The notes: generated by a model not told the origin, from the sequence alone. Shown: positions 1-64,000, counted from the first letter of the stretch. The stretch: 64,000 nt of DNA from Pedobacter sp. (GCA_050253415.1 JBFWJC010000002.1:576725-640724), one strand, 5' to 3'. Numbers and translations are program-made.

Positions 1-745
1 GTCGTGCTGTTTCTTCGTCGGTAAATCGCTGACGCTGCTCCAACGGATCGGTCAGTTCCGAAAAGGCGTTGGCCAGTTCCAGCCCGGCAATGTAGAGCTC
101 AAAGCGTTCAGCTACCTGGGGACGTTGCGGATGCCGGCGTGCGAGGGCGGCAAGTTCAGCCGGGTACTCGATAAGAAAAGTCGGCCGCTGAATGCCAAGG
201 CGGGGCTCGATCTCCAGGGCGATGATTTCGTCGAAGCGGTTTTCGGCCAAGGCCTGTTCCACTGAGAGCGAGCCGAATCGGGCAAAGGCCTGGGCTACCG
301 TGAGCCGCTCCCAGGGAGGGGCGAGGTCGATGGTCTGCCCCTGGTAATGCAGCTCGCCCTGGGGGAGCAGTGCTGCGAGCAGGGCCTCGCATTGGTCCAT
401 CAGGGTGTGATAGTCGCAATGAGCGGCGTACCACTCAAGCATGGTGAATTCCGGCAAATGGCGACTGCCACGTTCCTCGGCGCGCCAGCAATGGCAGATC
501 TGAAACAGGCGCGGATAGCCGGCCGCCAACAAGCGTTTCATGCAAAGCTCGGGGCTGGTATGCAGAAACCAGGCGTCACTTTGCACCGCATCGATGTGCG
601 CCTCGGGGGCGTTACCGGGCAGCCGGTGCGGGGTTTCGACTTCCAGGAAGTCATTTGAAACGAAAAAGGACCGGATCGCTTGTACGATCCGGGCCCTTTG
701 TTCAAGTCTGGGGCGCTTTTTCGCCAGCGCCCAGTTGCCTTGCAT
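1..745 (-). CDS. epmA: EF-P lysine aminoacylase (EpmA/GenX/PoxA), 3' end runs off the window
   Basis: Manual translation from ATG at 745: MQGNWALAKKRPRLEQRARIVQAIRSFF..FLEVETP..FLHTSPELCMKRLLAAG..RAEERGSRHLPEFTMLEWY (class II LysRS-like motifs); lies directly downstream of efp. Confidence 0.92.
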   Translation of the reverse strand, partial: MQGNWALAKKRPRLEQRARIVQAIRSFFVSNDFLEVETPHRLPGNAPEAHIDAVQSDAWFLHTSPELCMKRLLAAGYPRLFQICHCWRAEERGSRHLPEFTMLEWYAAHCDYHTLMDQCEALLAALLPQGELHYQGQTIDLAPPWERLTVAQAFARFGSLSVEQALAENRFDEIIALEIEPRLGIQRPTFLIEYPAELAALARRHPQRPQVAERFELYIAGLELANAFSELTDPLEQRQRFTDEETAR

Positions 746-751
746 GGTTAT

Positions 752-1315
752 TTATTCCTTTACGCGGGTAACGTATTCACCGGTGCGGGTGTCGATCTGA
801 ATCAGAGTTCCCGCTTCGACAAAAGACGGCACCTGCAGGTTGTAGCCGGTTTCCACGGTAGCCGGTTTATTGTTGCCGGCGGCGGTGTCGCCCTTGACCC
901 AGGGGTCGGCCATGGTCACGCGCAGGTTGACGAAGTTGGGCAGGGTAATGCCGATGCCGCGGTCGCCGAACATCAGAATCTTGACTTCCATATTGTCGAC
1001 CAGGAAGTACTTCTGGTCACCCAGGGCATCCTCGCCGAGAGTGGTCTGCTCGTAGCTTTTCTGGTCCATGAACACGTACCCGGTTTCGTCCTGATAAAGG
1101 TACTGCATGTCACGTTCATCCAGAGCGGCGGGCTCGAAAGATTCACCGGAACGATAGGTGCGATCGAACAGGGAGCCGGTAATCATGTTACGCAGCTTGC
1201 ACTTGTAAAGGGCCTGGCCTTTGCCCGGCTTGGTGAAGTCGAACTGAACGATGACGTGGGGTTCGCCGTCGATCATCAGTTTGGAGCCTTTGCGCAGGTC
1301 GGAACAGTTCAGCAT
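752..1315 (-). CDS. efp: Elongation factor P
   Basis: KPGKG loop, GDTA..KPATVETG..VPSFV..IDTRTGEYVTR; RBS GAGGAG upstream. Confidence 0.98.
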   Translation of the reverse strand: MLNCSDLRKGSKLMIDGEPHVIVQFDFTKPGKGQALYKCKLRNMITGSLFDRTYRSGESFEPAALDERDMQYLYQDETGYVFMDQKSYEQTTLGEDALGDQKYFLVDNMEVKILMFGDRGIGITLPNFVNLRVTMADPWVKGDTAAGNNKPATVETGYNLQVPSFVEAGTLIQIDTRTGEYVTRVKE

Positions 1316-1586
1316 GGTGCTTATCTCCTCAAAAATTTATAAGCCGTGAGAACGGCGGATCATCCAAACACGGTATTAAAGCACAGGAAAATGGCTGTTG
1401 TCATGGAAAAAGTGGTTTCAGATGCGGATCTTCAGGCTTATCCAAAAACTGGGGCGGGGTTTCGTGACAGTGAAATTGATGCCATAAAACAATTGGTTAG
1501 CAAATTTTTAGCCCATTGGTTACGACCTTGGCTGTATAATAGTGAGGTAAATTCATATGCAAACACCGAAGTCAAAGGAGTCTGTT

Positions 1587-2165
1587 ATGAAAGCACAAAT
1601 GACTTGCATCAACGGCGTAGACGTTGAGCAATTGCGACAAAATATCACCAATATTCAAAAAGATCCCTCTCTGGCACGCTGCCAGTTCCGCGCCACCAAT
1701 CGCTGGCAAGGCGGAGGTTACTCCCAAACGGTTATTCATGATTTCCATGGTGCCGGACAGGAGATTGAGCACAGGAACGATTTCAGAATGGATGCGGATG
1801 AACCGCCGCTTTTGCTGGGAGAGGATATCGGTGCCAACCCTGTTGAATATGTGCTGACAGCCTTGTCCGCTTGTTTGACCACCTCGCTGGTCTATCATGC
1901 CGCGGCCCAGGGTATCACTGTGCACGAAGTCGAATCGGACCTCGAAGGCGACCTGGATCTGCGCGGATTTTTAGGATTGTCCGATACGGTCCGCAACGGG
2001 TATGAGCATATCCGGGTTAATTTCCGCATCAAAGCCGATGCGCCTCAGGAAAAAATCGATGAACTCATTCACCTGGCGCAGAAGCGTTCCCCGGTATTTG
2101 ATGTCGTTACCAATCCAATTCGGGTCACCGTCAAAGGGGAAAAAATGATGGAAACCGCCCACTGA
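1587..2165 (+). CDS. OsmC/Ohr-like family protein
   Basis: ADEPPLLLGEDIGANPVEYVLTALSAC, GDLDLRGFLG; AAGGAG RBS before ATG 1587. Confidence 0.85.
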   Translation: MKAQMTCINGVDVEQLRQNITNIQKDPSLARCQFRATNRWQGGGYSQTVIHDFHGAGQEIEHRNDFRMDADEPPLLLGEDIGANPVEYVLTALSACLTTSLVYHAAAQGITVHEVESDLEGDLDLRGFLGLSDTVRNGYEHIRVNFRIKADAPQEKIDELIHLAQKRSPVFDVVTNPIRVTVKGEKMMETAH

Positions 2166-2235
2166 CGGCCATTGTCTTTACCATTGAAAGTCCATGCCGG
2201 AAGTGTTTCCGGTATGCGGACAAGGGGAAGGGGAT

Positions 2236-2282
2236 AAAAAAACAGCAGGGCTTGTGGAGATAGATTCACAAGCCCTGCTGTT
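2236..2282. terminator. Intrinsic terminator between convergent osmC-like gene and mscL
   Basis: AACAGCAGGGCTTGTG / CACAAGCCCTGCTGTT 16-bp inverted repeat with an A-run on the left (U-tract for the minus strand). Confidence 0.8.
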
Positions 2283-2306
2283 GTCTTGGTGGTTGTAATC
2301 GTGGCA

Positions 2307-2711
2307 TTAACCTTTTTGCTTGAGCAGGTCCCTGATTTCTTCGAGCAGGATTTCTTCCTTGGACGGAGGGGTCGGGGGCGCCGGTTTGGCTTCCTCTTTT
2401 TTACGCAAAGCGTTAATGGCTTTGATCAGCAGGAAAATAGCGAAAGCGATGATCAGGAAATCGCACAGGGTCTGGAGAAACATCCCGTAGTTCAGGGTGA
2501 CGGCAGGCACGGTTTCCGTTGCCTGTTGCAGGGTGAAAGAGAAAGCTTTGAAGTCCATGCCACCCAGCAGCATTCCCAGGGGCGGCATGATGACATCCGC
2601 CACCAGGGATGAGATGATCTTTCCGAAAGCGGCGCCGATGATGATACCGACGGCCATGTCCACCATGTTCCCTTTTACGGCAAAGGTTTTGAACTCTTGC
2701 AATATGCTCAT
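2307..2711 (-). CDS. mscL: Large-conductance mechanosensitive channel
   Basis: [47 protein letters not shown] before ATG 2711. Confidence 0.97.
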
Positions 2712-3012
2712 TCTGTGTCCTCCTTTACTGGGCGCTGGATCATAACCAGCCGATAAGATGAAAAAAACCAAATATGAAATTCAAGGTTATATATATCATA
2801 GTTTCCGGCTTGAATGTATAGAGTAAGTTAATGACAAATGGGGATCTTCATCCTCTGGTTGAACTCTGATAGGTTGCGCTGCCAGTGTATATGCCGTATA
2901 GAAGGGGTGACATGCCTGGAATGCCAGGCGACAATGACCGTGCTGTGCGGAAATTCTGATTTTAACAATCCCTGCCGCAGATGATGGGGCAAGGTTTTAT
3001 AAAGGCTGGTCT

Positions 3013-4785
3013 ATGAATCTAACCCTTGTTTCCATGCATATTGAACCCTCATCGCGGGCTGTACCTTTGGCCACGGGGATGTTGGCCGCCAGTCTTTACC
3101 AGGCTTTTCCTGTTGGCCTGACAACCCACCTGGTCGATTGTTATCTTGGGCAGGGTGTCGCCGCATGCGCGGAGGAGGTGTTGCGGCAAGCGCCCGATGT
3201 GGTTGGCTTGTCCATGTATGTCTGGAATCGCGAACCCATGCTGTCGCTGGCTGCGGATCTGAAGAGGCAGCGTCCGCACCTGGTAATCTTTGCCGGCGGC
3301 CCGGAAGTGACGGCGAACCCGGCCGGTATTGTGCAGCATGCCGCCATCGATTTCGTATTGCCGGGAGAGGGTGAAAGCATCGTGGTCGAAGCCATGCAGT
3401 TACTGTTGGCGGACTGCCCGCCTGCTCATATCGGCGATCGGGTTCATGCTGCACCGGTGACGGACCTGTCGTGTTTGCCATCCCCCTATCTGACGGGGCT
3501 GCTGCCGCCGGACCAGTATCCCGGCCTTCTGTGGGAGTTGTCGCGAGGGTGCCCGTTTCGCTGTGATTTCTGTTTTGAATCGCGCGGCAGCGACAAAGTG
3601 CGACGGTTTTCCCTGGATCGTCTGCGGGCCGAGTTGGAGTTGTTCGCGTCCAGCGGCGTCCAGCAGTTATTTGTCCTCGATCCGACCTTCAATTACAACC
3701 CCACCCATGCCAAGCAGTTGTTGCGCATGATGGCTGAGGTGGCACCGGAGATTCACTATACCATCGAGGTGCGTGCAGAGTTTATCGACGAGGAAATGGC
3801 GGGGTTATTCGCCGGCATCAACTGTGCCTTGCAGATCGGTCTCCAGAGTGCCGACCCCACGGTCTTGGCCAAGGTAAACCGCACCCTTGACCCGGATGAT
3901 TTTGTCGAGCGTATTCTGTTGTTGCATGAGGCCGGGGTGGTCTATGGTTTCGACCTTATCTATGGCTTGCCGGATGACCATCTCCAAGGTTTTCTCGACA
4001 GTCTCGACTTTGCTCTAGGCTTGCGGCCCAACCATCTGGATATCTTTCCCCTTGCCGTGCTGCCCGGCACGCGTCTGGCGGAGACCGCGGGTCATTTCGA
4101 CTTGCAGCACCAGGCTCATGCTCCTTACACGCTGATATCCTCGCCAACGTTCAGTGCCGGCGATATGCAACGGGCAGGGTCTATCGCCAGAGCCTGCGAC
4201 CTGTTTTACAATCGCGGACGGGCGGTGCCCTGGTTCGACTTGATGCTGGATAACCTGGAGATCACGCCGGTGCAATTCTTTACCTTGCTGGCTGATCAGT
4301 TGCCCGAGGCGGAGCTTGTTGGGGTGGAGATCATAGCCTGGCAGCAGCAGGTTCTGGCCGGCATGTTTCAGGCCCAGGACAAATTGGTGGCCGCGTCCCT
4401 GGCCGTGGATGTTGTCGCCTGGTTTGGCTATTCATCCGCCTTGCTTTGCGGAGAACTTGGTGAGGACGGGGTGCCCCGGGAGACGGGCCGGTTGTATCTG
4501 ACTCCGCACAGTTGTTTCGTATCTTTCGGCAGGGACCCTGAGGCCTTGTTGGAAAAGCTGGAAATGGGCGTTGTCGACCTCGAGGTGGTGGCGATGCTGG
4601 TTCCCGAAGCCCCTTGCGAGGTGATGCTTTACCTGCACGAAGGGAGTGTCGCCCTGGGTGTTTTTACGTCGGATGAGCTTACCTGGCTCAAAAGTCTTGG
4701 CAAGGGAGGCGTTCGCCCGACAGCCAGCGTGCTGGCCGAGTTCTGTGATGCCGCCGTGGCCGAAGGCCTGGTGGTTAAGTCCTGA
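3013..4785 (+). CDS. B12-binding-domain radical SAM protein, substrate unknown
   Basis: N-terminal cobalamin-binding-like domain (PDVVGLSMYVWN, FAGGPEVT) and ELSRGCPFRCDFC CxxxCxxC motif. Confidence 0.85.
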   Translation: MNLTLVSMHIEPSSRAVPLATGMLAASLYQAFPVGLTTHLVDCYLGQGVAACAEEVLRQAPDVVGLSMYVWNREPMLSLAADLKRQRPHLVIFAGGPEVTANPAGIVQHAAIDFVLPGEGESIVVEAMQLLLADCPPAHIGDRVHAAPVTDLSCLPSPYLTGLLPPDQYPGLLWELSRGCPFRCDFCFESRGSDKVRRFSLDRLRAELELFASSGVQQLFVLDPTFNYNPTHAKQLLRMMAEVAPEIHYTIEVRAEFIDEEMAGLFAGINCALQIGLQSADPTVLAKVNRTLDPDDFVERILLLHEAGVVYGFDLIYGLPDDHLQGFLDSLDFALGLRPNHLDIFPLAVLPGTRLAETAGHFDLQHQAHAPYTLISSPTFSAGDMQRAGSIARACDLFYNRGRAVPWFDLMLDNLEITPVQFFTLLADQLPEAELVGVEIIAWQQQVLAGMFQAQDKLVAASLAVDVVAWFGYSSALLCGELGEDGVPRETGRLYLTPHSCFVSFGRDPEALLEKLEMGVVDLEVVAMLVPEAPCEVMLYLHEGSVALGVFTSDELTWLKSLGKGGVRPTASVLAEFCDAAVAEGLVVKS

Positions 4786-4796
4786 AACGGGGTATG

Positions 4797-5522
4797 TCAG
4801 GCCCGCTTGACCCTATCCAGGTAGTTACGGGTTTCTTCAGGCAAGCGGTCCAGACCATGGCGGTCGACGTTGCCCATGCCCCAGTTGTAAGCGGCCAGAG
4901 CGTGATCCAGGTCGCCGTCATAGCGATCGAGCAACTGGCGCAGGTAACGGGTGCCGGCCATAATATTCTGTTCCGGATCAAAGGGATCGGTGACCCCCAG
5001 TTCCGCTGCGGTTCCCGGCATGAGTTGCATCAGACCCTGGGCGCCCACGGGCGAAACCGCACGGGGGTCAAAAGCGCTCTCGGTGCGGATTACCGAACGG
5101 ATCAGGCCGGGAGCGACGCCATGATCAGAGGCGGCCTGATTTATGATCCGGTCGATTTCCGGGGATTGGTTTTGCGGAGTTGCCGGCAACAAGGATTTTG
5201 TCTTTGTCAATTCACCGCCAATTGCCGGGTAGTTGTCAAAATTCCGCCTGTCGGCCAACCCGTGCCGATTGTCACCCCCGGCCATTGGCAAAGCGTCCAG
5301 CATCGTATTCAGGTCGGTATCCTCCGACTCCTCAAACAGGCTGCGGGCCAGTTTCAATTGGCACATATGCATCTGCAGCCGAGCCTGTCGGACCGCTGAA
5401 GCTTGCGGCGATTGCTCGGCCAGAATATTTTGCAACTGATCCTCAAAACCGCTTGAAGGTTTTTTGTCAGCGGTCGGACGGAGAGGGGTCGGCGAACCGA
5501 TCGATTCAATTTTAATGCTCAT
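4797..5522 (-). CDS. Lytic transglycosylase (SLT domain) with extended N-terminus
   Basis: IRTESAFDPRAVSPVGAQGLMQLMP, ALAAYNWG, ETRNYL motifs; GGAGG RBS before ATG 5522. Confidence 0.9.
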   Translation of the reverse strand: MSIKIESIGSPTPLRPTADKKPSSGFEDQLQNILAEQSPQASAVRQARLQMHMCQLKLARSLFEESEDTDLNTMLDALPMAGGDNRHGLADRRNFDNYPAIGGELTKTKSLLPATPQNQSPEIDRIINQAASDHGVAPGLIRSVIRTESAFDPRAVSPVGAQGLMQLMPGTAAELGVTDPFDPEQNIMAGTRYLRQLLDRYDGDLDHALAAYNWGMGNVDRHGLDRLPEETRNYLDRVKRA

Positions 5523-5564
5523 GACGACCTCCGGGGGCGAATATGCATATAAGGGGAGATGTTT

Positions 5565-5581
5565 TGCAGCTTGTGTGCCGA
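5565..5581 (-). promoter_or_regulatory. Putative sigma54 (-24/-12) promoter for the SLT gene
   Basis: Minus strand TCGGCACACAAGCTGCA, GG-N10-GC spacing, about 40 nt upstream of the start. Confidence 0.55.
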
Positions 5582-5630
5582 GGTTGTGGTTCGTTCTGCA
5601 AATATTTAAATTCAAGCCTTGGAGGGTGTT

Positions 5631-5984
5631 ATGGAGCGCGAAGACCGTCGACGTGGCCCCGATGTCTGGGCGCGTTCATTACGTTATCTGGCCTTGGTCG
5701 GTTGGGCGGTGTTGGTCGCCTGTTTTTTTGTATTCGGTCGGGCTAAACCTCAAGTCGAAACCTTTATTGATCGTTATTACGAAATTCACGTAAGACAGTA
5801 TTGGGACATGGCATGGGTGCGTCCCTTGCTGTGGTTACTGGTGGCGGGGCTTGTCGTGGGACTTTCAGGCCTGGTTGTCAACAGTTGCCGACATCGGCGT
5901 CGCACCGATGCGTGGCGTATCTCTCTCGTGGTGCTGGCCGGGACTTGCCTGGTTGGGATCCTGTCGTTGCTCTACGCGTTCTGA
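5631..5984 (+). CDS. Hypothetical 3-TM membrane protein
   Basis: GGAGG RBS, three hydrophobic segments, MEREDRRRGPD start. Confidence 0.7.
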   Translation: MEREDRRRGPDVWARSLRYLALVGWAVLVACFFVFGRAKPQVETFIDRYYEIHVRQYWDMAWVRPLLWLLVAGLVVGLSGLVVNSCRHRRRTDAWRISLVVLAGTCLVGILSLLYAF

Positions 5985-6077
5985 ACTCATCGGGATCGTC
6001 TCCAGTCGCTGCCACATAGCTTCGCATTTCCCGTGTTCAGGGTGAGTATTTGTTTTTGGGGTTGTCAGGACGGTTTG

Positions 6078-7244
6078 TCAAGGCTCTAAAACCGGCGGAA
6101 TGGTGGTCTCGGAGACTGTTTCCCTTTCGGAAGGAATAAGCTCAAATACAGTAATCTCCGGAGGCGCGCCGATGCGCATGGGAGGCCCCCAGCTACCGGT
6201 GCCGCGGCTGGCATAGAGAACGCCGCCACCGGGCAGTTGGTAAAGGCCGTTTTGCATGGGGTAGGCGAGGTGCGTAAGGAGATTGAAGGGGAAGATCTGG
6301 CCGCGGTGGGCATGCCCGGACAGCTGCAGGTCAAATAAACCGATATGTTCCGGAGTGACAACCGGACGGTGCTTGAGAAGAATTTTGAAGCGTTTTGCCT
6401 CTTGTCCAATCAAGGGAAGATAAGCGTCTCGGCCATGACCCGCTGCAGGGTCGTCCACGCCGGCGAGCAGTAAAAGATCACCGATGGGCACGGCCTTGTT
6501 GCGCAGCAGTGTGAAGCCGCTGCGCTGCAGAAAATCGAGGGAAGTTTGCAATCCGGCATAAACTTCGTGGTTGCCGGTGACGGCAAATTTCCCCAAGGGC
6601 GGATCGATGCTGCGCCACATGTCGGACAGGCCATTAAGGTGGTCTATCTGCGCATCGACCATGTCGCCGGTGACGACCAGCAGATCCGGTTGCAGTCGCT
6701 GCAGGATGGTTATAACCGGGGCCAGCGCTTTTTCCCGGTGTATAAGCCCAAGGTGCAGGTCCGAAACTTGTGCCAGGCGTATCGGAGGGGTGCCGGGAGG
6801 CAGTTTGTTGGACATCAGGATAATACGTTCCACACGCATGTAGGCGGCTTCGTAAAATCCATACATGCCCATGCCCAGGGTGCAAACGACAATGATTATG
6901 GCGCAGGTCGGGCTGCGGACGGTCAGGCGCGGCAGGGTTGGTTTAAAGCTATGCAGAGTGAATGCAAACAGATCCCAACACAGTAATGGAAGCAGCATGC
7001 TGAAGGCGAGAAACGCCAAGCCCATCCAGCTGTAGCTGATCCAGGCCAGGTAACGGGCGACCTCGGGATAGCCATGGCGATCGAGTAGCCGGACCGCTAC
7101 CGGGGCGACGACCATCATCCCCATCCATACCCGGCTTGTCATGGGCAGGTATCGCTTGCCACTCAGAAGAGGCTTGATCCCCCAGTAGACCAAGGCATGC
7201 ATGGCGCCATACAGACACATGAAAGTCAGGACAAACCAGATCAT
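6078..7244 (-). CDS. Membrane-anchored metallophosphoesterase (calcineurin-like)
   Basis: SDLHLG, TGDMVD, TGNHE, SGHAHRGQ motifs; N-terminal TM helices. Confidence 0.92.
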   Translation of the reverse strand: MIWFVLTFMCLYGAMHALVYWGIKPLLSGKRYLPMTSRVWMGMMVVAPVAVRLLDRHGYPEVARYLAWISYSWMGLAFLAFSMLLPLLCWDLFAFTLHSFKPTLPRLTVRSPTCAIIIVVCTLGMGMYGFYEAAYMRVERIILMSNKLPPGTPPIRLAQVSDLHLGLIHREKALAPVITILQRLQPDLLVVTGDMVDAQIDHLNGLSDMWRSIDPPLGKFAVTGNHEVYAGLQTSLDFLQRSGFTLLRNKAVPIGDLLLLAGVDDPAAGHGRDAYLPLIGQEAKRFKILLKHRPVVTPEHIGLFDLQLSGHAHRGQIFPFNLLTHLAYPMQNGLYQLPGGGVLYASRGTGSWGPPMRIGAPPEITVFELIPSERETVSETTIPPVLEP

Positions 7245-7350
7245 GCGTACCTCCCTTTACCCCTTTGTCATGGTCATCTCAGGGCAAAGTCGTGATCGTC
7301 ATGCAGCCTCGATGCGCTGCTTGAGTCAAAACCTGAATGCCAGCCTGGAC

Positions 7351-7710
7351 TTATTTCTGGAAAAACAGGTAGCCGGCAAGACCGAGCAGAACCAGGGCGA
7401 ATACCCTTTTGAAACTCGCCGTCGATACATGCTCCAGCATGCGGGCGCCGAGTTGTGCGCCCAGTATCCCGCCACCGCCGAGTAACAAACCGACCCGATA
7501 ATCGACATTGGCCAGTTTGTTGTGGGCCAGCAATGCCGATATGGAAATGATCAGGATGGCGAGAAACGAAGTCCCCACTGCTTTTTGGGCCGGATATCCG
7601 AGAAACAGAAGCAGTGGGATCATCAAAAAGCCGCCACCAAGGCCGGTGAACGAAGCCCCGATGCCGACCAGAATGCCGAGCAGCCCCAGCCAGAAAAATT
7701 GAAAAGTCAT
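7351..7710 (-). CDS. Half-size TauE/SafE (sulfite exporter-like) membrane protein
   Basis: GLGGGFLMIPLL and AVGTS motifs; about 4 TM, 119 aa. Confidence 0.82.
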   Translation of the reverse strand: MTFQFFWLGLLGILVGIGASFTGLGGGFLMIPLLLFLGYPAQKAVGTSFLAILIISISALLAHNKLANVDYRVGLLLGGGGILGAQLGARMLEHVSTASFKRVFALVLLGLAGYLFFQK

Positions 7711-7724
7711 GGTCGATGTCCCGG

Positions 7725-8006
7725 CTATTCGACTTGTCGCGGGTGCCAGTTTTCATCGACCACGGATACCCGGCCAAGAAAACCGTAGGAAACCATGGTC
7801 ATTTTGATGGTGTCCTTGGTAACGGATGCGACCAGAAAATTGCTGAAGTCCAGATCGCCAAAACGTTCGGCATCCTGTTCTTCGGTATAATATTGCGGAT
7901 CCTGCAACATGTCGTTAATGGCATCCTTGTGGGCGCTGAAATCGGGGGTGGTGTAGGCGGCGTATCCGACGCCTGCCGCGATGATCAGCATCAGAAGTTT
8001 TTTCAT
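7725..8006 (-). CDS. Hypothetical exported or membrane-anchored protein
   Basis: GGAG RBS, N-terminal hydrophobic signal; first gene of a short minus-strand run. Confidence 0.7.
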   Translation of the reverse strand: MKKLLMLIIAAGVGYAAYTTPDFSAHKDAINDMLQDPQYYTEEQDAERFGDLDFSNFLVASVTKDTIKMTMVSYGFLGRVSVVDENWHPRQVE

Positions 8007-8037
8007 GGTTTTTCCTCCCTTTTAAAAATGACAACAA

Positions 8038-8688
8038 TCACTCGGGCTTGTCGGCAGATAGTGCCGATTCCGAGCCATTCATAAGTCTGACTCTCCCCCG
8101 AAAACGATCGCATACTTCCTTGTAAAAGGCAGGCACGTCGCTGCAGGGCAGGCAGGCGTATATTTCAACCTCGTGAGTATAGCAAATATCCTCCAGGGCA
8201 AAGCCCTGTATGTTCAAAAGTCGACGCAGGGCGTCCTCGTCGGCGTACGGTAAAACAAACCTTACTCTTTTTGAGGGGATAAATTTATCCAGAGGTAACT
8301 CTTCCAGGACCTTTTGTACGCTCCCCGCGTAAGCTCTTACAAGGCCTCCCGTGCCGAGACGGATACCGCCGAAATAACGGATTACCACGGCGGCGACTTC
8401 ACCGATACCGCTGTGGCGCAGCACATTGAGGATGGGGCGGCCCGCTGTGCCCTGGGGTTCGCCGCCATCGCTCATGCCGATATCCATGGTCGTTGCCGGG
8501 TCACCTGCCACAAATGCCGAGCAATAATGGTTGGCACCTGGCCATTGCTCCTGTGCCTTGATGATGAACTGCTGGGCTTCTTCGCGGCCCCGGACGTGAC
8601 CGATTGTGGCGATAAAGCGGCTGCGCTTGATTTCCTGTTCCATCCATATACTTCGAGCCGGTATGAAATAAGACCCTGGGGTAACCAT
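8038..8688 (-). CDS. yigZ: YigZ/IMPACT family protein
   Basis: IKRSRFIA, ANHYCSAF, SDGGEPQGTAGRPIL, RYFGGIRLGTGGLVRAY. Confidence 0.9.
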   Translation of the reverse strand: MVTPGSYFIPARSIWMEQEIKRSRFIATIGHVRGREEAQQFIIKAQEQWPGANHYCSAFVAGDPATTMDIGMSDGGEPQGTAGRPILNVLRHSGIGEVAAVVIRYFGGIRLGTGGLVRAYAGSVQKVLEELPLDKFIPSKRVRFVLPYADEDALRRLLNIQGFALEDICYTHEVEIYACLPCSDVPAFYKEVCDRFRGRVRLMNGSESALSADKPE

Positions 8689-9076
8689 AATCTTTGTCTT
8701 TGGAAACGGATGCTATGAGCGGCCGCAAGGTGTCGATGGGAAATGTGCTGCTCCCAGTTTGTTCGGATCAATACTCTCCGCCAGTCAAGACTGCAAAGGG
8801 ACAATGCCGCGACATCGTTGCGCCACGGGTCGGTCTGATCAAAACAGTGCTTATCGGATCGGGTGGGTGAGTTGGTAAATCCACGCCCAAACAAGTCCTG
8901 GCGGTCGGAGAAAAATCCGAAACCTCTATATGATAGGGGTAATTCATTGGCGTGGCCAGAACATTTTTATGTATGACGGGTCTGAATCCAGTGTGTGTGC
9001 AATTGGAATGGTATATTTCAACTGTGGGAAAGATTCATGCAGAAATTGAACGATCACACGGAAAGGACGTGAGACT

Positions 9077-9397
9077 ATGCGCGGCCTGGGTCTAAGCCTG
9101 TTGATGTTATGGGGTCTGTCGGGCACCTGCCTGGTGCATGCGGCTACGGAAGTAACCGTCGATTGGCCCAGCGGAGAGGTTCAAGTGCAGAAAGATGAGC
9201 CGGAAGAAGTGCCACAGGAGCAGATGCCGCCAAACGTTGCCTGTGAAAAAGAGAATAAACGTCTGCGGGCCATTGTCGAAACCCAGCAGGGAATCATTGC
9301 GCGGCAACAGCAAAAGCTGCAGGAGCAACAGGCCATTATTCGCCACAAGGATGGAATTATCCGGGGACTTGATTTGTTGCGGCGTCAGGGTAGGTGA
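9077..9397 (+). CDS. Hypothetical exported protein with C-terminal coiled coil
   Basis: Signal-peptide-like N-terminus, Gln-rich heptads, followed by a terminator. Confidence 0.6.
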   Translation: MRGLGLSLLMLWGLSGTCLVHAATEVTVDWPSGEVQVQKDEPEEVPQEQMPPNVACEKENKRLRAIVETQQGIIARQQQKLQEQQAIIRHKDGIIRGLDLLRRQGR

Positions 9398-9436
9398 TGT
9401 ACGGATAGTCCGTAATATCTGAGGTATTAAAAGAAC

Positions 9437-9468
9437 AGGGCCGACAGCATTGCTGTCGGCCCTTTTTT
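9437..9468 (+). terminator. Intrinsic terminator
   Basis: AGGGCCGACAGCA/TGCTGTCGGCCCT stem followed by a T-run. Confidence 0.85.
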
Positions 9469-9640
9469 GTGCTGCGGCAGCCAGCGTTGGGCGCTGGATA
9501 CCGCGCGCAAATAGGGCTGGTTGAATTAAATTGAGGGGAAAATATGTTTTTTTAAAACCGGTGTTCGATTTTCCTGAATGACGGTGTTGCCTGGTAAGTG
9601 GCTGAAAGTATAACCGTATTTTGTTTATGTCGGGTTTTGC

Positions 9641-9714
9641 TATGAGGGATAGGGGATCCCCTATCCCTCATAATAACCCCCCCTGAGTGATGGTAAAAGC
9701 CACCTTTGAGCGAT
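9641..9714. promoter_or_regulatory. Perfect 32-bp palindrome plus two degenerate 17-bp boxes upstream of the GRE operon
   Basis: TATGAGGGATAGGGGA-TCCCCTATCCCTCATA at 9641-9672; AACCCCCCCTGAGTGAT (9675-9691) and AGCCACCTTTGAGCGAT (9698-9714). Confidence 0.6.
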
Positions 9715-9834
9715 TTTATCTATGTCTACGCCTCTGTTACAAATACCCTGCGCGCAAAAAAGCGGATCTGCACGACCCGAGGTGGAGTTCCTATTTTATT
9801 CACAGCAAAACAGTTTTTCGAAGGAGAGGAAAAG

Positions 9835-10797
9835 ATGGACGCTTTCAGTCTGGATACATTGCTGCTTTGTTTCGGTGGCGGCATTGTCAGTGCGGCATTG
9901 GGTGGGCTGTTTTCTTTCGCCCTTTGCGGTGCCATCGTTGTAGCCGGTTGTCTGGTCGTATTTGCTGGCGGATCGGACTTTATCCTGTTGCAGGTCGGCC
10001 TCGGTCCCATCTGGGGGCCGCATGTCGGTGGCTTTTCTGCGGGAGTTTGCGCGGCGGCTTACGCTGCCGGTATCCGGAACAATAACCCCGGCGGCAGTGG
10101 CAAGGATATCCTCTCGCCCCTGGTTGGGACATCCTGGGATGTTTTGGCTGTTGGCGGCTTTGTTGCGGTTCTCAGTCATCTGTTGTTGCAGGTGCTGACT
10201 ACGATCCCGGTAATCAACCAGTCGGACTGTATCGCCCTTACGATCGTTATTGTGGCGATAGTATCCCGACTGCTGTTCTGTAAGCAGGGACCGTTCGGTT
10301 CTTTGGATTCGATCAAAGAACACGGATTGCTGGGTACCAATGACTGGTCCCTTTCCTGGGTGCCCTGGATGTCCAAAACACCGCAGCTGATCGTTTTCAG
10401 CTTCGGCGCCGGTCTGCTGTCAGGGGCCGTAGCGATGGGCACGAAAGGTATTCTCGCTCCCATGGCGAGTGCCGGCACGATCTCTGCCGCCGGGGCCTTT
10501 GTGGTGCCTCTGATTTTTGGGTGGGGTGTAGCCGCAGCGTCTTTGATCTGTCTGGAACTCGGCAACGGTGAGATCCAGAAGTTCCCGGTCTGGCATTGTC
10601 AGGCGATTCTTGCGGCATTGGCTTACATGCATTTCGGTTCGTTGCTGGTGGCTGGGATTGTCGGTTTGCTCGCAGGACTGCTGCAGGAACTTCTTGCCCG
10701 GATGTTCTGGAACCACGGTTCGACCCATATCGATCCCCCGGCATTCGGCATTGCCGTAGGCACTCTGTTACTGAATCTTGCGAAAGCCGCCATTTAA
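9835..10797 (+). CDS. Uncharacterised polytopic membrane protein, candidate diol/alcohol permease
   Basis: 320 aa, about 10 Gly/Ala-rich hydrophobic segments, GPHVGG and THIDPPA motifs; strong RBS; first gene of the GRE operon. Confidence 0.75.
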   Translation: MDAFSLDTLLLCFGGGIVSAALGGLFSFALCGAIVVAGCLVVFAGGSDFILLQVGLGPIWGPHVGGFSAGVCAAAYAAGIRNNNPGGSGKDILSPLVGTSWDVLAVGGFVAVLSHLLLQVLTTIPVINQSDCIALTIVIVAIVSRLLFCKQGPFGSLDSIKEHGLLGTNDWSLSWVPWMSKTPQLIVFSFGAGLLSGAVAMGTKGILAPMASAGTISAAGAFVVPLIFGWGVAAASLICLELGNGEIQKFPVWHCQAILAALAYMHFGSLLVAGIVGLLAGLLQELLARMFWNHGSTHIDPPAFGIAVGTLLLNLAKAAI

Positions 10798-10916
10798 ATA
10801 AGCGGTTTTTAGGTAAGTAAAATATGACCAAAATCCTGTGAAACACTACGTCCAAAACGGACGCTGAGAGCACCTTGAAGCATCTGTCAAATCTCTTTAA
10901 CCGTAAGGAGAAAGTC

Positions 10917-13319
10917 ATGTCTCAAAAACAAACTGTTCAGATCAATTCCGCAGTAGCCGAGCATGGACCGTCGAATCGCGTGGAGCAGGTTAAGGACCGG
11001 TTCCTTACCTACACTCCCGAAATCTGCCCGGAACGGGCCCGTCTGATCACCGAGTCCTATAAGGAAACCGAAGCTCTGCCAATGCATCTGCGTCGGGCCA
11101 AGTCTCTGGAAAAGATTCTGGCCGGCATGTCGATTTTCATCGAGGACGATGAGCTGATCGTCGGCAACCAGTGCAGCAAGCCCCGCTCAACCCCGATCTT
11201 CCCGGAATTTTCCTGCCAGTGGCTGGAAGATGAGCTGGATCGTCTCGCTAAACGCCAGGCGGATGTTTTCCTGATCTCCGAAGATACCAAAGCTATCCTG
11301 CGTGATGAGGTCTTTCCCTACTGGGCCGGAAAAACCAATCAGGAGTACGCGACCTCTTTGATGACTCCCGAGGCACTCGCCGCACAGGGTGCCGGGGTGT
11401 TCACGGTCGGCAACTACTATTTTAACGGTGTCGGTCATATCTCCGTCGATTACCAGAAAGTCCTCGAAGATGGCCTGGACGGTATTATTGCCGAGGCCGA
11501 GTCCGCCAAAGCCACCCTCGATTGCGCTGATCCGGATGACTTGAAGAAGGGGCAGTTCCTCGATGCCGTGATCATCAGCAACAAGGCGGTTATCGCTTTT
11601 GCCAACCGCTTTGCCGACGAAGCTGAGAAGCTTGCAGCGTCTGCCGACGCCACCCGCAAGGCCGAACTGCTGGAAATAGCCCGTATCTGCCGCAAGGTAC
11701 CTGCACAGCCGGCGGCAACCTTCCACGAAGCACTGCAGTCCTTCTGGTTCCTTCAACTGGTGATCCAGATCGAAAGCAACGGTCACTCCATTTCACCGAT
11801 GCGCATGGATCAGTATCTCCATCCTTACTATGCCGCGGATAAGGCCAATCTCGGCGCCGAAAAGGTTCAGGAACTGGTGGACCTGCTGTGGATCAAGATG
11901 GCCGGCGTCAACAAGGTGCGCGACGAGGGCTCGACTCAGGCCTTCGGTGGTTATCCCATGTTCCAGAATATCATCGTCGGCGGTGTCGATCGTCACGGTG
12001 AGGATGCCACCAACGAGCTGTCCCTTATCCTGATGCAGGCGACCGCCAATACCGCCCTGTATGCTCCTTCGCTCTCCGTTCGTATTCACGAAGGGACGCC
12101 GACCCTGTTCTGGAAAAAGGCTGCCGAAGTGGCCCGTCTGGGTCTCGGCATGCCCGCCTGGTACAACGACCGGGTTGTTATTCCCGCTCTTCTGTCACGC
12201 GGCCTGACCCTGGAAGATGCTCGCGATTATGGCATCATCGGTTGTGTCGAGCCCCAGGTTGGCGGTAAGACCGAAGGCTGGCATGATGCTGCGTTCTTCA
12301 GCATGTCCAAGGTTCTGGAGCTGGCTCTGAATAACGGTTACGATCCCATGGGCAAGGTGCAGCTCGGACCGCAAACCGGTTCGGTCGAAGATTTCAAGAG
12401 CTTTGACGACGTGGTGGCTGCGTATCAGAAACAGATGGAATATTTCGTCAAGCTGCTGTGCCATTCTGATAATGCCGTCGACTTGGCTCACGCCAAGAAT
12501 GTTCCCCTGCCTTTCCTCTCCGGGATGGTCGAAGACTGCATCGGTCGCGGCAAGTCGGTCCAGGAAGGTGGCGCCATTTACAATTTTACCGGGCCTCAGG
12601 GCGTCGGTGTGGCCAACGTCGGCGACTCTCTGGCAGCCATCAAGAAATTCTGCTTCGATGAAAAGGTTCTCTCTCTGCCCGAGCTTAAGGCGGCTATGGA
12701 CAAGGATTTCGAAGGCGCCGAGGAACTGCGCCAGATGCTGGTAAATAGGGCACCGAAATACGGCAACGATGATGACTATGCCGACGAGGTGGCGGTTATG
12801 GCGACCGATATCTATTGTGCCGAAGTGCAGAAATACCGCAATCCGCGTAACGGTATTTTCCAGCCCGGACTCTATCCGGTCTCGGCCAATGTGCCCCTGG
12901 GCTGCGTGGTTGCCGCAACGCCCGACGGACGCAAGTGCGGTCAGCCGCTGGCTGACGGGGTTTCGCCGCAGGGTGGGTTCGACACCTCCGGTCCCACGGC
13001 CACCGTCTGCTCGGTCGCTAAACTGGATCACACCGTGGCATCCAACGGTACATTGCTGAACCAGAAATTCTCCCCCGATTCGCTGGCCGGGGAAGACGGA
13101 CTGCAGAAGTTGATTGCCGTTACCGATACCTTCTTCAAGCGGGGCGGATTCCACGTGCAGTACAACGTCATATCCCGCGAGGTGTTGGAAGATGCACAGG
13201 CCAATCCCGATAATTACAAAGGCTTGGTTGTTCGTGTGGCTGGTTACAGTGCCTTCTTTACGGTTCTGGATAAATCGATTCAGAACGATATTATCAGTCG
13301 TACCGAGCAGGTAGCCTGA
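10917..13319 (+). CDS. Glycyl radical enzyme, B12-independent diol/glycerol dehydratase clade
   Basis: RVAGYSA glycyl loop, GCVEP Cys loop, NGVGHISVDY, ESNGHSIS, WHDAAFF and GLYPVSAN motifs typical of the DhaB1/propanediol dehydratase clade; AAGGAG RBS. Confidence 0.92.
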   Translation: MSQKQTVQINSAVAEHGPSNRVEQVKDRFLTYTPEICPERARLITESYKETEALPMHLRRAKSLEKILAGMSIFIEDDELIVGNQCSKPRSTPIFPEFSCQWLEDELDRLAKRQADVFLISEDTKAILRDEVFPYWAGKTNQEYATSLMTPEALAAQGAGVFTVGNYYFNGVGHISVDYQKVLEDGLDGIIAEAESAKATLDCADPDDLKKGQFLDAVIISNKAVIAFANRFADEAEKLAASADATRKAELLEIARICRKVPAQPAATFHEALQSFWFLQLVIQIESNGHSISPMRMDQYLHPYYAADKANLGAEKVQELVDLLWIKMAGVNKVRDEGSTQAFGGYPMFQNIIVGGVDRHGEDATNELSLILMQATANTALYAPSLSVRIHEGTPTLFWKKAAEVARLGLGMPAWYNDRVVIPALLSRGLTLEDARDYGIIGCVEPQVGGKTEGWHDAAFFSMSKVLELALNNGYDPMGKVQLGPQTGSVEDFKSFDDVVAAYQKQMEYFVKLLCHSDNAVDLAHAKNVPLPFLSGMVEDCIGRGKSVQEGGAIYNFTGPQGVGVANVGDSLAAIKKFCFDEKVLSLPELKAAMDKDFEGAEELRQMLVNRAPKYGNDDDYADEVAVMATDIYCAEVQKYRNPRNGIFQPGLYPVSANVPLGCVVAATPDGRKCGQPLADGVSPQGGFDTSGPTATVCSVAKLDHTVASNGTLLNQKFSPDSLAGEDGLQKLIAVTDTFFKRGGFHVQYNVISREVLEDAQANPDNYKGLVVRVAGYSAFFTVLDKSIQNDIISRTEQVA

Positions 13320-13326
13320 TATCGGA

Positions 13327-13355
13327 CAGCCGCGGGGGGAGTCCCCCCGCGGCTG
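13327..13355 (+). other. GC-rich intercistronic hairpin between GRE and activase
   Basis: CAGCCGCGGGGGG-AGT-CCCCCCGCGGCTG, 13-bp perfect stem, no U-tract. Confidence 0.7.
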
Positions 13356-13435
13356 GTTAAAGTTCGAAGGGGTTGGGTTTGCCGCAAGTGATCTATTGGC
13401 AATACCGTAATCATTAGCAGAAAGATGGTCGGACC

Positions 13436-14407
13436 ATGAACTGGACAGACAAACTGTATGACTTCAACGCCCTGCAGGAGCCTGAATGGGAGCCTAGAGG
13501 GTTGGTCTTCGATGTGCAACGATTCGCCATTCATGATGGGGGAGGCATTCGTACCAACGTGTTCATGAAGGGATGTCCTCTCGATTGCCTGTGGTGCCAG
13601 AATCCGGAATCGATTCGTTGGCGTCAGGATATCACCTTCATCGAGCCTCATTGCATTCAATGCCGGAAATGCATTGAGGTCTGTCCTGTTTCAGCCATCG
13701 AAACGAATGAAAAAGATCAGCGTGTCACAGGCATCGACAGGAAAAAATGCATTCTGTGTGGAGCCTGTTTCAAGAGTTGCTATGCCGGTGCTATCAATAT
13801 CATCGGTCGCTGGCTTAGCGTCGAGGATCTGGTAGACATGGTCCGTCGGGATACTGATTTTTATATCGCATCCGGTGGAGGGGTGACTTTCAGCGGAGGA
13901 GAACCGACAGGTCAACCCAAATTTTTGCTGGCAGCATTGCAGGCCATGCAGGGAATTGGGTTGCATACAGCCGTGGAGACATGTCTGCATATCGCCTGGG
14001 AGCAGTTGGAACCTTTGTTGCCCCATGTAGATTTGCTGCTTACCGATATTAAGCACATGGATTCTCAGCAGCATAGCACTTTGACCGGTGTGCCCAACGA
14101 TCTGATTCTGGATAATTTCAGAAAGATTGCAGCAAGGAATATCCCTGTAAGGGTTCGTCTACCCTTGATCTGTGGCCTGAACGACAGCACGCAGAATTTG
14201 CAGGCGACGGCGGATCTGGTTCTTTCCTGCAAAAATATCAAGGGTGTGGACGTGTTGCCTTACAACCGACTCGGCATCAGTAAGTGTCGGCAGCTTGGTA
14301 GCGAATACGCACTGGCGGATCTTACTCCTCCTTCGAGGGAAAAAGTCGAGGAGGCAGCCATGTTTTTCCGCAACGTGATAGATGATGTCACTATCGGCGG
14401 TGCGTAG
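13436..14407 (+). CDS. Glycyl-radical enzyme activating protein (radical SAM with ferredoxin-like insert)
   Basis: HDGGGIRT..KGCPLDCLWCQNPES, two CxxCxxCxxxC inserts, GGVTFSGGEP. Confidence 0.95.
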   Translation: MNWTDKLYDFNALQEPEWEPRGLVFDVQRFAIHDGGGIRTNVFMKGCPLDCLWCQNPESIRWRQDITFIEPHCIQCRKCIEVCPVSAIETNEKDQRVTGIDRKKCILCGACFKSCYAGAINIIGRWLSVEDLVDMVRRDTDFYIASGGGVTFSGGEPTGQPKFLLAALQAMQGIGLHTAVETCLHIAWEQLEPLLPHVDLLLTDIKHMDSQQHSTLTGVPNDLILDNFRKIAARNIPVRVRLPLICGLNDSTQNLQATADLVLSCKNIKGVDVLPYNRLGISKCRQLGSEYALADLTPPSREKVEEAAMFFRNVIDDVTIGGA

Positions 14408-14607
14408 AAAGCCATTATGAAAATCTGTTTTGGGCGTCTGCTTCTTGTCTTTGTAATGAAGGGATCTGTTCGGAATGTCGGGATTTCGAACGGATCCTAC
14501 CCTCCTGAGTCCAGAGTGAAATTGCAACAGTCTTTTTGAAGCATCCACCCCTTTGCAAAGATCTCTGAATGTTTAAAAAATAGAGTAATATCAATGATTT
14601 ATTGTAT

Positions 14608-14633
14608 GGCCTGCAAATGCGCAGGCCTTTTTT
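14608..14633 (+). terminator. Intrinsic terminator after the activase gene
   Basis: GGCCTGC/GCAGGCC stem plus T6. Confidence 0.7.
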
Positions 14634-14656
14634 GTTGGGAATGAAATGGCATTGAA

Positions 14657-14722
14657 AAGGGGTATGACCCCATCCCTCATTTATCCCTCCTGACGGTTGT
14701 TAGAAATCCCCTTTGTGGGGAT
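14657..14722. promoter_or_regulatory. Operator-like region upstream of the porin, related to 9641-9714
   Basis: CCCCATCCCTCAT..ATCCCTCCTGACGGTT..ATCCCC-TTTGT-GGGGAT palindrome (14706-14722). Confidence 0.55.
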
Positions 14723-14857
14723 GTTTTTCTAATTGTAACAAAGTTATTTTGTGACCGAACTGGGCATGAAATCAGGTAGGGATGGGGGGTGAACATTCAA
14801 CTGCTACGTTTATGCTTTCCTGTAATTCATCAGTACCATTATTTATTGGAGGTAAGT

Positions 14858-16105
14858 ATGCGTTTGACCCGACTTATGGCTGTTGTGTTGGTTGCTATGG
14901 CAACTCAGGTGTTCTTGATTTCTACTTCTTTTGCAACATTTGTCGTTGGTGGGAATGATGGTTGGACATTCAGTACCGATGGGAACGTGAACATTTTTGC
15001 CGCGTATGAAAGCGGCGATGAAAAACCGGCTTTTGGTCTCGGTACCCGTCGTGGCGGGACCATGGCCGATGGTCAGGAAGGTTATCGCGAGCGCGTCGGT
15101 TTCGTCCCCGGATGGCTGGGATTCAATATCAAAGCTCCCACTATGGGCGGATTGGACATGGCGGCTCGTATCAGCTTTTGTCCGACCTTCGATGCAAAGG
15201 ATGTGGGTAAATCCAAGAACTCGTTTGGCAATCAGATCGACCTGCGCGAGATTTATTTCACCGTCGACGGGAACTTCGGGCAGATTCTGGCCGGTAAAAC
15301 TCTCAGCCTGTATCAGGGTGGCAACATTGGTACCGACATGACACTTTGGGGATATGGTGCCCAAGGCGGCATTGACGGTGGTGGTACCCCGCTTGGGCGT
15401 ATCGGTTATGGCTATGTCTACCCCCAGTTCAATGCGCAGGTAAGGTATACCTCGCCCGATGTTGCCGGGTTCAAAATTGCTGTTGGCCTATACGATCCCA
15501 GCGTGATCAATGGCTATACGGTCGAAGCCAGAGAAACCACCTTGCCCCGGGTCGAAAGTGAACTTTCCTATGCGGGAGTTTTTGAGGGCGGTAGCTATAA
15601 AACCTGGGTGTCGGGCATGTATCAGGAGGCCAAATTTACCGGTGACAGCGGTTTGTCCGGAAGTGTCGAAGCTTATGGTGTGGCCGGTGGTATTCAGGTG
15701 CTGTACAAAGGGTTTGACATCGTTCTCTCCGGTTTTGAAAATCAGGGGGTTGGGTCCCTTTTGATGCTTGATTACGACTCTCTGGACTCGGTCGGTGAGG
15801 AGCGTGACGGCAGGGGCTATATCGCACAGCTTATGTATGGGTTTGATAACTCCTGGGGGAAAACCAAACTTGGAATCAGCTATGGCGCCAATATCATGGA
15901 TGAAACGGCAGCGGACAGGCAGGATCGGTTGTCCGGAGCAGAGGTCCAGATTGAGGAGCAAAAGCTGTTCGGTGTTGGCGTCTATCATGACATCAATGCC
16001 AATCTTAAAGTAATCCTTGAGTATTTCTATACCGATAATCAATGGTTTGATGGGGCCGGTCAGCAAAGCAATATGGTTGCAGTGGGTACCTTCTTTACCT
16101 GGTAA
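14858..16105 (+). CDS. Outer-membrane porin (Gram-negative porin-like)
   Basis: Signal peptide, FGQILAGK strand, amphipathic beta-strands, C-terminal aromatic (GTFFTW); GGAGG RBS. Confidence 0.85.
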   Translation: MRLTRLMAVVLVAMATQVFLISTSFATFVVGGNDGWTFSTDGNVNIFAAYESGDEKPAFGLGTRRGGTMADGQEGYRERVGFVPGWLGFNIKAPTMGGLDMAARISFCPTFDAKDVGKSKNSFGNQIDLREIYFTVDGNFGQILAGKTLSLYQGGNIGTDMTLWGYGAQGGIDGGGTPLGRIGYGYVYPQFNAQVRYTSPDVAGFKIAVGLYDPSVINGYTVEARETTLPRVESELSYAGVFEGGSYKTWVSGMYQEAKFTGDSGLSGSVEAYGVAGGIQVLYKGFDIVLSGFENQGVGSLLMLDYDSLDSVGEERDGRGYIAQLMYGFDNSWGKTKLGISYGANIMDETAADRQDRLSGAEVQIEEQKLFGVGVYHDINANLKVILEYFYTDNQWFDGAGQQSNMVAVGTFFTW

Positions 16106-16529
16106 GTTTATTTTGTCCTAGGGGGCTGGCGGGGTGTCTGATTCAGGTGCCCCGTCGCTTTTTAGGCGGCGTGAATGGATAGGATGGGAGGGCGTGGCTT
16201 TAGAGGTGTGGCGCAACTTGTGTTGAAATGCCGAATACGATATATTGATAAACCAAACTAAAATAATATTTTTCAAGTATGGGTATTGCTTAAGAAAGAA
16301 CTACGTATATGTTTGATTGGGAAAGTACAAAGGTTTTTTTGAAGAGGTCTTCACGCCTATTCCGGCATCATAATGTCATTTTAACATTTATAAAGACGCC
16401 AATTTTTCAGCCATACTTATTTCATAATTTGCATTTATAAGGTCACAGTAGTGACCTTTTTGTTTGATTGATGCTGCAGCTATTTTAAAGAGGCAGTCTT
16501 GTAAGACCCGTTGTCCTTTGGAGATATAG

Positions 16530-17177
16530 ATGGGTATGGATACGCATGATCCCGTAAAAGTCTTTTTGGTTGATGATCATCCATTATTGCGAACCGGATT
16601 GAGGTTTACTCTCGATGGTATGGAGGATCTTAATCTTATTGGGGAAGCTTCGGATGGATTTGAAGGCGTTGAAAAAATTCTCAAAAATCCTCCGGATATT
16701 GCGTTGATTGACATCGATTTGCCGGGTATTTCCGGCATTACCGTCATCGAGATGGTCAAAAAAAAGCTTCGCAATATAAAGATTATCGCCCTGTCCTCTT
16801 ATTCTGAAAAAACTTTTGTGACCGGTGCTATGGCCGCTGGTGCGGATGGATACATGCTTAAGGCCATCAGCATTATGGCTTTGGTCGATTTTCTCAGAGA
16901 TTTCGCCAGGGGAGAAAATCCCAGTTCGCCTTATTTGCTTGATATGGCCGTACCCGATGAGGAGGGAGGCGAGCAGGATCCCGTTCATATCACGCCACGG
17001 GAGCATCAAATCCTAGAGTTGATTTCTGAGGGGAAAAGTAACAAGCAGATTTCCAGCGAAATTTTTCTTAGTATCGAAACGGTTAAAACTCATATTAAAA
17101 AGATTTTTAGCAAGCTGGAGGTAAAAAACCGTCTGGAGGCCGTTGTTGCGGCCCGACAGCGGAAAATCATTGAATAA
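16530..17177 (+). CDS. NarL/LuxR-family response regulator
   Basis: VDDHPLLRTG receiver, LIDIDLPG phospho-Asp, ITPREHQIL..GKSNKQIS..TVKTHIKKIFSKL HTH. Confidence 0.95.
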   Translation: MGMDTHDPVKVFLVDDHPLLRTGLRFTLDGMEDLNLIGEASDGFEGVEKILKNPPDIALIDIDLPGISGITVIEMVKKKLRNIKIIALSSYSEKTFVTGAMAAGADGYMLKAISIMALVDFLRDFARGENPSSPYLLDMAVPDEEGGEQDPVHITPREHQILELISEGKSNKQISSEIFLSIETVKTHIKKIFSKLEVKNRLEAVVAARQRKIIE

Positions 17178-17265
17178 ATGCCGAGGTAGTTATGCTTGCC
17201 TCGCATGGCTAAACAATATGATGCAATGTCGGATGTTCTGAATCGGTTAACCGGGGAGGACGTGC

Positions 17266-17688
17266 ATGGTTGAGGCAAGGATTAGAGTCTTTTTGGCAGA
17301 TGATCACCCTTTGATCCGCACCGGGTTATCGTTGGCGTTTGAATTCGACCCCAAGGTTGCCATTATCGGTACTGCCGACAATGGTTGTGATGCCATAGAG
17401 GAAATAGAAAGGCTTCTTCCCGATCTCGTGCTTATGGATCTCGATATGCCCGGTTTGTCCGGGGTTGCAGCAATAAGGGAATTACGGAAGAAGTTTCCTG
17501 TGATGCAAATTTTGGTCTTGTCCACGTACAATGATCGTAAATACCTTGAAGATTCTCTCGAAGCAGGCGCTACGGGATACGTTTTAAAAACAATAAGTAT
17601 AGAATCATTATCAAATCTGATTATCGATATTAAGGAAAATAACGAAATTGTTTCACCGTACGTGTTATTTCTTAATAGGGATTCGTAA
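17266..17688 (+). CDS. Single-domain response regulator (NarL-type receiver, no HTH)
   Basis: ADDHPLIRTG, LMDLDMPG, GATGYVLK; 140 aa. Confidence 0.9.
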   Translation: MVEARIRVFLADDHPLIRTGLSLAFEFDPKVAIIGTADNGCDAIEEIERLLPDLVLMDLDMPGLSGVAAIRELRKKFPVMQILVLSTYNDRKYLEDSLEAGATGYVLKTISIESLSNLIIDIKENNEIVSPYVLFLNRDS

Positions 17689-17782
17689 CAGGAAAAACAA
17701 TATTGATCGTATTTTTTTCAAGTTAAATGAAAAAATTCTTTATAAAGCATGACATAAAAGCAGTGGCTTTAAAGAGGTTTAA

Positions 17783-19459
17783 ATGAAAAAAACCCTCAAC
17801 CTTCTTGATCTTGTTGATAAAGAGACTCTTGACGAAATACTCGATGCTTTTAACGAAGTATGTGGTATCGGATCGGTTATCGCTGATGTAGAAGGACGTC
17901 CCTTGTCCGGGGAAAAAAACTTTACCAAATTTTGCGCCAAATATTGCCGGGGGACGGAATCCGGGCGCAAGAAATGCTACGCGAGTGACGCCTTTGGCGG
18001 CGAGATGTCTCTGAAGCAACAGGAGCCGTACGTCTACAATTGCCTGAATTCCGGTTTGGTGGACTGCGCGACGCCGATTATCGTTGAAGGCTACCATCTT
18101 GCCAACCTGAATGGTGGCCAGGTTTTGGAAGATCCCATCCCTGAAGATATCGCGATTGCCAGAGCCAAAGCCATCGGGGTTGAAGATATCGATGGCTATC
18201 TGGCGGAACTTGCCAAAGTCCCGTTTGTCACTAAAGCCAAATTGCAGAAAATTGTTAAATTCATGGCGGTTATAACGCGTACCTTGAGCGATATGGCTAT
18301 GCAAAAATACTTGTTGGCCAAACAGTCAAAGGAATATCTGAACAAATTGGTCAATAGTGTCTCCGACTGTATTTTTGCCATTGATGTCAACTTCCGGATT
18401 ACTATGGTCAACAAGGTTTGCCATGAGGCATTTGGTTATGATGGTGGTCAGCTTTACGGGAAAAACTTTTGCGAGCTCTTGGCTCCAGGTGATAAAATCC
18501 TCGAATGTAAAAGTAAATTGGACCATGGGGCAGAAGATAACTTCCGAGTGGAAATGGAAGGGGTTAATAGCGACGGTAGCAAGTTCCCTGCCCAGGTATC
18601 TATTTCACGTATCAACGACGAAGACGGTGCCGTGGCCGGCTATGTCGCCATTTTGAGGAATATTACTGAAGAAAAACGGCATGAAAAAATGAAACAAGAT
18701 CTTGTGGCTATGTTGAGTCACGACATGCGGAATCCGATTTCCGCAATCAACAAGACTCTGGAATTACTTTCTACGGAACGGATTGGCAGTATTAACCAGA
18801 AGCAGGAGCATGTTATCAGGCTTGCGTCTAACACAAATGATCATTTGTGTAGTATGGTTAACTCATTTTTGGATATTTTCAGAGAAGAAAATACAAACTT
18901 TCAGCTAAACAAGACATCTTTCAACCTTGATTCTGTTATAAATGATTGTATTGAGGAACAATCCTTATTGTTGGCCGACAAGAATCTTGGAATAAAATAT
19001 TCGCCAAAAAATACAGCATTGGATGTTCATCTAGATCTTATCCGCATGAAAAGAACGATAACCAATCTTCTCTCCAATGCAATTAATTACAGTGTTGCCG
19101 GTGGAGTTATCAGCGTTGAAGCCAGGCGCGTTTTTGGCCGTAATAAGGTGCTCTTAAATGTCGTTAAAAGTCACCTTGTCGGGCATATAGATCCCTCTCG
19201 GAAATACCTGTGGGTTGCCGTTAAAGATCAAGGGTATGGCGTGCCCGAAGAGTACCAGGAAGCGATTTTCGAGAAATTTTTTACAGTCGAAAGCAGAGAG
19301 GGGATGGGGCGGCGTGGCATAGGCCTGGGGTTGGCATTTTGTAAACTTGTTACGGATGCGCATGGTGGAATCATTTTTGTCCGCACACCGACAAGTAAGC
19401 CCAAGTACCAGAAAACACCCGGGTGCGAGTTTCACCTTGTCGTGCCGGTTGCCCAGTGA
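17783..19459 (+). CDS. Cytoplasmic histidine kinase: PocR ligand-binding, PAS, HisKA and HATPase domains
   Basis: PocR-like FC..R..C..SD and YNCLNSGLVDCATPIIVEG..GGQV; PAS; SHDMRNP H-box, NLLSNAINY, DQGYG, GIGLGL; no TM segments. Confidence 0.9.
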   Translation: MKKTLNLLDLVDKETLDEILDAFNEVCGIGSVIADVEGRPLSGEKNFTKFCAKYCRGTESGRKKCYASDAFGGEMSLKQQEPYVYNCLNSGLVDCATPIIVEGYHLANLNGGQVLEDPIPEDIAIARAKAIGVEDIDGYLAELAKVPFVTKAKLQKIVKFMAVITRTLSDMAMQKYLLAKQSKEYLNKLVNSVSDCIFAIDVNFRITMVNKVCHEAFGYDGGQLYGKNFCELLAPGDKILECKSKLDHGAEDNFRVEMEGVNSDGSKFPAQVSISRINDEDGAVAGYVAILRNITEEKRHEKMKQDLVAMLSHDMRNPISAINKTLELLSTERIGSINQKQEHVIRLASNTNDHLCSMVNSFLDIFREENTNFQLNKTSFNLDSVINDCIEEQSLLLADKNLGIKYSPKNTALDVHLDLIRMKRTITNLLSNAINYSVAGGVISVEARRVFGRNKVLLNVVKSHLVGHIDPSRKYLWVAVKDQGYGVPEEYQEAIFEKFFTVESREGMGRRGIGLGLAFCKLVTDAHGGIIFVRTPTSKPKYQKTPGCEFHLVVPVAQ

Positions 19460-19546
19460 GGTCTGGGAGGGAACGTGTATCAGTCTCGGGTTCGATAAGG
19501 CTTAAAGAATAGATCTGTTACAGAAACAGATTAGTTTGTCTGTAGT

Positions 19547-19586
19547 AAAAGACCGGTGCGAGTGGCGCCGGTCTTTTGTTTTTTTT
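19547..19586. terminator. Bidirectional terminator between convergent operons
   Basis: AAAAGACCGGTGC/GCGCCGGTCTTTT stem flanked by A and T runs. Confidence 0.8.
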
Positions 19587-19612
19587 CCGTGGATGAAGAA
19601 CCTGGTTAGACA

Positions 19613-20206
19613 CTAATTCATGCTCGCCAGACTTTCAATAATTTGCTTTGAAATCAGGTTTTTGGAGGAATTGTAGGATGATTCGGGCGCCACCAGCCCG
19701 ACGATAAAATATGCGGTATCTTCTGCTGGGGTAACGAAACCGACCAGCCGTCGCTTATTGAAATCCAGGTCGATCCATAAAAGATTGCCAGCTTCCGGGT
19801 CGATGCGCTCAAGCTGATCCATGGCATAGATCATTTCCGCTCCCGTGCATTCAAAACCGTGGCCAGGGATTCGGCCGCGCGTCGCAATAATGAAGCCCTG
19901 AGAATCGACGACAAAGGCTGCCTCGGCGCGGGTCACGCTGATACACCAGGCAATGCAGCTTTCCCAGTCGGCAAACCTCTGGGGTGGCGGTGCAACCTCT
20001 GTTTCCTGGGGGGCTTCTGTGTTGGTAGGACCTGCTACGGAGGCCGGCAGCGCTACAGGGTCTATCCTTTGTTGCGCAGTCAGGCGCACAAACGTTTGCG
20101 TGTCGCTTCGCTCCAGGGGTTTCCCATGTTGTTTTTTCGGTACGAGAGTGGCCAGAATCTGCTGCGCGTACTTCAGGTTATACGAGTTCACGTTGCGGTC
20201 TTTCAT
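19613..20206 (-). CDS. Hypothetical protein with Pro-rich linker and C-terminal Roadblock-like domain
   Basis: AEAAFVVDSQGFIIATRG resembles the Roadblock/LC7 beta-hairpin motif; start overlaps the end of the parA-like gene. Confidence 0.6.
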   Translation of the reverse strand: MKDRNVNSYNLKYAQQILATLVPKKQHGKPLERSDTQTFVRLTAQQRIDPVALPASVAGPTNTEAPQETEVAPPPQRFADWESCIAWCISVTRAEAAFVVDSQGFIIATRGRIPGHGFECTGAEMIYAMDQLERIDPEAGNLLWIDLDFNKRRLVGFVTPAEDTAYFIVGLVAPESSYNSSKNLISKQIIESLASMN

Positions 20207-20993
20207 CTTCGACTCCCGTATCGCCACCCATATTTTGGATGATGGTTTGGATTTCCGTAGCCAGTATCTCGAATCTTTTGGCTTCAGGTGGGCACCTGCC
20301 TGGTAAAAATGCGACCGGTACGCCTTTTTCGCTGGCCATGTGAAAAACCTCGGCGCGCGGTATGTAGGTTTCCATGACGCCGGGTAGCGACGACCAGGCG
20401 GTATTCATGATGGTGAAGGAAACATCCATGCTCAATTCCACCATGATGGCCAGAATGCCGAGCAGTTCGAGATCCGGGTTTTCAGTTTCTTTGACGTGCT
20501 GAAGCACATGCAAGGATTGAGAAATGGCCCGCAGGGCAAGAGGCTCCGCCTGCAGGGGGAGCAGGGTATGGGTGCTGACCGCCAGCGCTGCTCGGGTAAC
20601 CGATCCCAGCCCCGAAGGGGTATCGATGATGATGTAGCGGAATCGATGTTGTACTGATGTGATGATATCCTGCAGAGCCGTGGAGCAGCGCAGAACATTT
20701 TCGTAGATATCGATGTCCAGCGGATCAAGGCAGCCCCTTGGCAGAATTGATAGCTGCGGTAATTTGGTTTGCATGATGACATCGTCAAGCAGTGTCTCGT
20801 CAACTATGTGTTCCGCCAGGCCGCGCCACTCGGTGTCGCTGCGTGCCAAAGAAAAACCGATGGCGCCAAGAGGGTCCACGTCGATGAGTAGCGTGGAATC
20901 TCCAGCTTCGGCCAATGCAACGGCCAAATTCAGGGCAACCGTGGTTTTGCCTGTGCCGCCTTTGGAACTGACTATGGAAATAATATTTGCCAT
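20178..20993 (-). CDS. ParA/MinD-family ATPase (no parB nearby)
   Basis: Deviant Walker A KGGTGKTT, LLIDVDP, IIIDTPSG. Confidence 0.92.
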   Translation of the reverse strand: MANIISIVSSKGGTGKTTVALNLAVALAEAGDSTLLIDVDPLGAIGFSLARSDTEWRGLAEHIVDETLLDDVIMQTKLPQLSILPRGCLDPLDIDIYENVLRCSTALQDIITSVQHRFRYIIIDTPSGLGSVTRAALAVSTHTLLPLQAEPLALRAISQSLHVLQHVKETENPDLELLGILAIMVELSMDVSFTIMNTAWSSLPGVMETYIPRAEVFHMASEKGVPVAFLPGRCPPEAKRFEILATEIQTIIQNMGGDTGVEDERPQRELV

Positions 20994-21190
20994 ATCTTCA
21001 CCGCATATCGTTAAGCGTGTTGTATCCGGGCGTGACGTAGTATGCCTCCCGGATTTCGCTATTTCTTCAGCGTCCTGCTGACCCAACTCCGGATATATGT
21101 CCATCGGCCAGATGGCGGTGCGTTCCAGGTTCATGCCAGGAGGCCGTCGCTGCTATGCCCGTGGGCGCACTGTTGCTGATATGTCTCCGG

Positions 21191-21769
21191 TCACTTGCTG
21201 GTTACAATAAATTCGCCGTAGGCATCGCCTGCTTCGAGACCTTTGGTCTGCTTACAGACAAAGGTGTCCATGCCATCCGGGTAGGGGGCCGCATAGGTAA
21301 GATCGAAGAAGGCTTGATTCAGTCCTTGCAGCATGTAGGCACGTAATCCTTCCCCCTTGCTGTCTGCTTCGTAATAATCGAAAGCCCGGACAATCATTTT
21401 TTTTCCTTCTTTCAGTTGCACGATGCCCGATTTTGCCCAGCCCCAGGCGGTGAACGCCGCATAGGCGCCGCGCAGAATGTCTTTTTCATCTTCGGTGACC
21501 ATTGGCATAACCACTTCGCTGAAAATTTCAGAGGTGATAATGCCGCAGCCGGTGTGGTAGCCACATTCATAGGCCGCCCTGACCAGTCCAGCCTCGATCT
21601 CGGCTTTACGCTCGGGTGCTGCAGCGAGAAGTCGTTCCGTTAAGGTGTTCAGCAACGAAACAGGCAATAGGTTGACCAGTACTTCGTATTCCGGGATCAA
21701 TCCTTGCTCGTTACTTTGCACAGTGACTTTGGCAAGAGCCTTAACCACGTCGTTTCGCATGACCGTCAT
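21191..21769 (-). CDS. V4R-fold-like protein
   Basis: AWGWAK motif and C-terminal xQTKGLEAGDAYGEF pattern resembling V4R (4VR); GGAGG RBS. Confidence 0.6.
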   Translation of the reverse strand: MTVMRNDVVKALAKVTVQSNEQGLIPEYEVLVNLLPVSLLNTLTERLLAAAPERKAEIEAGLVRAAYECGYHTGCGIITSEIFSEVVMPMVTEDEKDILRGAYAAFTAWGWAKSGIVQLKEGKKMIVRAFDYYEADSKGEGLRAYMLQGLNQAFFDLTYAAPYPDGMDTFVCKQTKGLEAGDAYGEFIVTSK

Positions 21770-21788
21770 GTGGATCCGTCCTCCTTGT

Positions 21789-22304
21789 TCAAGCTGCCTT
21801 GACGACAAACACGCTTTGTTCCTCGCCTGTGACCATTCCGGCAGTTTCGGTTACGGAAAAACTTCTGGGGGCGCCATTGAAAATTGCGGCAAACAAGGCC
21901 GCTACATAGCCGCGCGTGAAATGGTTGATCGGTTTATGGTGTTTGCCCCATTTTATCAGCCAGCCTTCATCGATATGGGAATGGCTGAGTCGGGCTTCTC
22001 CGGATTGATCGTTGCCACTGATGGTCATTTTACCCAGCCCGAAAGTAGAGAAATATTCGGTGCCGACCATCCCCTTTTCCCTGCTGTCGGTGATACTGTT
22101 TTTCTGGAAATAATCCTCAAGCAGGACACGCATCGTATCTTCGACCGTATCAGCCAGAATTTGCGGCCCGTTGATATCATCCAGGTCTTCCACCAGTTTG
22201 GTGATGAGTGCCAGGTAGTGGTGGGAATGCATGACCACAGGGTGACCGTTAAGGTAGTGACGATAGGTAGTGTCATCGAGAGTGAAGTCGAGTTTAAGCG
22301 GCAT
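21789..22304 (-). CDS. V4R-fold-like protein with His cluster
   Basis: HSHHY, FGLGK, NHFTRGYVAALF, VTETAGMVTGEEQSVF; AGGAGG RBS. Confidence 0.65.
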   Translation of the reverse strand: MPLKLDFTLDDTTYRHYLNGHPVVMHSHHYLALITKLVEDLDDINGPQILADTVEDTMRVLLEDYFQKNSITDSREKGMVGTEYFSTFGLGKMTISGNDQSGEARLSHSHIDEGWLIKWGKHHKPINHFTRGYVAALFAAIFNGAPRSFSVTETAGMVTGEEQSVFVVKAA

Positions 22305-22316
22305 CGCGTGTTCCTC

Positions 22317-23093
22317 CTAGAAAGACAAGCCAAGCTCTTGGAACAGTTTTTTGGTTTTGTGACGAATGATTCCCAGCTTGGAAGCGTCGGGGGTGACGAT
22401 GGCCGCAATGGCATCTCCTACCGGTTTGCACATGATGACTGCCCTGCCGTATTCGATGAACATATCCTGGAACTGGTTGACATTCAGCTCCGTGCCCATT
22501 TCTTCAATGCCATTGATGGAGTGAGCCAGCGAGGCTCCCAGTTCATCAATATTTACCCGGGCGCTGCTGCCGGCGGATTCAATGACGAATCCGTCACGAC
22601 CAACTACCACCACGGCATCAATGCCGGAGATTTCCAGCAAATCGTTCAAGACATCTGTCGATTCTCTTGGTTCTTGTTCCATGGACGTATTCCCTTCCTC
22701 AATTACTGGCGCGCTATTGGGTGTAAAGCTGTTAGTCATGTTTTCCTGTAAAACAATGGCTTCAAGGATGGCATGCTGGACCGACAAACCGATGTCTGTC
22801 TCCGGGGGGGCGATTCCCGGCAAGAAATTAAAAGACCCCTTGTTCCAGTTGAGCATGTCGGCAAAGCTTTCCATTCCGGTTTTTTCACTGGTCTTTGCCG
22901 ACAGGACCTTGCCCTTTCCAAAATAGATCATGCCCTCTTCATTTTGCGGATGGCGTACAATTCTGATCGCGCCACTTTCGGCGCTCGCTGCCAGAAACTG
23001 CAATAGGTCGGTAATGGTCGTCAGCGACAAGTTACCTTGTAGACCACGATCTTTCGGATCGCCTGTTATGGTTGGACCATAGAGCCCGGGCAT
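22317..23093 (-). CDS. DUF4388 (PatA_N-like) plus Roadblock/LC7 domain protein
   Basis: LQGNLS..DLLQFL..GMIYFGKGKV..WNKGSFNF N-terminal domain; ISGIDAVVVVGRDGFVIES Roadblock C-terminal domain. Confidence 0.85.
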   Translation of the reverse strand: MPGLYGPTITGDPKDRGLQGNLSLTTITDLLQFLAASAESGAIRIVRHPQNEEGMIYFGKGKVLSAKTSEKTGMESFADMLNWNKGSFNFLPGIAPPETDIGLSVQHAILEAIVLQENMTNSFTPNSAPVIEEGNTSMEQEPRESTDVLNDLLEISGIDAVVVVGRDGFVIESAGSSARVNIDELGASLAHSINGIEEMGTELNVNQFQDMFIEYGRAVIMCKPVGDAIAAIVTPDASKLGIIRHKTKKLFQELGLSF

Positions 23094-23209
23094 ATTTAAC
23101 CATCCTGAATTGGTAGGTGTTTAAAGCTGCGTCCTTGGTTTATTCCAGTTGTGGGCCCGTTTCTCGGACTGTTTCAGACTTCCCTATGCCTTGGTAAAAA
23201 GGGCAGCCC

Positions 23210-24553
23210 TTAACCGAAGACCAGCATGGTCGAAGTCTGATTGATGTGGCCGATATACTGTTCCCCATAGGTACTGAATCCGACCGTGGGGATGTCGGCA
23301 AAGAGTTTCCCGTAATCCCCGCAGAGATTCTGCTGGCGCAGATCCAGCGTTCGCAAAATACAATCGAAATTGATGATCCCCGAGATGCTTCCGTGTTTCT
23401 TTTGAGCCTGGGCAATTGCCTGACGGGTGTCGCCGATCATATCGGTGGATTCAAGCAGCGAGAGCTTCATGCCCTCCTTGACACCGCAATAAAAAAACAT
23501 GGTGTCCCCTTTGATGCGTTGCGGGCTGCGGACATAGGGCTCGCCGTCGACAACCAGTCCGATGGGGTTACGCATAAAGCGCTGACTTACTTCGTTGACC
23601 GGCACACCGATCGCTTCGGCATAGGCTACCGCGGCTGGTTTATCGTTGAATTGCAGAACTTCGCGATTGGCTTCATCAGCTTTGGTTACCCTGAGAGTTT
23701 TGCCGAGAAACCGGAAGCTTTGGGTTTTGATGAAGGAGAATCCAATCCCCGGTTTTAGGAGTGCGAGAATTGCGGCATTGGTGTAACAGGTGCCATGTGC
23801 ATAGACGTGGGTTGCTGAAAATTGCAGATCATCGCCAGCCGAGCCGCCGATAAAGGGTACGTTGGTCAGGTCACCGAGGGTTTCAATGACTTTCTCTTCA
23901 ATACCGGCCAACCCGTCGATCAATAGGATGCCAACGTACCGGGAGGGATCCATGGCGCCTACAGGCTGCCTGAAGTGGGTCTCGAAATTATGGAAGGCCT
24001 GTTCGATGGAGGAGCGTTGTTTGAGGTTCTGTATGACTTCAATTTTCAGGTCCTGCGCCGCTTCGGCAGAAAAAGCCATGGCGACAACAGCGCCTGTCAG
24101 CATATGGCCGCTGGTGATTTCACCTGCCGTTGAGCAGCCGAAGACCTGGGCTTTGGGGAATCCATCATGCATGTGCCTGCTGATGGCGTCGGGCGCATGT
24201 TGCATGGAAGAGAAAAATATAACCATGGCAGGGTCCATGCTTGCAAGTTGCTGTTGGATTTCCCTGACGCATGCTTCGGTGGATATTTGTTTTGAAAACG
24301 CCGTTTTGATGGTCCCGGTCGAGGGCTTTTGGGGGGTATTTGAACGGATGTCGCCCGTTGCAACGCAAAAGGTCTTCATCATGTCTTCCAGCTTGGAAAT
24401 AATGGCAGGTACGTCCTCGGACTGGGCTGTGTACTTGACCGGATTAATACCCTTGAGGATCATTTTGGTTTTAATGACCCGTTCCATCATGGGGTTGTCT
24501 TTTGCTGCGTGATCGATGATGAAGTCGATCATTTGGCGAATTTTTCCTGCCAT
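23210..24553 (-). CDS. FIST-N/FIST-C sensory protein with extra ~60-aa N-terminal domain
   Basis: FGCSTAGEI, IGGSAGDD, FDCILR and GFSTYGEQ..HINQTST FIST motifs; AGGAGG RBS. Confidence 0.88.
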   Translation of the reverse strand: MAGKIRQMIDFIIDHAAKDNPMMERVIKTKMILKGINPVKYTAQSEDVPAIISKLEDMMKTFCVATGDIRSNTPQKPSTGTIKTAFSKQISTEACVREIQQQLASMDPAMVIFFSSMQHAPDAISRHMHDGFPKAQVFGCSTAGEITSGHMLTGAVVAMAFSAEAAQDLKIEVIQNLKQRSSIEQAFHNFETHFRQPVGAMDPSRYVGILLIDGLAGIEEKVIETLGDLTNVPFIGGSAGDDLQFSATHVYAHGTCYTNAAILALLKPGIGFSFIKTQSFRFLGKTLRVTKADEANREVLQFNDKPAAVAYAEAIGVPVNEVSQRFMRNPIGLVVDGEPYVRSPQRIKGDTMFFYCGVKEGMKLSLLESTDMIGDTRQAIAQAQKKHGSISGIINFDCILRTLDLRQQNLCGDYGKLFADIPTVGFSTYGEQYIGHINQTSTMLVFG

Positions 24554-24835
24554 GAAAATACCTCCTGATAAAAGTCCAATTCTGCTTGTTTGGCCTAACA
24601 GACTGGTGCTGACATTTGCCTGAGCGGATTTTGTTGCGCTCGTATTTGACGCGGTGTTTTTATCAAATGGCGGATTGCCGAGATTGCAAAGAAGAAGCGG
24701 CTTGAAAACAGAAATGATTTATTTAAATGTAAGGAAGGTAATATAATATTTTAATCATTGATGTCAATATATTAAAATATAATTTTTAACGATGTTTTAT
24801 TTTGTCTGGTGTCTGGCGAGGGGAGGTCGCAGGCG

Positions 24836-25426
24836 TTATGGCAGGGGGGCGGTGGATCTTAACTGAAAGAAATCGTGGGCTTCAAGCATGAATGCGGCAA
24901 AATCGGTTTCGAGCCCTTGCTGGTGTCGTAACAGTTCCTCTATGCCCTTGCCAAGGAGGTTGGGACGGCTGAGGCGGGCCGCCAGTCGTTGCAAAACTAT
25001 TTCGATGTGATCGAGGTTCCGTAACGCCACAAGCCAGTTTATCGCCAGCATACGCGGAAGGTGTTTGCAAAAGGATGGCGGCAACAGGGATTGGTAGGTC
25101 TGCAAAACAAGATGAATGGAGGCCGCGAATTCTTCCAGCGGTTGGCTATGGTAGGATCCCCAGTTTTTGGCAAGAAAGTGGTCGTAGGCGATATCGACCA
25201 GAATCCCGCGGCAATGGCGCAGTTTCGGATTCAGGCGTTTTTTGCTGCGGCGAAAGGCAACCGCCGTCTCGGCAAAGCTATCGAGTTGACGGTGGTGAAC
25301 GATGCCATGAAGGACTTTTTCAGGCAGTCGTCGGTCGAGGGGGCCCTTGATATAATCCCCGAGCAGGGCGCCCAGTCGGGCACCCGGGTGCGGTTCGACC
25401 AGATAGAGGTGCAGCAGGTGGTTCAA
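24836..25426 (-). CDS. acpH: Acyl carrier protein phosphodiesterase
   Basis: MNHLLHL, LGDYIKG, HRQLDSF, VDIAYDHFLA motifs; TTG start. Confidence 0.85.
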   Translation of the reverse strand: MNHLLHLYLVEPHPGARLGALLGDYIKGPLDRRLPEKVLHGIVHHRQLDSFAETAVAFRRSKKRLNPKLRHCRGILVDIAYDHFLAKNWGSYHSQPLEEFAASIHLVLQTYQSLLPPSFCKHLPRMLAINWLVALRNLDHIEIVLQRLAARLSRPNLLGKGIEELLRHQQGLETDFAAFMLEAHDFFQLRSTAPLP

Positions 25427-25494
25427 AGAGTATGCCCCGTTCGTTGTGTATGGTCGTTACGGCTTTGCCAGGGCTGAAAGGAACTGAGACGGGT

Positions 25495-26862
25495 CTAGTT
25501 TGTCCGTGCTCCCTCCACCCGTTCGGAACTCTGGTTGCCTTGGTCAAGTTGGGCCGTCTGGATCAGTTCTTTTCCGTCGAGACGTGCAGCAAGCTGGGCC
25601 ACCGCTTGTTTGAACCCATCACGATGCTTGGGCGAGACGGGGGCGGATGGCGGCGCTTTGATTTTGAGCGGATTGACGGCTACACCATTTTTATACATGC
25701 GGAAATCCAGATGTGGACCGGTTGAGCGTCCTGTGGTGCCAACATACCCGATGAGCTGTCCCTGGCGGACCTTGGTGCCTTTTTTTATACCTCGTCCAAA
25801 ACGGCTCATGTGATTATACATCGTTTCCCACCCACCGGGATGGCGGATCTTAACGCAGTTGCCGTTGTAGCGCTTGTAGGCGGCAAAGGTGACCGTGCCA
25901 TCGGCGACTGTCTTGATCGGCGTGCCGGTAGGCGCGGCGTAGTCGACGGCTGGATGGGGGCGTACTTTTTTGGTGATCGGGTGCAAACGCCGCATATTAA
26001 AGCCCGAAGAGATACGGGAAAAGGATAATGGGGCTTTCAAAAAGGCTTTGCGTAAACTGCGGCCGTTTTCGTCGTAATAAGCGGCGGACTGGTCACCATC
26101 TTTGAAGAGATAAGCATTATAAGCTTGACCCTGGTTGGTGAATCTGGCTGCCAGAATACGTCCGTATCCGGCGGTTTGGCCCTCTCTGAAGCGTTTTTCT
26201 ACCAAGGCCTCAAAGGAGTCTCCGGATTGAATGTCGCGGATGAAGTCGATATCCCAGGCAAAAATATCCGCCAGGGAAATGGCCAGCACTTCGCTTTCGC
26301 CACTGGCAACGACTGCTTCGAACAGGCTGGAGGTAATGCTACCCGTGACCAGTTCGGTTTGCACGGTGTAGGCGATGGGGACTTTGGTGACATGGAATCC
26401 TTCGCTCTCCTGTCGAACCACCAGCTGTTCTTCGCGATCGATGTCGTAAACAAAACTGTCGAAATTGCCATTGATCAGGCATAACGCATAAGGCTGCCCG
26501 GCGCATAACTTGGACAGGGGAAAAATCGGTTTGGATAACTGGCTGAGAAGGTGAATCTGCTGGGGCGAAAAAATGTCTGCAAACAGTGACGTAATTGTTT
26601 CCCCCGGCTGGATCGTGCCTTTGACTAACTTTCGATTAACGGGTGGTGTTTCCGGTATCGCAGCCTCTGTAATGTGAGACTGTTCCGGTTTCTCACGGGT
26701 GGTCCAAGGGGTTCCGAAACATAAGCCGAGGAAAAAACATCCCAGTACCAAAACACCAAGCAGAATGGGGGTTTTATAAGTCTTAAAAGATTTTTTTTTC
26801 AGACAGGGAAAACGTCGTGGTGGTTGAATATCACGCAGCATATCAGTCACTTTGCCGTTCAT
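25495..26862 (-). CDS. M23 family peptidoglycan endopeptidase (MepM-like); exact start uncertain
   Basis: HPAVDYAAP, YNHMS, STGPHLDFR; N-terminal TM. Confidence 0.9.
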   Translation of the reverse strand: MNGKVTDMLRDIQPPRRFPCLKKKSFKTYKTPILLGVLVLGCFFLGLCFGTPWTTREKPEQSHITEAAIPETPPVNRKLVKGTIQPGETITSLFADIFSPQQIHLLSQLSKPIFPLSKLCAGQPYALCLINGNFDSFVYDIDREEQLVVRQESEGFHVTKVPIAYTVQTELVTGSITSSLFEAVVASGESEVLAISLADIFAWDIDFIRDIQSGDSFEALVEKRFREGQTAGYGRILAARFTNQGQAYNAYLFKDGDQSAAYYDENGRSLRKAFLKAPLSFSRISSGFNMRRLHPITKKVRPHPAVDYAAPTGTPIKTVADGTVTFAAYKRYNGNCVKIRHPGGWETMYNHMSRFGRGIKKGTKVRQGQLIGYVGTTGRSTGPHLDFRMYKNGVAVNPLKIKAPPSAPVSPKHRDGFKQAVAQLAARLDGKELIQTAQLDQGNQSSERVEGARTN

Positions 26863-27102
26863 AAATAAGAAAATTGGTTGGGTGGGCCAGGATACGTGGC
26901 CCCATTTAAAATCACCGGCATGCTAACAGGTTTTTCCTGTCAATGTCCAGCGGTTCAAGGTGTCGGCCGGATTCAATGCAATGCCGTTGCCAAATACCGG
27001 TAAAATGGTCTATGTATGTAGCTGGATAATGCATTCTGCAGAAATGTGACACCGAGCCTCTAATCTTTATGGCTTTTGCCTAAATTAAAGACAGGAATAA
27101 CG

Positions 27103-28239
27103 ATGATAAAAAAAACACGCCTTGCGGATGAGTTTGCCCGGCAGGCCTGCATTGCCAGTCCGTCTTTCCGGGAAGGGGAAATATCCAGGTATCTGGTCGA
27201 GCGATTTGAGCGCCTCGGCATGACGGTGGTCATGGATGATGCAGGTCCTAAGGTCGGTAGCGAAAGTGGCAATTTGATCGCGACATTGCCGGCCAACGGC
27301 AAGGTCTGTGAGCCGTTGTTGTTGTCGGCGCATATGGACACGGTAGTGCCGGCGGATGGTGTGCAGGCGGTACTCAAAGACGGCGTATTTACCAGTGCCG
27401 GGGATACCATTCTCGGAGCTGACGACAAGGCCGGTCTGGCCGAAATCATTGAGGCGCTGGAAGTGGTGAGGGAGCAGAATATCCCGCACGGGCTGATCGA
27501 GGTGGTGATCACCATCTGCGAAGAAAAAGGTCTGCTCGGCGCCAAATATCTCGACTATTCCAAAGTTGTTTCAAAACGCGGCCTGGCCTTGGACACTTCC
27601 GGCACAGACCGGGTTATCAATACCGCACCGGCGGCCAATAAAATGCGCATCGTGCTTACCGGTCGCGAATCCCACGCCGGTATTTCCCCGGAAAACGGGG
27701 TTTCGGCGATTGTTGCCGCAGCCAAGGGTATCGCCGCCATGCGTCTGGGTCGCGTTGACCATGAAACTACCGCCAATATCGGCACCATTCAAGGCGGACA
27801 GGCCACCAATATCATCCCGCGCCAGGTTATCCTGGAAGGCGAAGCACGCAGCCACGATCCCGTTAAGCTGCAGGCCCAGACCGACCACATGATTGCCTGT
27901 CTGACCGATGCGGCGAGAGCTTGCGGGGCAACCATTAATGGCGAAACCGTGGCGGTGACGATTGAAACGGAGGTTCTGAGCGACTACCCCCATATGGCGG
28001 TTGCGGCGGGTGCCGGAATTCTGCAGTTGGTCGAAAAAGCGGCCAACCGTCTGGATCGGTCGATCGAATTGCGCAATGGCGGCGGCGGCAGCGATGCCAA
28101 TATCTTTAATGGCCACGGCATTGAAACCGTGATTATCGGTACCGGAATGACCGATGTGCATACCATCCATGAGTCGGTGCGGGTCGCCGATATGGTGCGC
28201 GTCGCTGAATTGCTGGTCGAGGTCATTCGCCTGGCCTGA
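27103..28239 (+). CDS. M20 family peptidase (peptidase T-like)
   Basis: SAHMDTV, LGADDKAG, CEEKGL, GGGSDAN, VHTIHE. Confidence 0.9.
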   Translation: MIKKTRLADEFARQACIASPSFREGEISRYLVERFERLGMTVVMDDAGPKVGSESGNLIATLPANGKVCEPLLLSAHMDTVVPADGVQAVLKDGVFTSAGDTILGADDKAGLAEIIEALEVVREQNIPHGLIEVVITICEEKGLLGAKYLDYSKVVSKRGLALDTSGTDRVINTAPAANKMRIVLTGRESHAGISPENGVSAIVAAAKGIAAMRLGRVDHETTANIGTIQGGQATNIIPRQVILEGEARSHDPVKLQAQTDHMIACLTDAARACGATINGETVAVTIETEVLSDYPHMAVAAGAGILQLVEKAANRLDRSIELRNGGGGSDANIFNGHGIETVIIGTGMTDVHTIHESVRVADMVRVAELLVEVIRLA

Positions 28240-28419
28240 CAGGCTCGAATTGAGCAGCTTCCCGGCAGTTTTCTTGATGCACTATCGTGCATGACAGAGA
28301 CCTGCCGCTTGTCCTCAAGGTGCGGCGCCGGATCATGCTGTAGCCTGGTCATTTCCTGAACTCCGAAGCGTTATCGCGCTTCGGGGTCGTTTGCCTCGAT
28401 TGAGATATTCCCGTCTTTT

Positions 28420-30954
28420 ATGAGACCGAACCCAAAGCAGCTTCCCATCGATAGTGTGCTGGGCGATGTGCGTCAAGCGCTTCGCTTGCATCAGGCCGCA
28501 GTGTTGCAGGCACAGCCGGGAGCGGGCAAGACTACCCGTGTTCCCCTGGCGTTGCTGGATGAGCCGTGGCTGGCCGGCAAGCGAATCCTGATGCTGGAGC
28601 CACGTCGTCTCGCGGCGACTAACGCCGCACGCTATATGGCGGCTTGCCTGGGTGAGGAGGTCGGCCAGACGGTAGGATATGCTATTCGTTTTGAGCGGCG
28701 AAGCACGGCAGCGACCCGCCTGGAGGTGGTAACCGAGGGGGTATTGACCCGACGTTTGCAGGTCGATCCGACCCTTGAAGGGGTTGGTCTTGTCATCTTC
28801 GACGAGTTTCACGAAAGGAATCTGCACAGCGATCTGGCCCTGGCGCTGTGTCGGGATGCTCAGTTGGGGCTGCGCGAGGATCTGAAACTGCTGGTCATGT
28901 CGGCCACTCTCGATGGCGAACCGGTGGCCCGTTTGCTGGGCGCGGCACCATTGCTGAGCTGCCCCGGTCGCTGCCACCCTGTCGAAATATCGTATCTGCC
29001 GCAGGATCCGCACGGACCGATTGCCGAGGTGGCGGCGCGGGCCGTGCGTCGCGCGGTGCGCGAAACTGAAGGGGATGTCCTGGTATTTCTGCCCGGCGCT
29101 GCCGAGATTGTCCGCTGTCGCGAACTGTTGCAGAACGACCCCGCTGTCGGCGAACCACGACTATGCCCCCTGTATGGCGAATTACCTTTTTCCGAGCAGG
29201 AGCGGGCCTTGCGCCCCGGACCGCAGCGCAAGGTGGTGCTGGCAACCAATATCGCCGAAACCAGCCTGACCATCGAGGGGGTACAGGTGGTGATCGACAG
29301 CGGATATATGCGGCAGGCCCGCTTTGATGCCGCCTCTGGTTTATCGCGGCTGGTTACGGTAAGGATCACTGCTGCCAATGCAGCGCAACGGGCCGGTCGT
29401 GCCGGCCGGTTAGGGCCGGGGCGCTGTTACCGCCTGTGGAGCGAAGCCACCCAGGGGGGACTGCTGCCTTTCGCACCACCGGAAATCCGCAATGCCGATC
29501 TGGCGCCGCTGGCCCTGGAGCTGGCCCGTTGGGGAGTGCGCGAGGCTGCCAGTTTATGCTGGCTCGACGCACCGCCGGTCGGCGCGCTGGCCGGCGCGCG
29601 GGATTTGCTGCGGGAGTTGGGTGCGCTTGATGCGCAGGAACGTCTTACTCCCACGGGGGAAGTTATGGCGCAAATGCCGGCGCATCCCCGAATTGCCGCG
29701 CTGCTCGCCAAGGGAGCAGCATCTCGGCAGCTGCCGTTGGCATGCGATCTGGCGGCACTGCTCGAAGAGCGAGACCTGTTGCGGGGAACGGAGCGTACGG
29801 TACAGGCAACGGCCAGTGATCTGCTGCAGCGTCTTGAGGCCTTGCATATCTGGCGGCGTAATCAGTCGCTGCCCGTTTCTGTCGATGCGGCGGCCTGCCG
29901 TGCTGTGGCCCGGTCTGCCAAGGCGTGGAGACACCGCTTGCGGGTTGCGGGCGAGACTGACGAGCTTAATCCCACGATGTTGGCAACGCTGCTGATGGCG
30001 GCTTATCCTGACCGCCTGGCCCGACGTCGGTCTGTTGGATCCAGCCGCTATCTGCTGATTAACGGGCAGGGTGGTTGTCTGTCGCCGCGAAGCGGCGTAC
30101 GCGATGCTGAATTTATTCTGGCGGTGCAGATAGGCGCCAGCCGGCATGGCGATGCCGTGATTTATCAGGCCAGTACCATTGAACGAAACCTGATCGAAAC
30201 CGAGTTGGCCGACCGTCTGGTCTGGCAGAAGAAAGTCTTCTGGGACGCCACGCAGCAAAAAGTGGTGGCCCGTGAGGAACGTCGTATCGGGGCTATGCTG
30301 GTAAGCGAACGTTCAGCCAGGATCGGTAAGGAAGAGCTCTTCGAGGCATTGCTGGAAGGCGTGCGTCAGGCAGGTTTGAATGTGCTGCCCTGGAGCACGG
30401 AGGCTACGCAACTGCGCTGGAGGGTGGCGGTTTTGGCCGAGGTATTTCCGGAGCAGAAGTGGCCGGATTGGAGCGATGCCTCATTGAGTGCAAATCTCGG
30501 ACACTGGATTGGTCCCTGGCTTGAAGGGGTTCGCAGTGTAGCCGATCTGGCCCGTCTCGATGTTGCGGCAATGCTGCGCAGCAGCCTGAGCTGGGCGCAA
30601 CAGCAGTGCCTTGAGCAGGAAGCACCTACCCATCTGGCCGTGCCGAGCGGACATCAGATCGCCCTCGACTACCGGCCTGAAGGGTCACCGGTGCTGGCGG
30701 TCAAACTGCAGGAACTGTTCGGACTGGCCGATACTCCGTGTGTGGCAGGTGGGCGGATCGCCGTGCAATTGCACCTTTTGTCCCCAGCCCGGAGGCCGCT
30801 GGCCGTTACCCAGGATTTGCGCAGCTTTTGGGACAATGTCTATCCCGAAATTAAGCGGGAGATGGCCGGTCGTTACCCCAAGCATCCCTGGCCCGACGAT
30901 CCTTGGCGAGCAACCCCGACCCGCAGCATAAAAAGAAAAACGCCCCGGAAATAA
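28420..30954 (+). CDS. hrpB: ATP-dependent RNA helicase HrpB
   Basis: GAGKTT, DEFHER, MSAT, QRAGRAGR, C-terminal GRYPKHPWPDDP. Confidence 0.96.
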   Translation: MRPNPKQLPIDSVLGDVRQALRLHQAAVLQAQPGAGKTTRVPLALLDEPWLAGKRILMLEPRRLAATNAARYMAACLGEEVGQTVGYAIRFERRSTAATRLEVVTEGVLTRRLQVDPTLEGVGLVIFDEFHERNLHSDLALALCRDAQLGLREDLKLLVMSATLDGEPVARLLGAAPLLSCPGRCHPVEISYLPQDPHGPIAEVAARAVRRAVRETEGDVLVFLPGAAEIVRCRELLQNDPAVGEPRLCPLYGELPFSEQERALRPGPQRKVVLATNIAETSLTIEGVQVVIDSGYMRQARFDAASGLSRLVTVRITAANAAQRAGRAGRLGPGRCYRLWSEATQGGLLPFAPPEIRNADLAPLALELARWGVREAASLCWLDAPPVGALAGARDLLRELGALDAQERLTPTGEVMAQMPAHPRIAALLAKGAASRQLPLACDLAALLEERDLLRGTERTVQATASDLLQRLEALHIWRRNQSLPVSVDAAACRAVARSAKAWRHRLRVAGETDELNPTMLATLLMAAYPDRLARRRSVGSSRYLLINGQGGCLSPRSGVRDAEFILAVQIGASRHGDAVIYQASTIERNLIETELADRLVWQKKVFWDATQQKVVAREERRIGAMLVSERSARIGKEELFEALLEGVRQAGLNVLPWSTEATQLRWRVAVLAEVFPEQKWPDWSDASLSANLGHWIGPWLEGVRSVADLARLDVAAMLRSSLSWAQQQCLEQEAPTHLAVPSGHQIALDYRPEGSPVLAVKLQELFGLADTPCVAGGRIAVQLHLLSPARRPLAVTQDLRSFWDNVYPEIKREMAGRYPKHPWPDDPWRATPTRSIKRKTPRK

Positions 30955-30996
30955 TCTTTTTCCAGGGCGTCAGGAGCTTTATCTCGAACCAAGGGT

Positions 30997-31806
30997 TCAA
31001 TCGTTGTCTGCGGGTTTTTGGATGATGTGTACGTCACGCTGCGGGAAGGGGATCGAAATGCCGGCTTCGTCAAAGTGCAGTTTGATTTTTTCCATGGTAT
31101 CGAAGTAGGTTGGCCAGTAATCGGGTACGTTGACCCAGGGCCGCATCACAAAGTTCAGACTGCTGTCTCCAAACGCGTTGAGAGCCACCACCGGTTCGGG
31201 ATCCTGCAAGAAGCGGCTGTCTTCCGTGATGATATTTTGCAGGATCTGTTTGACCTGGCGGATATCGTCATCGTAACTGACGCCAATGACCAGATCCATG
31301 CGGCGCGTTCCACGTTCGGTATAGTTTATAATATTGTCGTTCACGAGTTTGGCATTGGGTACCAGGATGGTCCGATTATCCGGGGTTTTCAGGCGGGTGT
31401 TAAAAATATGCACCAGTTCTACCGTGCCCATGACGCCGGCGCCCTCGATGAAATCCCCGGCCTTGAAGGGGCGCAGGACGATCATCATGATGCCGGCGGC
31501 GAAATTGGACAGCGAACTTTGCAGCGCCAGGCCGACGGCGAGTCCGGCTGCACCGACCACCGCGATCAGCGAAGTGGTCTGCACCCCCAGCCGGCCCAGG
31601 GCGGCAATGGCCACAAACGTCACCAGCGTCGCGTAGACCAGGGTGCCGCAGAAAGACACCAGCGTCGGGTCGAGATTACGTTTCGTCATGAGCCTGCGAA
31701 CAAGGTTGGAGAGCAGCTTGCTCACCCACAGGCCGATGGCCAGGATAAGCAATGCGCCCAGCAGGTTGAGTCCGTAGACGGTCAATCGTGGGTTGATCTG
31801 GTTCAT
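30997..31806 (-). CDS. mscS: Small-conductance mechanosensitive channel
   Basis: GAAGLAVGLALQSSLSNFAAG, RPFKAGD, IPFPQRDVH; AAGGAG RBS. Confidence 0.9.
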   Translation of the reverse strand: MNQINPRLTVYGLNLLGALLILAIGLWVSKLLSNLVRRLMTKRNLDPTLVSFCGTLVYATLVTFVAIAALGRLGVQTTSLIAVVGAAGLAVGLALQSSLSNFAAGIMMIVLRPFKAGDFIEGAGVMGTVELVHIFNTRLKTPDNRTILVPNAKLVNDNIINYTERGTRRMDLVIGVSYDDDIRQVKQILQNIITEDSRFLQDPEPVVALNAFGDSSLNFVMRPWVNVPDYWPTYFDTMEKIKLHFDEAGISIPFPQRDVHIIQKPADND

Positions 31807-31923
31807 GTTTTCTCCTTTGAAAAATTTGCGGGACGTGCCAGTCACTTTACATTAATAAAATATCAAATAATTGCAACCCCTTAACGCTCTTGGCGGCGTC
31901 ACGCCAATTCAGCAGGAGCCTGC

Positions 31924-33096
31924 ATGGCCGATTCCGCCTCACCGCTTTATAGCCGTGCCTTTTGGGCCATGTCACTGGCCAATTTTTCCACTGCAGCCAG
32001 TTTCGGGGTGTTTTTCCTCTTTCCTCTGTTCATTGAAATGCACGGGGGTTCCGAAGCCGACATCGGTATCATTATGGGAGTGTTTGCCCTGGCCGCCACC
32101 GTATGCCGGCCCTGGGTTTCTGAACTGATCGATCGCATCGGGCGCCGGCGCAGTTTCACCATCGGCACTTTGATGATGGTTATGTTGCCCGTGGGTTACC
32201 TGCTCCTATCCGGACCTTTGACGGGATTCTATCTGGTGCTGATGGTGATGCGGATTCTGCACGGCATCGGCATGGCGCTCTGTTTTACCGCGGCCTTTAC
32301 CTTCGTGGCGGATATCGTGCCGCCGGCACGTCTAAACGAAGGCATCGGCATATTCGGCATTTCAGGGCTTGTGGGTATGGCTGCTGGCCCGGCTCTGGCC
32401 GAATTTTCTCTTAATCACTACGGTTTTCCCGCCATGTTCGTGACGGCTTCGCTGTTTGCCGGGGTAGGACTGGTGGCTCATTTCCCTTTGGCGGAACCTC
32501 TGGCCGACCAGCATGATCGTGATGCGGGGGCCTCTTTTTTCCAGGTTTTGGCGCGGCCCAAAATTTTAACCGTGGCGTTGCTGGCGGTACTTTTTGGTAT
32601 TGGGCAGGCGAGTTCCGGCAACTTTGTCGCGCCCCTGGCTGCTGCGCGCAGCATCGTGCATGTTTCATGGTTTTTCGTCGCCTATTCCGTGGCGGCGGTG
32701 CTGGTGCGGTTGGGGGGAGGGCGTGTGGCCGACCGGATCGGAGAGTTGCGGGTGCTCCCCTACGCTCTGGTCATTACAGGGGCGGGGTTGTTGTTCGTGA
32801 CCCTGGCGCATCATGCCTGGTCCCTTGCCCTGGCCGGTGCTATAACCGGTTTCGGCCACGGGTTGCTGTTTCCTTCCCTTAATTCCCTGGCGGTACGCGG
32901 TGAGCCAGCCGGTATTCGTGGCAAGATTACCGGCATCTATACCGGTGCGCTGGATGGCGGAAACTTCACCGGGTCCATTCTGCTTGGCTATATCGGTGAG
33001 TGGATAGGTCTGCGAGCGGTATTTATCGTTGCCGGTTTGGCCTTGCTCAGCGGTCTGATAGTGTTACCCTGGGGCCTTCGTCGAGGAAAGGCGTGA
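31924..33096 (+). CDS. MFS transporter
   Basis: About 12 TM, DRIGRR and ADRIG loop motifs. Confidence 0.9.
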   Translation: MADSASPLYSRAFWAMSLANFSTAASFGVFFLFPLFIEMHGGSEADIGIIMGVFALAATVCRPWVSELIDRIGRRRSFTIGTLMMVMLPVGYLLLSGPLTGFYLVLMVMRILHGIGMALCFTAAFTFVADIVPPARLNEGIGIFGISGLVGMAAGPALAEFSLNHYGFPAMFVTASLFAGVGLVAHFPLAEPLADQHDRDAGASFFQVLARPKILTVALLAVLFGIGQASSGNFVAPLAAARSIVHVSWFFVAYSVAAVLVRLGGGRVADRIGELRVLPYALVITGAGLLFVTLAHHAWSLALAGAITGFGHGLLFPSLNSLAVRGEPAGIRGKITGIYTGALDGGNFTGSILLGYIGEWIGLRAVFIVAGLALLSGLIVLPWGLRRGKA

Positions 33097-33195
33097 CCCT
33101 GTACCTCTGGGTGTAAACCGGTACAAGAATCTGTCGACAAACTCCCAATACAGTCAGGCCATCATATTCTCAGTGCCTTCGTGTCGATCCTGAAA

Positions 33196-35403
33196 TTATC
33201 GCTTTTTATGCGAATTGGGAGGATCCGAATCTTTTTCCAGTCTCCGGGATTGTTTTTGAGCTTTTCGGCTTATGGCCTGGGTCTGCAACTCTGTCCAGAC
33301 GGCAAGGTTGTTTTTTTGGATAACCTTGAAATTGGCGAGTAATTGCTTCAGCCTCCGTGCCTGTTTCGCGAGGGTTTCGGCAGATGCGGCGCTCTCCTGT
33401 GCGGCAAGGGTATTTTCGCCATTTTCCGAGGGGGGTTCATGTGCAGGCGGCGTCAGGTTCACTCCCAGGGCCTGTTCCCGGCTGGCGACGGCGATTTCCG
33501 AGGCCAAGTCGGTAATCTTGCCGATCCCTTCAACAATTTTGCGCAAAGTTTGTGCCGTATAATCGACGCTGTTGTTATCTGCGCCCGGGGTGTCGCTGGT
33601 GCTTTCAATCAGATCAGCCGTATCTTTGGCAGTACGGGCGCTGCGGGCAGCCAGATTACGCACCTCTTCAGCCACAGAAGCGAAACCTTTCAGGTCTTCC
33701 TTCTGTCCGCCCCTTGTTGCGCCAACTGCAGCGTTGAGGGTCAGAAGATTGGACTGAAAAGCGATTTCGTCGACGATTTTGATGATTTTGGAAATATCTT
33801 CGGCCGAGGCATTGATGTCGGCAACGCTTTCTGCCATCTCTTCAAACAAGAGATGTCCATCCGTTTCGCCCCCCCCCTCAGCTGTCGCGGTACCGGGACT
33901 TGTCGACACCTGATCGGCGCAGCTGGCCACCTGATTGGCAATGTCCTGGATCTCTTGCACCAATTCATTGAGTGCGACGTTGGCTCTGGCCAGAGGTTTG
34001 GCGATTAAGCCCTTGGCCTTGAAGGTGAAATCTCCATGGGCCAGTTTGTCAAAAGCTGTGTGTATTTCTTCCTGCAGGTTGTCGGCAAAGTGGTCCACGG
34101 CGCCCGCGATTTCGCCGATTTCATCTGTCCGTGACAGGTTCAGACGCTGGTCCAGTTTACCTTCTTCCATGCCGAGGATCATGTCGAGGGTCTGTTTTAG
34201 AGGCTTGCTTATGCTGCGCGCCATAATCAAACCGACTATGATCGCAACCACCAGGACCATGGCAGCCACAGTCATTGCAGACCGGATAATGGAAAATAGA
34301 CCGGCTTTTACCGAATCCTGGGCAGCTTGGAGGTCATCTTCGTTGAAAACAGCGACAATGACCCAGTCCGATGGCTCAAAGTAAGTAATGGCCGCGGTGC
34401 GCATTCGGGGGGCTTTGTCTCCTTTCTCCTGAAAAGAATACTGTTCGAATGCAACGGGAATCTCGGCCTCGGATTCGGTATGCAGTGTCATAGCCTTTTC
34501 GATCAGGCTGCGGATAAAAAACCGACCATCCCTGGTGTCCTGGCGGTCCCAAAAGGACGTACCTTCAATCCCTTGCTGGCGGCTGATCTGGACCACACCT
34601 CGATGCTTATTCGTGCCACCGAGGATGAAGACCTCTCCGCTTTGACCAACCTGCATGGCCTTGATACCCTGGCGCAAGCTAACGACGTTTTCCTGCTTTT
34701 CGCCAAAATAAAGCACGCCGACCACTTTTTCGTGACCCTTATCCCAGATCGGCTGATAAGCGGTTATATACCATGCGTTAACCACGAACGCGCGACCCAC
34801 AAAAGTTTTGCCACTCATGACCGCCGTGATGACTTCGTTGGCGGAACCGTCCGGGTTGACGGCTGGGATATATGTGCCAATGGCTCGCATACCGTTATTT
34901 TGCAAGACATTGGTGGCAATCCGCAGCATGTCCCCGTCTTCATTCATGCGCTGAAAGACGCTGGCTGTCCCGCCGACCAGTTGTTTTACTTCATCGACCA
35001 GGGGGGTATGATATGCAGCGTCGCGGTTCTGGCCGAACCATTGGTTGCCGATGCGCATTTTAGGCAGCAGAACGGATTTGGTTTCTTTGGTGAACTGGTT
35101 GACAGCAACCCATCTGATGGTTTCAGGTGTAATGGAAATGCCGCCTTTGTTATGAAGCAGAGCGTTGGCTACTTTAAGGTTATGTAAAACCGTATCTGTG
35201 ACCGATTCGCGCATGACTTCGCACATCAGGTGTATGCTGCGCGCCACTTTGCTTGTTTCCTGGCGGGCCTGGTTTTCTATGATATTGGTAACGCTCAGGC
35301 CAATGCGTTTTTCCTGGAAGTGGGTAATGCCGACAATGGCAGCAGTTGTCAGCACGACCAATGTAACCCCCATGGCAGTAATCTTGCCCTGGATTTTCAT
35401 CAT
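33196..35403 (-). CDS. Methyl-accepting chemotaxis-like protein (Cache sensor, HAMP, atypical signalling domain)
   Basis: Two TMs flanking a Cache_3/Cache_2-like region (RAIGTYIP, GRAFVVNAWYITAYQP), HAMP, IAFQSNLLTLNAAV..EEVRNLAARS. Confidence 0.85.
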   Translation of the reverse strand: MMKIQGKITAMGVTLVVLTTAAIVGITHFQEKRIGLSVTNIIENQARQETSKVARSIHLMCEVMRESVTDTVLHNLKVANALLHNKGGISITPETIRWVAVNQFTKETKSVLLPKMRIGNQWFGQNRDAAYHTPLVDEVKQLVGGTASVFQRMNEDGDMLRIATNVLQNNGMRAIGTYIPAVNPDGSANEVITAVMSGKTFVGRAFVVNAWYITAYQPIWDKGHEKVVGVLYFGEKQENVVSLRQGIKAMQVGQSGEVFILGGTNKHRGVVQISRQQGIEGTSFWDRQDTRDGRFFIRSLIEKAMTLHTESEAEIPVAFEQYSFQEKGDKAPRMRTAAITYFEPSDWVIVAVFNEDDLQAAQDSVKAGLFSIIRSAMTVAAMVLVVAIIVGLIMARSISKPLKQTLDMILGMEEGKLDQRLNLSRTDEIGEIAGAVDHFADNLQEEIHTAFDKLAHGDFTFKAKGLIAKPLARANVALNELVQEIQDIANQVASCADQVSTSPGTATAEGGGETDGHLLFEEMAESVADINASAEDISKIIKIVDEIAFQSNLLTLNAAVGATRGGQKEDLKGFASVAEEVRNLAARSARTAKDTADLIESTSDTPGADNNSVDYTAQTLRKIVEGIGKITDLASEIAVASREQALGVNLTPPAHEPPSENGENTLAAQESAASAETLAKQARRLKQLLANFKVIQKNNLAVWTELQTQAISRKAQKQSRRLEKDSDPPNSHKKR

Positions 35404-35776
35404 TATTCTCCCTGGAATTCAGCCCTTGTCCAAGCGGGGGAGATACCAATAATGCCTTAACCGGCGAAAGGTTTCCATTGGAGGTATCTCGCAACGCAAA
35501 CAAATTGTTTCGACTTTTGGAAAGCCGGTACGAAGCGAAAGGATGTTCATTCAGTGATGATTTTGATTGGATAATAGTACAAAAACATGTTGTTCCATGC
35601 CAGTCGGAACAAAAATATACCATTGAATGGGAATGATTAGAATAGGGGAAATGTGATAACTTGCTCCGATGTTCAACTTGAAAGCGCAGAATGGGTGCTG
35701 ACGGGGTTCTGCCGGACGGGGCCATCGGAATGGCCGCGCATGCTAAGAATCTGGTTATGTGTTATTGGTGTCCCGC

Positions 35777-36496
35777 TTAATCCCAGGCATCGGGCACGAA
35801 CAGGTACCCTTTGCCCCACACAGTTTTAATGCGGCAGGGTGTTGCGGCGCTATCTCCCAGTTTTTTGCGCAGTCGGGAAACCGCCACATCGACGGAACGG
35901 TCAAGGCCATCATAAGGGATCCCGCGCAAGCGTCGGTTGATGGTGTCTCGATCGAGAACCTTGCCGGCATGGCCGGCCAGCAGAGTGAGAAGATCGAATT
36001 CGGTACTGCTGAGGTTGATGGCTTCTTTTTGATAGACGACCTTGCGGGAAGGGGTGCTTATGAGCAGTTCGCCGAAATTCATGACCGGCCTCTGCTGGAG
36101 ATCGGGAACTCTTTTATGGCACCTGTCGCCGTGGAATCGCTTTAGCAAGGTACGAATTTTTGCCAACAGGGTTTGCGGTTCGATCGGTTTGTTTACATAG
36201 CCGTCGGCCAGCAGGGCCGTTTTGCTTCCGGTGGGTTGTCCGTTTTCCCGGTCGGCCAGAAGGATGACCGGGCCCTGGTAGGTGGCGCGTATGTCCTGAT
36301 ACAGCGCTTCGCTGTCAGTCGTGGACGGAGAAGGGTCGAGGATCACGAGATGGGGCCGTTCACAGTCGATTGCAGGCACACTCTTTTTGTGCAATTCTGC
36401 GGTAGTCTTATAGCCATGACGTTGCAGATAGTTTTTGAGAAATTTGGACAGTTGTTGGTCCTCTCCTACCAGCATTAGGCAAAAAGGTTGGTTCAT
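35777..36496 (-). CDS. OmpR/RstA-like response regulator with degenerate receiver
   Basis: Intact winged helix (DRSVDVAVSRLRKKL, IKTVWGKGY); receiver has VGED and LVILD, with Ala at the Thr/Ser position; no adjacent kinase. Confidence 0.85.
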   Translation of the reverse strand: MNQPFCLMLVGEDQQLSKFLKNYLQRHGYKTTAELHKKSVPAIDCERPHLVILDPSPSTTDSEALYQDIRATYQGPVILLADRENGQPTGSKTALLADGYVNKPIEPQTLLAKIRTLLKRFHGDRCHKRVPDLQQRPVMNFGELLISTPSRKVVYQKEAINLSSTEFDLLTLLAGHAGKVLDRDTINRRLRGIPYDGLDRSVDVAVSRLRKKLGDSAATPCRIKTVWGKGYLFVPDAWD

Positions 36497-36599
36497 TGCG
36501 TTACCTCCGCATTGGATATGGTCTTGAATGTACACAAGGGTTTGATTAGAGGCCGCGGGTTCCGGCGGTTGACGGTTTTTTTATTAACGGTTTTTAAAA

Positions 36600-36616
36600 T
36601 GCAAGAAAGGTACCAT
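36600..36616 (-). promoter_or_regulatory. Putative sigma54 promoter for the atypical response regulator
   Basis: Minus strand ATGGTACCTTTCTTGCA, GG-N10-GC with TTGCA. Confidence 0.6.
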
Positions 36617-36757
36617 GCCTTTCTTGCTGTGCAATAATCCGGGCTGGCAGCCGCTGACATGGTTTTATAGCCCGTTTTATGGTAATGGTGACGGCATGAT
36701 GTCGCCGCTTGCCAACAGGATTCATGCCCTGGCCGGGCTGGATGGGAGACGGGACGT

Positions 36758-37597
36758 ATGCAGGAAACCATTGCAATTATCTTTGATTTCGACGATACGC
36801 TGGCACCGGACAGCACCTCGAGTTTTCTCGATAACCGTGGGGTCGATGTGCCCCATTTCTGGCAACATAAGGTTCTGCCCCGCATCGAGGCCGGCTGGGA
36901 TCCTGTACCGGCTTATCTGTACGAAATGATCGTCCTGTCGAACACCGGGGACGCGATCCGCCGCGATGATCTTATGCGCTGGGGCAAGCGCATCAAGCCT
37001 TTCACCGGCGCCACGCGGATTTTTGATCGGGTACGTCGGCACGCCGAGTCGATCAATGAACGGGTCGGGGTCGAGTTCTATCTGATCAGCAGCGGCATCG
37101 GCGATATCCTGCGGCATACGCGATTGGCGCGCCATTTTCATGATATGTGGGCTTGCGATTTTCACTACGACGACCATGCCGGCATCGTCTATCCGAAGAA
37201 TGTGGTCAGTTTTACCGATAAAACCCGCTTTTTGTTTCAGATCGCCAAGGGGATTACCGGCCCCGAATGCCGCAGCGAGCCGTTTGCCGTCAACCGCAAG
37301 CTGAGCCAACAGCAATTGCGCGTCCCTTTCGATCAAATGATCGTGGTCGGCGATGGTCTGACCGATATCCCATGTTTTTCCCTGATTCGCCGTAGCGGTG
37401 GCTATGCCATCGGGGTCTTCGATCGGGCCAACAAGGCCAAATGGGGGCGTGCCTGGGGGTTTATCGAGGACGGACGGGTTTCCAATCTGGTGCCGGCCGA
37501 TTTCAGTAAAAATTCCGCACTGTCCCTCTCTTTGCTGATGGCGGTGGAAAACCTGGCGCGTAAACTTAAATTGCGGGCCCAGACCTATCAGGGGTAA
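36758..37597 (+). CDS. HAD-superfamily hydrolase
   Basis: FDFDDTL motif I, ISSG, VGDGLTD motif IV. Confidence 0.88.
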   Translation: MQETIAIIFDFDDTLAPDSTSSFLDNRGVDVPHFWQHKVLPRIEAGWDPVPAYLYEMIVLSNTGDAIRRDDLMRWGKRIKPFTGATRIFDRVRRHAESINERVGVEFYLISSGIGDILRHTRLARHFHDMWACDFHYDDHAGIVYPKNVVSFTDKTRFLFQIAKGITGPECRSEPFAVNRKLSQQQLRVPFDQMIVVGDGLTDIPCFSLIRRSGGYAIGVFDRANKAKWGRAWGFIEDGRVSNLVPADFSKNSALSLSLLMAVENLARKLKLRAQTYQG

Positions 37598-37612
37598 CGC
37601 TCTGGAGCGGAT

Positions 37613-38152
37613 ATGCGAGATGTGACCGGTGTTGAGGATCTTCTACGACAGAGCGGCTACCAAGATTTTTGCTGGCTGGCCGGTGCGCAACTGCCAGTGT
37701 GCCAATGGGTACGCTTCAAGTGCCGTTACGGGTGTCCCAATTACGGGCAGTTGGCGACGTGTCCGCCGGAGGTGCCTACTCTGGACGCGTGCCGGGAGTT
37801 TTTCGGTGAATACGGGCATGTAGCCGTCATCCGGTTGTCTGCCTGCGTCAGCGGGCTTGCCGAAGATGCACAGTGGAATCGTCAGGTTAGCCAGGATTTG
37901 CTGGCTCTTGAAAGAGCTGTCTTTCTGGCCGGTTTTCCTAAGGCTCTGGTGTTGTTTCCCGGACCCTGCCGATTGTGTGAAATCTGCACCGGGGATCGCA
38001 AAACCTGTCGCCGACCGGCGGATGTGCGTCCCAGTCCCGAAGCCTTGGGCGTTGATCTGTTCGGTGCGGTGCGTCTGGCCGGTTACGACCTGCGGATTTT
38101 GCAGGATACCGACCAACCGATGGCGCGTTTCGCATTTTTGCTGGTAGCATGA
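37613..38152 (+). CDS. DUF2284-like Cys-rich metal-binding protein
   Basis: KCRYGCPNYG..CPP, GPCRLCEIC..C..RPSPEALGVD. Confidence 0.8.
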   Translation: MRDVTGVEDLLRQSGYQDFCWLAGAQLPVCQWVRFKCRYGCPNYGQLATCPPEVPTLDACREFFGEYGHVAVIRLSACVSGLAEDAQWNRQVSQDLLALERAVFLAGFPKALVLFPGPCRLCEICTGDRKTCRRPADVRPSPEALGVDLFGAVRLAGYDLRILQDTDQPMARFAFLLVA

Positions 38153-38185
38153 ATGAATTATGCGAATTCAACCTGCGGAGGTCTC

Positions 38186-38794
38186 ATGCAACAGCCCAAA
38201 AAGATCGTGGCGGTGGTTGGCAGTTACCGTAAAGGCGGGATTATCGATTCCGCTGTGGACCAGGTCCTGGCCGCGGCCGCAGAGCAGGGCGCCCGCGTCA
38301 GTAAAATTTATCTGTTGGACAAACACATCGAATTTTGCAGTAACTGTCGCAGGTGCACCCAGGAGCAGGGAGACCGGCGCGGTTATTGTGCCATCCGGGA
38401 TGATATGGCTGGAGTGCTCGATGAACTGGAATCTGCTGACGGTATCGTGCTTGGTTCGCCCATTAATTTTTTCAGCGTAACCGCCTTGACCAAACGGTTT
38501 GTCGAGCGTCTGGTCTGCTATGCCTGGTGGCCCTGGGGGGGCAGGGTTCCCAAAATGCGCTCCAGTAAGCGCCCCCGCCGCGCGGTATTGCTTTTGTCTT
38601 GCGCCATGCCGGCTTTCATGGCACGGCTGTTGGGCGGTGCGCCACGGGTACTGAAAACGGCGGCAGCGATTTTGGGTGCCCGGATCGTCGGACTCTTGAT
38701 TATCGGCCAGGTGGCGCAGCAGGAGCATGAGACGCTGCCCGACCGGGCGCGAAACAAAGCGCGACAGTTAGGCGTCAAACTGGCAGCTGGCTGA
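38186..38794 (+). CDS. Flavodoxin-fold / iron-sulfur flavoprotein-like FMN reductase
   Basis: GSYRKGG, CSNCRRC..C..DDM, LGSPINF. Confidence 0.85.
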   Translation: MQQPKKIVAVVGSYRKGGIIDSAVDQVLAAAAEQGARVSKIYLLDKHIEFCSNCRRCTQEQGDRRGYCAIRDDMAGVLDELESADGIVLGSPINFFSVTALTKRFVERLVCYAWWPWGGRVPKMRSSKRPRRAVLLLSCAMPAFMARLLGGAPRVLKTAAAILGARIVGLLIIGQVAQQEHETLPDRARNKARQLGVKLAAG

Positions 38795-38865
38795 TTCCCA
38801 TCTTCGGCTTTCGGAGGGGGAAACTTTTCAGCCGTGGCAACAAAGATAACGCCTGGGAGGGCAAC

Positions 38866-39834
38866 ATGAAAATCGTGTATCTGGATGGTTATACACTTAA
38901 TCCCGGCGATCTCAGCTGGGATGCCTTGGCCGAATTGGGTGAATTGACCATTTATGAGCGCACCCCGCCTGAGCTGGTGCTTGACCGCGCCAGGGGTGCC
39001 CAGGTGTTGCTGACCAATAAGGTCGAATTCGATGACGCCCGGCTTGCTCAACTTGACGGCTTGCAATATATCGGCGTGACGGCGACCGGTTTCAATATTG
39101 TCGATACCGTCGCTGCGCGGCGACGCGGAATAGTGGTGACCAATGCTCCTGCTTACAGTACCCGTTCGGTATCGCAGATGGTGTTTGCCTTGCTGCTGGA
39201 GATGACCCAGCAGGTCGGTCATCACAGTCGCCTGGTACAGGAACAGCAGCGCTGGAGCAGCAGTCCCGATTTCAGTTTTTGGGATCGTCCCCTGATTGAG
39301 CTGGACGGCTTGACCATGGGGCTGGTCGGTTTCGGGCAGATAGGACGCCAGGTTGCTGGTATCGCGCGTGCCTTCGGTATGCGGGTTCTCGCCCATACCG
39401 CCCACCCTGCCAACTACAGCGCATATGAGCAGCGTGGTGAAGTTTCTTTTGTTTCCCTCGATGACCTGTTCAGCCGTAGCGACGTGATCAGCCTGCATTG
39501 CCCTCTCACCGATGCAACCAAGCATCTTGTCGATGTCCGTCGGTTGGGTCTGATGAAATCCTCGGCCCTGCTCATTAATACCTCACGCGGTCCGTTATTG
39601 GATGAGGCGGCCGTTGCAAAGGCTCTCAACGAAGGGCGCATCGGTGGGTTGGGGACCGATGTTCTGTCCAGTGAACCACCTGCAGCCGATCATCCCCTGC
39701 TCCATGCCCGCCATGCCTTTATCACGCCGCATATTGCCTGGGCCAGCCGTGAAGCCCGTTTGCGCTTGATGCATATCGTGACCGAGAACCTGCGGTCCTT
39801 TATGGACGGCCATCCTCAAAATGTCGTTAACTGA
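38866..39834 (+). CDS. D-2-hydroxyacid dehydrogenase (glycerate dehydrogenase/hydroxypyruvate reductase-like)
   Basis: LDGYTLNPGDL, GFGQIG, SLHCPLT, INTSRG, TPHIAW. Confidence 0.9.
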   Translation: MKIVYLDGYTLNPGDLSWDALAELGELTIYERTPPELVLDRARGAQVLLTNKVEFDDARLAQLDGLQYIGVTATGFNIVDTVAARRRGIVVTNAPAYSTRSVSQMVFALLLEMTQQVGHHSRLVQEQQRWSSSPDFSFWDRPLIELDGLTMGLVGFGQIGRQVAGIARAFGMRVLAHTAHPANYSAYEQRGEVSFVSLDDLFSRSDVISLHCPLTDATKHLVDVRRLGLMKSSALLINTSRGPLLDEAAVAKALNEGRIGGLGTDVLSSEPPAADHPLLHARHAFITPHIAWASREARLRLMHIVTENLRSFMDGHPQNVVN

Positions 39835-39864
39835 TCGGGGACCTGCCGGTGAACGCATATTGAC

Positions 39865-39892
39865 TTGACATTCCATGGGGAAATTTTATGAT
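39865..39892 (+). promoter_or_regulatory. Putative sigma70 promoter for folD
   Basis: TTGACA-N16-TATGAT. Confidence 0.6.
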
Positions 39893-39916
39893 GACGCCTG
39901 CCAAGAGGCAGCTTGC

Positions 39917-39990
39917 AGTGACAAGTGACAAGTGACAAGTGACAAGTGACAAGTGACAAGTGACAAGTGACAAGTGACAAGTGACAAGTG
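39917..39990. repeat. Heptanucleotide tandem repeat (AGTGACA)x10 plus AGTG
   Basis: Perfect copies read directly from the sequence; ends about 10 nt before the folD RBS. Confidence 0.98.
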
Positions 39991-40010
39991 TTTTTATAAA
40001 AGGAGTTCAA

Positions 40011-40883
40011 ATGTCTGCTAATTTGCTCGAAGGAAATGTCGTCGCCGCGGCCGTATTGGAAGATGTGGCCAGGCGTGTGGCGGTTCTTAAACAAAAAGGG
40101 ATTCAGCCTGGTCTTGGTACCATCCTGGTTGGTGAGGATGGTCCGAGTGTCAGCTATGTCAACAAAAAGCATGAAACCTGCAAAACCGTCGATATTGCCT
40201 CCTTTAATATTTCGATTCCGGCCACGGCAAGCCAGGCCGATCTGCTGGCTGCGGTTCGAGACTTCAATGAGAGCCCGGCCGTGGATGCCTATATCATCCA
40301 GTATCCTTTGCCCAAAGGTTTCGACTTTAATGAAGCCCTGATGCTGATGGATCCGGACAAGGACGCCGACGGTCTGCATCCGGTCAATCTCGGCCGCCTG
40401 GTATTGCAGGAACCCGGTCCGGTGCCTTGTACCCCCGCAGGCATTCGCGCCATGCTCAAACATTACGATATCCCCATAGAAGGCAAAGAGGTTGTCGTTA
40501 TCGGTCGCGGTCCGACGCTGGGGCGTCCCTTGTCGCTGCTGCTGACCCTTAAGCAACCCTATGCCAATGCTGCCGTGACGGTAGTTCATTCCGGCATCAA
40601 GGATCTCGGCGCCTATACCCGGCGGGCCGATGTCGTCATTGCCGCTGCCGGTTGCCCCGGTATCGTGCAACCCGACATGATTCGTCCCGGAGCGGTTGTC
40701 ATAAGTGGCGGGATCAGCTGGGAAGGGCGCAAGTTGCTGCCGGATGTTGATGAGTCGGTTGGCGAGGTCGCGGGTTGGATTACCCCTCGGCTTGGTGGCG
40801 TCGGTCCGACTACCGTTGCCATGTTGCTGCAAAATACCATTCAGGCCGCCGAAGAGCGTGCGCGCAAGGCCGGCAAACTGTAA
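40011..40883 (+). CDS. folD: Bifunctional methylene-THF dehydrogenase/cyclohydrolase
   Basis: YVNKK, KDADGLHPVNLG, PCTPAGI, GGVGPTTVAML; AAGGAG RBS. Confidence 0.95.
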   Translation: MSANLLEGNVVAAAVLEDVARRVAVLKQKGIQPGLGTILVGEDGPSVSYVNKKHETCKTVDIASFNISIPATASQADLLAAVRDFNESPAVDAYIIQYPLPKGFDFNEALMLMDPDKDADGLHPVNLGRLVLQEPGPVPCTPAGIRAMLKHYDIPIEGKEVVVIGRGPTLGRPLSLLLTLKQPYANAAVTVVHSGIKDLGAYTRRADVVIAAAGCPGIVQPDMIRPGAVVISGGISWEGRKLLPDVDESVGEVAGWITPRLGGVGPTTVAMLLQNTIQAAEERARKAGKL

Positions 40884-40907
40884 TCTTGCCGTTTTCCCAT
40901 GGTAATC

Positions 40908-40951
40908 ATAAAGGGCGTCACCGCTACAGGCGGTCGACGCCCTTTATTTTT
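40908..40951 (+). terminator. Intrinsic terminator after folD
   Basis: ATAAAGGGCGTC/GACGCCCTTTAT stem plus T-run. Confidence 0.8.
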
Positions 40952-41514
40952 ATGTGGAAATACCAAGGTGACTTTCAGGGCGGATGGGGTCAGTGTAGGT
41001 TTGTTTATGTTTGAATGGGAAAGGCTTGATGCTGGCTAATAAAGTGGTCGGGCGGTGTTATTCAGGACTAGAGTCCGTTCATGTCGGAAATGTAGCGTTG
41101 AAAAATGGTTGGAAAATTTCAATAGTATGTGCAAGGCAAAGTTTAAATTATTACAGGGCATTCATGTTGTCTCAAATTTGGTTACCCTTGGCTAATTTAA
41201 GCGCCGTTTCTCTTTTTTAAAATTAGATACGGATAATAAACAGGCTGAAGCAGCACCTTTTTGGTTTGTTTGTATTAATTTACCATGAGATTTCCAAATT
41301 AAGGTCTGTGAGGTTTTTAATTGTTTAAATTGTGTAGTCTTGGTCATGTGTTTGTGTAAATAATCCAGGAAGCCTTTCTGAGGATTTTTTATTTCATGAT
41401 TAACAATTTCGTTTTTTCAGGTGGCACCTTTCGAGAGTTCTAATTATTCTTGAGGCACCAACGCGCACTTTATTGTAACCTGATGACTCCACCCCTTTAG
41501 TGAAGGAGAATCTT

Positions 41515-43014
41515 TTGGCGAATAAATGTTGGCAATGTACGGTTTGCGGATATGTCCATGTCGGGGCAAATTTGCCTGAATGTTGTCCTGTCTGTGGGGT
41601 AGATAAGGATTTGTTTGAAGAAAAGAAGGAGGAGTCCTCTTGCCTGGACAATCGGATACCCCGGGCCTGGCGTTGCCTGGTATGTAACTATATACATGAA
41701 GGTGAGACACCTCCTGAGACTTGCCCGGTTTGCGGTGCCGGCGCCGATCAGTTTGAGCCTGTTTCGCCGGAGCCCTCGAATAGTAAAAGTCTTGAGACCA
41801 GTGAAGTTATCGTGATTGTCGGGGCAGGTATTTCCGGACTCTCCGCGGCAGCCGCTGCGCGAAAAAATGCGCCATCGGCGAAGATCACGATACTCAGCCG
41901 CGAAACTGAAATCCCCTATTATCGGCTGAATCTTACCCGTTACCTTGCCGGTGAGCTGACAGCGCAGCAATTACAGATTCATCCGCCACAGTGGTATGAA
42001 GATAACCGTATCGATCTGTCTCTTGGTGTCGAAGTAACGGCTATTGATGCTACCCGCAAAGTTCTCCGTCTCCGGGGGCAGGAGGATATATCCTACGACA
42101 AATTGATCCTGTCCGTGGGGGCGCACTCTTTTATTCCACCGGTCAGTGGCGCGGAAAAAGATGGCGTCAAGGCATTGCGGACACAACAGGATGCTACGGA
42201 TATCCTGGAAAAAGCACAGCCGAATAAGAACTGTGTGGTGATCGGAGGCGGTGTCCTGGGGCTGGAAACGGCAGCGGCTCTGGCGCGCCGCGGCGTGCAA
42301 GTCACTATCGTCGAAGGTTTCGACTGGTTGCTGCCGCGTCAACTGACCCGTGCTGCCGGTGAACGTTTGGCCGGTTATGTTGAAAAGCTCGGCATTCGCC
42401 TGATTTGCGGAGGGCGTGTTCAAAGTCTTGCAGGCGGACAGGCTGTGACCGGTGTGGCTTTGGCTTCAGGGGAGGTTATTGCCGCGGAATTGGTGGTTTT
42501 TGCTGCAGGTGTGCGCTGCAACAGCGCCTTGGCCCGGCAGGCCAACCTGTCAGTGAATAACGGTATCCTGGTGGATAACGCCATGCGTACTTCCAACGCC
42601 GATATTTTTGCCGTTGGCGATGTTGCGGAACATCAGGGGGTCATTTACGGGACCTGGGTGCCGGCGCAGCTGCAGGGGGAAGTTGCCGGAACCAATGCCG
42701 CAGGCGGTAACGATAGTTTTACCGGTATCTCCCGCTCCAATATCCTTAAAGTACTCGATGTTGATCTGTTCAGTATCGGTCAGGTGCACCCTGAAGACGG
42801 TAGTTATCAGGTTTTCGAGGATCACGGCGATGATCGCTATGCTTTGTTTGTATTCCGCAATTCTTTTCTTGTCGGCGCCATCCTTATGGGGGATACGAGC
42901 CTGTCCTCGCGGGTCAAGAAATTGATTGAACAACAGATCAGTTGCACACAGCTTCTTGTCGGCGCGGATACGGGTGGGATCATACGGGAACGTTTGGTTG
43001 CCGGTACGGTCTAA
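41515..43014 (+). CDS. Two rubredoxin-like domains fused to an FAD/NADH-dependent oxidoreductase
   Basis: CTVCG..CPVCG and CLVCN..CPVCG; GAGISG, GGGVLGLE, FAVGDVAE; likely TTG start after AAGGAG (GTG 41500 is an alternative). Confidence 0.88.
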   Translation: MANKCWQCTVCGYVHVGANLPECCPVCGVDKDLFEEKKEESSCLDNRIPRAWRCLVCNYIHEGETPPETCPVCGAGADQFEPVSPEPSNSKSLETSEVIVIVGAGISGLSAAAAARKNAPSAKITILSRETEIPYYRLNLTRYLAGELTAQQLQIHPPQWYEDNRIDLSLGVEVTAIDATRKVLRLRGQEDISYDKLILSVGAHSFIPPVSGAEKDGVKALRTQQDATDILEKAQPNKNCVVIGGGVLGLETAAALARRGVQVTIVEGFDWLLPRQLTRAAGERLAGYVEKLGIRLICGGRVQSLAGGQAVTGVALASGEVIAAELVVFAAGVRCNSALARQANLSVNNGILVDNAMRTSNADIFAVGDVAEHQGVIYGTWVPAQLQGEVAGTNAAGGNDSFTGISRSNILKVLDVDLFSIGQVHPEDGSYQVFEDHGDDRYALFVFRNSFLVGAILMGDTSLSSRVKKLIEQQISCTQLLVGADTGGIIRERLVAGTV

Positions 43015-43273
43015 GCTCGGTCTTCAACATTTGCTGATGTGCCTGAAATCGACCGTTTGCGGAAAATAAACACGCTGGTATATCACCGGATCGGCCGAGG
43101 CATAGACTTTCTGGTCCGTGGGCAGGTTGAACGCGGTTGTGATACAGTAGGCTGCTTATTTACTTGATTTACGGGGCCGCAACGGAGCTGACGGATTTGG
43201 CAGTTTCTGTTTCGTCGGTACGTCTGGCGTGATCGACGTCGATATGGCTCAAGTTTACTCAGAAAGGGCGGAC

Positions 43274-43696
43274 ATGTTACGTGGTGCGGCAGGAATACTG
43301 ATCGGTTTGTTGTTGATTTTATGTTTCGCTGGCTGCAGCGATACCGTTTCCCGCGATCTTGGCGATTATGTCGGTGAGTGGACTTCGCCAAATATGCACC
43401 TTCTTATCACCCCTGATGGATCGGTGAAATATAGAAGGATCAAACAAGGGGGGCGCGTTTCGCTGACCGGTACTTTGAAGGGTTTCAAAGGGCATGATTT
43501 TATCGTTCGGTACTGGCTGTTTTCAACCACCTTCGAGGTTTCAGTCCCGCCCCATGAGGAAAATGGCGAGTGGCATATGGTGGTGGATGGCGTAGACCTG
43601 GTTCGTTCCCGGCGCCCGCAGCAACCCTTTCCGCAGGATGGTTCGCCAAAGTCCTTGCAAGTCAGGTTTAACAATCAGGTGATGCGCCAGGCTTAA
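43274..43696 (+). CDS. Hypothetical lipoprotein
   Basis: Hydrophobic signal with FAGC lipobox. Confidence 0.65.
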   Translation: MLRGAAGILIGLLLILCFAGCSDTVSRDLGDYVGEWTSPNMHLLITPDGSVKYRRIKQGGRVSLTGTLKGFKGHDFIVRYWLFSTTFEVSVPPHEENGEWHMVVDGVDLVRSRRPQQPFPQDGSPKSLQVRFNNQVMRQA

Positions 43697-43720
43697 TGGT
43701 TGGAGCGCGAGGTGGTACCG

Positions 43721-45058
43721 ATGTGCAAAAAGTGGCTGTGGAAACTAATAATGCTCATGCTACCGGTGTTGGTGACGGCTTGTCAGACGCAGGTCGAGCA
43801 TCGGGACCTTCTGGATCTTCAGCTGTTGCCACAGAATCTCACGGCATATGTCGTGACAGATAACGCAGCGCGTGCACTGCTGCCTGCTGAACGCCAGAAA
43901 CAATGGTCCGATGACTATCGCCGCCGTTTTCTGGCCCCATGGCAGGCTACCTGGGAAGGACGCCCCATCCACGAGTTGTTTGGCATTCGTGAGTGGTTGC
44001 TGAATAATCTGGTATTTGGTAGTAATTATCGGCCTGTTCCCCTGCAACTCCGGCAACAATGGTTGTTGCTTTGTGCTGAGACGGAATTCCCCAATGCCGA
44101 TTACCCTGCCATAACCCTGCGTGCTTCCAATATAAGGGGGCTGCCAACGCGGCAACCGGCCTTTTATGACTTCACCCTGCCGGGCGAAGGGTTCCCTTTT
44201 GATTATCTGCAAAATTCCTCCATTCCGGCTAGCGTGCCGGTGCGGGTTCGCCAGCATTCGGCTGATGGAGGTTGGTTGCTGGTTGAAACCGATGCCATGT
44301 TTGGATGGATTCCGGCAACGGATGTTGCCCCGGTCGATGAGGCGTTCATACGGCAATATACGACATCGGCATGGTCGGTCGTGACCCAGGATGATGTCTT
44401 GTTGACCGGTGATGACGGTGACGTCCTGGCCACCGCAGCCCTGGGAAGTATCTGGGTGCAATCGATGCCCGATAAGGTTTGGGTGGCCATGCGTGGCGAC
44501 AATGGTCATGCAACGTTGCGGCCGGCCGCGATGCCAGCCGGTGCGGCGCAACCTTTTCCTTTGCCTCTGACGCCTGGTCTTATGGCGGAGCTCGGCAATC
44601 ATCTGCTCGGTAAACCTTATGACTGGGGTGGGCAGTTCGGGGGCCGAGACTGTTCCGCCACCGTGCGCGATCTTTTTGCCTGTTTCGGTCTGTATCTGCC
44701 GCGCAATTCCGCCGGGCAGGCCAAGGTCGGGGAAAGACTGAATCTAAAGCACTTGCCTGCAAAGGAGCGCGAGCGATTCATCATGAGCCAAGCGGAGCCT
44801 TGGTTGTCCCTGGCATACATGCCGGGACATATCATGTTGTATGTGGGCATATTCAAAGACCAGCCGGTTTTCCTGCACACCTTGTGGGGTGTAAAGACCA
44901 AAAATCGCCACGCAAAGGCAGGACGCCATCTCGTGGGGCAAACCGTCATCACCGGGTTACGTCCAGGCGATGAACTAAGCGACCTGATGCGGCCTGAAGG
45001 ACTGTTGCTTGAGCGGATCGAGGGTATGGTGCTGCTCGGAGGCGTTGCCGAACCATGA
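43721..45058 (+). CDS. NlpC/P60 cell-wall peptidase lipoprotein with SH3-like domain
   Basis: VTAC lipobox, PYDWGG..RDCSA, LPRNSAGQ, GHIMLYVG. Confidence 0.88.
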   Translation: MCKKWLWKLIMLMLPVLVTACQTQVEHRDLLDLQLLPQNLTAYVVTDNAARALLPAERQKQWSDDYRRRFLAPWQATWEGRPIHELFGIREWLLNNLVFGSNYRPVPLQLRQQWLLLCAETEFPNADYPAITLRASNIRGLPTRQPAFYDFTLPGEGFPFDYLQNSSIPASVPVRVRQHSADGGWLLVETDAMFGWIPATDVAPVDEAFIRQYTTSAWSVVTQDDVLLTGDDGDVLATAALGSIWVQSMPDKVWVAMRGDNGHATLRPAAMPAGAAQPFPLPLTPGLMAELGNHLLGKPYDWGGQFGGRDCSATVRDLFACFGLYLPRNSAGQAKVGERLNLKHLPAKERERFIMSQAEPWLSLAYMPGHIMLYVGIFKDQPVFLHTLWGVKTKNRHAKAGRHLVGQTVITGLRPGDELSDLMRPEGLLLERIEGMVLLGGVAEP

Positions 45059-45129
45059 CTTCTTGGGGCCATCGGTTTGAATCTATGCGAACGATCAATG
45101 TGAAAATTTTATTTCAGGGAGAGACAGCT

Positions 45130-45915
45130 ATGCAATGGATGCGTTTGAAAACGGCAGCACTGACCGCTATATTATTGATGTTCTGTTGCCTGCCGGCCGT
45201 GGCGGGGCAGGATACCCTGGTGCAGGTCTCGACTATCGATGCCTTGCTGAGCGGCTTGTACGATGGCACCATGACCATCGCTGAATTGCGCCAGAGCGGC
45301 GGTTTTGGTATCGGTACCTTTGATCGTCTCAACGGTGAGATGGTGATGCTCGATGGTATCGTCTACCGGGTACGTAGCGACGGCAAGGTGGATCTGGTGC
45401 CTGATACGGATACCACGCCCTTTGCAGCCGTAACCTTTTTTGAATCCGAACTCCGTCGAGATATCCCATCCGGCAGCGATTTCTTAATGTTTCAGCAATG
45501 GCTCGACTCCTTGCTGCCAAATTTGAACCTGTTTTATGCGGTGCGGATCGAAGGGCATTTTCGCGTCATGAAAACCCGTAGTGTGCCACAACAGGTAAAA
45601 CCCTATCCGGCGTTGGCCGAAGTTGCCAGGCATCAGCCGGAGTTTGAATTTGAGGATGTCGAAGGCGTGATTGTCGGTTATCGTTCCCCGGCTTTTGTCA
45701 AAGGTATCGGAGTGCCGGGTTACCATCTGCATTTTCTTACCAGCGATCGTAAGGCGGGGGGGCATATCCTTGCCTTTACGGTACAGCAGGCCACGGTCGA
45801 CGTCGACCAAACCAGCGAGATTTTATTGCGCTTGCCCGAGTCGAAGGCATTTGGGGGCGTTGATCTGGGCCAGGACCGCAGTGCGGACCTGAAACAGGTT
45901 GAACAGGAGAGATAA
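45130..45915 (+). CDS. budA: Alpha-acetolactate decarboxylase with signal-peptide-like N-terminus
   Basis: QVSTIDALLSGLYDG, GIGTFDRLNGEM, TPFA, GYHLHF..GGH Zn ligands. Confidence 0.92.
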   Translation: MQWMRLKTAALTAILLMFCCLPAVAGQDTLVQVSTIDALLSGLYDGTMTIAELRQSGGFGIGTFDRLNGEMVMLDGIVYRVRSDGKVDLVPDTDTTPFAAVTFFESELRRDIPSGSDFLMFQQWLDSLLPNLNLFYAVRIEGHFRVMKTRSVPQQVKPYPALAEVARHQPEFEFEDVEGVIVGYRSPAFVKGIGVPGYHLHFLTSDRKAGGHILAFTVQQATVDVDQTSEILLRLPESKAFGGVDLGQDRSADLKQVEQER

Positions 45916-46066
45916 AGACGTTCGCAACGTCGGGAATTGCCGATTTGCCCAGCTGTTAAGCGAGAGTTGCAGTCGTTGATTTCTAGGATAATCTGATCAG
46001 ACAGTCTCGTCGAAGTTTTCTTGTAAGATCGCTGCTCAGCAGCCTGTGCGGTTACCAGGGAGAGGT

Positions 46067-47386
46067 ATGATGACCTTTCGATTCGCATTTCTTAAACAAC
46101 CTTTCGAGGACTTTTTTAAGCATCAGGCCTCCGGCGGCATTGTCTTGTTCGGTGCCACGATCCTGGCCATGGTCCTGGCCAATTCGCCCTGGAGCGAAAC
46201 CTATTTTCATTTCTGGGAACTCAAATTAACCATCGGCTTCGATCATTTCGGTTTGACCCAGACGCTGCATCATTGGATCAATGATGGCCTGATGGCCGTA
46301 TTTTTTTTCCTGGTTGGGCTGGAGCTTAAACGGGAATTCATGGCTGGTGAGCTGGCCAGTTTTCGCCAGGCGATGCTTCCGATTGCCGCAGCTATTGGCG
46401 GGATGGTGGTGCCGGCTGTGATTTTTTACCTGATGAATCCTGTCGGGCCGGAAGCAGCAGGTTGGGGCATCCCTATGGCGACCGATATTGCCTTTGCCCT
46501 GGGAATACTGGCTCTGCTTAAGGGGAAGATATCGAGATCCCTGGCTATTTTCCTTACCGCCCTGGCTATTGTCGACGACCTCGGTGCCGTACTGGTCATC
46601 GCCTTGTTTTATAGCGGTGAGCTGGCTTTTGTGCAATTGGCGATAGCCCTGGGTCTGTTGTTGGTGCTGATTGTCGGAAATCGTATGGGAGTACAGTCGC
46701 TCAATTTTTATGGCCTGATAGGGGTTTGCCTATGGGTAGCGTTGCTGAAATCCGGAGTGCACGGCTCGATTGCCGGGGTATTGGTCGGGGCAGTCATCCC
46801 CGCGCGGCCACGTCTGCCCCACAAAGAGTTTGTAACGCTCACCGAACACTACATGGGGCGCTATAAAGAAGTCGGGGAGGTTCCCGGACCTTTTCATCAT
46901 GAGGAACGCCTTGGTGCGTTGCTTGCCCTCGAACATATCTGTCACGATGCCATGAGTTCGCTGCAGCGCATGGAACACCAGCTTCAGCACTGGGTCATTT
47001 TTGGCGTGATTCCCATCTTCGCTCTGGCCAACGCGGGTTTGGTGCTACGCTGGCAGGATCTGGCCACCGGATTGACCCATCCGGTAACCATCGGAGTCGT
47101 CCTTGGTCTGCTGATCGGTAAGCCGCTCGGGATCCTGGTCTTTTCATGGATCTCGGTGCGCAGTGGACTGTGCGCGCTGCCGCGTGGGACCTCCTGGTTG
47201 GAAGTGCTTGGCGTCGGTATTCTCGGCGGGATAGGATTTACCATGTCGTTATTTATCAGCAATCTTGCTTATATCAATATATCCCTCTCTAATAACGCCA
47301 AACTTGGTATTTTTATCGCCTCGCTGCTGGCCGGTGCGATCGGATTTATGCTCCTCTCCCGTGTAGCTTCTCGCAAGATGACATGA
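46067..47386 (+). CDS. nhaA: Na+/H+ antiporter NhaA
   Basis: WINDGLMAVFF, GWGIPMATDIAFA, LAIVDDL, GIGFTMSLFI. Confidence 0.96.
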   Translation: MMTFRFAFLKQPFEDFFKHQASGGIVLFGATILAMVLANSPWSETYFHFWELKLTIGFDHFGLTQTLHHWINDGLMAVFFFLVGLELKREFMAGELASFRQAMLPIAAAIGGMVVPAVIFYLMNPVGPEAAGWGIPMATDIAFALGILALLKGKISRSLAIFLTALAIVDDLGAVLVIALFYSGELAFVQLAIALGLLLVLIVGNRMGVQSLNFYGLIGVCLWVALLKSGVHGSIAGVLVGAVIPARPRLPHKEFVTLTEHYMGRYKEVGEVPGPFHHEERLGALLALEHICHDAMSSLQRMEHQLQHWVIFGVIPIFALANAGLVLRWQDLATGLTHPVTIGVVLGLLIGKPLGILVFSWISVRSGLCALPRGTSWLEVLGVGILGGIGFTMSLFISNLAYINISLSNNAKLGIFIASLLAGAIGFMLLSRVASRKMT

Positions 47387-47538
47387 TGGCCAATTTCGAG
47401 GTCTTTGTTGCGCTACGGGGCTCTCTGTCCTCTTTTGGACCACCTCTTGAATCGGAGTGTTCGTCCTTGTTTTTACCGTTGGTACTCCTAAGTTTCTGAA
47501 TTTATACGTTTATTTTTGAAGTGAAAAAAAATTCAAAA

Positions 47539-47555
47539 CTGGCAGAGCCTTTGCA
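47539..47555 (+). promoter_or_regulatory. sigma54 promoter upstream of the hgtR-like gene
   Basis: CTGGCAGAGCCTTTGCA closely matches YTGGCAC-N5-TTGCW with correct spacing. Confidence 0.75.
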
Positions 47556-47642
47556 ATAGTGTATACAAAAAATAGCCGGTCATAATCGTTGGGCCGGTTT
47601 CTGTTGGTTGCGATGAGATTAGGGACACAAAGGAGACACCAA

Positions 47643-47801
47643 ATGGGAAAAAGTGTAGAAAACCCGAAAAAAAACATCATTTCCTGCCGAGTTAACGATC
47701 GGGAAATGGAGGCATTGCAGGATCTCGCGAAAAAAGCCGGCACCAATATTTCCGACCTGGTGCGTCAGAGTATCATGTCTCTGGCTCACAGCCATGGCTG
47801 A
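47643..47801 (+). CDS. Small ribbon-helix-helix regulator, HgtR-like
   Basis: MGKSVENPKKNIISCRVNDREMEAL..ISDLVRQ, 52 aa; AAGGAG RBS; resembles Geobacter HgtR as recalled. Confidence 0.75.
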   Translation: MGKSVENPKKNIISCRVNDREMEALQDLAKKAGTNISDLVRQSIMSLAHSHG

Positions 47802-48042
47802 TCCCTCCTGATTATCCTCCCCCTATGCTTATGGTTGTGAATCGACGCTCTGTCGGTGGCTGATTGATTTTAATATTTATCCTTATTGAAGGTTTTTGAG
47901 GGCTGCTCAACTTGCGCTGAAGCGCGATGGGCAGCCCTTTGTCTTACCGCCGAGTCCGCCTTTTTGCTTGACTTATGCAGGCGTTTTGCTACTTTATCAG
48001 ACTTGTTTTTTTGCCACCCAGCAGCCCTTCGGGAGGAATGCA

Positions 48043-50826
48043 ATGGACTACAAACAGACCCTTAATCTGCCTGAAACCGAATTTCCCATGCGTGGCAACC
48101 TGCCCAAACGGGAACCTGAAATTCTTGAACGGTGGCAGAGCATGGGGCTTTATGAAAAGATGGAACAGGCCGGTCGCAATCGGCCCAATTTTACGTTGCA
48201 TGACGGCCCCCCTTATGCCAATGGTCACATTCATATCGGTCATGCCCTGAATAAAATCCTCAAGGACATTGTCCTTAAAAGCCGTCGTATGCAGGGTTTT
48301 TACGCGCCCTATGTGCCGGGCTGGGATTGCCACGGACTGCCCATCGAGCTGATGGTGGACAAGCAACTCGGCAAAAAGAAGCGGGATATGACCAAGGTCG
48401 AGATCCGCAAGGAGTGTCGCTCCTATGCCGAGCAGTGGGTCAAGATTCAAAGTGAGGAATTCGAACGCCTGGGCGTTTTTGGTGAGTGGGACAATCCGTA
48501 CCTGACCATGACCCATCATTACGAGGCGGTAACTGCCCGTGAATTGGCGCGATTCGTGGAAAAGGGCGGCCTTTTCAAGGGGAAAAAACCGATTCACTGG
48601 TGTTCCTCCTGTGTCACAGCTCTGGCCGAAGCCGAAGTGGAATACGCCGATCATACGTCGCCTTCCATCTACGTGAAATTTCCTTATGCTGACGATCTGC
48701 CGGCGGAATTGTCTGATCTCGCCGGGCGTAAGCTGTCGTTCGTCATCTGGACCACCACTCCCTGGACTATCCCCGCCAACCTCGGGATCTGTCTCAATCC
48801 GACCCTGCCTTACGCGATTGTCGAAACCGGCGACGAGTTGCTGGTGCTGGCTGAAGGTCTGGTGCAGACGGTTATGCAGCAACTCGGAGTGGACGATTTC
48901 CGGGTAATCAGGACCTTTGAGGCCCCGATTTTTGAGCGCAAGAACTGCCGTCATCCGTTTTACGACCGTCCCTCACTGCTCATTCTTGGTGACCATGTCA
49001 CTCTGGAAGCCGGTACCGGGTGCGTACATACCGCACCGGGGCATGGCCAGGATGACTATGTCGTTGGTCTGGCCTACGGGCTTGAGGTGTATAATCCGGT
49101 CGACGACTATGGTCGCTATTACGATAACGTTGAATTTTTCGGCCGCATGAAAATCAGCGACGCCAACGTCGCTGTGAATGCCAAGCTTACGGAAGTCGGC
49201 GCCCTGCTCAAGGAAGGCAAGGTCAGCCACAGCTATCCCCATTGCTGGCGTTGCAAAAAACCGATTATTTTCCGCGCCACCGAGCAATGGTTCATCTCCA
49301 TGGAAGCCAACGGCCTGCGCGACAAGGCCCTTAAGCATATCAACGATGTGACCTGGATTCCCCGCTGGGGCCGCGACCGCATCTACAATATGGTTGAAAA
49401 CCGCCCCGATTGGTGTATCAGCCGCCAGCGCAGCTGGGGGGTCCCCATCACGATCTTCTACTGTGCCAAGTGTGGCGAAGCGTTGGAAGACAGCAAAGTC
49501 ATGCATCATGTTGCCGATCTGTTCGAAGAAGGCAGCAGTGATCTCTGGTTCGAGAAAGAGGCGCGGGAACTGATGCCGGCAGGCACCACCTGTCCGTCCT
49601 GCGGCCATGACGACTTTACCAAAGAGACCGACATCCTCGACGTATGGTTCGATTCCGGCGTATCCCATGCAGCTGTGTTGGACCATCGCGATTATCTCAA
49701 CTGGCCGGCGGACCTTTACATGGAGGGCAGCGATCAGCATCGCGGCTGGTTCCATTCGAGCCTGCTGGCTTCCGTCGGGACCCGCGAGTTGACCCCCTAC
49801 AAGTCCGTGTTGACCCACGGTTTTGTGGTCGACGGCAAGGGTAAAAAAATGTCCAAGTCGGTGGGCAACGTCGTTGCTCCCGAAGAAGTCATCAAAAAGT
49901 ATGGCGCCGAGATTCTGCGTCTGTGGGTAGCCGCCCAGGATTACCGCGACGACATCCGCATCAGTGACGAGATTCTGCAACGGCTTTCCGATGCCTATCG
50001 GCGGATCCGCAATACGGCCCGCTATATCATCGGCAATCTGAGCGGTTTTGAGCCGTCCAGGGATATGGTGGCTGACGATCAGTTGATGGAACTGGACCGC
50101 TGGGCCCTCGCCAAGCTTGAGGATCTCGCCGGTCGGGTGGAAAAGGCCTATGAAAATTATGAATTTCACGTCATTTATCATGCCGTGCATAATTTCTGCA
50201 GCGTCGAGATGAGTGCTTTTTATCTGGATGTGCTCAAGGATCGTCTTTACGCCTCCGGAGCCACCAGCATCGAGCGCCGTAGCGCCCAGACCGCCATGTA
50301 CCGGATTCTCGATTGCGTAACGCGGTTGATTGCGCCGGTATTGTCGTTCACCGCCGATGAGATCTGGGATTTCATGCCTGGAGAACGTCCTGAGAATGTG
50401 CATCTGGCCGACTTCGTCCGGTTTGACACAAGTTTCCGTGACGCTGCGTTGGAAGAGCGTTACGATCGTCTGCTTGTTATCCGTTCGGATGTCTCCAAGG
50501 CCCTGGAAGTGGCGCGCAATGACAAGGTAGTCGGACACTCTCTCGATGCCCGCGTGTTGCTCAGCGCCCCTGCCGGTGCAACCCGTGATCTGCTCGAAAA
50601 ATATCGCGAGCAACTCGCCTCCATGTTTATTGTTTCCCAGGTTGAACTGGTTGATGATCTGCCGGATGCGATGCAGGGCGAGAACCAGACCGAGCTCAAA
50701 GTACGTGTCGAGAAAGCCCAGGGCGATAAATGCGAGCGCTGTTGGAATTATGCTACCTCCGTTGGACAGAACGCTGAACATCCCGCGCTTTGCCAACGGT
50801 GCGTAAAGGTGCTTGTCGGCCAATGA
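48043..50826 (+). CDS. ileS: Isoleucine--tRNA ligase (type 1)
   Basis: [28 protein letters not shown]-terminal CERCW..CQRC Zn finger. Confidence 0.99.
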
Positions 50827-51308
50827 AAGGGACCCGCTACAATATGCTGCTGCTGATTGCCAGCCTGGTCGTAGTGGTCGATCAGGTTACCAAGTGGCTC
50901 ATCGTGCAAAACTTTCGGATGCACGAGGCGCTACCGGTAATCCCGAACTTTTTCGATCTGGTGTATGTACGCAATAAGGGAGCCGCTTTTGGAATTCTTG
51001 CGGATACCGGGTTTCGCGTACCCTTTTTGCTTACCACCACCATGGTCGCCGTGGTTTTTCTGGTGTGGTTTTATCGGCAGCTTAAGCCCGAGCAGGTCTT
51101 GTCTCGCTCGGCTCTGAGTATGGTCCTTGGTGGGGCCGTCGGTAATCTCATCGACCGGTTGCGACTGGGAGAAGTCATCGATTTTCTCGATGTTCACTGG
51201 TTTCAGCATCACTGGCCCGCATTTAACGTTGCCGATTCGGCCATTTGCGTCGGGGTGGGGATGTTGCTGCTGGCCCAGTGGCGGGACAGTCGGCAGTCTA
51301 AAGGCTAG
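50823..51308 (+). CDS. lspA: Lipoprotein signal peptidase II
   Basis: [30 protein letters not shown]; overlaps the ileS stop codon. Confidence 0.97.
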
Positions 51309-51437
51309 AAATTGCTGATGGAATAAATCATTAAGCCGGCGCGATCTGTTTATCGTGCCGGCTTTTGTTTTATTTGATCTTGACCGAAAAACAAGGTCTT
51401 GTTGTCTCGTGCTCGGAGCCTTGGATGGGCCTTCCCA

Positions 51438-51528
51438 ACCACGAAGAGCGCGAAGGAAGAGGATAAAGGAAAAATTCAACCATCAAAAATTGAAATGTAT
51501 TCTTCGTGCCCTTCGTGTCCTTCGTGGT
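51438..51528. repeat. Inverted-repeat element built from CACGAAGNN / NNCTTCGTG nonamers
   Basis: ACCACGAAGAGCGCGAAGG ... TCTTCGTGCCCTTCGTGTCCTTCGTGGT. Confidence 0.8.
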
Positions 51529-51550
51529 AAATAACACTAAGGACGACCTC

Positions 51551-52477
51551 TTATTTCCGGAGGGCCAGCCACCACGCCAGCACTATAAACGAAGCCGCAA
51601 ATATCCCCAGCCAACGATTCAGTAGCGGGCCGGGCCGCGGCAGGGGGGCAAGCAGCCAGCCGGCGGCGAGCCCGCATAAAAAACCGAACAGATGGGCCAG
51701 CAGGTCGGTATGTTCGCCTCCGGTACCCAACAGGGCCAGCAAGGCGAGGCTGGCCGCCAGTGGCAGGGTCCACCTTTTTGTGAGCCGCAAACGATGGCGT
51801 CGGGCATTCAGTGCAGCGAGGATGCCGATAGCGCCAAAAACGGCGGTCGAGGCACCCACCGATTGATGGGACGGGGCCTGGATCAAGCAGTTAAGGTAAT
51901 TGCCGGATACTCCAGCAAGGAGAAGCAGGCACCAACCGGTCCCCGATCCAACCTCCCGGCACAGGCGGATGATGAATACCCCACCGATAAGGATATTGCC
52001 TGCAAGGTGCAAAGCATCGCTGTGCAGCGTCAGGGCGGTAGCAAGGCGCCACCATTGACCGCTGCGGATGCTGGCGACGTGGGCGTTGCCCGATGCGAGC
52101 CAAGGCAGAAATTTAATGTCGAGGGAAGGGTAGTGCAGGCGGGTAATATTGTGAAACAGCGCCAGAGCCGCCAGAACGCAGGCACTGACCCAGGCGTTGT
52201 CCAAGCTGGTTGCGGTTGGAGGGGACGGTGGCCAATGGCGATTTTCTTCCGTATATAATCGCAACGCGTACAGCGCCCGCTGCAGATCCGGGGCCGGGAC
52301 CGCCAGGTGCCAACCGTCTTCAACCTGCTGCAGGCGAGTGTCGATACCGCACGACGTCAACACCAGGTGCCAGTCCCGGGCCTGAACGGTGGTCAGGGGC
52401 GGGGACATATCCGGGTCGACACTGGTGGGGTCGAGGATCTGCCACAGGGTCTGGTCATGCTCGGTTATCGGGGGCAT
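51551..52477 (-). CDS. Rhomboid-family intramembrane serine protease with N-terminal soluble domain
   Basis: WWRL, HSDALHLAGN, GASTAVFG catalytic Ser, AHLFG catalytic His. Confidence 0.9.
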   Translation of the reverse strand: MPPITEHDQTLWQILDPTSVDPDMSPPLTTVQARDWHLVLTSCGIDTRLQQVEDGWHLAVPAPDLQRALYALRLYTEENRHWPPSPPTATSLDNAWVSACVLAALALFHNITRLHYPSLDIKFLPWLASGNAHVASIRSGQWWRLATALTLHSDALHLAGNILIGGVFIIRLCREVGSGTGWCLLLLAGVSGNYLNCLIQAPSHQSVGASTAVFGAIGILAALNARRHRLRLTKRWTLPLAASLALLALLGTGGEHTDLLAHLFGFLCGLAAGWLLAPLPRPGPLLNRWLGIFAASFIVLAWWLALRK

Positions 52478-52555
52478 GGTGGTAGCGTCTCGATATCGAA
52501 TTTATCGGATTATACCCGCGGCTCCGGTGCGTATATACGGGGCACCATTTGCCTT

Positions 52556-52686
52556 TGATCACTATGATCACTATGATCACGAGGGACACGAAGAAAGACG
52601 AGAGCCAAGATTATGGGTCTCAACAAAACCACATCGAAGATTTGTCCTTAAGCATGTCTTCGTGTTCTTCGTGCTCTTCGTGGTGA
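52556..52686. repeat. Second nonamer-based inverted-repeat element
   Basis: (TGATCACTA)2 TGATCACGA GGGACACGAAG ... TCTTCGTGTTCTTCGTGCTCTTCGTGGTGA. Confidence 0.8.
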
Positions 52687-52733
52687 GATAGCCCTTTTTC
52701 TCTTTTATGGCAACACACCATGCGAGGCAAGTC

Positions 52734-52967
52734 ATGCTGGAAAAACACTATTTTGTCGTATCCCGTAAAGACATCAGTACCATGCGCTTTATCCTGGAAA
52801 GCTATGATGGGTTGATGTTCATGCGTACCATCGATGCTGCGGCCGGAGTGATCGAAGTTGCTTATCATCCATCGCGCCGTCAGGATGCTGAGGATCTTCT
52901 GCAAGCATTGATCGATGAGGTCGGGCTGACACCTACCGCTCCCCCGGAAAACCTCGATACTTTATAG
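52734..52967 (+). CDS. DUF4911-like small protein
   Basis: MRFILESYDGL..RTID motif. Confidence 0.75.
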   Translation: MLEKHYFVVSRKDISTMRFILESYDGLMFMRTIDAAAGVIEVAYHPSRRQDAEDLLQALIDEVGLTPTAPPENLDTL

Positions 52968-53025
52968 CCTGAAATGAGTGCGTAGCACCACAGCGGTCTT
53001 CCTGGCCTTGTATGGTTTTGGCCGG

Positions 53026-54165
53026 TCAGGCTATTGACTCCGGCATGGCTGCCTGAACATTGCTTTGTGCGTCATTTTGTCCACGCAGGTAGATCGAACG
53101 ACTCGGAAAAGCGACCTCCAGGCCGAGAGCTTCGAGGATATCCATGATTTTCAGACAGACATCTTCGCGGGCATCGAGGTATTCCCCCCATACCGTCGTG
53201 GTGGTGAAGCAATAAACCATGATGTCCAGAGATGACGGACCATAATCGGTGAAGTTGACCAGAAAGAAATCCTGCTCGATGGCCGGGTGGTTTTTCAGCA
53301 TCTCCCTGATCTGCGAGACGGCCTGGCGCATTTGTGCCGGGCTGGTTTCATAGGTAACCCCCACGTTGAGTTTGATGCGCCGTTTGGGCATGCGGCTGAA
53401 ATTGTCGATGGCCAGGTTGGCGATGATGTTGTTGGGCACAGTGATCAGGGTCTTGGCGAAGGTGCGGATTTTGGTGGAGCGAAAACCGACCTCTTCGACC
53501 ACCCCTTCCATGTCGCCGGCCTTGACCCAGTCACCGAGGTGAAACGGCCGGTCGAGGATGATCATGAACGAACCGAAGATATTCGACAGGGTGTCCTTGG
53601 CCGCCAGGGCTACGGCGAGACCGCCGATGCCCAGCGAGGCCAGCAATCCGGAGATGGAATAGCCGAGGTTCTGGATGGTCATGATCACAGCCAGAAAGAT
53701 AATGAAAGCCCGCAGGCTCTTGCGGATAAAAGGCAGCAGATGGTCGTCGAGGGTCGATTCGGTTTTGCTGACCCAGCCGGCCAAAAAGATATCCAGCAGG
53801 TCGACCAGATTGAACAGGGCCCAGCCGATATCGAAAGTCACAAGCACCTTGAGGATGGCGTAAGCGCCGCGTCGCAGGTTGACCGGATCGGTCGGCAGCC
53901 GCAGGACCTGCACAGCAATAAACAGCCCGATAATCACTACCAGCAGTTCTGCCGGCTTGCGGATGCAATTCAAAAAGTCGTCGTCATAGCGGCTTTTGGT
54001 GCGGGCTGCCAGGGGGTAGATCACGCTGACAAAGATATGCCCGAGAATCTTTTTTAAAATAAGGGCCGTGATGAGGATGGCAAAAGTGGCTGCAAAACGG
54101 CCGGCACTGATGCCGAGAAAGGTTTCCTTGAATATGACATCCAGAGTGGAAAAAAAATCGTTCAT
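53026..54165 (-). CDS. MscS-family mechanosensitive channel (extended N-terminal TM region)
   Basis: LASLGIGGLAVALAAKDTLSN, DRPFHLGDW, VEEVGFRSTKIRT, AFPSRS. Confidence 0.92.
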   Translation of the reverse strand: MNDFFSTLDVIFKETFLGISAGRFAATFAILITALILKKILGHIFVSVIYPLAARTKSRYDDDFLNCIRKPAELLVVIIGLFIAVQVLRLPTDPVNLRRGAYAILKVLVTFDIGWALFNLVDLLDIFLAGWVSKTESTLDDHLLPFIRKSLRAFIIFLAVIMTIQNLGYSISGLLASLGIGGLAVALAAKDTLSNIFGSFMIILDRPFHLGDWVKAGDMEGVVEEVGFRSTKIRTFAKTLITVPNNIIANLAIDNFSRMPKRRIKLNVGVTYETSPAQMRQAVSQIREMLKNHPAIEQDFFLVNFTDYGPSSLDIMVYCFTTTTVWGEYLDAREDVCLKIMDILEALGLEVAFPSRSIYLRGQNDAQSNVQAAMPESIA

Positions 54166-54401
54166 GCAGATATCTCCTTGTGATTTCAATGCCTGATACT
54201 TAACAGATGGTGTTTTTGATTGCAAGTGCATGCGCTCAAAGGATGCGCGGATAAGGAATCTCTGCTACATTGAGAAGATTAAATACTGGTGATTGGTTGA
54301 GAGTGATGAATGATCAGTCATGACCTAGCCAAATGCTGGACCTTAAACACTATTCCGCATCGGTCCCGGTCTTAAGAGAAATTTTTATTAAGGAGCCCAT
54401 C

Positions 54402-56345
54402 ATGCCGAGCAATGTCACCCGTAAAGTTCTGGAAAACCACCTTGTCGAAGGTCAGTTGGTGCCCGGCGAGGAGATTGCCATCCGCATCGATCATACCCTG
54501 TTGCAGGACGCTACCGGTACCATGGCCATGCTGGAGTTCGAGGCTTTGGGCCTGGAACGGGTGAAGGTGGATCTGGCGGCGCAATATGTGGACCACAACC
54601 TGTTGCAGACAGATTTTAAAAATGCCGATGATCACCGTTATCTGCAGTCGGCCTGCGCCCGCTATGGTATTCATTTCAGCCGCCCCGGCAACGGCATTTC
54701 CCATCAGGTGCACCTGGAGAATTTCGGGCGTCCGGGACTGACCCTGCTCGGTGCCGACAGTCATACGCCTGCCGCCGCCGGTTTGTCGATGCTGGCCATG
54801 GGAGCCGGCGGCCTGGACGTGGCACTGGCCATGGCGGGGCGCCCTTACTACCTGCCCTGCCCCCAGGTGTTGGGTGTGATGCTGCTCGGCAGACTCCCCG
54901 ATTGGGTCAGCGCCAAGGACGTGGTCCTCGAGATGTTGCGTCGTTACGACGTCAAGGGGTGTCTGGGCAAAGTGGTCGAATATTACGGTCCGGGGGTTGC
55001 TACCCTGAGCGTGGAAGATCGCGCCGTCATCGGCAATATGGGCACCGAACTCGGCGCCACCAGTTCCATCTTCCCTTCCGATGAACAGACCCGTGCTTAT
55101 CTGCAGGCCCAAGGGCGTGGAGACCACTGGCAACCGCTGGTTGCCGATGCGGATGCCTCCTACGACGAATACGATGAAATCGATCTGGAAACCCTTGAGC
55201 CGCTCATCGCCTGTCCGTCGTCGCCGGGCAATGTCGTGACGGTGCGCGAGGTTGCCGGTATCCCTGTCGATCAGGTCATCATCGGTTCCAGTGCCAACAG
55301 CGGGCTCAAGGACCTGCTGCGGGTGGTACGTATTGTCGAAGGACGCCACAGTGCCGCCAATACCGATTTTCATATCAATCCTGGCAGCCGCCAGGTGTTG
55401 GAAAACGTGGCCGAGGCCGGCGGCATCCTGCCGCTGATGATGGCCGGAGCCAAGATACATCAATCCGGCTGCCTTGGCTGCATCGGCATGGGGCAGGCTC
55501 CGGGTACCGGTCAGGTAAGTCTGCGCACCTTTCCACGCAACTTTCCCGGTCGCTCCGGTACCAAGGATGACCAGGTCTATCTCTGCTCACCGGAAACCGC
55601 CGCAGCGGCGGCGTTGCGCGGGAGCATCACCGATCCGCGTGATCTCGCAAGCGACATGGCCTATCCCTCGATCGAAGAGCCTGCACAGCGGGTGGTCGAT
55701 CGCTCCTCCATGGTCTTTCCCTGTGAGGAGGGCTTCGCCACCGAAGTGCTGCGGGGCCCGAATATCAAACCTTTTCCGCAGCTGGATGCGTTGCCTGAAA
55801 ACCTGCGTGTCACTGTAGCGATCAAGGTCGGTGACAATATCTCCACCGATGGCATTATGCCCGCCGGTAACAAGGTGCTGCCGCTGCGTTCCAATATCGA
55901 AGCGATCAGCGAATATGTCTTTTATCAGCTCGACCCCGGCTTTCACACCCGCTGTCGTCAGCTGGTCGATGTGGCGGTGATCGGCGGCGATAACTACGGT
56001 CAGGGGTCCAGTCGCGAACATGCGGCTCTGGCGCCGCGTTACCTTGGCGTGCGACTCAAACTGGCCAAGAGCTTCGCCCGTATTCACAAGGCCAACCTGT
56101 GTAATTTCGGCATTTTGCCCCTGACCTTTAAAGATCCTGCTGATTATGAACGGTTGGCGGAAGGAACGGTTCTCGAAATCGACGCGGTTCGCCAACGTCT
56201 TGAACGGGGCGATACGGAACTCCCCGTGCTTGTGAACGGCGATAAAATCATGGCGCTTCTGTCGGTGTCGGCACGTCAACGAACCAGTCTTCTGGCAGGC
56301 GGAACCTTGAATCAGGTACGACGGGAACTGGCGCGTCTTGGATAA
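54402..56345 (+). CDS. Aconitate hydratase-like protein (short single-chain AcnA type)
   Basis: QDATG, VDHN, GADSHT, GCLGCIG, RNFPGR, NYGQGSSREHAA; AAGGAG RBS. Confidence 0.88.
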   Translation: MPSNVTRKVLENHLVEGQLVPGEEIAIRIDHTLLQDATGTMAMLEFEALGLERVKVDLAAQYVDHNLLQTDFKNADDHRYLQSACARYGIHFSRPGNGISHQVHLENFGRPGLTLLGADSHTPAAAGLSMLAMGAGGLDVALAMAGRPYYLPCPQVLGVMLLGRLPDWVSAKDVVLEMLRRYDVKGCLGKVVEYYGPGVATLSVEDRAVIGNMGTELGATSSIFPSDEQTRAYLQAQGRGDHWQPLVADADASYDEYDEIDLETLEPLIACPSSPGNVVTVREVAGIPVDQVIIGSSANSGLKDLLRVVRIVEGRHSAANTDFHINPGSRQVLENVAEAGGILPLMMAGAKIHQSGCLGCIGMGQAPGTGQVSLRTFPRNFPGRSGTKDDQVYLCSPETAAAAALRGSITDPRDLASDMAYPSIEEPAQRVVDRSSMVFPCEEGFATEVLRGPNIKPFPQLDALPENLRVTVAIKVGDNISTDGIMPAGNKVLPLRSNIEAISEYVFYQLDPGFHTRCRQLVDVAVIGGDNYGQGSSREHAALAPRYLGVRLKLAKSFARIHKANLCNFGILPLTFKDPADYERLAEGTVLEIDAVRQRLERGDTELPVLVNGDKIMALLSVSARQRTSLLAGGTLNQVRRELARLG

Positions 56346-56429
56346 ATAGGCTTGGCTGTTGTTGATGATTCTGGTAGGAATGGATTATCGCTATGCTGTC
56401 TGATAATTATCGGTGGGAAGAGGGCCTGG

Positions 56430-57926
56430 ATGCAACGATTAACCCTTAAAGCAAAACTTATATTCTCGTTAAGCTTCATCCTGGTATTTGGCCTTGTCCT
56501 GACCAACGTTAACAATTATCGGGTTTCTGCCCGCTCGGTGCGTAAAAATATCGTCGAACATGCCCTGCCTCTGACGCGCGACAATATCTATTCGGAGATC
56601 CAATCCGATCTGATGCGTCCTATTTTTATCTCGTCGTTGATGGCCAATGATACCTTTCTCAAGGATTGGGCCCTCGGCGGTGAACAGGACGTGGATAAAA
56701 TCACCCGTTATCTGCAGGAAATCGAGGGAAAATACGGATTTTTCTCCACCTTTTTCGTTTCGGAAAAGACCGGCTATTACTATCATTTTAACGGTATTCT
56801 TAAAAAACTCAGTGACGATGATCCCCACGACGTGTGGTACACCGATTTCAAGGCTATGGGGAAACCTTATGACCTTACCGTCGATACCAACGAGGCTGCA
56901 GAAAACGGCCTGACTATTTTCATCAATCACCGCCTTAACGATTACAACGGCAACCTGCTTGGCGTGACCGGCGTGGGACTGAATATGGAAATGGTGGCCA
57001 GCCTGCTTACATCCTACCGGCAGCGCTACGGGCGGGATATTTACCTGGTTGACCACCACGGCCTTATCAAGGTGCATAAGGATCAGTCTCTGGTGGACCA
57101 TGCCAATATAGCCGACCAGGAAGGTTTGCGGGCCATTGCTCGGCAGGCCCTGGTGGTCAAACCGGAAACCGACTGTTTTGATTTTTGGCGTGGCGGGCGG
57201 CACATTCTCCTGACCTCCCGTTATATCCCCGAGTTTGAATGGTTTTTATTCGTCGAGCAGGACGAGACGCAGGCCATCGCCGGTATTCGTCGCAATTTTT
57301 ATCAAAACCTCCTATTCGATCTGGTGATCATCGCTGCAATCCTCGGGATTACCATTTATACGGTCAACCGTTTTCAGAACAAGCTTGAGGAGATGGCCAC
57401 CACCGACAAATTGACCGGAGCTTGTAACCGGCGGGAATTCGATCGCTGTTTCGATTTGGCCTGCTATCTCAGCAAGCGGCAGAACGTGCCTTTTTCAGTC
57501 ATTTTATTCGATATTGATGATTTCAAAACCATCAACGATGAACTGGGGCATATGGCCGGGGACCAGGTTCTCAAACAGATAGTCAATCTTGCCGAAGGAC
57601 ATATCCGGCAGAACGACCTGGTTGTGCGCTGGGGGGGGGACGAGTTTGTCCTGCTGGTTCACAACGACCTGTCCCAGGCCTGGCAGGTGGCGGAGCGTTT
57701 GCGCGAAGAGATTCGCAAGCGGGACCTGTTGGTCGGATTTGATGGCGGCTCTGGCAAAGGGTCGGTAACCATCAGTTGCGGAGTGGTGATGTATGACGAC
57801 GGCGAGACCCTTGACCATCTTATGATGCGGGTCGATGCCGCTCTTTACGAGTCCAAAAAACGGGGCAAGGATCAGACCGTGACGCTTCCTGCCATTTCTG
57901 TAAAACAGGCATCGGGGGCTACCTGA
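56430..57926 (+). CDS. Sensor diguanylate cyclase (periplasmic Cache-like domain plus GGDEF)
   Basis: Two TMs, DKLTG, DIDDFKTINDELGH, RQND I-site, RWGGDEF. Confidence 0.93.
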   Translation: MQRLTLKAKLIFSLSFILVFGLVLTNVNNYRVSARSVRKNIVEHALPLTRDNIYSEIQSDLMRPIFISSLMANDTFLKDWALGGEQDVDKITRYLQEIEGKYGFFSTFFVSEKTGYYYHFNGILKKLSDDDPHDVWYTDFKAMGKPYDLTVDTNEAAENGLTIFINHRLNDYNGNLLGVTGVGLNMEMVASLLTSYRQRYGRDIYLVDHHGLIKVHKDQSLVDHANIADQEGLRAIARQALVVKPETDCFDFWRGGRHILLTSRYIPEFEWFLFVEQDETQAIAGIRRNFYQNLLFDLVIIAAILGITIYTVNRFQNKLEEMATTDKLTGACNRREFDRCFDLACYLSKRQNVPFSVILFDIDDFKTINDELGHMAGDQVLKQIVNLAEGHIRQNDLVVRWGGDEFVLLVHNDLSQAWQVAERLREEIRKRDLLVGFDGGSGKGSVTISCGVVMYDDGETLDHLMMRVDAALYESKKRGKDQTVTLPAISVKQASGAT

Positions 57927-58302
57927 AACCTTTCTGGCGAGGTTTCCGCCCCGTCAGTTTACCCGCTTTAGGTTTTTTGGATGGCAGGGTGAGGGTAAAA
58001 TCAATACCCCGCTGAACCCAGGTGGCCAGGGCGTTGTCCTCGGCGGTACCGGTTATTTCGATCTGTACCCAGCCGGTCATGGGCCGGCCGGTAAAATCGA
58101 AAACCTGCGTATGTGGCAGGTGCAGGGCTTCGGCATATTTTCGGGGCCCGACCCTTACGATCAGCAGATCGTGGACGATGGCGCAGGCCATGTGGCCGCG
58201 CAACATGAAACAGATCCCGCCGAACATCTTGCGTTCACTATAACCGTCAAGGGGCAACAACAGGGCGCGAACCCTGTCGGCCAGGTGCGTGTTGTATGGC
58301 AT
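57919..58302 (-). CDS. TfoX/Sxy N-terminal domain protein
   Basis: ERKMFGGICFM, FTGRPMTGWV. Confidence 0.85.
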   Translation of the reverse strand: MPYNTHLADRVRALLLPLDGYSERKMFGGICFMLRGHMACAIVHDLLIVRVGPRKYAEALHLPHTQVFDFTGRPMTGWVQIEITGTAEDNALATWVQRGIDFTLTLPSKKPKAGKLTGRKPRQKGFR

Positions 58303-58430
58303 GGTTTCCAACCTGTCCCGTTAATAGGTTTCTTCAGAAGATTACCCGATCCGCCGTATCCTGTATGTTTCTTTCTCCCTTTGAGCATAGCATCTCCTCC
58401 TTAAAATATCTGGATCTCCCAGCCAGAGGT

Positions 58431-59813
58431 TCATGCTTCATCGACCACCCTTTGCAGTGATTTGATCATCTCTCCTTTTATACGCTGCCGGTAAATTTTT
58501 TCTCTGATAAAGGGAATTTTCACCAGCAACAGCAATAGCCCGTTTTTCAGCCGGATGCGCCAGTTTCGGTGTGGGAAGTCGTAGCCGTGATACTTTTTGA
58601 AAAAACGGTGGTCGGCCACGAAAGGGAAGCGCAGTCGTCCCCAGATTTCGTCACGCAGCAGTTTGCTGCCGGCCACCCCGAGAAAGGTTCTCGGTTTCAT
58701 GTAATTCTGCTCACTGAGGAGAATCAATTGTTGCGCCAGGTGATCGAGTCGCACCTCCAGCGGTATGGACGCGACGCTTTCGTCACCGACAATCCCCACC
58801 ATGTTGGCCTGCATCATTTCGAAATAGCCCTCGAGAATCTCCCGCAAGTGCCCATTGCAGCTTAAGGGCCCGGCCACAATAATGCCCACCTGCTTATTTC
58901 GTACTGTCGGCGTGTGGCCCATGAAAAAGGTACGGTCAAAAAAACTCTTCCAGCGGGCTGACAGATAGCGATCCTTTATGGTGCCGGCATAGATCAGTAT
59001 GTCGGCGGTCATTACCTTGTCGCGATAAAAAGGGATAAAGTCATCGAGGTCTTCCAGCGGGCAACGGTTATCGTAGCCGCATTGAATACAGCCCAGACAA
59101 CTGCTCTTGATGCACAGCTCATTCAGGTTGACGACCTCGGCTTGATTGCCGAAACTTGCCTGGAGCCGCGCGACCATTTTGGCCTGATTATCCTCGGGAT
59201 TTACCGCGTCCGTGATAATGAGGATGGTGCGGCCATTGGTATCGAGTAGTGTCGGATGGGTGGTCGGTGTATAGGGCGGTGGAGGTGTGATTGCCGGTTG
59301 CGGAGTCGGGAACGTCGGCCCATGCTGGGCAATGGTTCGGAACACATTTTCACCAAAGGTCAACAGCTGGCGACGCTGTTCCTCGATGAGCAGATCCTGC
59401 ATATCGGCCGAAAACCCATCGATAAAACGCATCTGCAGGTCGTCGCATATCGCTCGTATATACTGCAGGGCCGTGTGGTCGTAGAAGTGCACCGAAGTTG
59501 CTATGGCCAGAGTGTATTTATCCTTGAATGCGGTGGTCGCCTGCTTCTCCCAAATGAGCTCGATAAAGCGCTTCAAATGGGCATGGACCAGCAGATAGTA
59601 GAGAGGCGTTCCCCAGAGGATACCATCAGCCGCGGCGATGCATTCGATGATCTCTTCAAACAGTTGTGGATTGCCTTCGATATGCTGAATATCCCGGGCG
59701 ATATGCAGGATGTGAAATTCGTGCTGCGGGAACTTTTTGCCGAGAAAGCGGACATACTGCATGGTGATGCTCTGCTCACCTTTTGGGCTGCCGTTCAATA
59801 CGACGATTTTCAT
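58431..59813 (-). CDS. Tandem flavodoxin-fold NAD(P)H-dependent oxidoreductase / iron-sulfur flavoprotein
   Basis: LNGSPKG N-terminal domain; second domain with CLGCIQC..C. Confidence 0.8.
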   Translation of the reverse strand: MKIVVLNGSPKGEQSITMQYVRFLGKKFPQHEFHILHIARDIQHIEGNPQLFEEIIECIAAADGILWGTPLYYLLVHAHLKRFIELIWEKQATTAFKDKYTLAIATSVHFYDHTALQYIRAICDDLQMRFIDGFSADMQDLLIEEQRRQLLTFGENVFRTIAQHGPTFPTPQPAITPPPPYTPTTHPTLLDTNGRTILIITDAVNPEDNQAKMVARLQASFGNQAEVVNLNELCIKSSCLGCIQCGYDNRCPLEDLDDFIPFYRDKVMTADILIYAGTIKDRYLSARWKSFFDRTFFMGHTPTVRNKQVGIIVAGPLSCNGHLREILEGYFEMMQANMVGIVGDESVASIPLEVRLDHLAQQLILLSEQNYMKPRTFLGVAGSKLLRDEIWGRLRFPFVADHRFFKKYHGYDFPHRNWRIRLKNGLLLLLVKIPFIREKIYRQRIKGEMIKSLQRVVDEA

Positions 59814-60191
59814 CGGATCCTCCCTGTTGCGATGCTGCGTGTTTCGCTTGCCGTATGGAGCCCGCCGAATATATCACTTTGTAATTATTATCAAAAATAT
59901 CTTTTTGGGCTGTTTTCGTACGCGGTTGTCGTGCTGTCGTTGGCAACCCTGCACCTGCAAATGCGCGGAGGAATGTCGGGATGGGGAACGGGTATTTTGC
60001 AGGTGGGGGCGAATAATGAAACCTTGGTGGACATGGAATGTGCGGATATTTATGACTCTATCCACAGCAGCTGTGTAAAACTCCCCGCACAACTCTGGAA
60101 ATGGAGGCGGTGGTGCTTGATTTTTCGAAGGAATCACCTGTTTGCCTATTGTTTAGACACCCGGGGAAAAGGTGAATATTCCCCGGCTCTG

Positions 60192-62204
60192 TTAAAAAAT
60201 CATGCTACAGGTTGCTCCGATGAGATGGGCGCTGTAGTTGTCCGATCCGTCGCTCGCATTGTCGTCGTAATTGTAGAAGCCGTAGCGCAGCTTGACGGAC
60301 AGGTTATCGGTAATTCGCCGGGTCAGGCTGGCAAGTACGGCATGACGTTGATTTTCAACCCCCAAAGGTAAACCGGTGCTGGCAATATTCTCGAAATTTT
60401 CCGCCAGACTGAAAGAGTATTGGATGTTGAGGTTGGTGCGAGCATCCAATGCCATTCCGGCGCTGGCCGCCAGTGACAGGACATCGCCGTTATATGAAAC
60501 GACCGTATTATCGCCCACATTGACGGTTTCAAGTCTCACATCCTGGTAGGAGACCAAACCGGTGAGAAAGAGGCCGGCCAAGGGTGTTGCAGTAAGACTG
60601 GCGGTGTAGATGCTGGAGTCGTAGTTGGTTGTCTGTACGGAACTGGTCGGATCCGTATCCTCGTCGGTATCGATATTCATGGTCGTGAACAGGTACTTCA
60701 GGGAAGCCCGGATGCGCGATACCGGCCGAAAGGAGACTTTGGCCATCACCGTGTGGGTGGTGAAGTCCTGGTCGAGGATAAAAGCGGAATAACTGTCCGT
60801 ATTGTCCCGCTCATGATCGTAATCGTTGGACCGATAGCTGAAGCGGTAGCGGGCAGCGACCGTGGTTCGGGGCAGCGGAGAGCTGTTGAAGCCGATGCTG
60901 TAACGTTGGCGCCTCACCTGCGTGTCGGTATCCCGGTCCAGCTCCAGGGCCCCGTCCTCCAGTTCCGTTTCGGTAAGGTTGATGTCCTGTTGCGTCCAGC
61001 GGCCTTCCGCGTAAACGGTGGTGCGGGGCAGACCGGTATAACGGATCCCGAGCGTTTCCTCGATACCCACCTTGTTTTCCTCGCTGTCACTGATGGCCGA
61101 TGGGGACTCCAGGGTCCCAACGTCGTCAACAACCTCGGTCAGTATGGCATCGGTATCCCCATGTTTGTCCAGCTTCTCTCCCTGCAGGCCGAGGTAGATG
61201 GTGGTCTTATGGAAGGGGCCGAAGGTGGCATTGATGTTGGCAATGTGCACATCCTGATCGATGTCAATGACATTGGATAGCCAGTGCTTGTCACGGTTTT
61301 CATTTCCCGGCAGGGTTGCCATGCGAAATGAGGCGTCGCCTTCCAGGGTGGTGAAGAGATAGCCCAGAGCGAGAAAGGTTTTTTCGTTCAGATGGGTCGA
61401 CGCATGGAATGTGTTGTACAAAGCATCGTGCTCATAGTCCTCATTGACGGTTACCGTCTCGGTGGCGGTAGGATCGCCGATTTCGATCGCCTTTTCGTGA
61501 CGCCTGGTATCGATACGATAGCTCTCATAGCGGAACTCATCGCCTAGCTGGATATTGGCGATCTCATGGCTGATCTCCAGTCTCACTACATCCGTTTTTT
61601 CGTCGATCTCCTTGAACGAGGGGAAGATCAGCCTCTGCGTACCTCCTTCACTGACTCCACCCCATTCAAGCAAGGATTTTTCTCCGTCCTTGAAGCGGTG
61701 TTCATAGCCGACGATGAGCTTCGGGCGGTTGGGCAGGGTCAGGCCTGCTTCGATGAAAGCGTTACCGATATCCAGGTGCATATCCTTACCCAGGTCGAAG
61801 GATGACTCGCTGAAGGAATTAAAGAATCCGCCCGTGTCGTCGAAGTACTTGCGGTACTCCTTGTAACCGGCGTGCACATATCCGATATCCTGCCGGTCGA
61901 CATGCAGGTCGAGGCGGTAGTTTTCTTCGGGTACGATGGCACGTCCCTGCACCTCGATAGTTGTCTTATTGCCCAGTTGGCGGCGCAGGCTGAAGTTGTC
62001 TATTCCGCCGGTCACCCCATCCTCCAGCCAACTGTCCTCGCGAAATTTGTTGTCATCGCCATCCACAAAGATGCCGCTGAGCGAGGGAGAGATTGTGATG
62101 GCTCCGGTTGTCGAATCATCGTTTTCTGCTGCCCGAAGTTCTCCGCCCGACACAGCCAGGGAGGAAATAAAGGCCAGCACGATACCGAACAGAATGGGTT
62201 TCAT
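60192..62204 (-). CDS. Large outer-membrane beta-barrel, MtrB/PioB-like
   Basis: Signal peptide, 670 aa of amphipathic beta-strands, terminal Phe, KFRED motif near the N-terminus; immediately downstream of a multiheme cytochrome. Confidence 0.8.
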   Translation of the reverse strand: MKPILFGIVLAFISSLAVSGGELRAAENDDSTTGAITISPSLSGIFVDGDDNKFREDSWLEDGVTGGIDNFSLRRQLGNKTTIEVQGRAIVPEENYRLDLHVDRQDIGYVHAGYKEYRKYFDDTGGFFNSFSESSFDLGKDMHLDIGNAFIEAGLTLPNRPKLIVGYEHRFKDGEKSLLEWGGVSEGGTQRLIFPSFKEIDEKTDVVRLEISHEIANIQLGDEFRYESYRIDTRRHEKAIEIGDPTATETVTVNEDYEHDALYNTFHASTHLNEKTFLALGYLFTTLEGDASFRMATLPGNENRDKHWLSNVIDIDQDVHIANINATFGPFHKTTIYLGLQGEKLDKHGDTDAILTEVVDDVGTLESPSAISDSEENKVGIEETLGIRYTGLPRTTVYAEGRWTQQDINLTETELEDGALELDRDTDTQVRRQRYSIGFNSSPLPRTTVAARYRFSYRSNDYDHERDNTDSYSAFILDQDFTTHTVMAKVSFRPVSRIRASLKYLFTTMNIDTDEDTDPTSSVQTTNYDSSIYTASLTATPLAGLFLTGLVSYQDVRLETVNVGDNTVVSYNGDVLSLAASAGMALDARTNLNIQYSFSLAENFENIASTGLPLGVENQRHAVLASLTRRITDNLSVKLRYGFYNYDDNASDGSDNYSAHLIGATCSMIF

Positions 62205-62219
62205 GGCGGTCCTCCTCTG

Positions 62220-63005
62220 TTAGTAACGCAGATGGGAGTTCATGTTGGAGCCATGAACGGCGGTGTGACAGCCAGCGCTCCAACAGGTGCCCCGACGAAG
62301 TCGAGAGGCATGGTTCGATCCCCCCAGTTCTGCATTATCCGCCGCCGTAATCTGCGCATGACAACGCAGGCACAGATTGGCATCGCTGGCGACTAGCAAT
62401 TTGTCGTTAATGGAGCCGTGCTGATTGTGGCAGGTTGTGCAGCCTTCCCGCAGCGCTTCGTGCTCGAAGACAAAAGGCCTTCCCTGATCCTGATGGCATT
62501 GACTACAGGGAGCATTGTCCTGGCCGACCATCTGATTGCCGGGCAGCATGATGTTCTGGCCGTGAGGGCTGTGGCAGTCGATACACCCGACCCCCTGCTC
62601 AGCAAGAGGATGATGGTACTGTAGACTGCGATAACCCTCGATCTCCGGATGACATTGGTAGCAGGTTGCGGGGTCCTTGCCGGGGTTGATGATGTGTTGG
62701 CCCCGGCCACCGCCGGCGGCCATGTGAAGGCTGCCGGCACCGTGGCAGGATTCGCAGCCAAGCACTTCCTTCCCATCAGGCAGCGTCACTGTGAGTTTGG
62801 CGTGCCTGGCGTATTTGAAATTCTTTACCGTCTCGGGATGGCACAAGGCACAGCTTTCCATGCCGATATATTCCGCTCCCGGCACGGTGGCGGGAGGTGG
62901 AATCTCACCACTTTTCATGGAGGGACAGGCAAGCAGCAGCAGGGGCACCAGGCCGGCGAGGGCCAGGCCAAACATTCTTTTTGAGAAGATTTTAGATTTT
63001 TTCAC
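62220..63005 (-). CDS. Lipoprotein multiheme cytochrome c (MtrA/DmsE-like), 7 CxxCH plus 1 CX4CH
   Basis: LLAC lipobox; CALCH, CESCH, CYQCH, CIDCH, CSQCH, CTTCH, CLRCH, CWSAGCH; GTG start after AAGGAGG. Confidence 0.92.
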   Translation of the reverse strand: MKKSKIFSKRMFGLALAGLVPLLLLACPSMKSGEIPPPATVPGAEYIGMESCALCHPETVKNFKYARHAKLTVTLPDGKEVLGCESCHGAGSLHMAAGGGRGQHIINPGKDPATCYQCHPEIEGYRSLQYHHPLAEQGVGCIDCHSPHGQNIMLPGNQMVGQDNAPCSQCHQDQGRPFVFEHEALREGCTTCHNQHGSINDKLLVASDANLCLRCHAQITAADNAELGGSNHASRLRRGTCWSAGCHTAVHGSNMNSHLRY

Positions 63006-63113
63006 TGCTTGCCTCCTTTATGAATGAATCTGTAACGGCTGTTTTAAAGCCATTTCAAACTGTAGGGTCCAAGGGTGTTCGTAATACCGCACTTGCTACG
63101 GTTTTGGAGACAA

Positions 63114-64000
63114 TCACGGTGCGCCGGCGTGACAAAGAGTACAGGGGAGTCCTCCGGGAATATCCCCGCCCGGATGAGCGAACGGTAAGCCTGCCAGGTT
63201 GCTGGTGGCCGGTGCTTTGCCCAAGGCCTGGGAAATGATGGTGTGGCAGGCATTGCAGTCGTTGGAGATGGTTTTCCCTGTGGCGCTCACATGCTCTCCA
63301 TCATGACAGCGAAAACACCCTGGCCAGTTGCGGTGACCGATATTGTCGGGGCGTACTTGCCAGGTCGTTTTCATCTCAGGAAAAAAATTGTTGCGATAAA
63401 TGTTCTGTGCTTCCGCAACCGCCTGGCGGATTTTTGCTTGATCTGCGTAATCCGGATATTTGGCGGAAATTAACTCGTCGATCTGTCTCAGTCCTTCGGC
63501 CCGCGATCCTGCCCCGGAACTCTGCACAAGGGCTGTGGCCGCATTGCGCTTAATGGCAGGGATGGCAGCATCGACGCGGTTAAGCCAGAGGGCGATATCC
63601 AGGGCATCGTTGGGGGATTGAAATATGTGGGTCGGGCGATTGTGGCAGTCGATGCAGTCCATGCGCCGTGGTCCCGGGGGCTTCGATCCTCTCGTTGCAG
63701 CGCTGTCAGCCGTTTGGTAGATCGTGACCTCGCCGGTAGCGCGGGTGGCGCGCACCCAGGGGATGGTTTGCCGGCTTTTATCGGTCGGCTGGTATTCGAT
63801 GTCATTGCCGACGGCCATGTGCCAGTGAATCCCTCCCACGGGGCCATGCAGCGGATTGGCGCCACCGACCTTGATCATCATCCGGATGTCAAAGGGTGTA
63901 TTGTCCGTATCGGACAGATAGTGCCGACGCAGCAGTTCCGTGGAGCCGTAGAACTTTTCCGGCCAGTGGCACTGTTCGCAGGTTTCCCGGGCCGGCCGCA
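63114..64000 (-). CDS. Multiheme cytochrome c, ImcH/NapC-NirT-associated type; 5' part outside the window
   Basis: Open frame from the window edge: RPARETCEQCHWPEKF..GIHWH..DCIDCHNRPTH..GCFRCH..CNACH..CTLCH (5 heme motifs visible). Confidence 0.8.
   Translation of the reverse strand, partial: RPARETCEQCHWPEKFYGSTELLRRHYLSDTDNTPFDIRMMIKVGGANPLHGPVGGIHWHMAVGNDIEYQPTDKSRQTIPWVRATRATGEVTIYQTADSAATRGSKPPGPRRMDCIDCHNRPTHIFQSPNDALDIALWLNRVDAAIPAIKRNAATALVQSSGAGSRAEGLRQIDELISAKYPDYADQAKIRQAVAEAQNIYRNNFFPEMKTTWQVRPDNIGHRNWPGCFRCHDGEHVSATGKTISNDCNACHTIISQALGKAPATSNLAGLPFAHPGGDIPGGLPCTLCHAGAP

Follow-up and report, generated by a model that had tools for sequence, protein, structure and literature searches.

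Six minus-strand ORFs, all in the same orientation, occupy positions 19613-24553 of the window, that is, the whole 64,000-nucleotide stretch of DNA analyzed here, and on balance we read them as an operon for a conserved cytoplasmic signalling module with a ParA-type ATPase switch at its centre, a ligand-gated switch or positioning device. Kept intact in one family of sediment bacteria, it is probably a cellular switch or positioning device that has gone unstudied. In order, the genes encode a FIST protein, a PATAN(DUF4388)-Roadblock protein, two V4R-fold proteins (V4Ra and V4Rb), a ParA-type ATPase and an adaptor, the C-terminal domain of which has a Roadblock fold. This arrangement had been proposed in an earlier note on this DNA and was borne out by the ORF check and domain calls, and the proposed folds held in the Pfam and Foldseek searches. 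The spacing from the first to the fifth gene is 116, 12, 19 and 197 nt. Based on ortholog alignments, the ParA start was corrected from 21134 to the ATG at 20993, the V4Rb start was placed at 21769 and that of the adaptor gene at 20206, where it overlaps the end of the ParA gene by 29 nt. Pfam and NCBIfam scans of the six proteins matched no kinase, cyclase, DNA-binding or small-GTPase family, and no 19-residue window qualified as a membrane helix, except at a core strand of ParA. In the earlier description, too, all six products appeared cytoplasmic and free of such domains.

The six genes were found in identical order in seven of seven related genomes with differing flanks, and the operon is a stable single-copy locus across the family. 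Among 80 loci seeded with V4Rb, drawn from many phyla, V4Ra and V4Rb were adjacent in every case. tblastn matches to all six families were present in 36 of them, all with a Desulfuromonadales-type source name; five further loci of the Desulfuromonadales group, three of them cut at a contig end, showed no match to ParA, the adaptor or both. In metagenome loci seeded with the adaptor, ParA lay directly upstream in all 57 that have more than 900 nt of upstream sequence, and the PATAN-Roadblock protein, V4Ra, V4Rb and ParA were all present in the 27 with more than 5.3 kb upstream, 22 of which also had FIST. This synteny across related genomes and metagenome loci excludes a chance arrangement. Co-occurrence in other genomes, which had been set beforehand as a test of the proposal, is therefore strong (7/7, 80/80 and 27/27 loci).

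The ParA/MinD-type ATPase (271 aa, positions 20178-20993, minus strand) matched Pfam AAA_31 with 110.9 bits (cut-off 27). It has the deviant Walker A motif KGGxGK[ST] with the signature lysine, together with the Walker A' and Walker B aspartates, and all 17 orthologs compared share residues K11, G12, G13, G15, K16, T17, D38, D40 and D124. The closest solved chain was 8ray_B, a 'ParA family protein' (E 1.6e-27). No cut-off was reached for the named ParA subfamilies among the NCBIfam equivalogs, which include partition ParA, MinD, BcsQ, MipZ and FlhG (ParA_partition, 79.6 bits against 180; minD_bact, 52.9 against 212.9; BcsQ, 78.2 against 157.85; minD_arch, 75.3 against 201.75).

In the adaptor (197 aa, 19613-20206, minus strand), a disordered proline-rich linker connects a conserved N-terminal helix (residues 7-22, positions 20141-20188) to a Roadblock-fold domain (residues 81-195, positions 19622-19966). 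A Pfam search gave no match to this protein. In Foldseek the C-terminal domain best matched MglB (6hjm, E 3.5e-5, TM 0.71 normalised to the target), with a mean pLDDT of only 64 for the adaptor model and weak support at the sequence level (hhalign probability 22%, E 9.8e-4). The N-terminal motif is kept down to 33-36% overall identity. A complex model of two ParA copies, two ATP and the adaptor scored 0.73, against 0.01 for the best of three controls. Of 157 solved complexes 116 attain this level, as do 2 of 215 mismatched pairs, a calibration that holds only roughly because custom alignments and ATP were included. The runs shared at least 60% of contacts, with a partner pLDDT of 66-69. Solved ParA/MinD-peptide complexes may have aided the model. 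In it, adaptor residues 7-22 contact residues 154-168, 176-179 and 198-205 of one ParA copy and 47-55 and 224 of the other, so that the helix crosses the ATP-ParA dimer interface and the Roadblock surface is left free. The model suggests that the adaptor is a ParA partner acting through its N-terminal helix at this interface. ParA/MinD partners typically engage the ATP-dimer interface through an N-terminal helix or peptide, and the orphan ParA/MinD positioning systems (MinD-MinE, ParA-ParB, PomXYZ, McdAB, ParC-ParP and PpfA-TlpT) resemble the predicted pair in this respect as well as in gene order, with a translationally coupled partner placed after the gene for a deviant Walker A ATPase. The pair found here differs in the Roadblock domain of its partner and in its fixed linkage to V4R, PATAN and FIST genes.

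V4Ra (171 aa, 21789-22304, minus strand) reached 14.6 bits with Pfam V4R (E 0.036), below the gathering cut-off of 31. It shares 37% identity with the N-terminal half of a natural fusion, P0124 (E 8e-39), and its Atlas neighbours are V4R/DUF5943 clusters; from these matches, we assign it putatively to the V4R fold. Residues His26, His28, His29, His110 and Asp112 are invariant in 72 of 72 sequences. For V4Rb (192 aa, 21191-21769, minus strand) no Pfam match was obtained, and a profile search of PDB sequences returned nothing below E 0.5. Its model (pLDDT 87.5) resembled the MopR/PoxR sensor domains over the whole length (Foldseek E 2.7e-6, TM 0.70, probability 1.00) and Bet3/TRAPPC3 with a TM of about 0.55, at an identity of 11-16% to these aromatic-sensor domains and Bet3 subunits. 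V4Rb thus shares its fold with the XylR/DmpR/MopR/PoxR sensors and the TRAPP Bet3 subunits, but the V4R proteins of the operon are stand-alone and paired, and lack the AAA+ or DNA-binding output of the aromatic sensors. V4Rb is the best conserved of the six proteins (82-93% identity across the family); its Cys69 and Cys172 do not vary, and His72 is kept in 70 of 77 sequences. Its homologues form only 109 representative clusters (E <= 0.001) among 1.84 billion proteins, and about 25 of these are of fused length. The C-terminal half of P0124 corresponds to V4Rb (E 1.1e-44), and four remote fused homologs exceed the Pfam V4R cut-off with two stretches each (P0178, 73.1 bits; P0193, 65.9; P0188, 46.7; P0180, 44.9). 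From these natural fusions we infer a V4Ra/V4Rb heterodimer.

The FIST protein (447 aa, 23210-24553, minus strand; Pfam FIST 139.6 bits, FIST_C 78.6 bits) is made up of a small helical module (residues 1-62), FIST_N (110-305) and FIST_C (307-433). The N-terminal module occurs as a separate 63-aa ORF in 22 related loci (family c8). The NCBIfam model of NosP, a FIST-type nitric oxide sensor, aligned with residues 85-447 at 277.5 bits, short of its cut-off of 450. The FIST_N plus FIST_C architecture is common to both proteins; the one described here differs in its extra 62-aa module and in an operon without a co-transcribed kinase or cyclase. FIST is missing from 5 of the 27 adaptor-seeded loci and from all ParA-bearing loci outside the Desulfuromonadales group, and is therefore an add-on rather than part of the core.

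The PATAN-Roadblock protein (258 aa, 22317-23093, minus strand) carries PATAN at residues 19-115 (DUF4388, 63 bits, cut-off 25) and Roadblock at 147-233 (Robl_LC7, 40 bits, cut-off 23). Of the family's 16 other genomes, 14 have a full-length ortholog; the remaining two are 84% and 67% complete. PATAN is shared with the PatA-type regulators PixE, PixG and PatA, where it is an output domain: in Synechocystis, that of PixE is reported to bind PilB1 and PilC (bioRxiv 10.1101/2021.06.11.447907). These regulators carry a receiver (REC) domain fused to PATAN, whereas here PATAN is fused to Roadblock and Pfam detected no Response_reg domain; REC-PATAN(-Roadblock) proteins do occur in sister loci. The genome has nine MshEN-domain ORFs. 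A second PATAN-like gene (c5), absent from this operon, precedes ParA in 32 of the 80 V4Rb-seeded and 17 of the 27 adaptor-seeded loci.

In the mechanism that we propose, small ligands or metals would be read by two sensor units, the FIST protein and the V4Ra/V4Rb heterodimer predicted from the fusions. Both units would act on the PATAN-Roadblock protein, whose Roadblock domain would pair with that of the adaptor. The adaptor helix, placed by the model across the ATP-bound ParA dimer interface, could control ATP turnover or recruitment, and the ParA cycle would set where or when the complex acts. PATAN would be the likely output, perhaps, and this is speculative, onto a secretion or pilus ATPase of the PilB/MshE type.

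Sister operons in other phyla have an MglB-MglA pair in place of the ParA and adaptor described here, and contain a Roadblock-GTPase-PATAN triad. Among the 80 V4R-seeded loci, ParA was present in 43, an MglA-like GTPase in four, the only loci with this variant, and both in none; neither the 43 ParA-bearing loci nor 78 loci seeded with the adaptor had such a GTPase within 8 kb. This mutual exclusion fits a ParA in the place held by the GTPase in the sister operons. Two objections raised beforehand, that homologous clusters might always carry MglA or a chemotaxis core that is simply missing here, find no support in these loci: not all of the clusters have a GTPase, and MCP genes are confined to a distant clade (cluster c22 in six loci, c34 in four). 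The proposal that ParA replaces the GTPase under Roadblock regulators fits the exclusion pattern, but not the predicted contact, which is modelled through the N-terminal helix and not the Roadblock surface used by MglB. The MglA/MglB front-rear polarity switch of Myxococcus xanthus and Thermus thermophilus likewise sets Roadblock-fold regulators beside an NTPase switch, there a small GTPase and here a ParA-type ATPase, and MglB acts by its Roadblock dimer face where the adaptor would use a terminal peptide. We know of no V4R or FIST partners in MglB-centred systems. In the operon, the Roadblock/LC7 fold was recognised in the second gene product by Robl_LC7 and in the sixth by the fold match to MglB, and MglA-like genes were found only elsewhere in the genome.

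Those genes allow for the operon being an input branch of an MglA polarity system, its Roadblock proteins regulating GTPases encoded elsewhere and ParA merely positioning the regulator complex at the nucleoid or pole. We hold this to be rather unlikely. Besides an MglB-MglA pair, the genome contains two MglA-like GTPases, which makes three in total; neither of the extra two adjoins a Roadblock match, and each has an 840-aa MshEN-domain ORF some 2.3 kb away. GTPases encoded in trans could therefore still be targets of the Roadblock proteins; the unoccupied Roadblock surface of the adaptor in the complex model points the same way, as does the documented association of PATAN genes with mglA/mglB (PMC4316618), a likeness to the MglA/MglB systems in itself. 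However, ParA-bearing loci lack a nearby GTPase and GTPase-bearing loci lack ParA, which argues for replacement over cooperation, and the NCBIfam MglB equivalog (NF052242) gave 12.8 bits against a cut-off of 200.

The ParA-centred module could also be viewed as a bacterial counterpart of the eukaryotic TRAPP core, in which a heterodimer of Bet3-fold (V4R) proteins and two Roadblock (longin-like) proteins would together regulate an NTPase switch in a ligand-gated manner, the switch being MglA in some phyla and ParA, as its replacement, here. This is quite doubtful. The likeness lies in the gene linkage of the V4R pair with Roadblock proteins and in the resemblance of V4Rb to Bet3. If true, the pairing of Bet3-fold and Roadblock/longin-fold regulators of NTPases would be older than the eukaryotes and independent of Ras-type GTPases.

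An improbable alternative is cofactor or metal-sulfur handling. In this case a metal or a sulfur-containing ligand, produced with the help of a dedicated cysteine desulfurase, would be bound by the two V4R proteins, with the ParA-like ATPase serving as a SIMIBI-type delivery chaperone. A gene of the cysteine desulfurase family (TIGR01977, cut-off 377 bits, scores of 362 and 340) comes after V4Rb in 25 of the 80 loci and lies between V4Rb and ParA in 5 of the 27 adaptor-seeded loci; together with the invariant His and Cys clusters (four His and one Asp in V4Ra, two Cys in V4Rb), it fits cofactor handling as well as sensing. Mrp/CooC-type ATPases have a bridging metal site, but the ParA described here shows no invariant Cys among 65 invariant columns and therefore lacks a site of this type. 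Moreover, no desulfurase is present in the operon and none was found in the window, and the partners are signalling domains (PATAN, Roadblock, REC, MCP and small GTPase). Metal-cluster roles have been proposed for other ParA branches (10.64898/2026.10.19.760177); in V4R and TRAPPC3 proteins, for their part, Cys/His sites can bind zinc in a structural role (PMC10933270). A role as an anti-phage or conflict system is most improbable: many ParA lineages are described as such and V4R domains are linked with ParA in predicted immune systems (10.64898/2026.10.19.760177), but PADLOC matched none of the other five proteins and gave only weak P-loop matches to ParA (E 1.6e-4 or worse), Pfam found no effector domain in the six, the proteins evolve slowly (V4Rb, 82-93% identity across genera) and the locus is stable and single-copy throughout one family.

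The same 2026 preprint (bioRxiv 10.64898/2026.10.19.760177, Figure 2B panel 16) states, in one sentence each of its text and discussion, that ParA domains take the place of MglA in systems centred on MglA-MglB. The view that no system like this one has been described therefore no longer fully holds. The ParA-for-MglA idea is the same, and the preprint's text, as far as it bears on these systems, gives no composition, partner or mechanism. It assigns the ParAs concerned to its PriB1 clade, with Asn at the Walker A start and Gln two residues after DxD, where the ParA described here has Ser and Leu.

Concerning the operon boundaries, a hairpin at 19544-19580, common to the operon and a convergent histidine-kinase gene, has a 16-bp stem with seven G-C pairs and, on the plus strand, a run of T after it. 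This hairpin, described earlier as a bidirectional terminator, scored as a terminator on the plus strand only; the minus-strand tail has four T. An Rfam search of the leader matched no family. The region upstream of the operon is AT-rich (GC 0.39), as previously noted, and contains a candidate sigma-70-like promoter at 24740-24767 on the minus strand, some 190 nt ahead of the FIST gene (TTGACA-16-TATATT, 11 of 12 consensus positions). Among eight orthologous leaders no conservation was found in the remainder of the leader, but the -35/-10 block aligned in five, all of the same genus.

The region at 19613-24553 contains six ORFs, all on the minus strand, which confirms the six-gene arrangement reported in the earlier note. 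Based on Pfam searches, gene 1 carries FIST and FIST_C domains, gene 2 joins a DUF4388/PATAN domain to a Robl_LC7 domain (the PATAN-Roadblock protein) and gene 3 (V4Ra) matches V4R at an E value of 0.036 only. Gene 5, which begins at ATG 20993, encodes a ParA/MinD-type ATPase (AAA_31) of 271 aa. Gene 4 (V4Rb, start 21769) and gene 6 (the putative ParA adaptor, start 20206) gave zero Pfam or NCBIfam matches. The starts of V4Rb, ParA and the adaptor were shifted on the basis of ortholog alignments, and the adaptor start overlaps the 3' end of the ParA gene by 29 nt. No plausible membrane helix was found in any of the six proteins, in agreement with their earlier description as cytoplasmic. A near-consensus promoter at 24767-24740 (minus strand) is kept in five of eight aligned orthologous leaders, the five belonging to the same genus. 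Beyond this promoter the leader of about 190 nt is not conserved among the orthologous leaders and, with zero Rfam matches over 19300-25000 (E ≤ 1), it gave no sign of a riboswitch. A 16-bp hairpin (19544-19580) is placed at the operon end.

Full-length orthologs of the PATAN-Roadblock protein were identified in 14 of the 16 other genomes of the family, the two without one being 84% and 67% complete; in the 24 other families of the order, represented by one genome each, this protein gave domain-level matches only. In regions of 10-13 kb from seven family genomes the six genes appear in the same order and the flanking genes vary. The co-occurrence anticipated in the earlier note is thereby borne out, and the linkage recurs in a wider set of loci. 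V4Rb is the best conserved of the six proteins (82-93% identity in the seven family genomes). To collect V4R relatives, one genome per species was scanned with a 12-row alignment and the best 80 of 216 loci were retained; their source names include Desulfuromonadales, Myxococcota, Thermoanaerobaculia, Anaerolineae, Planctomycetota, Ignavibacteriales, Gammaproteobacteria, Clostridia and some archaeal-labelled bins. Among these best 80 of 216, V4Ra lies directly upstream of V4Rb in every locus (80/80) and the PATAN-Roadblock query gave a tblastn match in 65. Matches to all six gene families occur in 36 of the 80, every one from the Desulfuromonadales group, and five more loci of this group are without a ParA and/or adaptor match, three of them ending at a contig edge. 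ParA is found without FIST in five of the 80 (L060, L062, L066, L077 and L082), all with an adaptor match. When the adaptor alignment was used as seed in metagenome contigs, 78 loci were obtained. ParA is directly upstream of the adaptor in all 57 of those with more than 900 nt upstream, and the 27 with more than 5.3 kb upstream all carry PATAN-Roadblock, V4Ra, V4Rb and ParA; 22 of these 27 encode FIST and the other five have a desulfurase-family gene instead.

Other genes recur around the V4R pair in the best 80 of 216 loci. In loci that do not belong to the Desulfuromonadales group (25 within L058-L099, e.g. L058:8640-10092), a gene of the cysteine-desulfurase family (c7; TIGR01977, 362 bits, the cut-off being 377) and the conserved, unassigned c9 (100-104 aa) come after the pair; overall, c7 is present in 25 and c9 in 22 of the 80. 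A second PATAN-like gene, c5, whose 305-aa product matches DUF4388 weakly (E 0.0018), lies between V4Rb and ParA in 32 of the 80 (one example is L024:8735-9676). It is missing from the window and from the loci most closely related to it, where a 197-nt gap takes its place (20994-21190 in the window). MCP genes of two clusters (c22 and c34) are found in six and four of the 80 loci, in a distant clade, and some loci contain REC-PATAN(-Roadblock) regulators or Roadblock genes on their own. A tblastn search of the window for remnants of the sister-operon genes (PATAN-like c5, desulfurase c7, c9, c14, c23 and the GTPase c33) gave zero matches at E ≤ 0.01. In L064, L068, L070, L087 and L089 the V4R pair, at 52-64% identity, is carried by contigs labelled Methanoregula, Methanoregulaceae, Woesearchaeota or 'archaeon', which represent either inter-domain transfer or mis-binned contigs.

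As the V4Rb profile gave nothing below E 0.5 among PDB sequences, a fold search was needed. The V4Rb model (pLDDT 87.5, 30-row alignment) aligned along its full length with the domains by which MopR, PoxR and DmpR sense aromatics (E 2.7e-6, TM 0.70); Bet3/TRAPPC3 came next, at a TM of about 0.55. For V4Ra, the weak Pfam match is joined by Atlas neighbours annotated V4R/DUF5943 and by natural fusions, which place it in the same family, in line with the V4R folds proposed earlier. In the natural V4Ra-V4Rb fusion P0124 (387 aa), the N-terminal half is 37% identical to V4Ra (E 8e-39) and the C-terminal half 50% identical to V4Rb, and in remoter fused relatives two stretches match V4R above the Pfam cut-off. 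Among 1.84 billion proteins, V4Rb has no more than 109 representative clusters at E ≤ 0.001. The FIST protein is similar to NosP but falls below the NCBIfam cut-off (277.5 against 450 bits). Its residues 1-62 (24368-24553, minus strand) correspond to a separate 63-aa ORF (c8) in 22 related loci; relatives of this module include L024:5177-5368 and ORFs upstream of V4Ra in L085-L097. The same residues aligned with c14, an unassigned 62-aa ORF located ahead of V4Ra in 11 distant loci of the best 80 of 216 (hhalign probability 83%, E 8.8e-6, 37 columns). The module may be a small helical subunit travelling with the V4R pair.

The catalytic motifs of ParA are invariant in 17 of 17 orthologs. The protein reached no named-subfamily cut-off, and its nearest solved chain is 8ray_B, a 'ParA family protein' (E 1.6e-27). 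The adaptor model (mean pLDDT 64, 8-row alignment) starts with a short helix, continues through a proline-rich linker that is disordered and ends in a domain of the order alpha-beta-beta-alpha-beta-beta-beta-alpha. This C-terminal domain matched MglB chains best (6hjm, E 3.5e-5, TM 0.71 normalised to the target), with other Roadblock/LC7 proteins ranking after them, as expected for the Roadblock-like partner named in the earlier note; a profile comparison with the gene 2 Roadblock domain was in register and weak (E 9.8e-4, probability 22%). The motif in the first 22 adaptor residues persists down to 33-36% overall identity. When one adaptor was modelled with two ParA and two ATP, the complex scored 0.73 (runs 0.70, 0.74 and 0.73), and the best of three controls scored 0.01. 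Of 157 solved complexes 116 attain that mark, as do 2 of 215 mismatched pairs, a calibration that holds only roughly here because custom alignments and a ligand were used. The runs share at least 60% of contacts, with a partner pLDDT of 66-69, and in the confident part of the modelled interface residues 7-22 of the adaptor span the two ParA protomers, which narrows the predicted contact enough to guide mutations. The complex model, which solved ParA/MinD-peptide complexes may have guided, supports, as a prediction only, binding of the adaptor to ParA.

ParA/MinD ATPases and the MglA/MglB system are the two best understood organisers of the bacterial cell interior. We lean slightly towards reading the operon as a ligand-gated ParA switch or positioning module, on a directly established basis of gene content, folds, synteny, natural fusions and intact ATPase motifs. 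According to this reading, V4Ra and V4Rb would form a heterodimer, the PATAN-Roadblock protein would pair with the adaptor through their Roadblock domains, the adaptor peptide would sit on the ParA dimer and the signal would flow from the sensors to ParA; more speculatively, the output could be PATAN acting on a PilB/MshE-type ATPase, a type represented by nine ORFs in this genome.

An alternative, which we regard as unlikely, is that the operon acts in trans on the MglA-like GTPases of its genome. This genome does encode an MglB-like and an MglA-like protein side by side, about 230 kb from the operon, plus two more MglA-like genes, which counts against a simple replacement of the GTPase by ParA as the earlier note had it. 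The distribution of the two NTPases does agree with this replacement idea, within the limit of only four GTPase loci: among the best 80 of 216 V4R-seeded loci, ParA is present in 43, an MglA-like GTPase in four (L058, L065, L069 and L078), both in none and neither in 33. In three of the four a Roadblock gene adjoins the GTPase, in two of these together with a PATAN gene, and no GTPase match was found in the 78 adaptor-seeded loci. PATAN genes near mglA/mglB are reported by Wuichet and Sogaard-Andersen (PMC4316618), and a table of PMC11934962 names GSU2641 a 'PATAN domain GTPase-activating protein', an entry that could not be linked to this operon. The two further MglA-like genes of the source genome lie in similar loci (G000:C5:61327-64361 and G000:C6:170590-173526); at each, an ORF of 840 aa that encodes an MshEN (PilB/MshE N-terminal) domain lies some 2.3 kb from the GTPase gene, and no Roadblock match was found beside either GTPase gene.

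Cofactor or metal-sulfur handling is a distinctly improbable function for the operon, and both V4R proteins have candidate metal ligands. In V4Rb, Cys69 and Cys172 are invariant and His72 is present in 70 of 77 sequences; in V4Ra, His26, His28, His29, His110 and Asp112 are invariant. V4R/TRAPPC3 proteins are described in PMC10933270 as dimers formed via N-terminal helices with ligand cavities and a possible Cys-based zinc site, and the V4Rb cysteines with His72 may be such a site. A defence system can practically be set aside, as PADLOC gave no meaningful match on the operon.

The interpretation put forward in the earlier note is supported in part. Its statement that no such system had been described stands for the gene set, of which no description was found in the literature searched; the idea of ParA in place of MglA has a one-line mention in print, the sole overlap. 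That preprint sentence (10.64898/2026.10.19.760177) has PriB1-clade ParA domains displacing MglA in MglA-MglB centred systems, and the text gives no composition. According to this preprint, the PriB1 clade has Asn at the Walker A start and Gln after DxDP, whereas the operon ParA has Ser and Leu. We class the operon as an uncharacterised assembly of known domains, in which a ParA-partner system is combined with the Roadblock/PATAN scaffold otherwise seen with MglA and with sensors of the V4R and FIST types. Together with its sister operons, it suggests that one sensor-and-scaffold set (V4R pair, Roadblock and PATAN) can drive either kind of NTPase, and if so, the interchangeability of ATPase and GTPase switches would be testable in a cultivable bacterial group. 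It also provides a first genomic context for three unannotated families (V4Ra, V4Rb and the adaptor), and its linkage of Bet3 and Roadblock folds around an NTPase is relevant to the origin of eukaryotic trafficking regulators.

Opposite V4Rb, V4Ra and the terminal part of the PATAN-Roadblock gene runs a plus-strand ORF of 368 aa (21645-22751), which we interpret as a shadow ORF produced by the conserved genes on the minus strand. A PocR-PAS histidine kinase gene (17783-19459, plus strand) converges with the operon and is probably unrelated to it, because it adjoins the operon in only two of seven family loci (L014 and L018). Two response-regulator genes (16530-17685, plus strand) lie upstream of this kinase, and a glycyl-radical enzyme (PFL-like, 846 bits) and its radical-SAM activase are encoded at 10875-14404 (plus strand).
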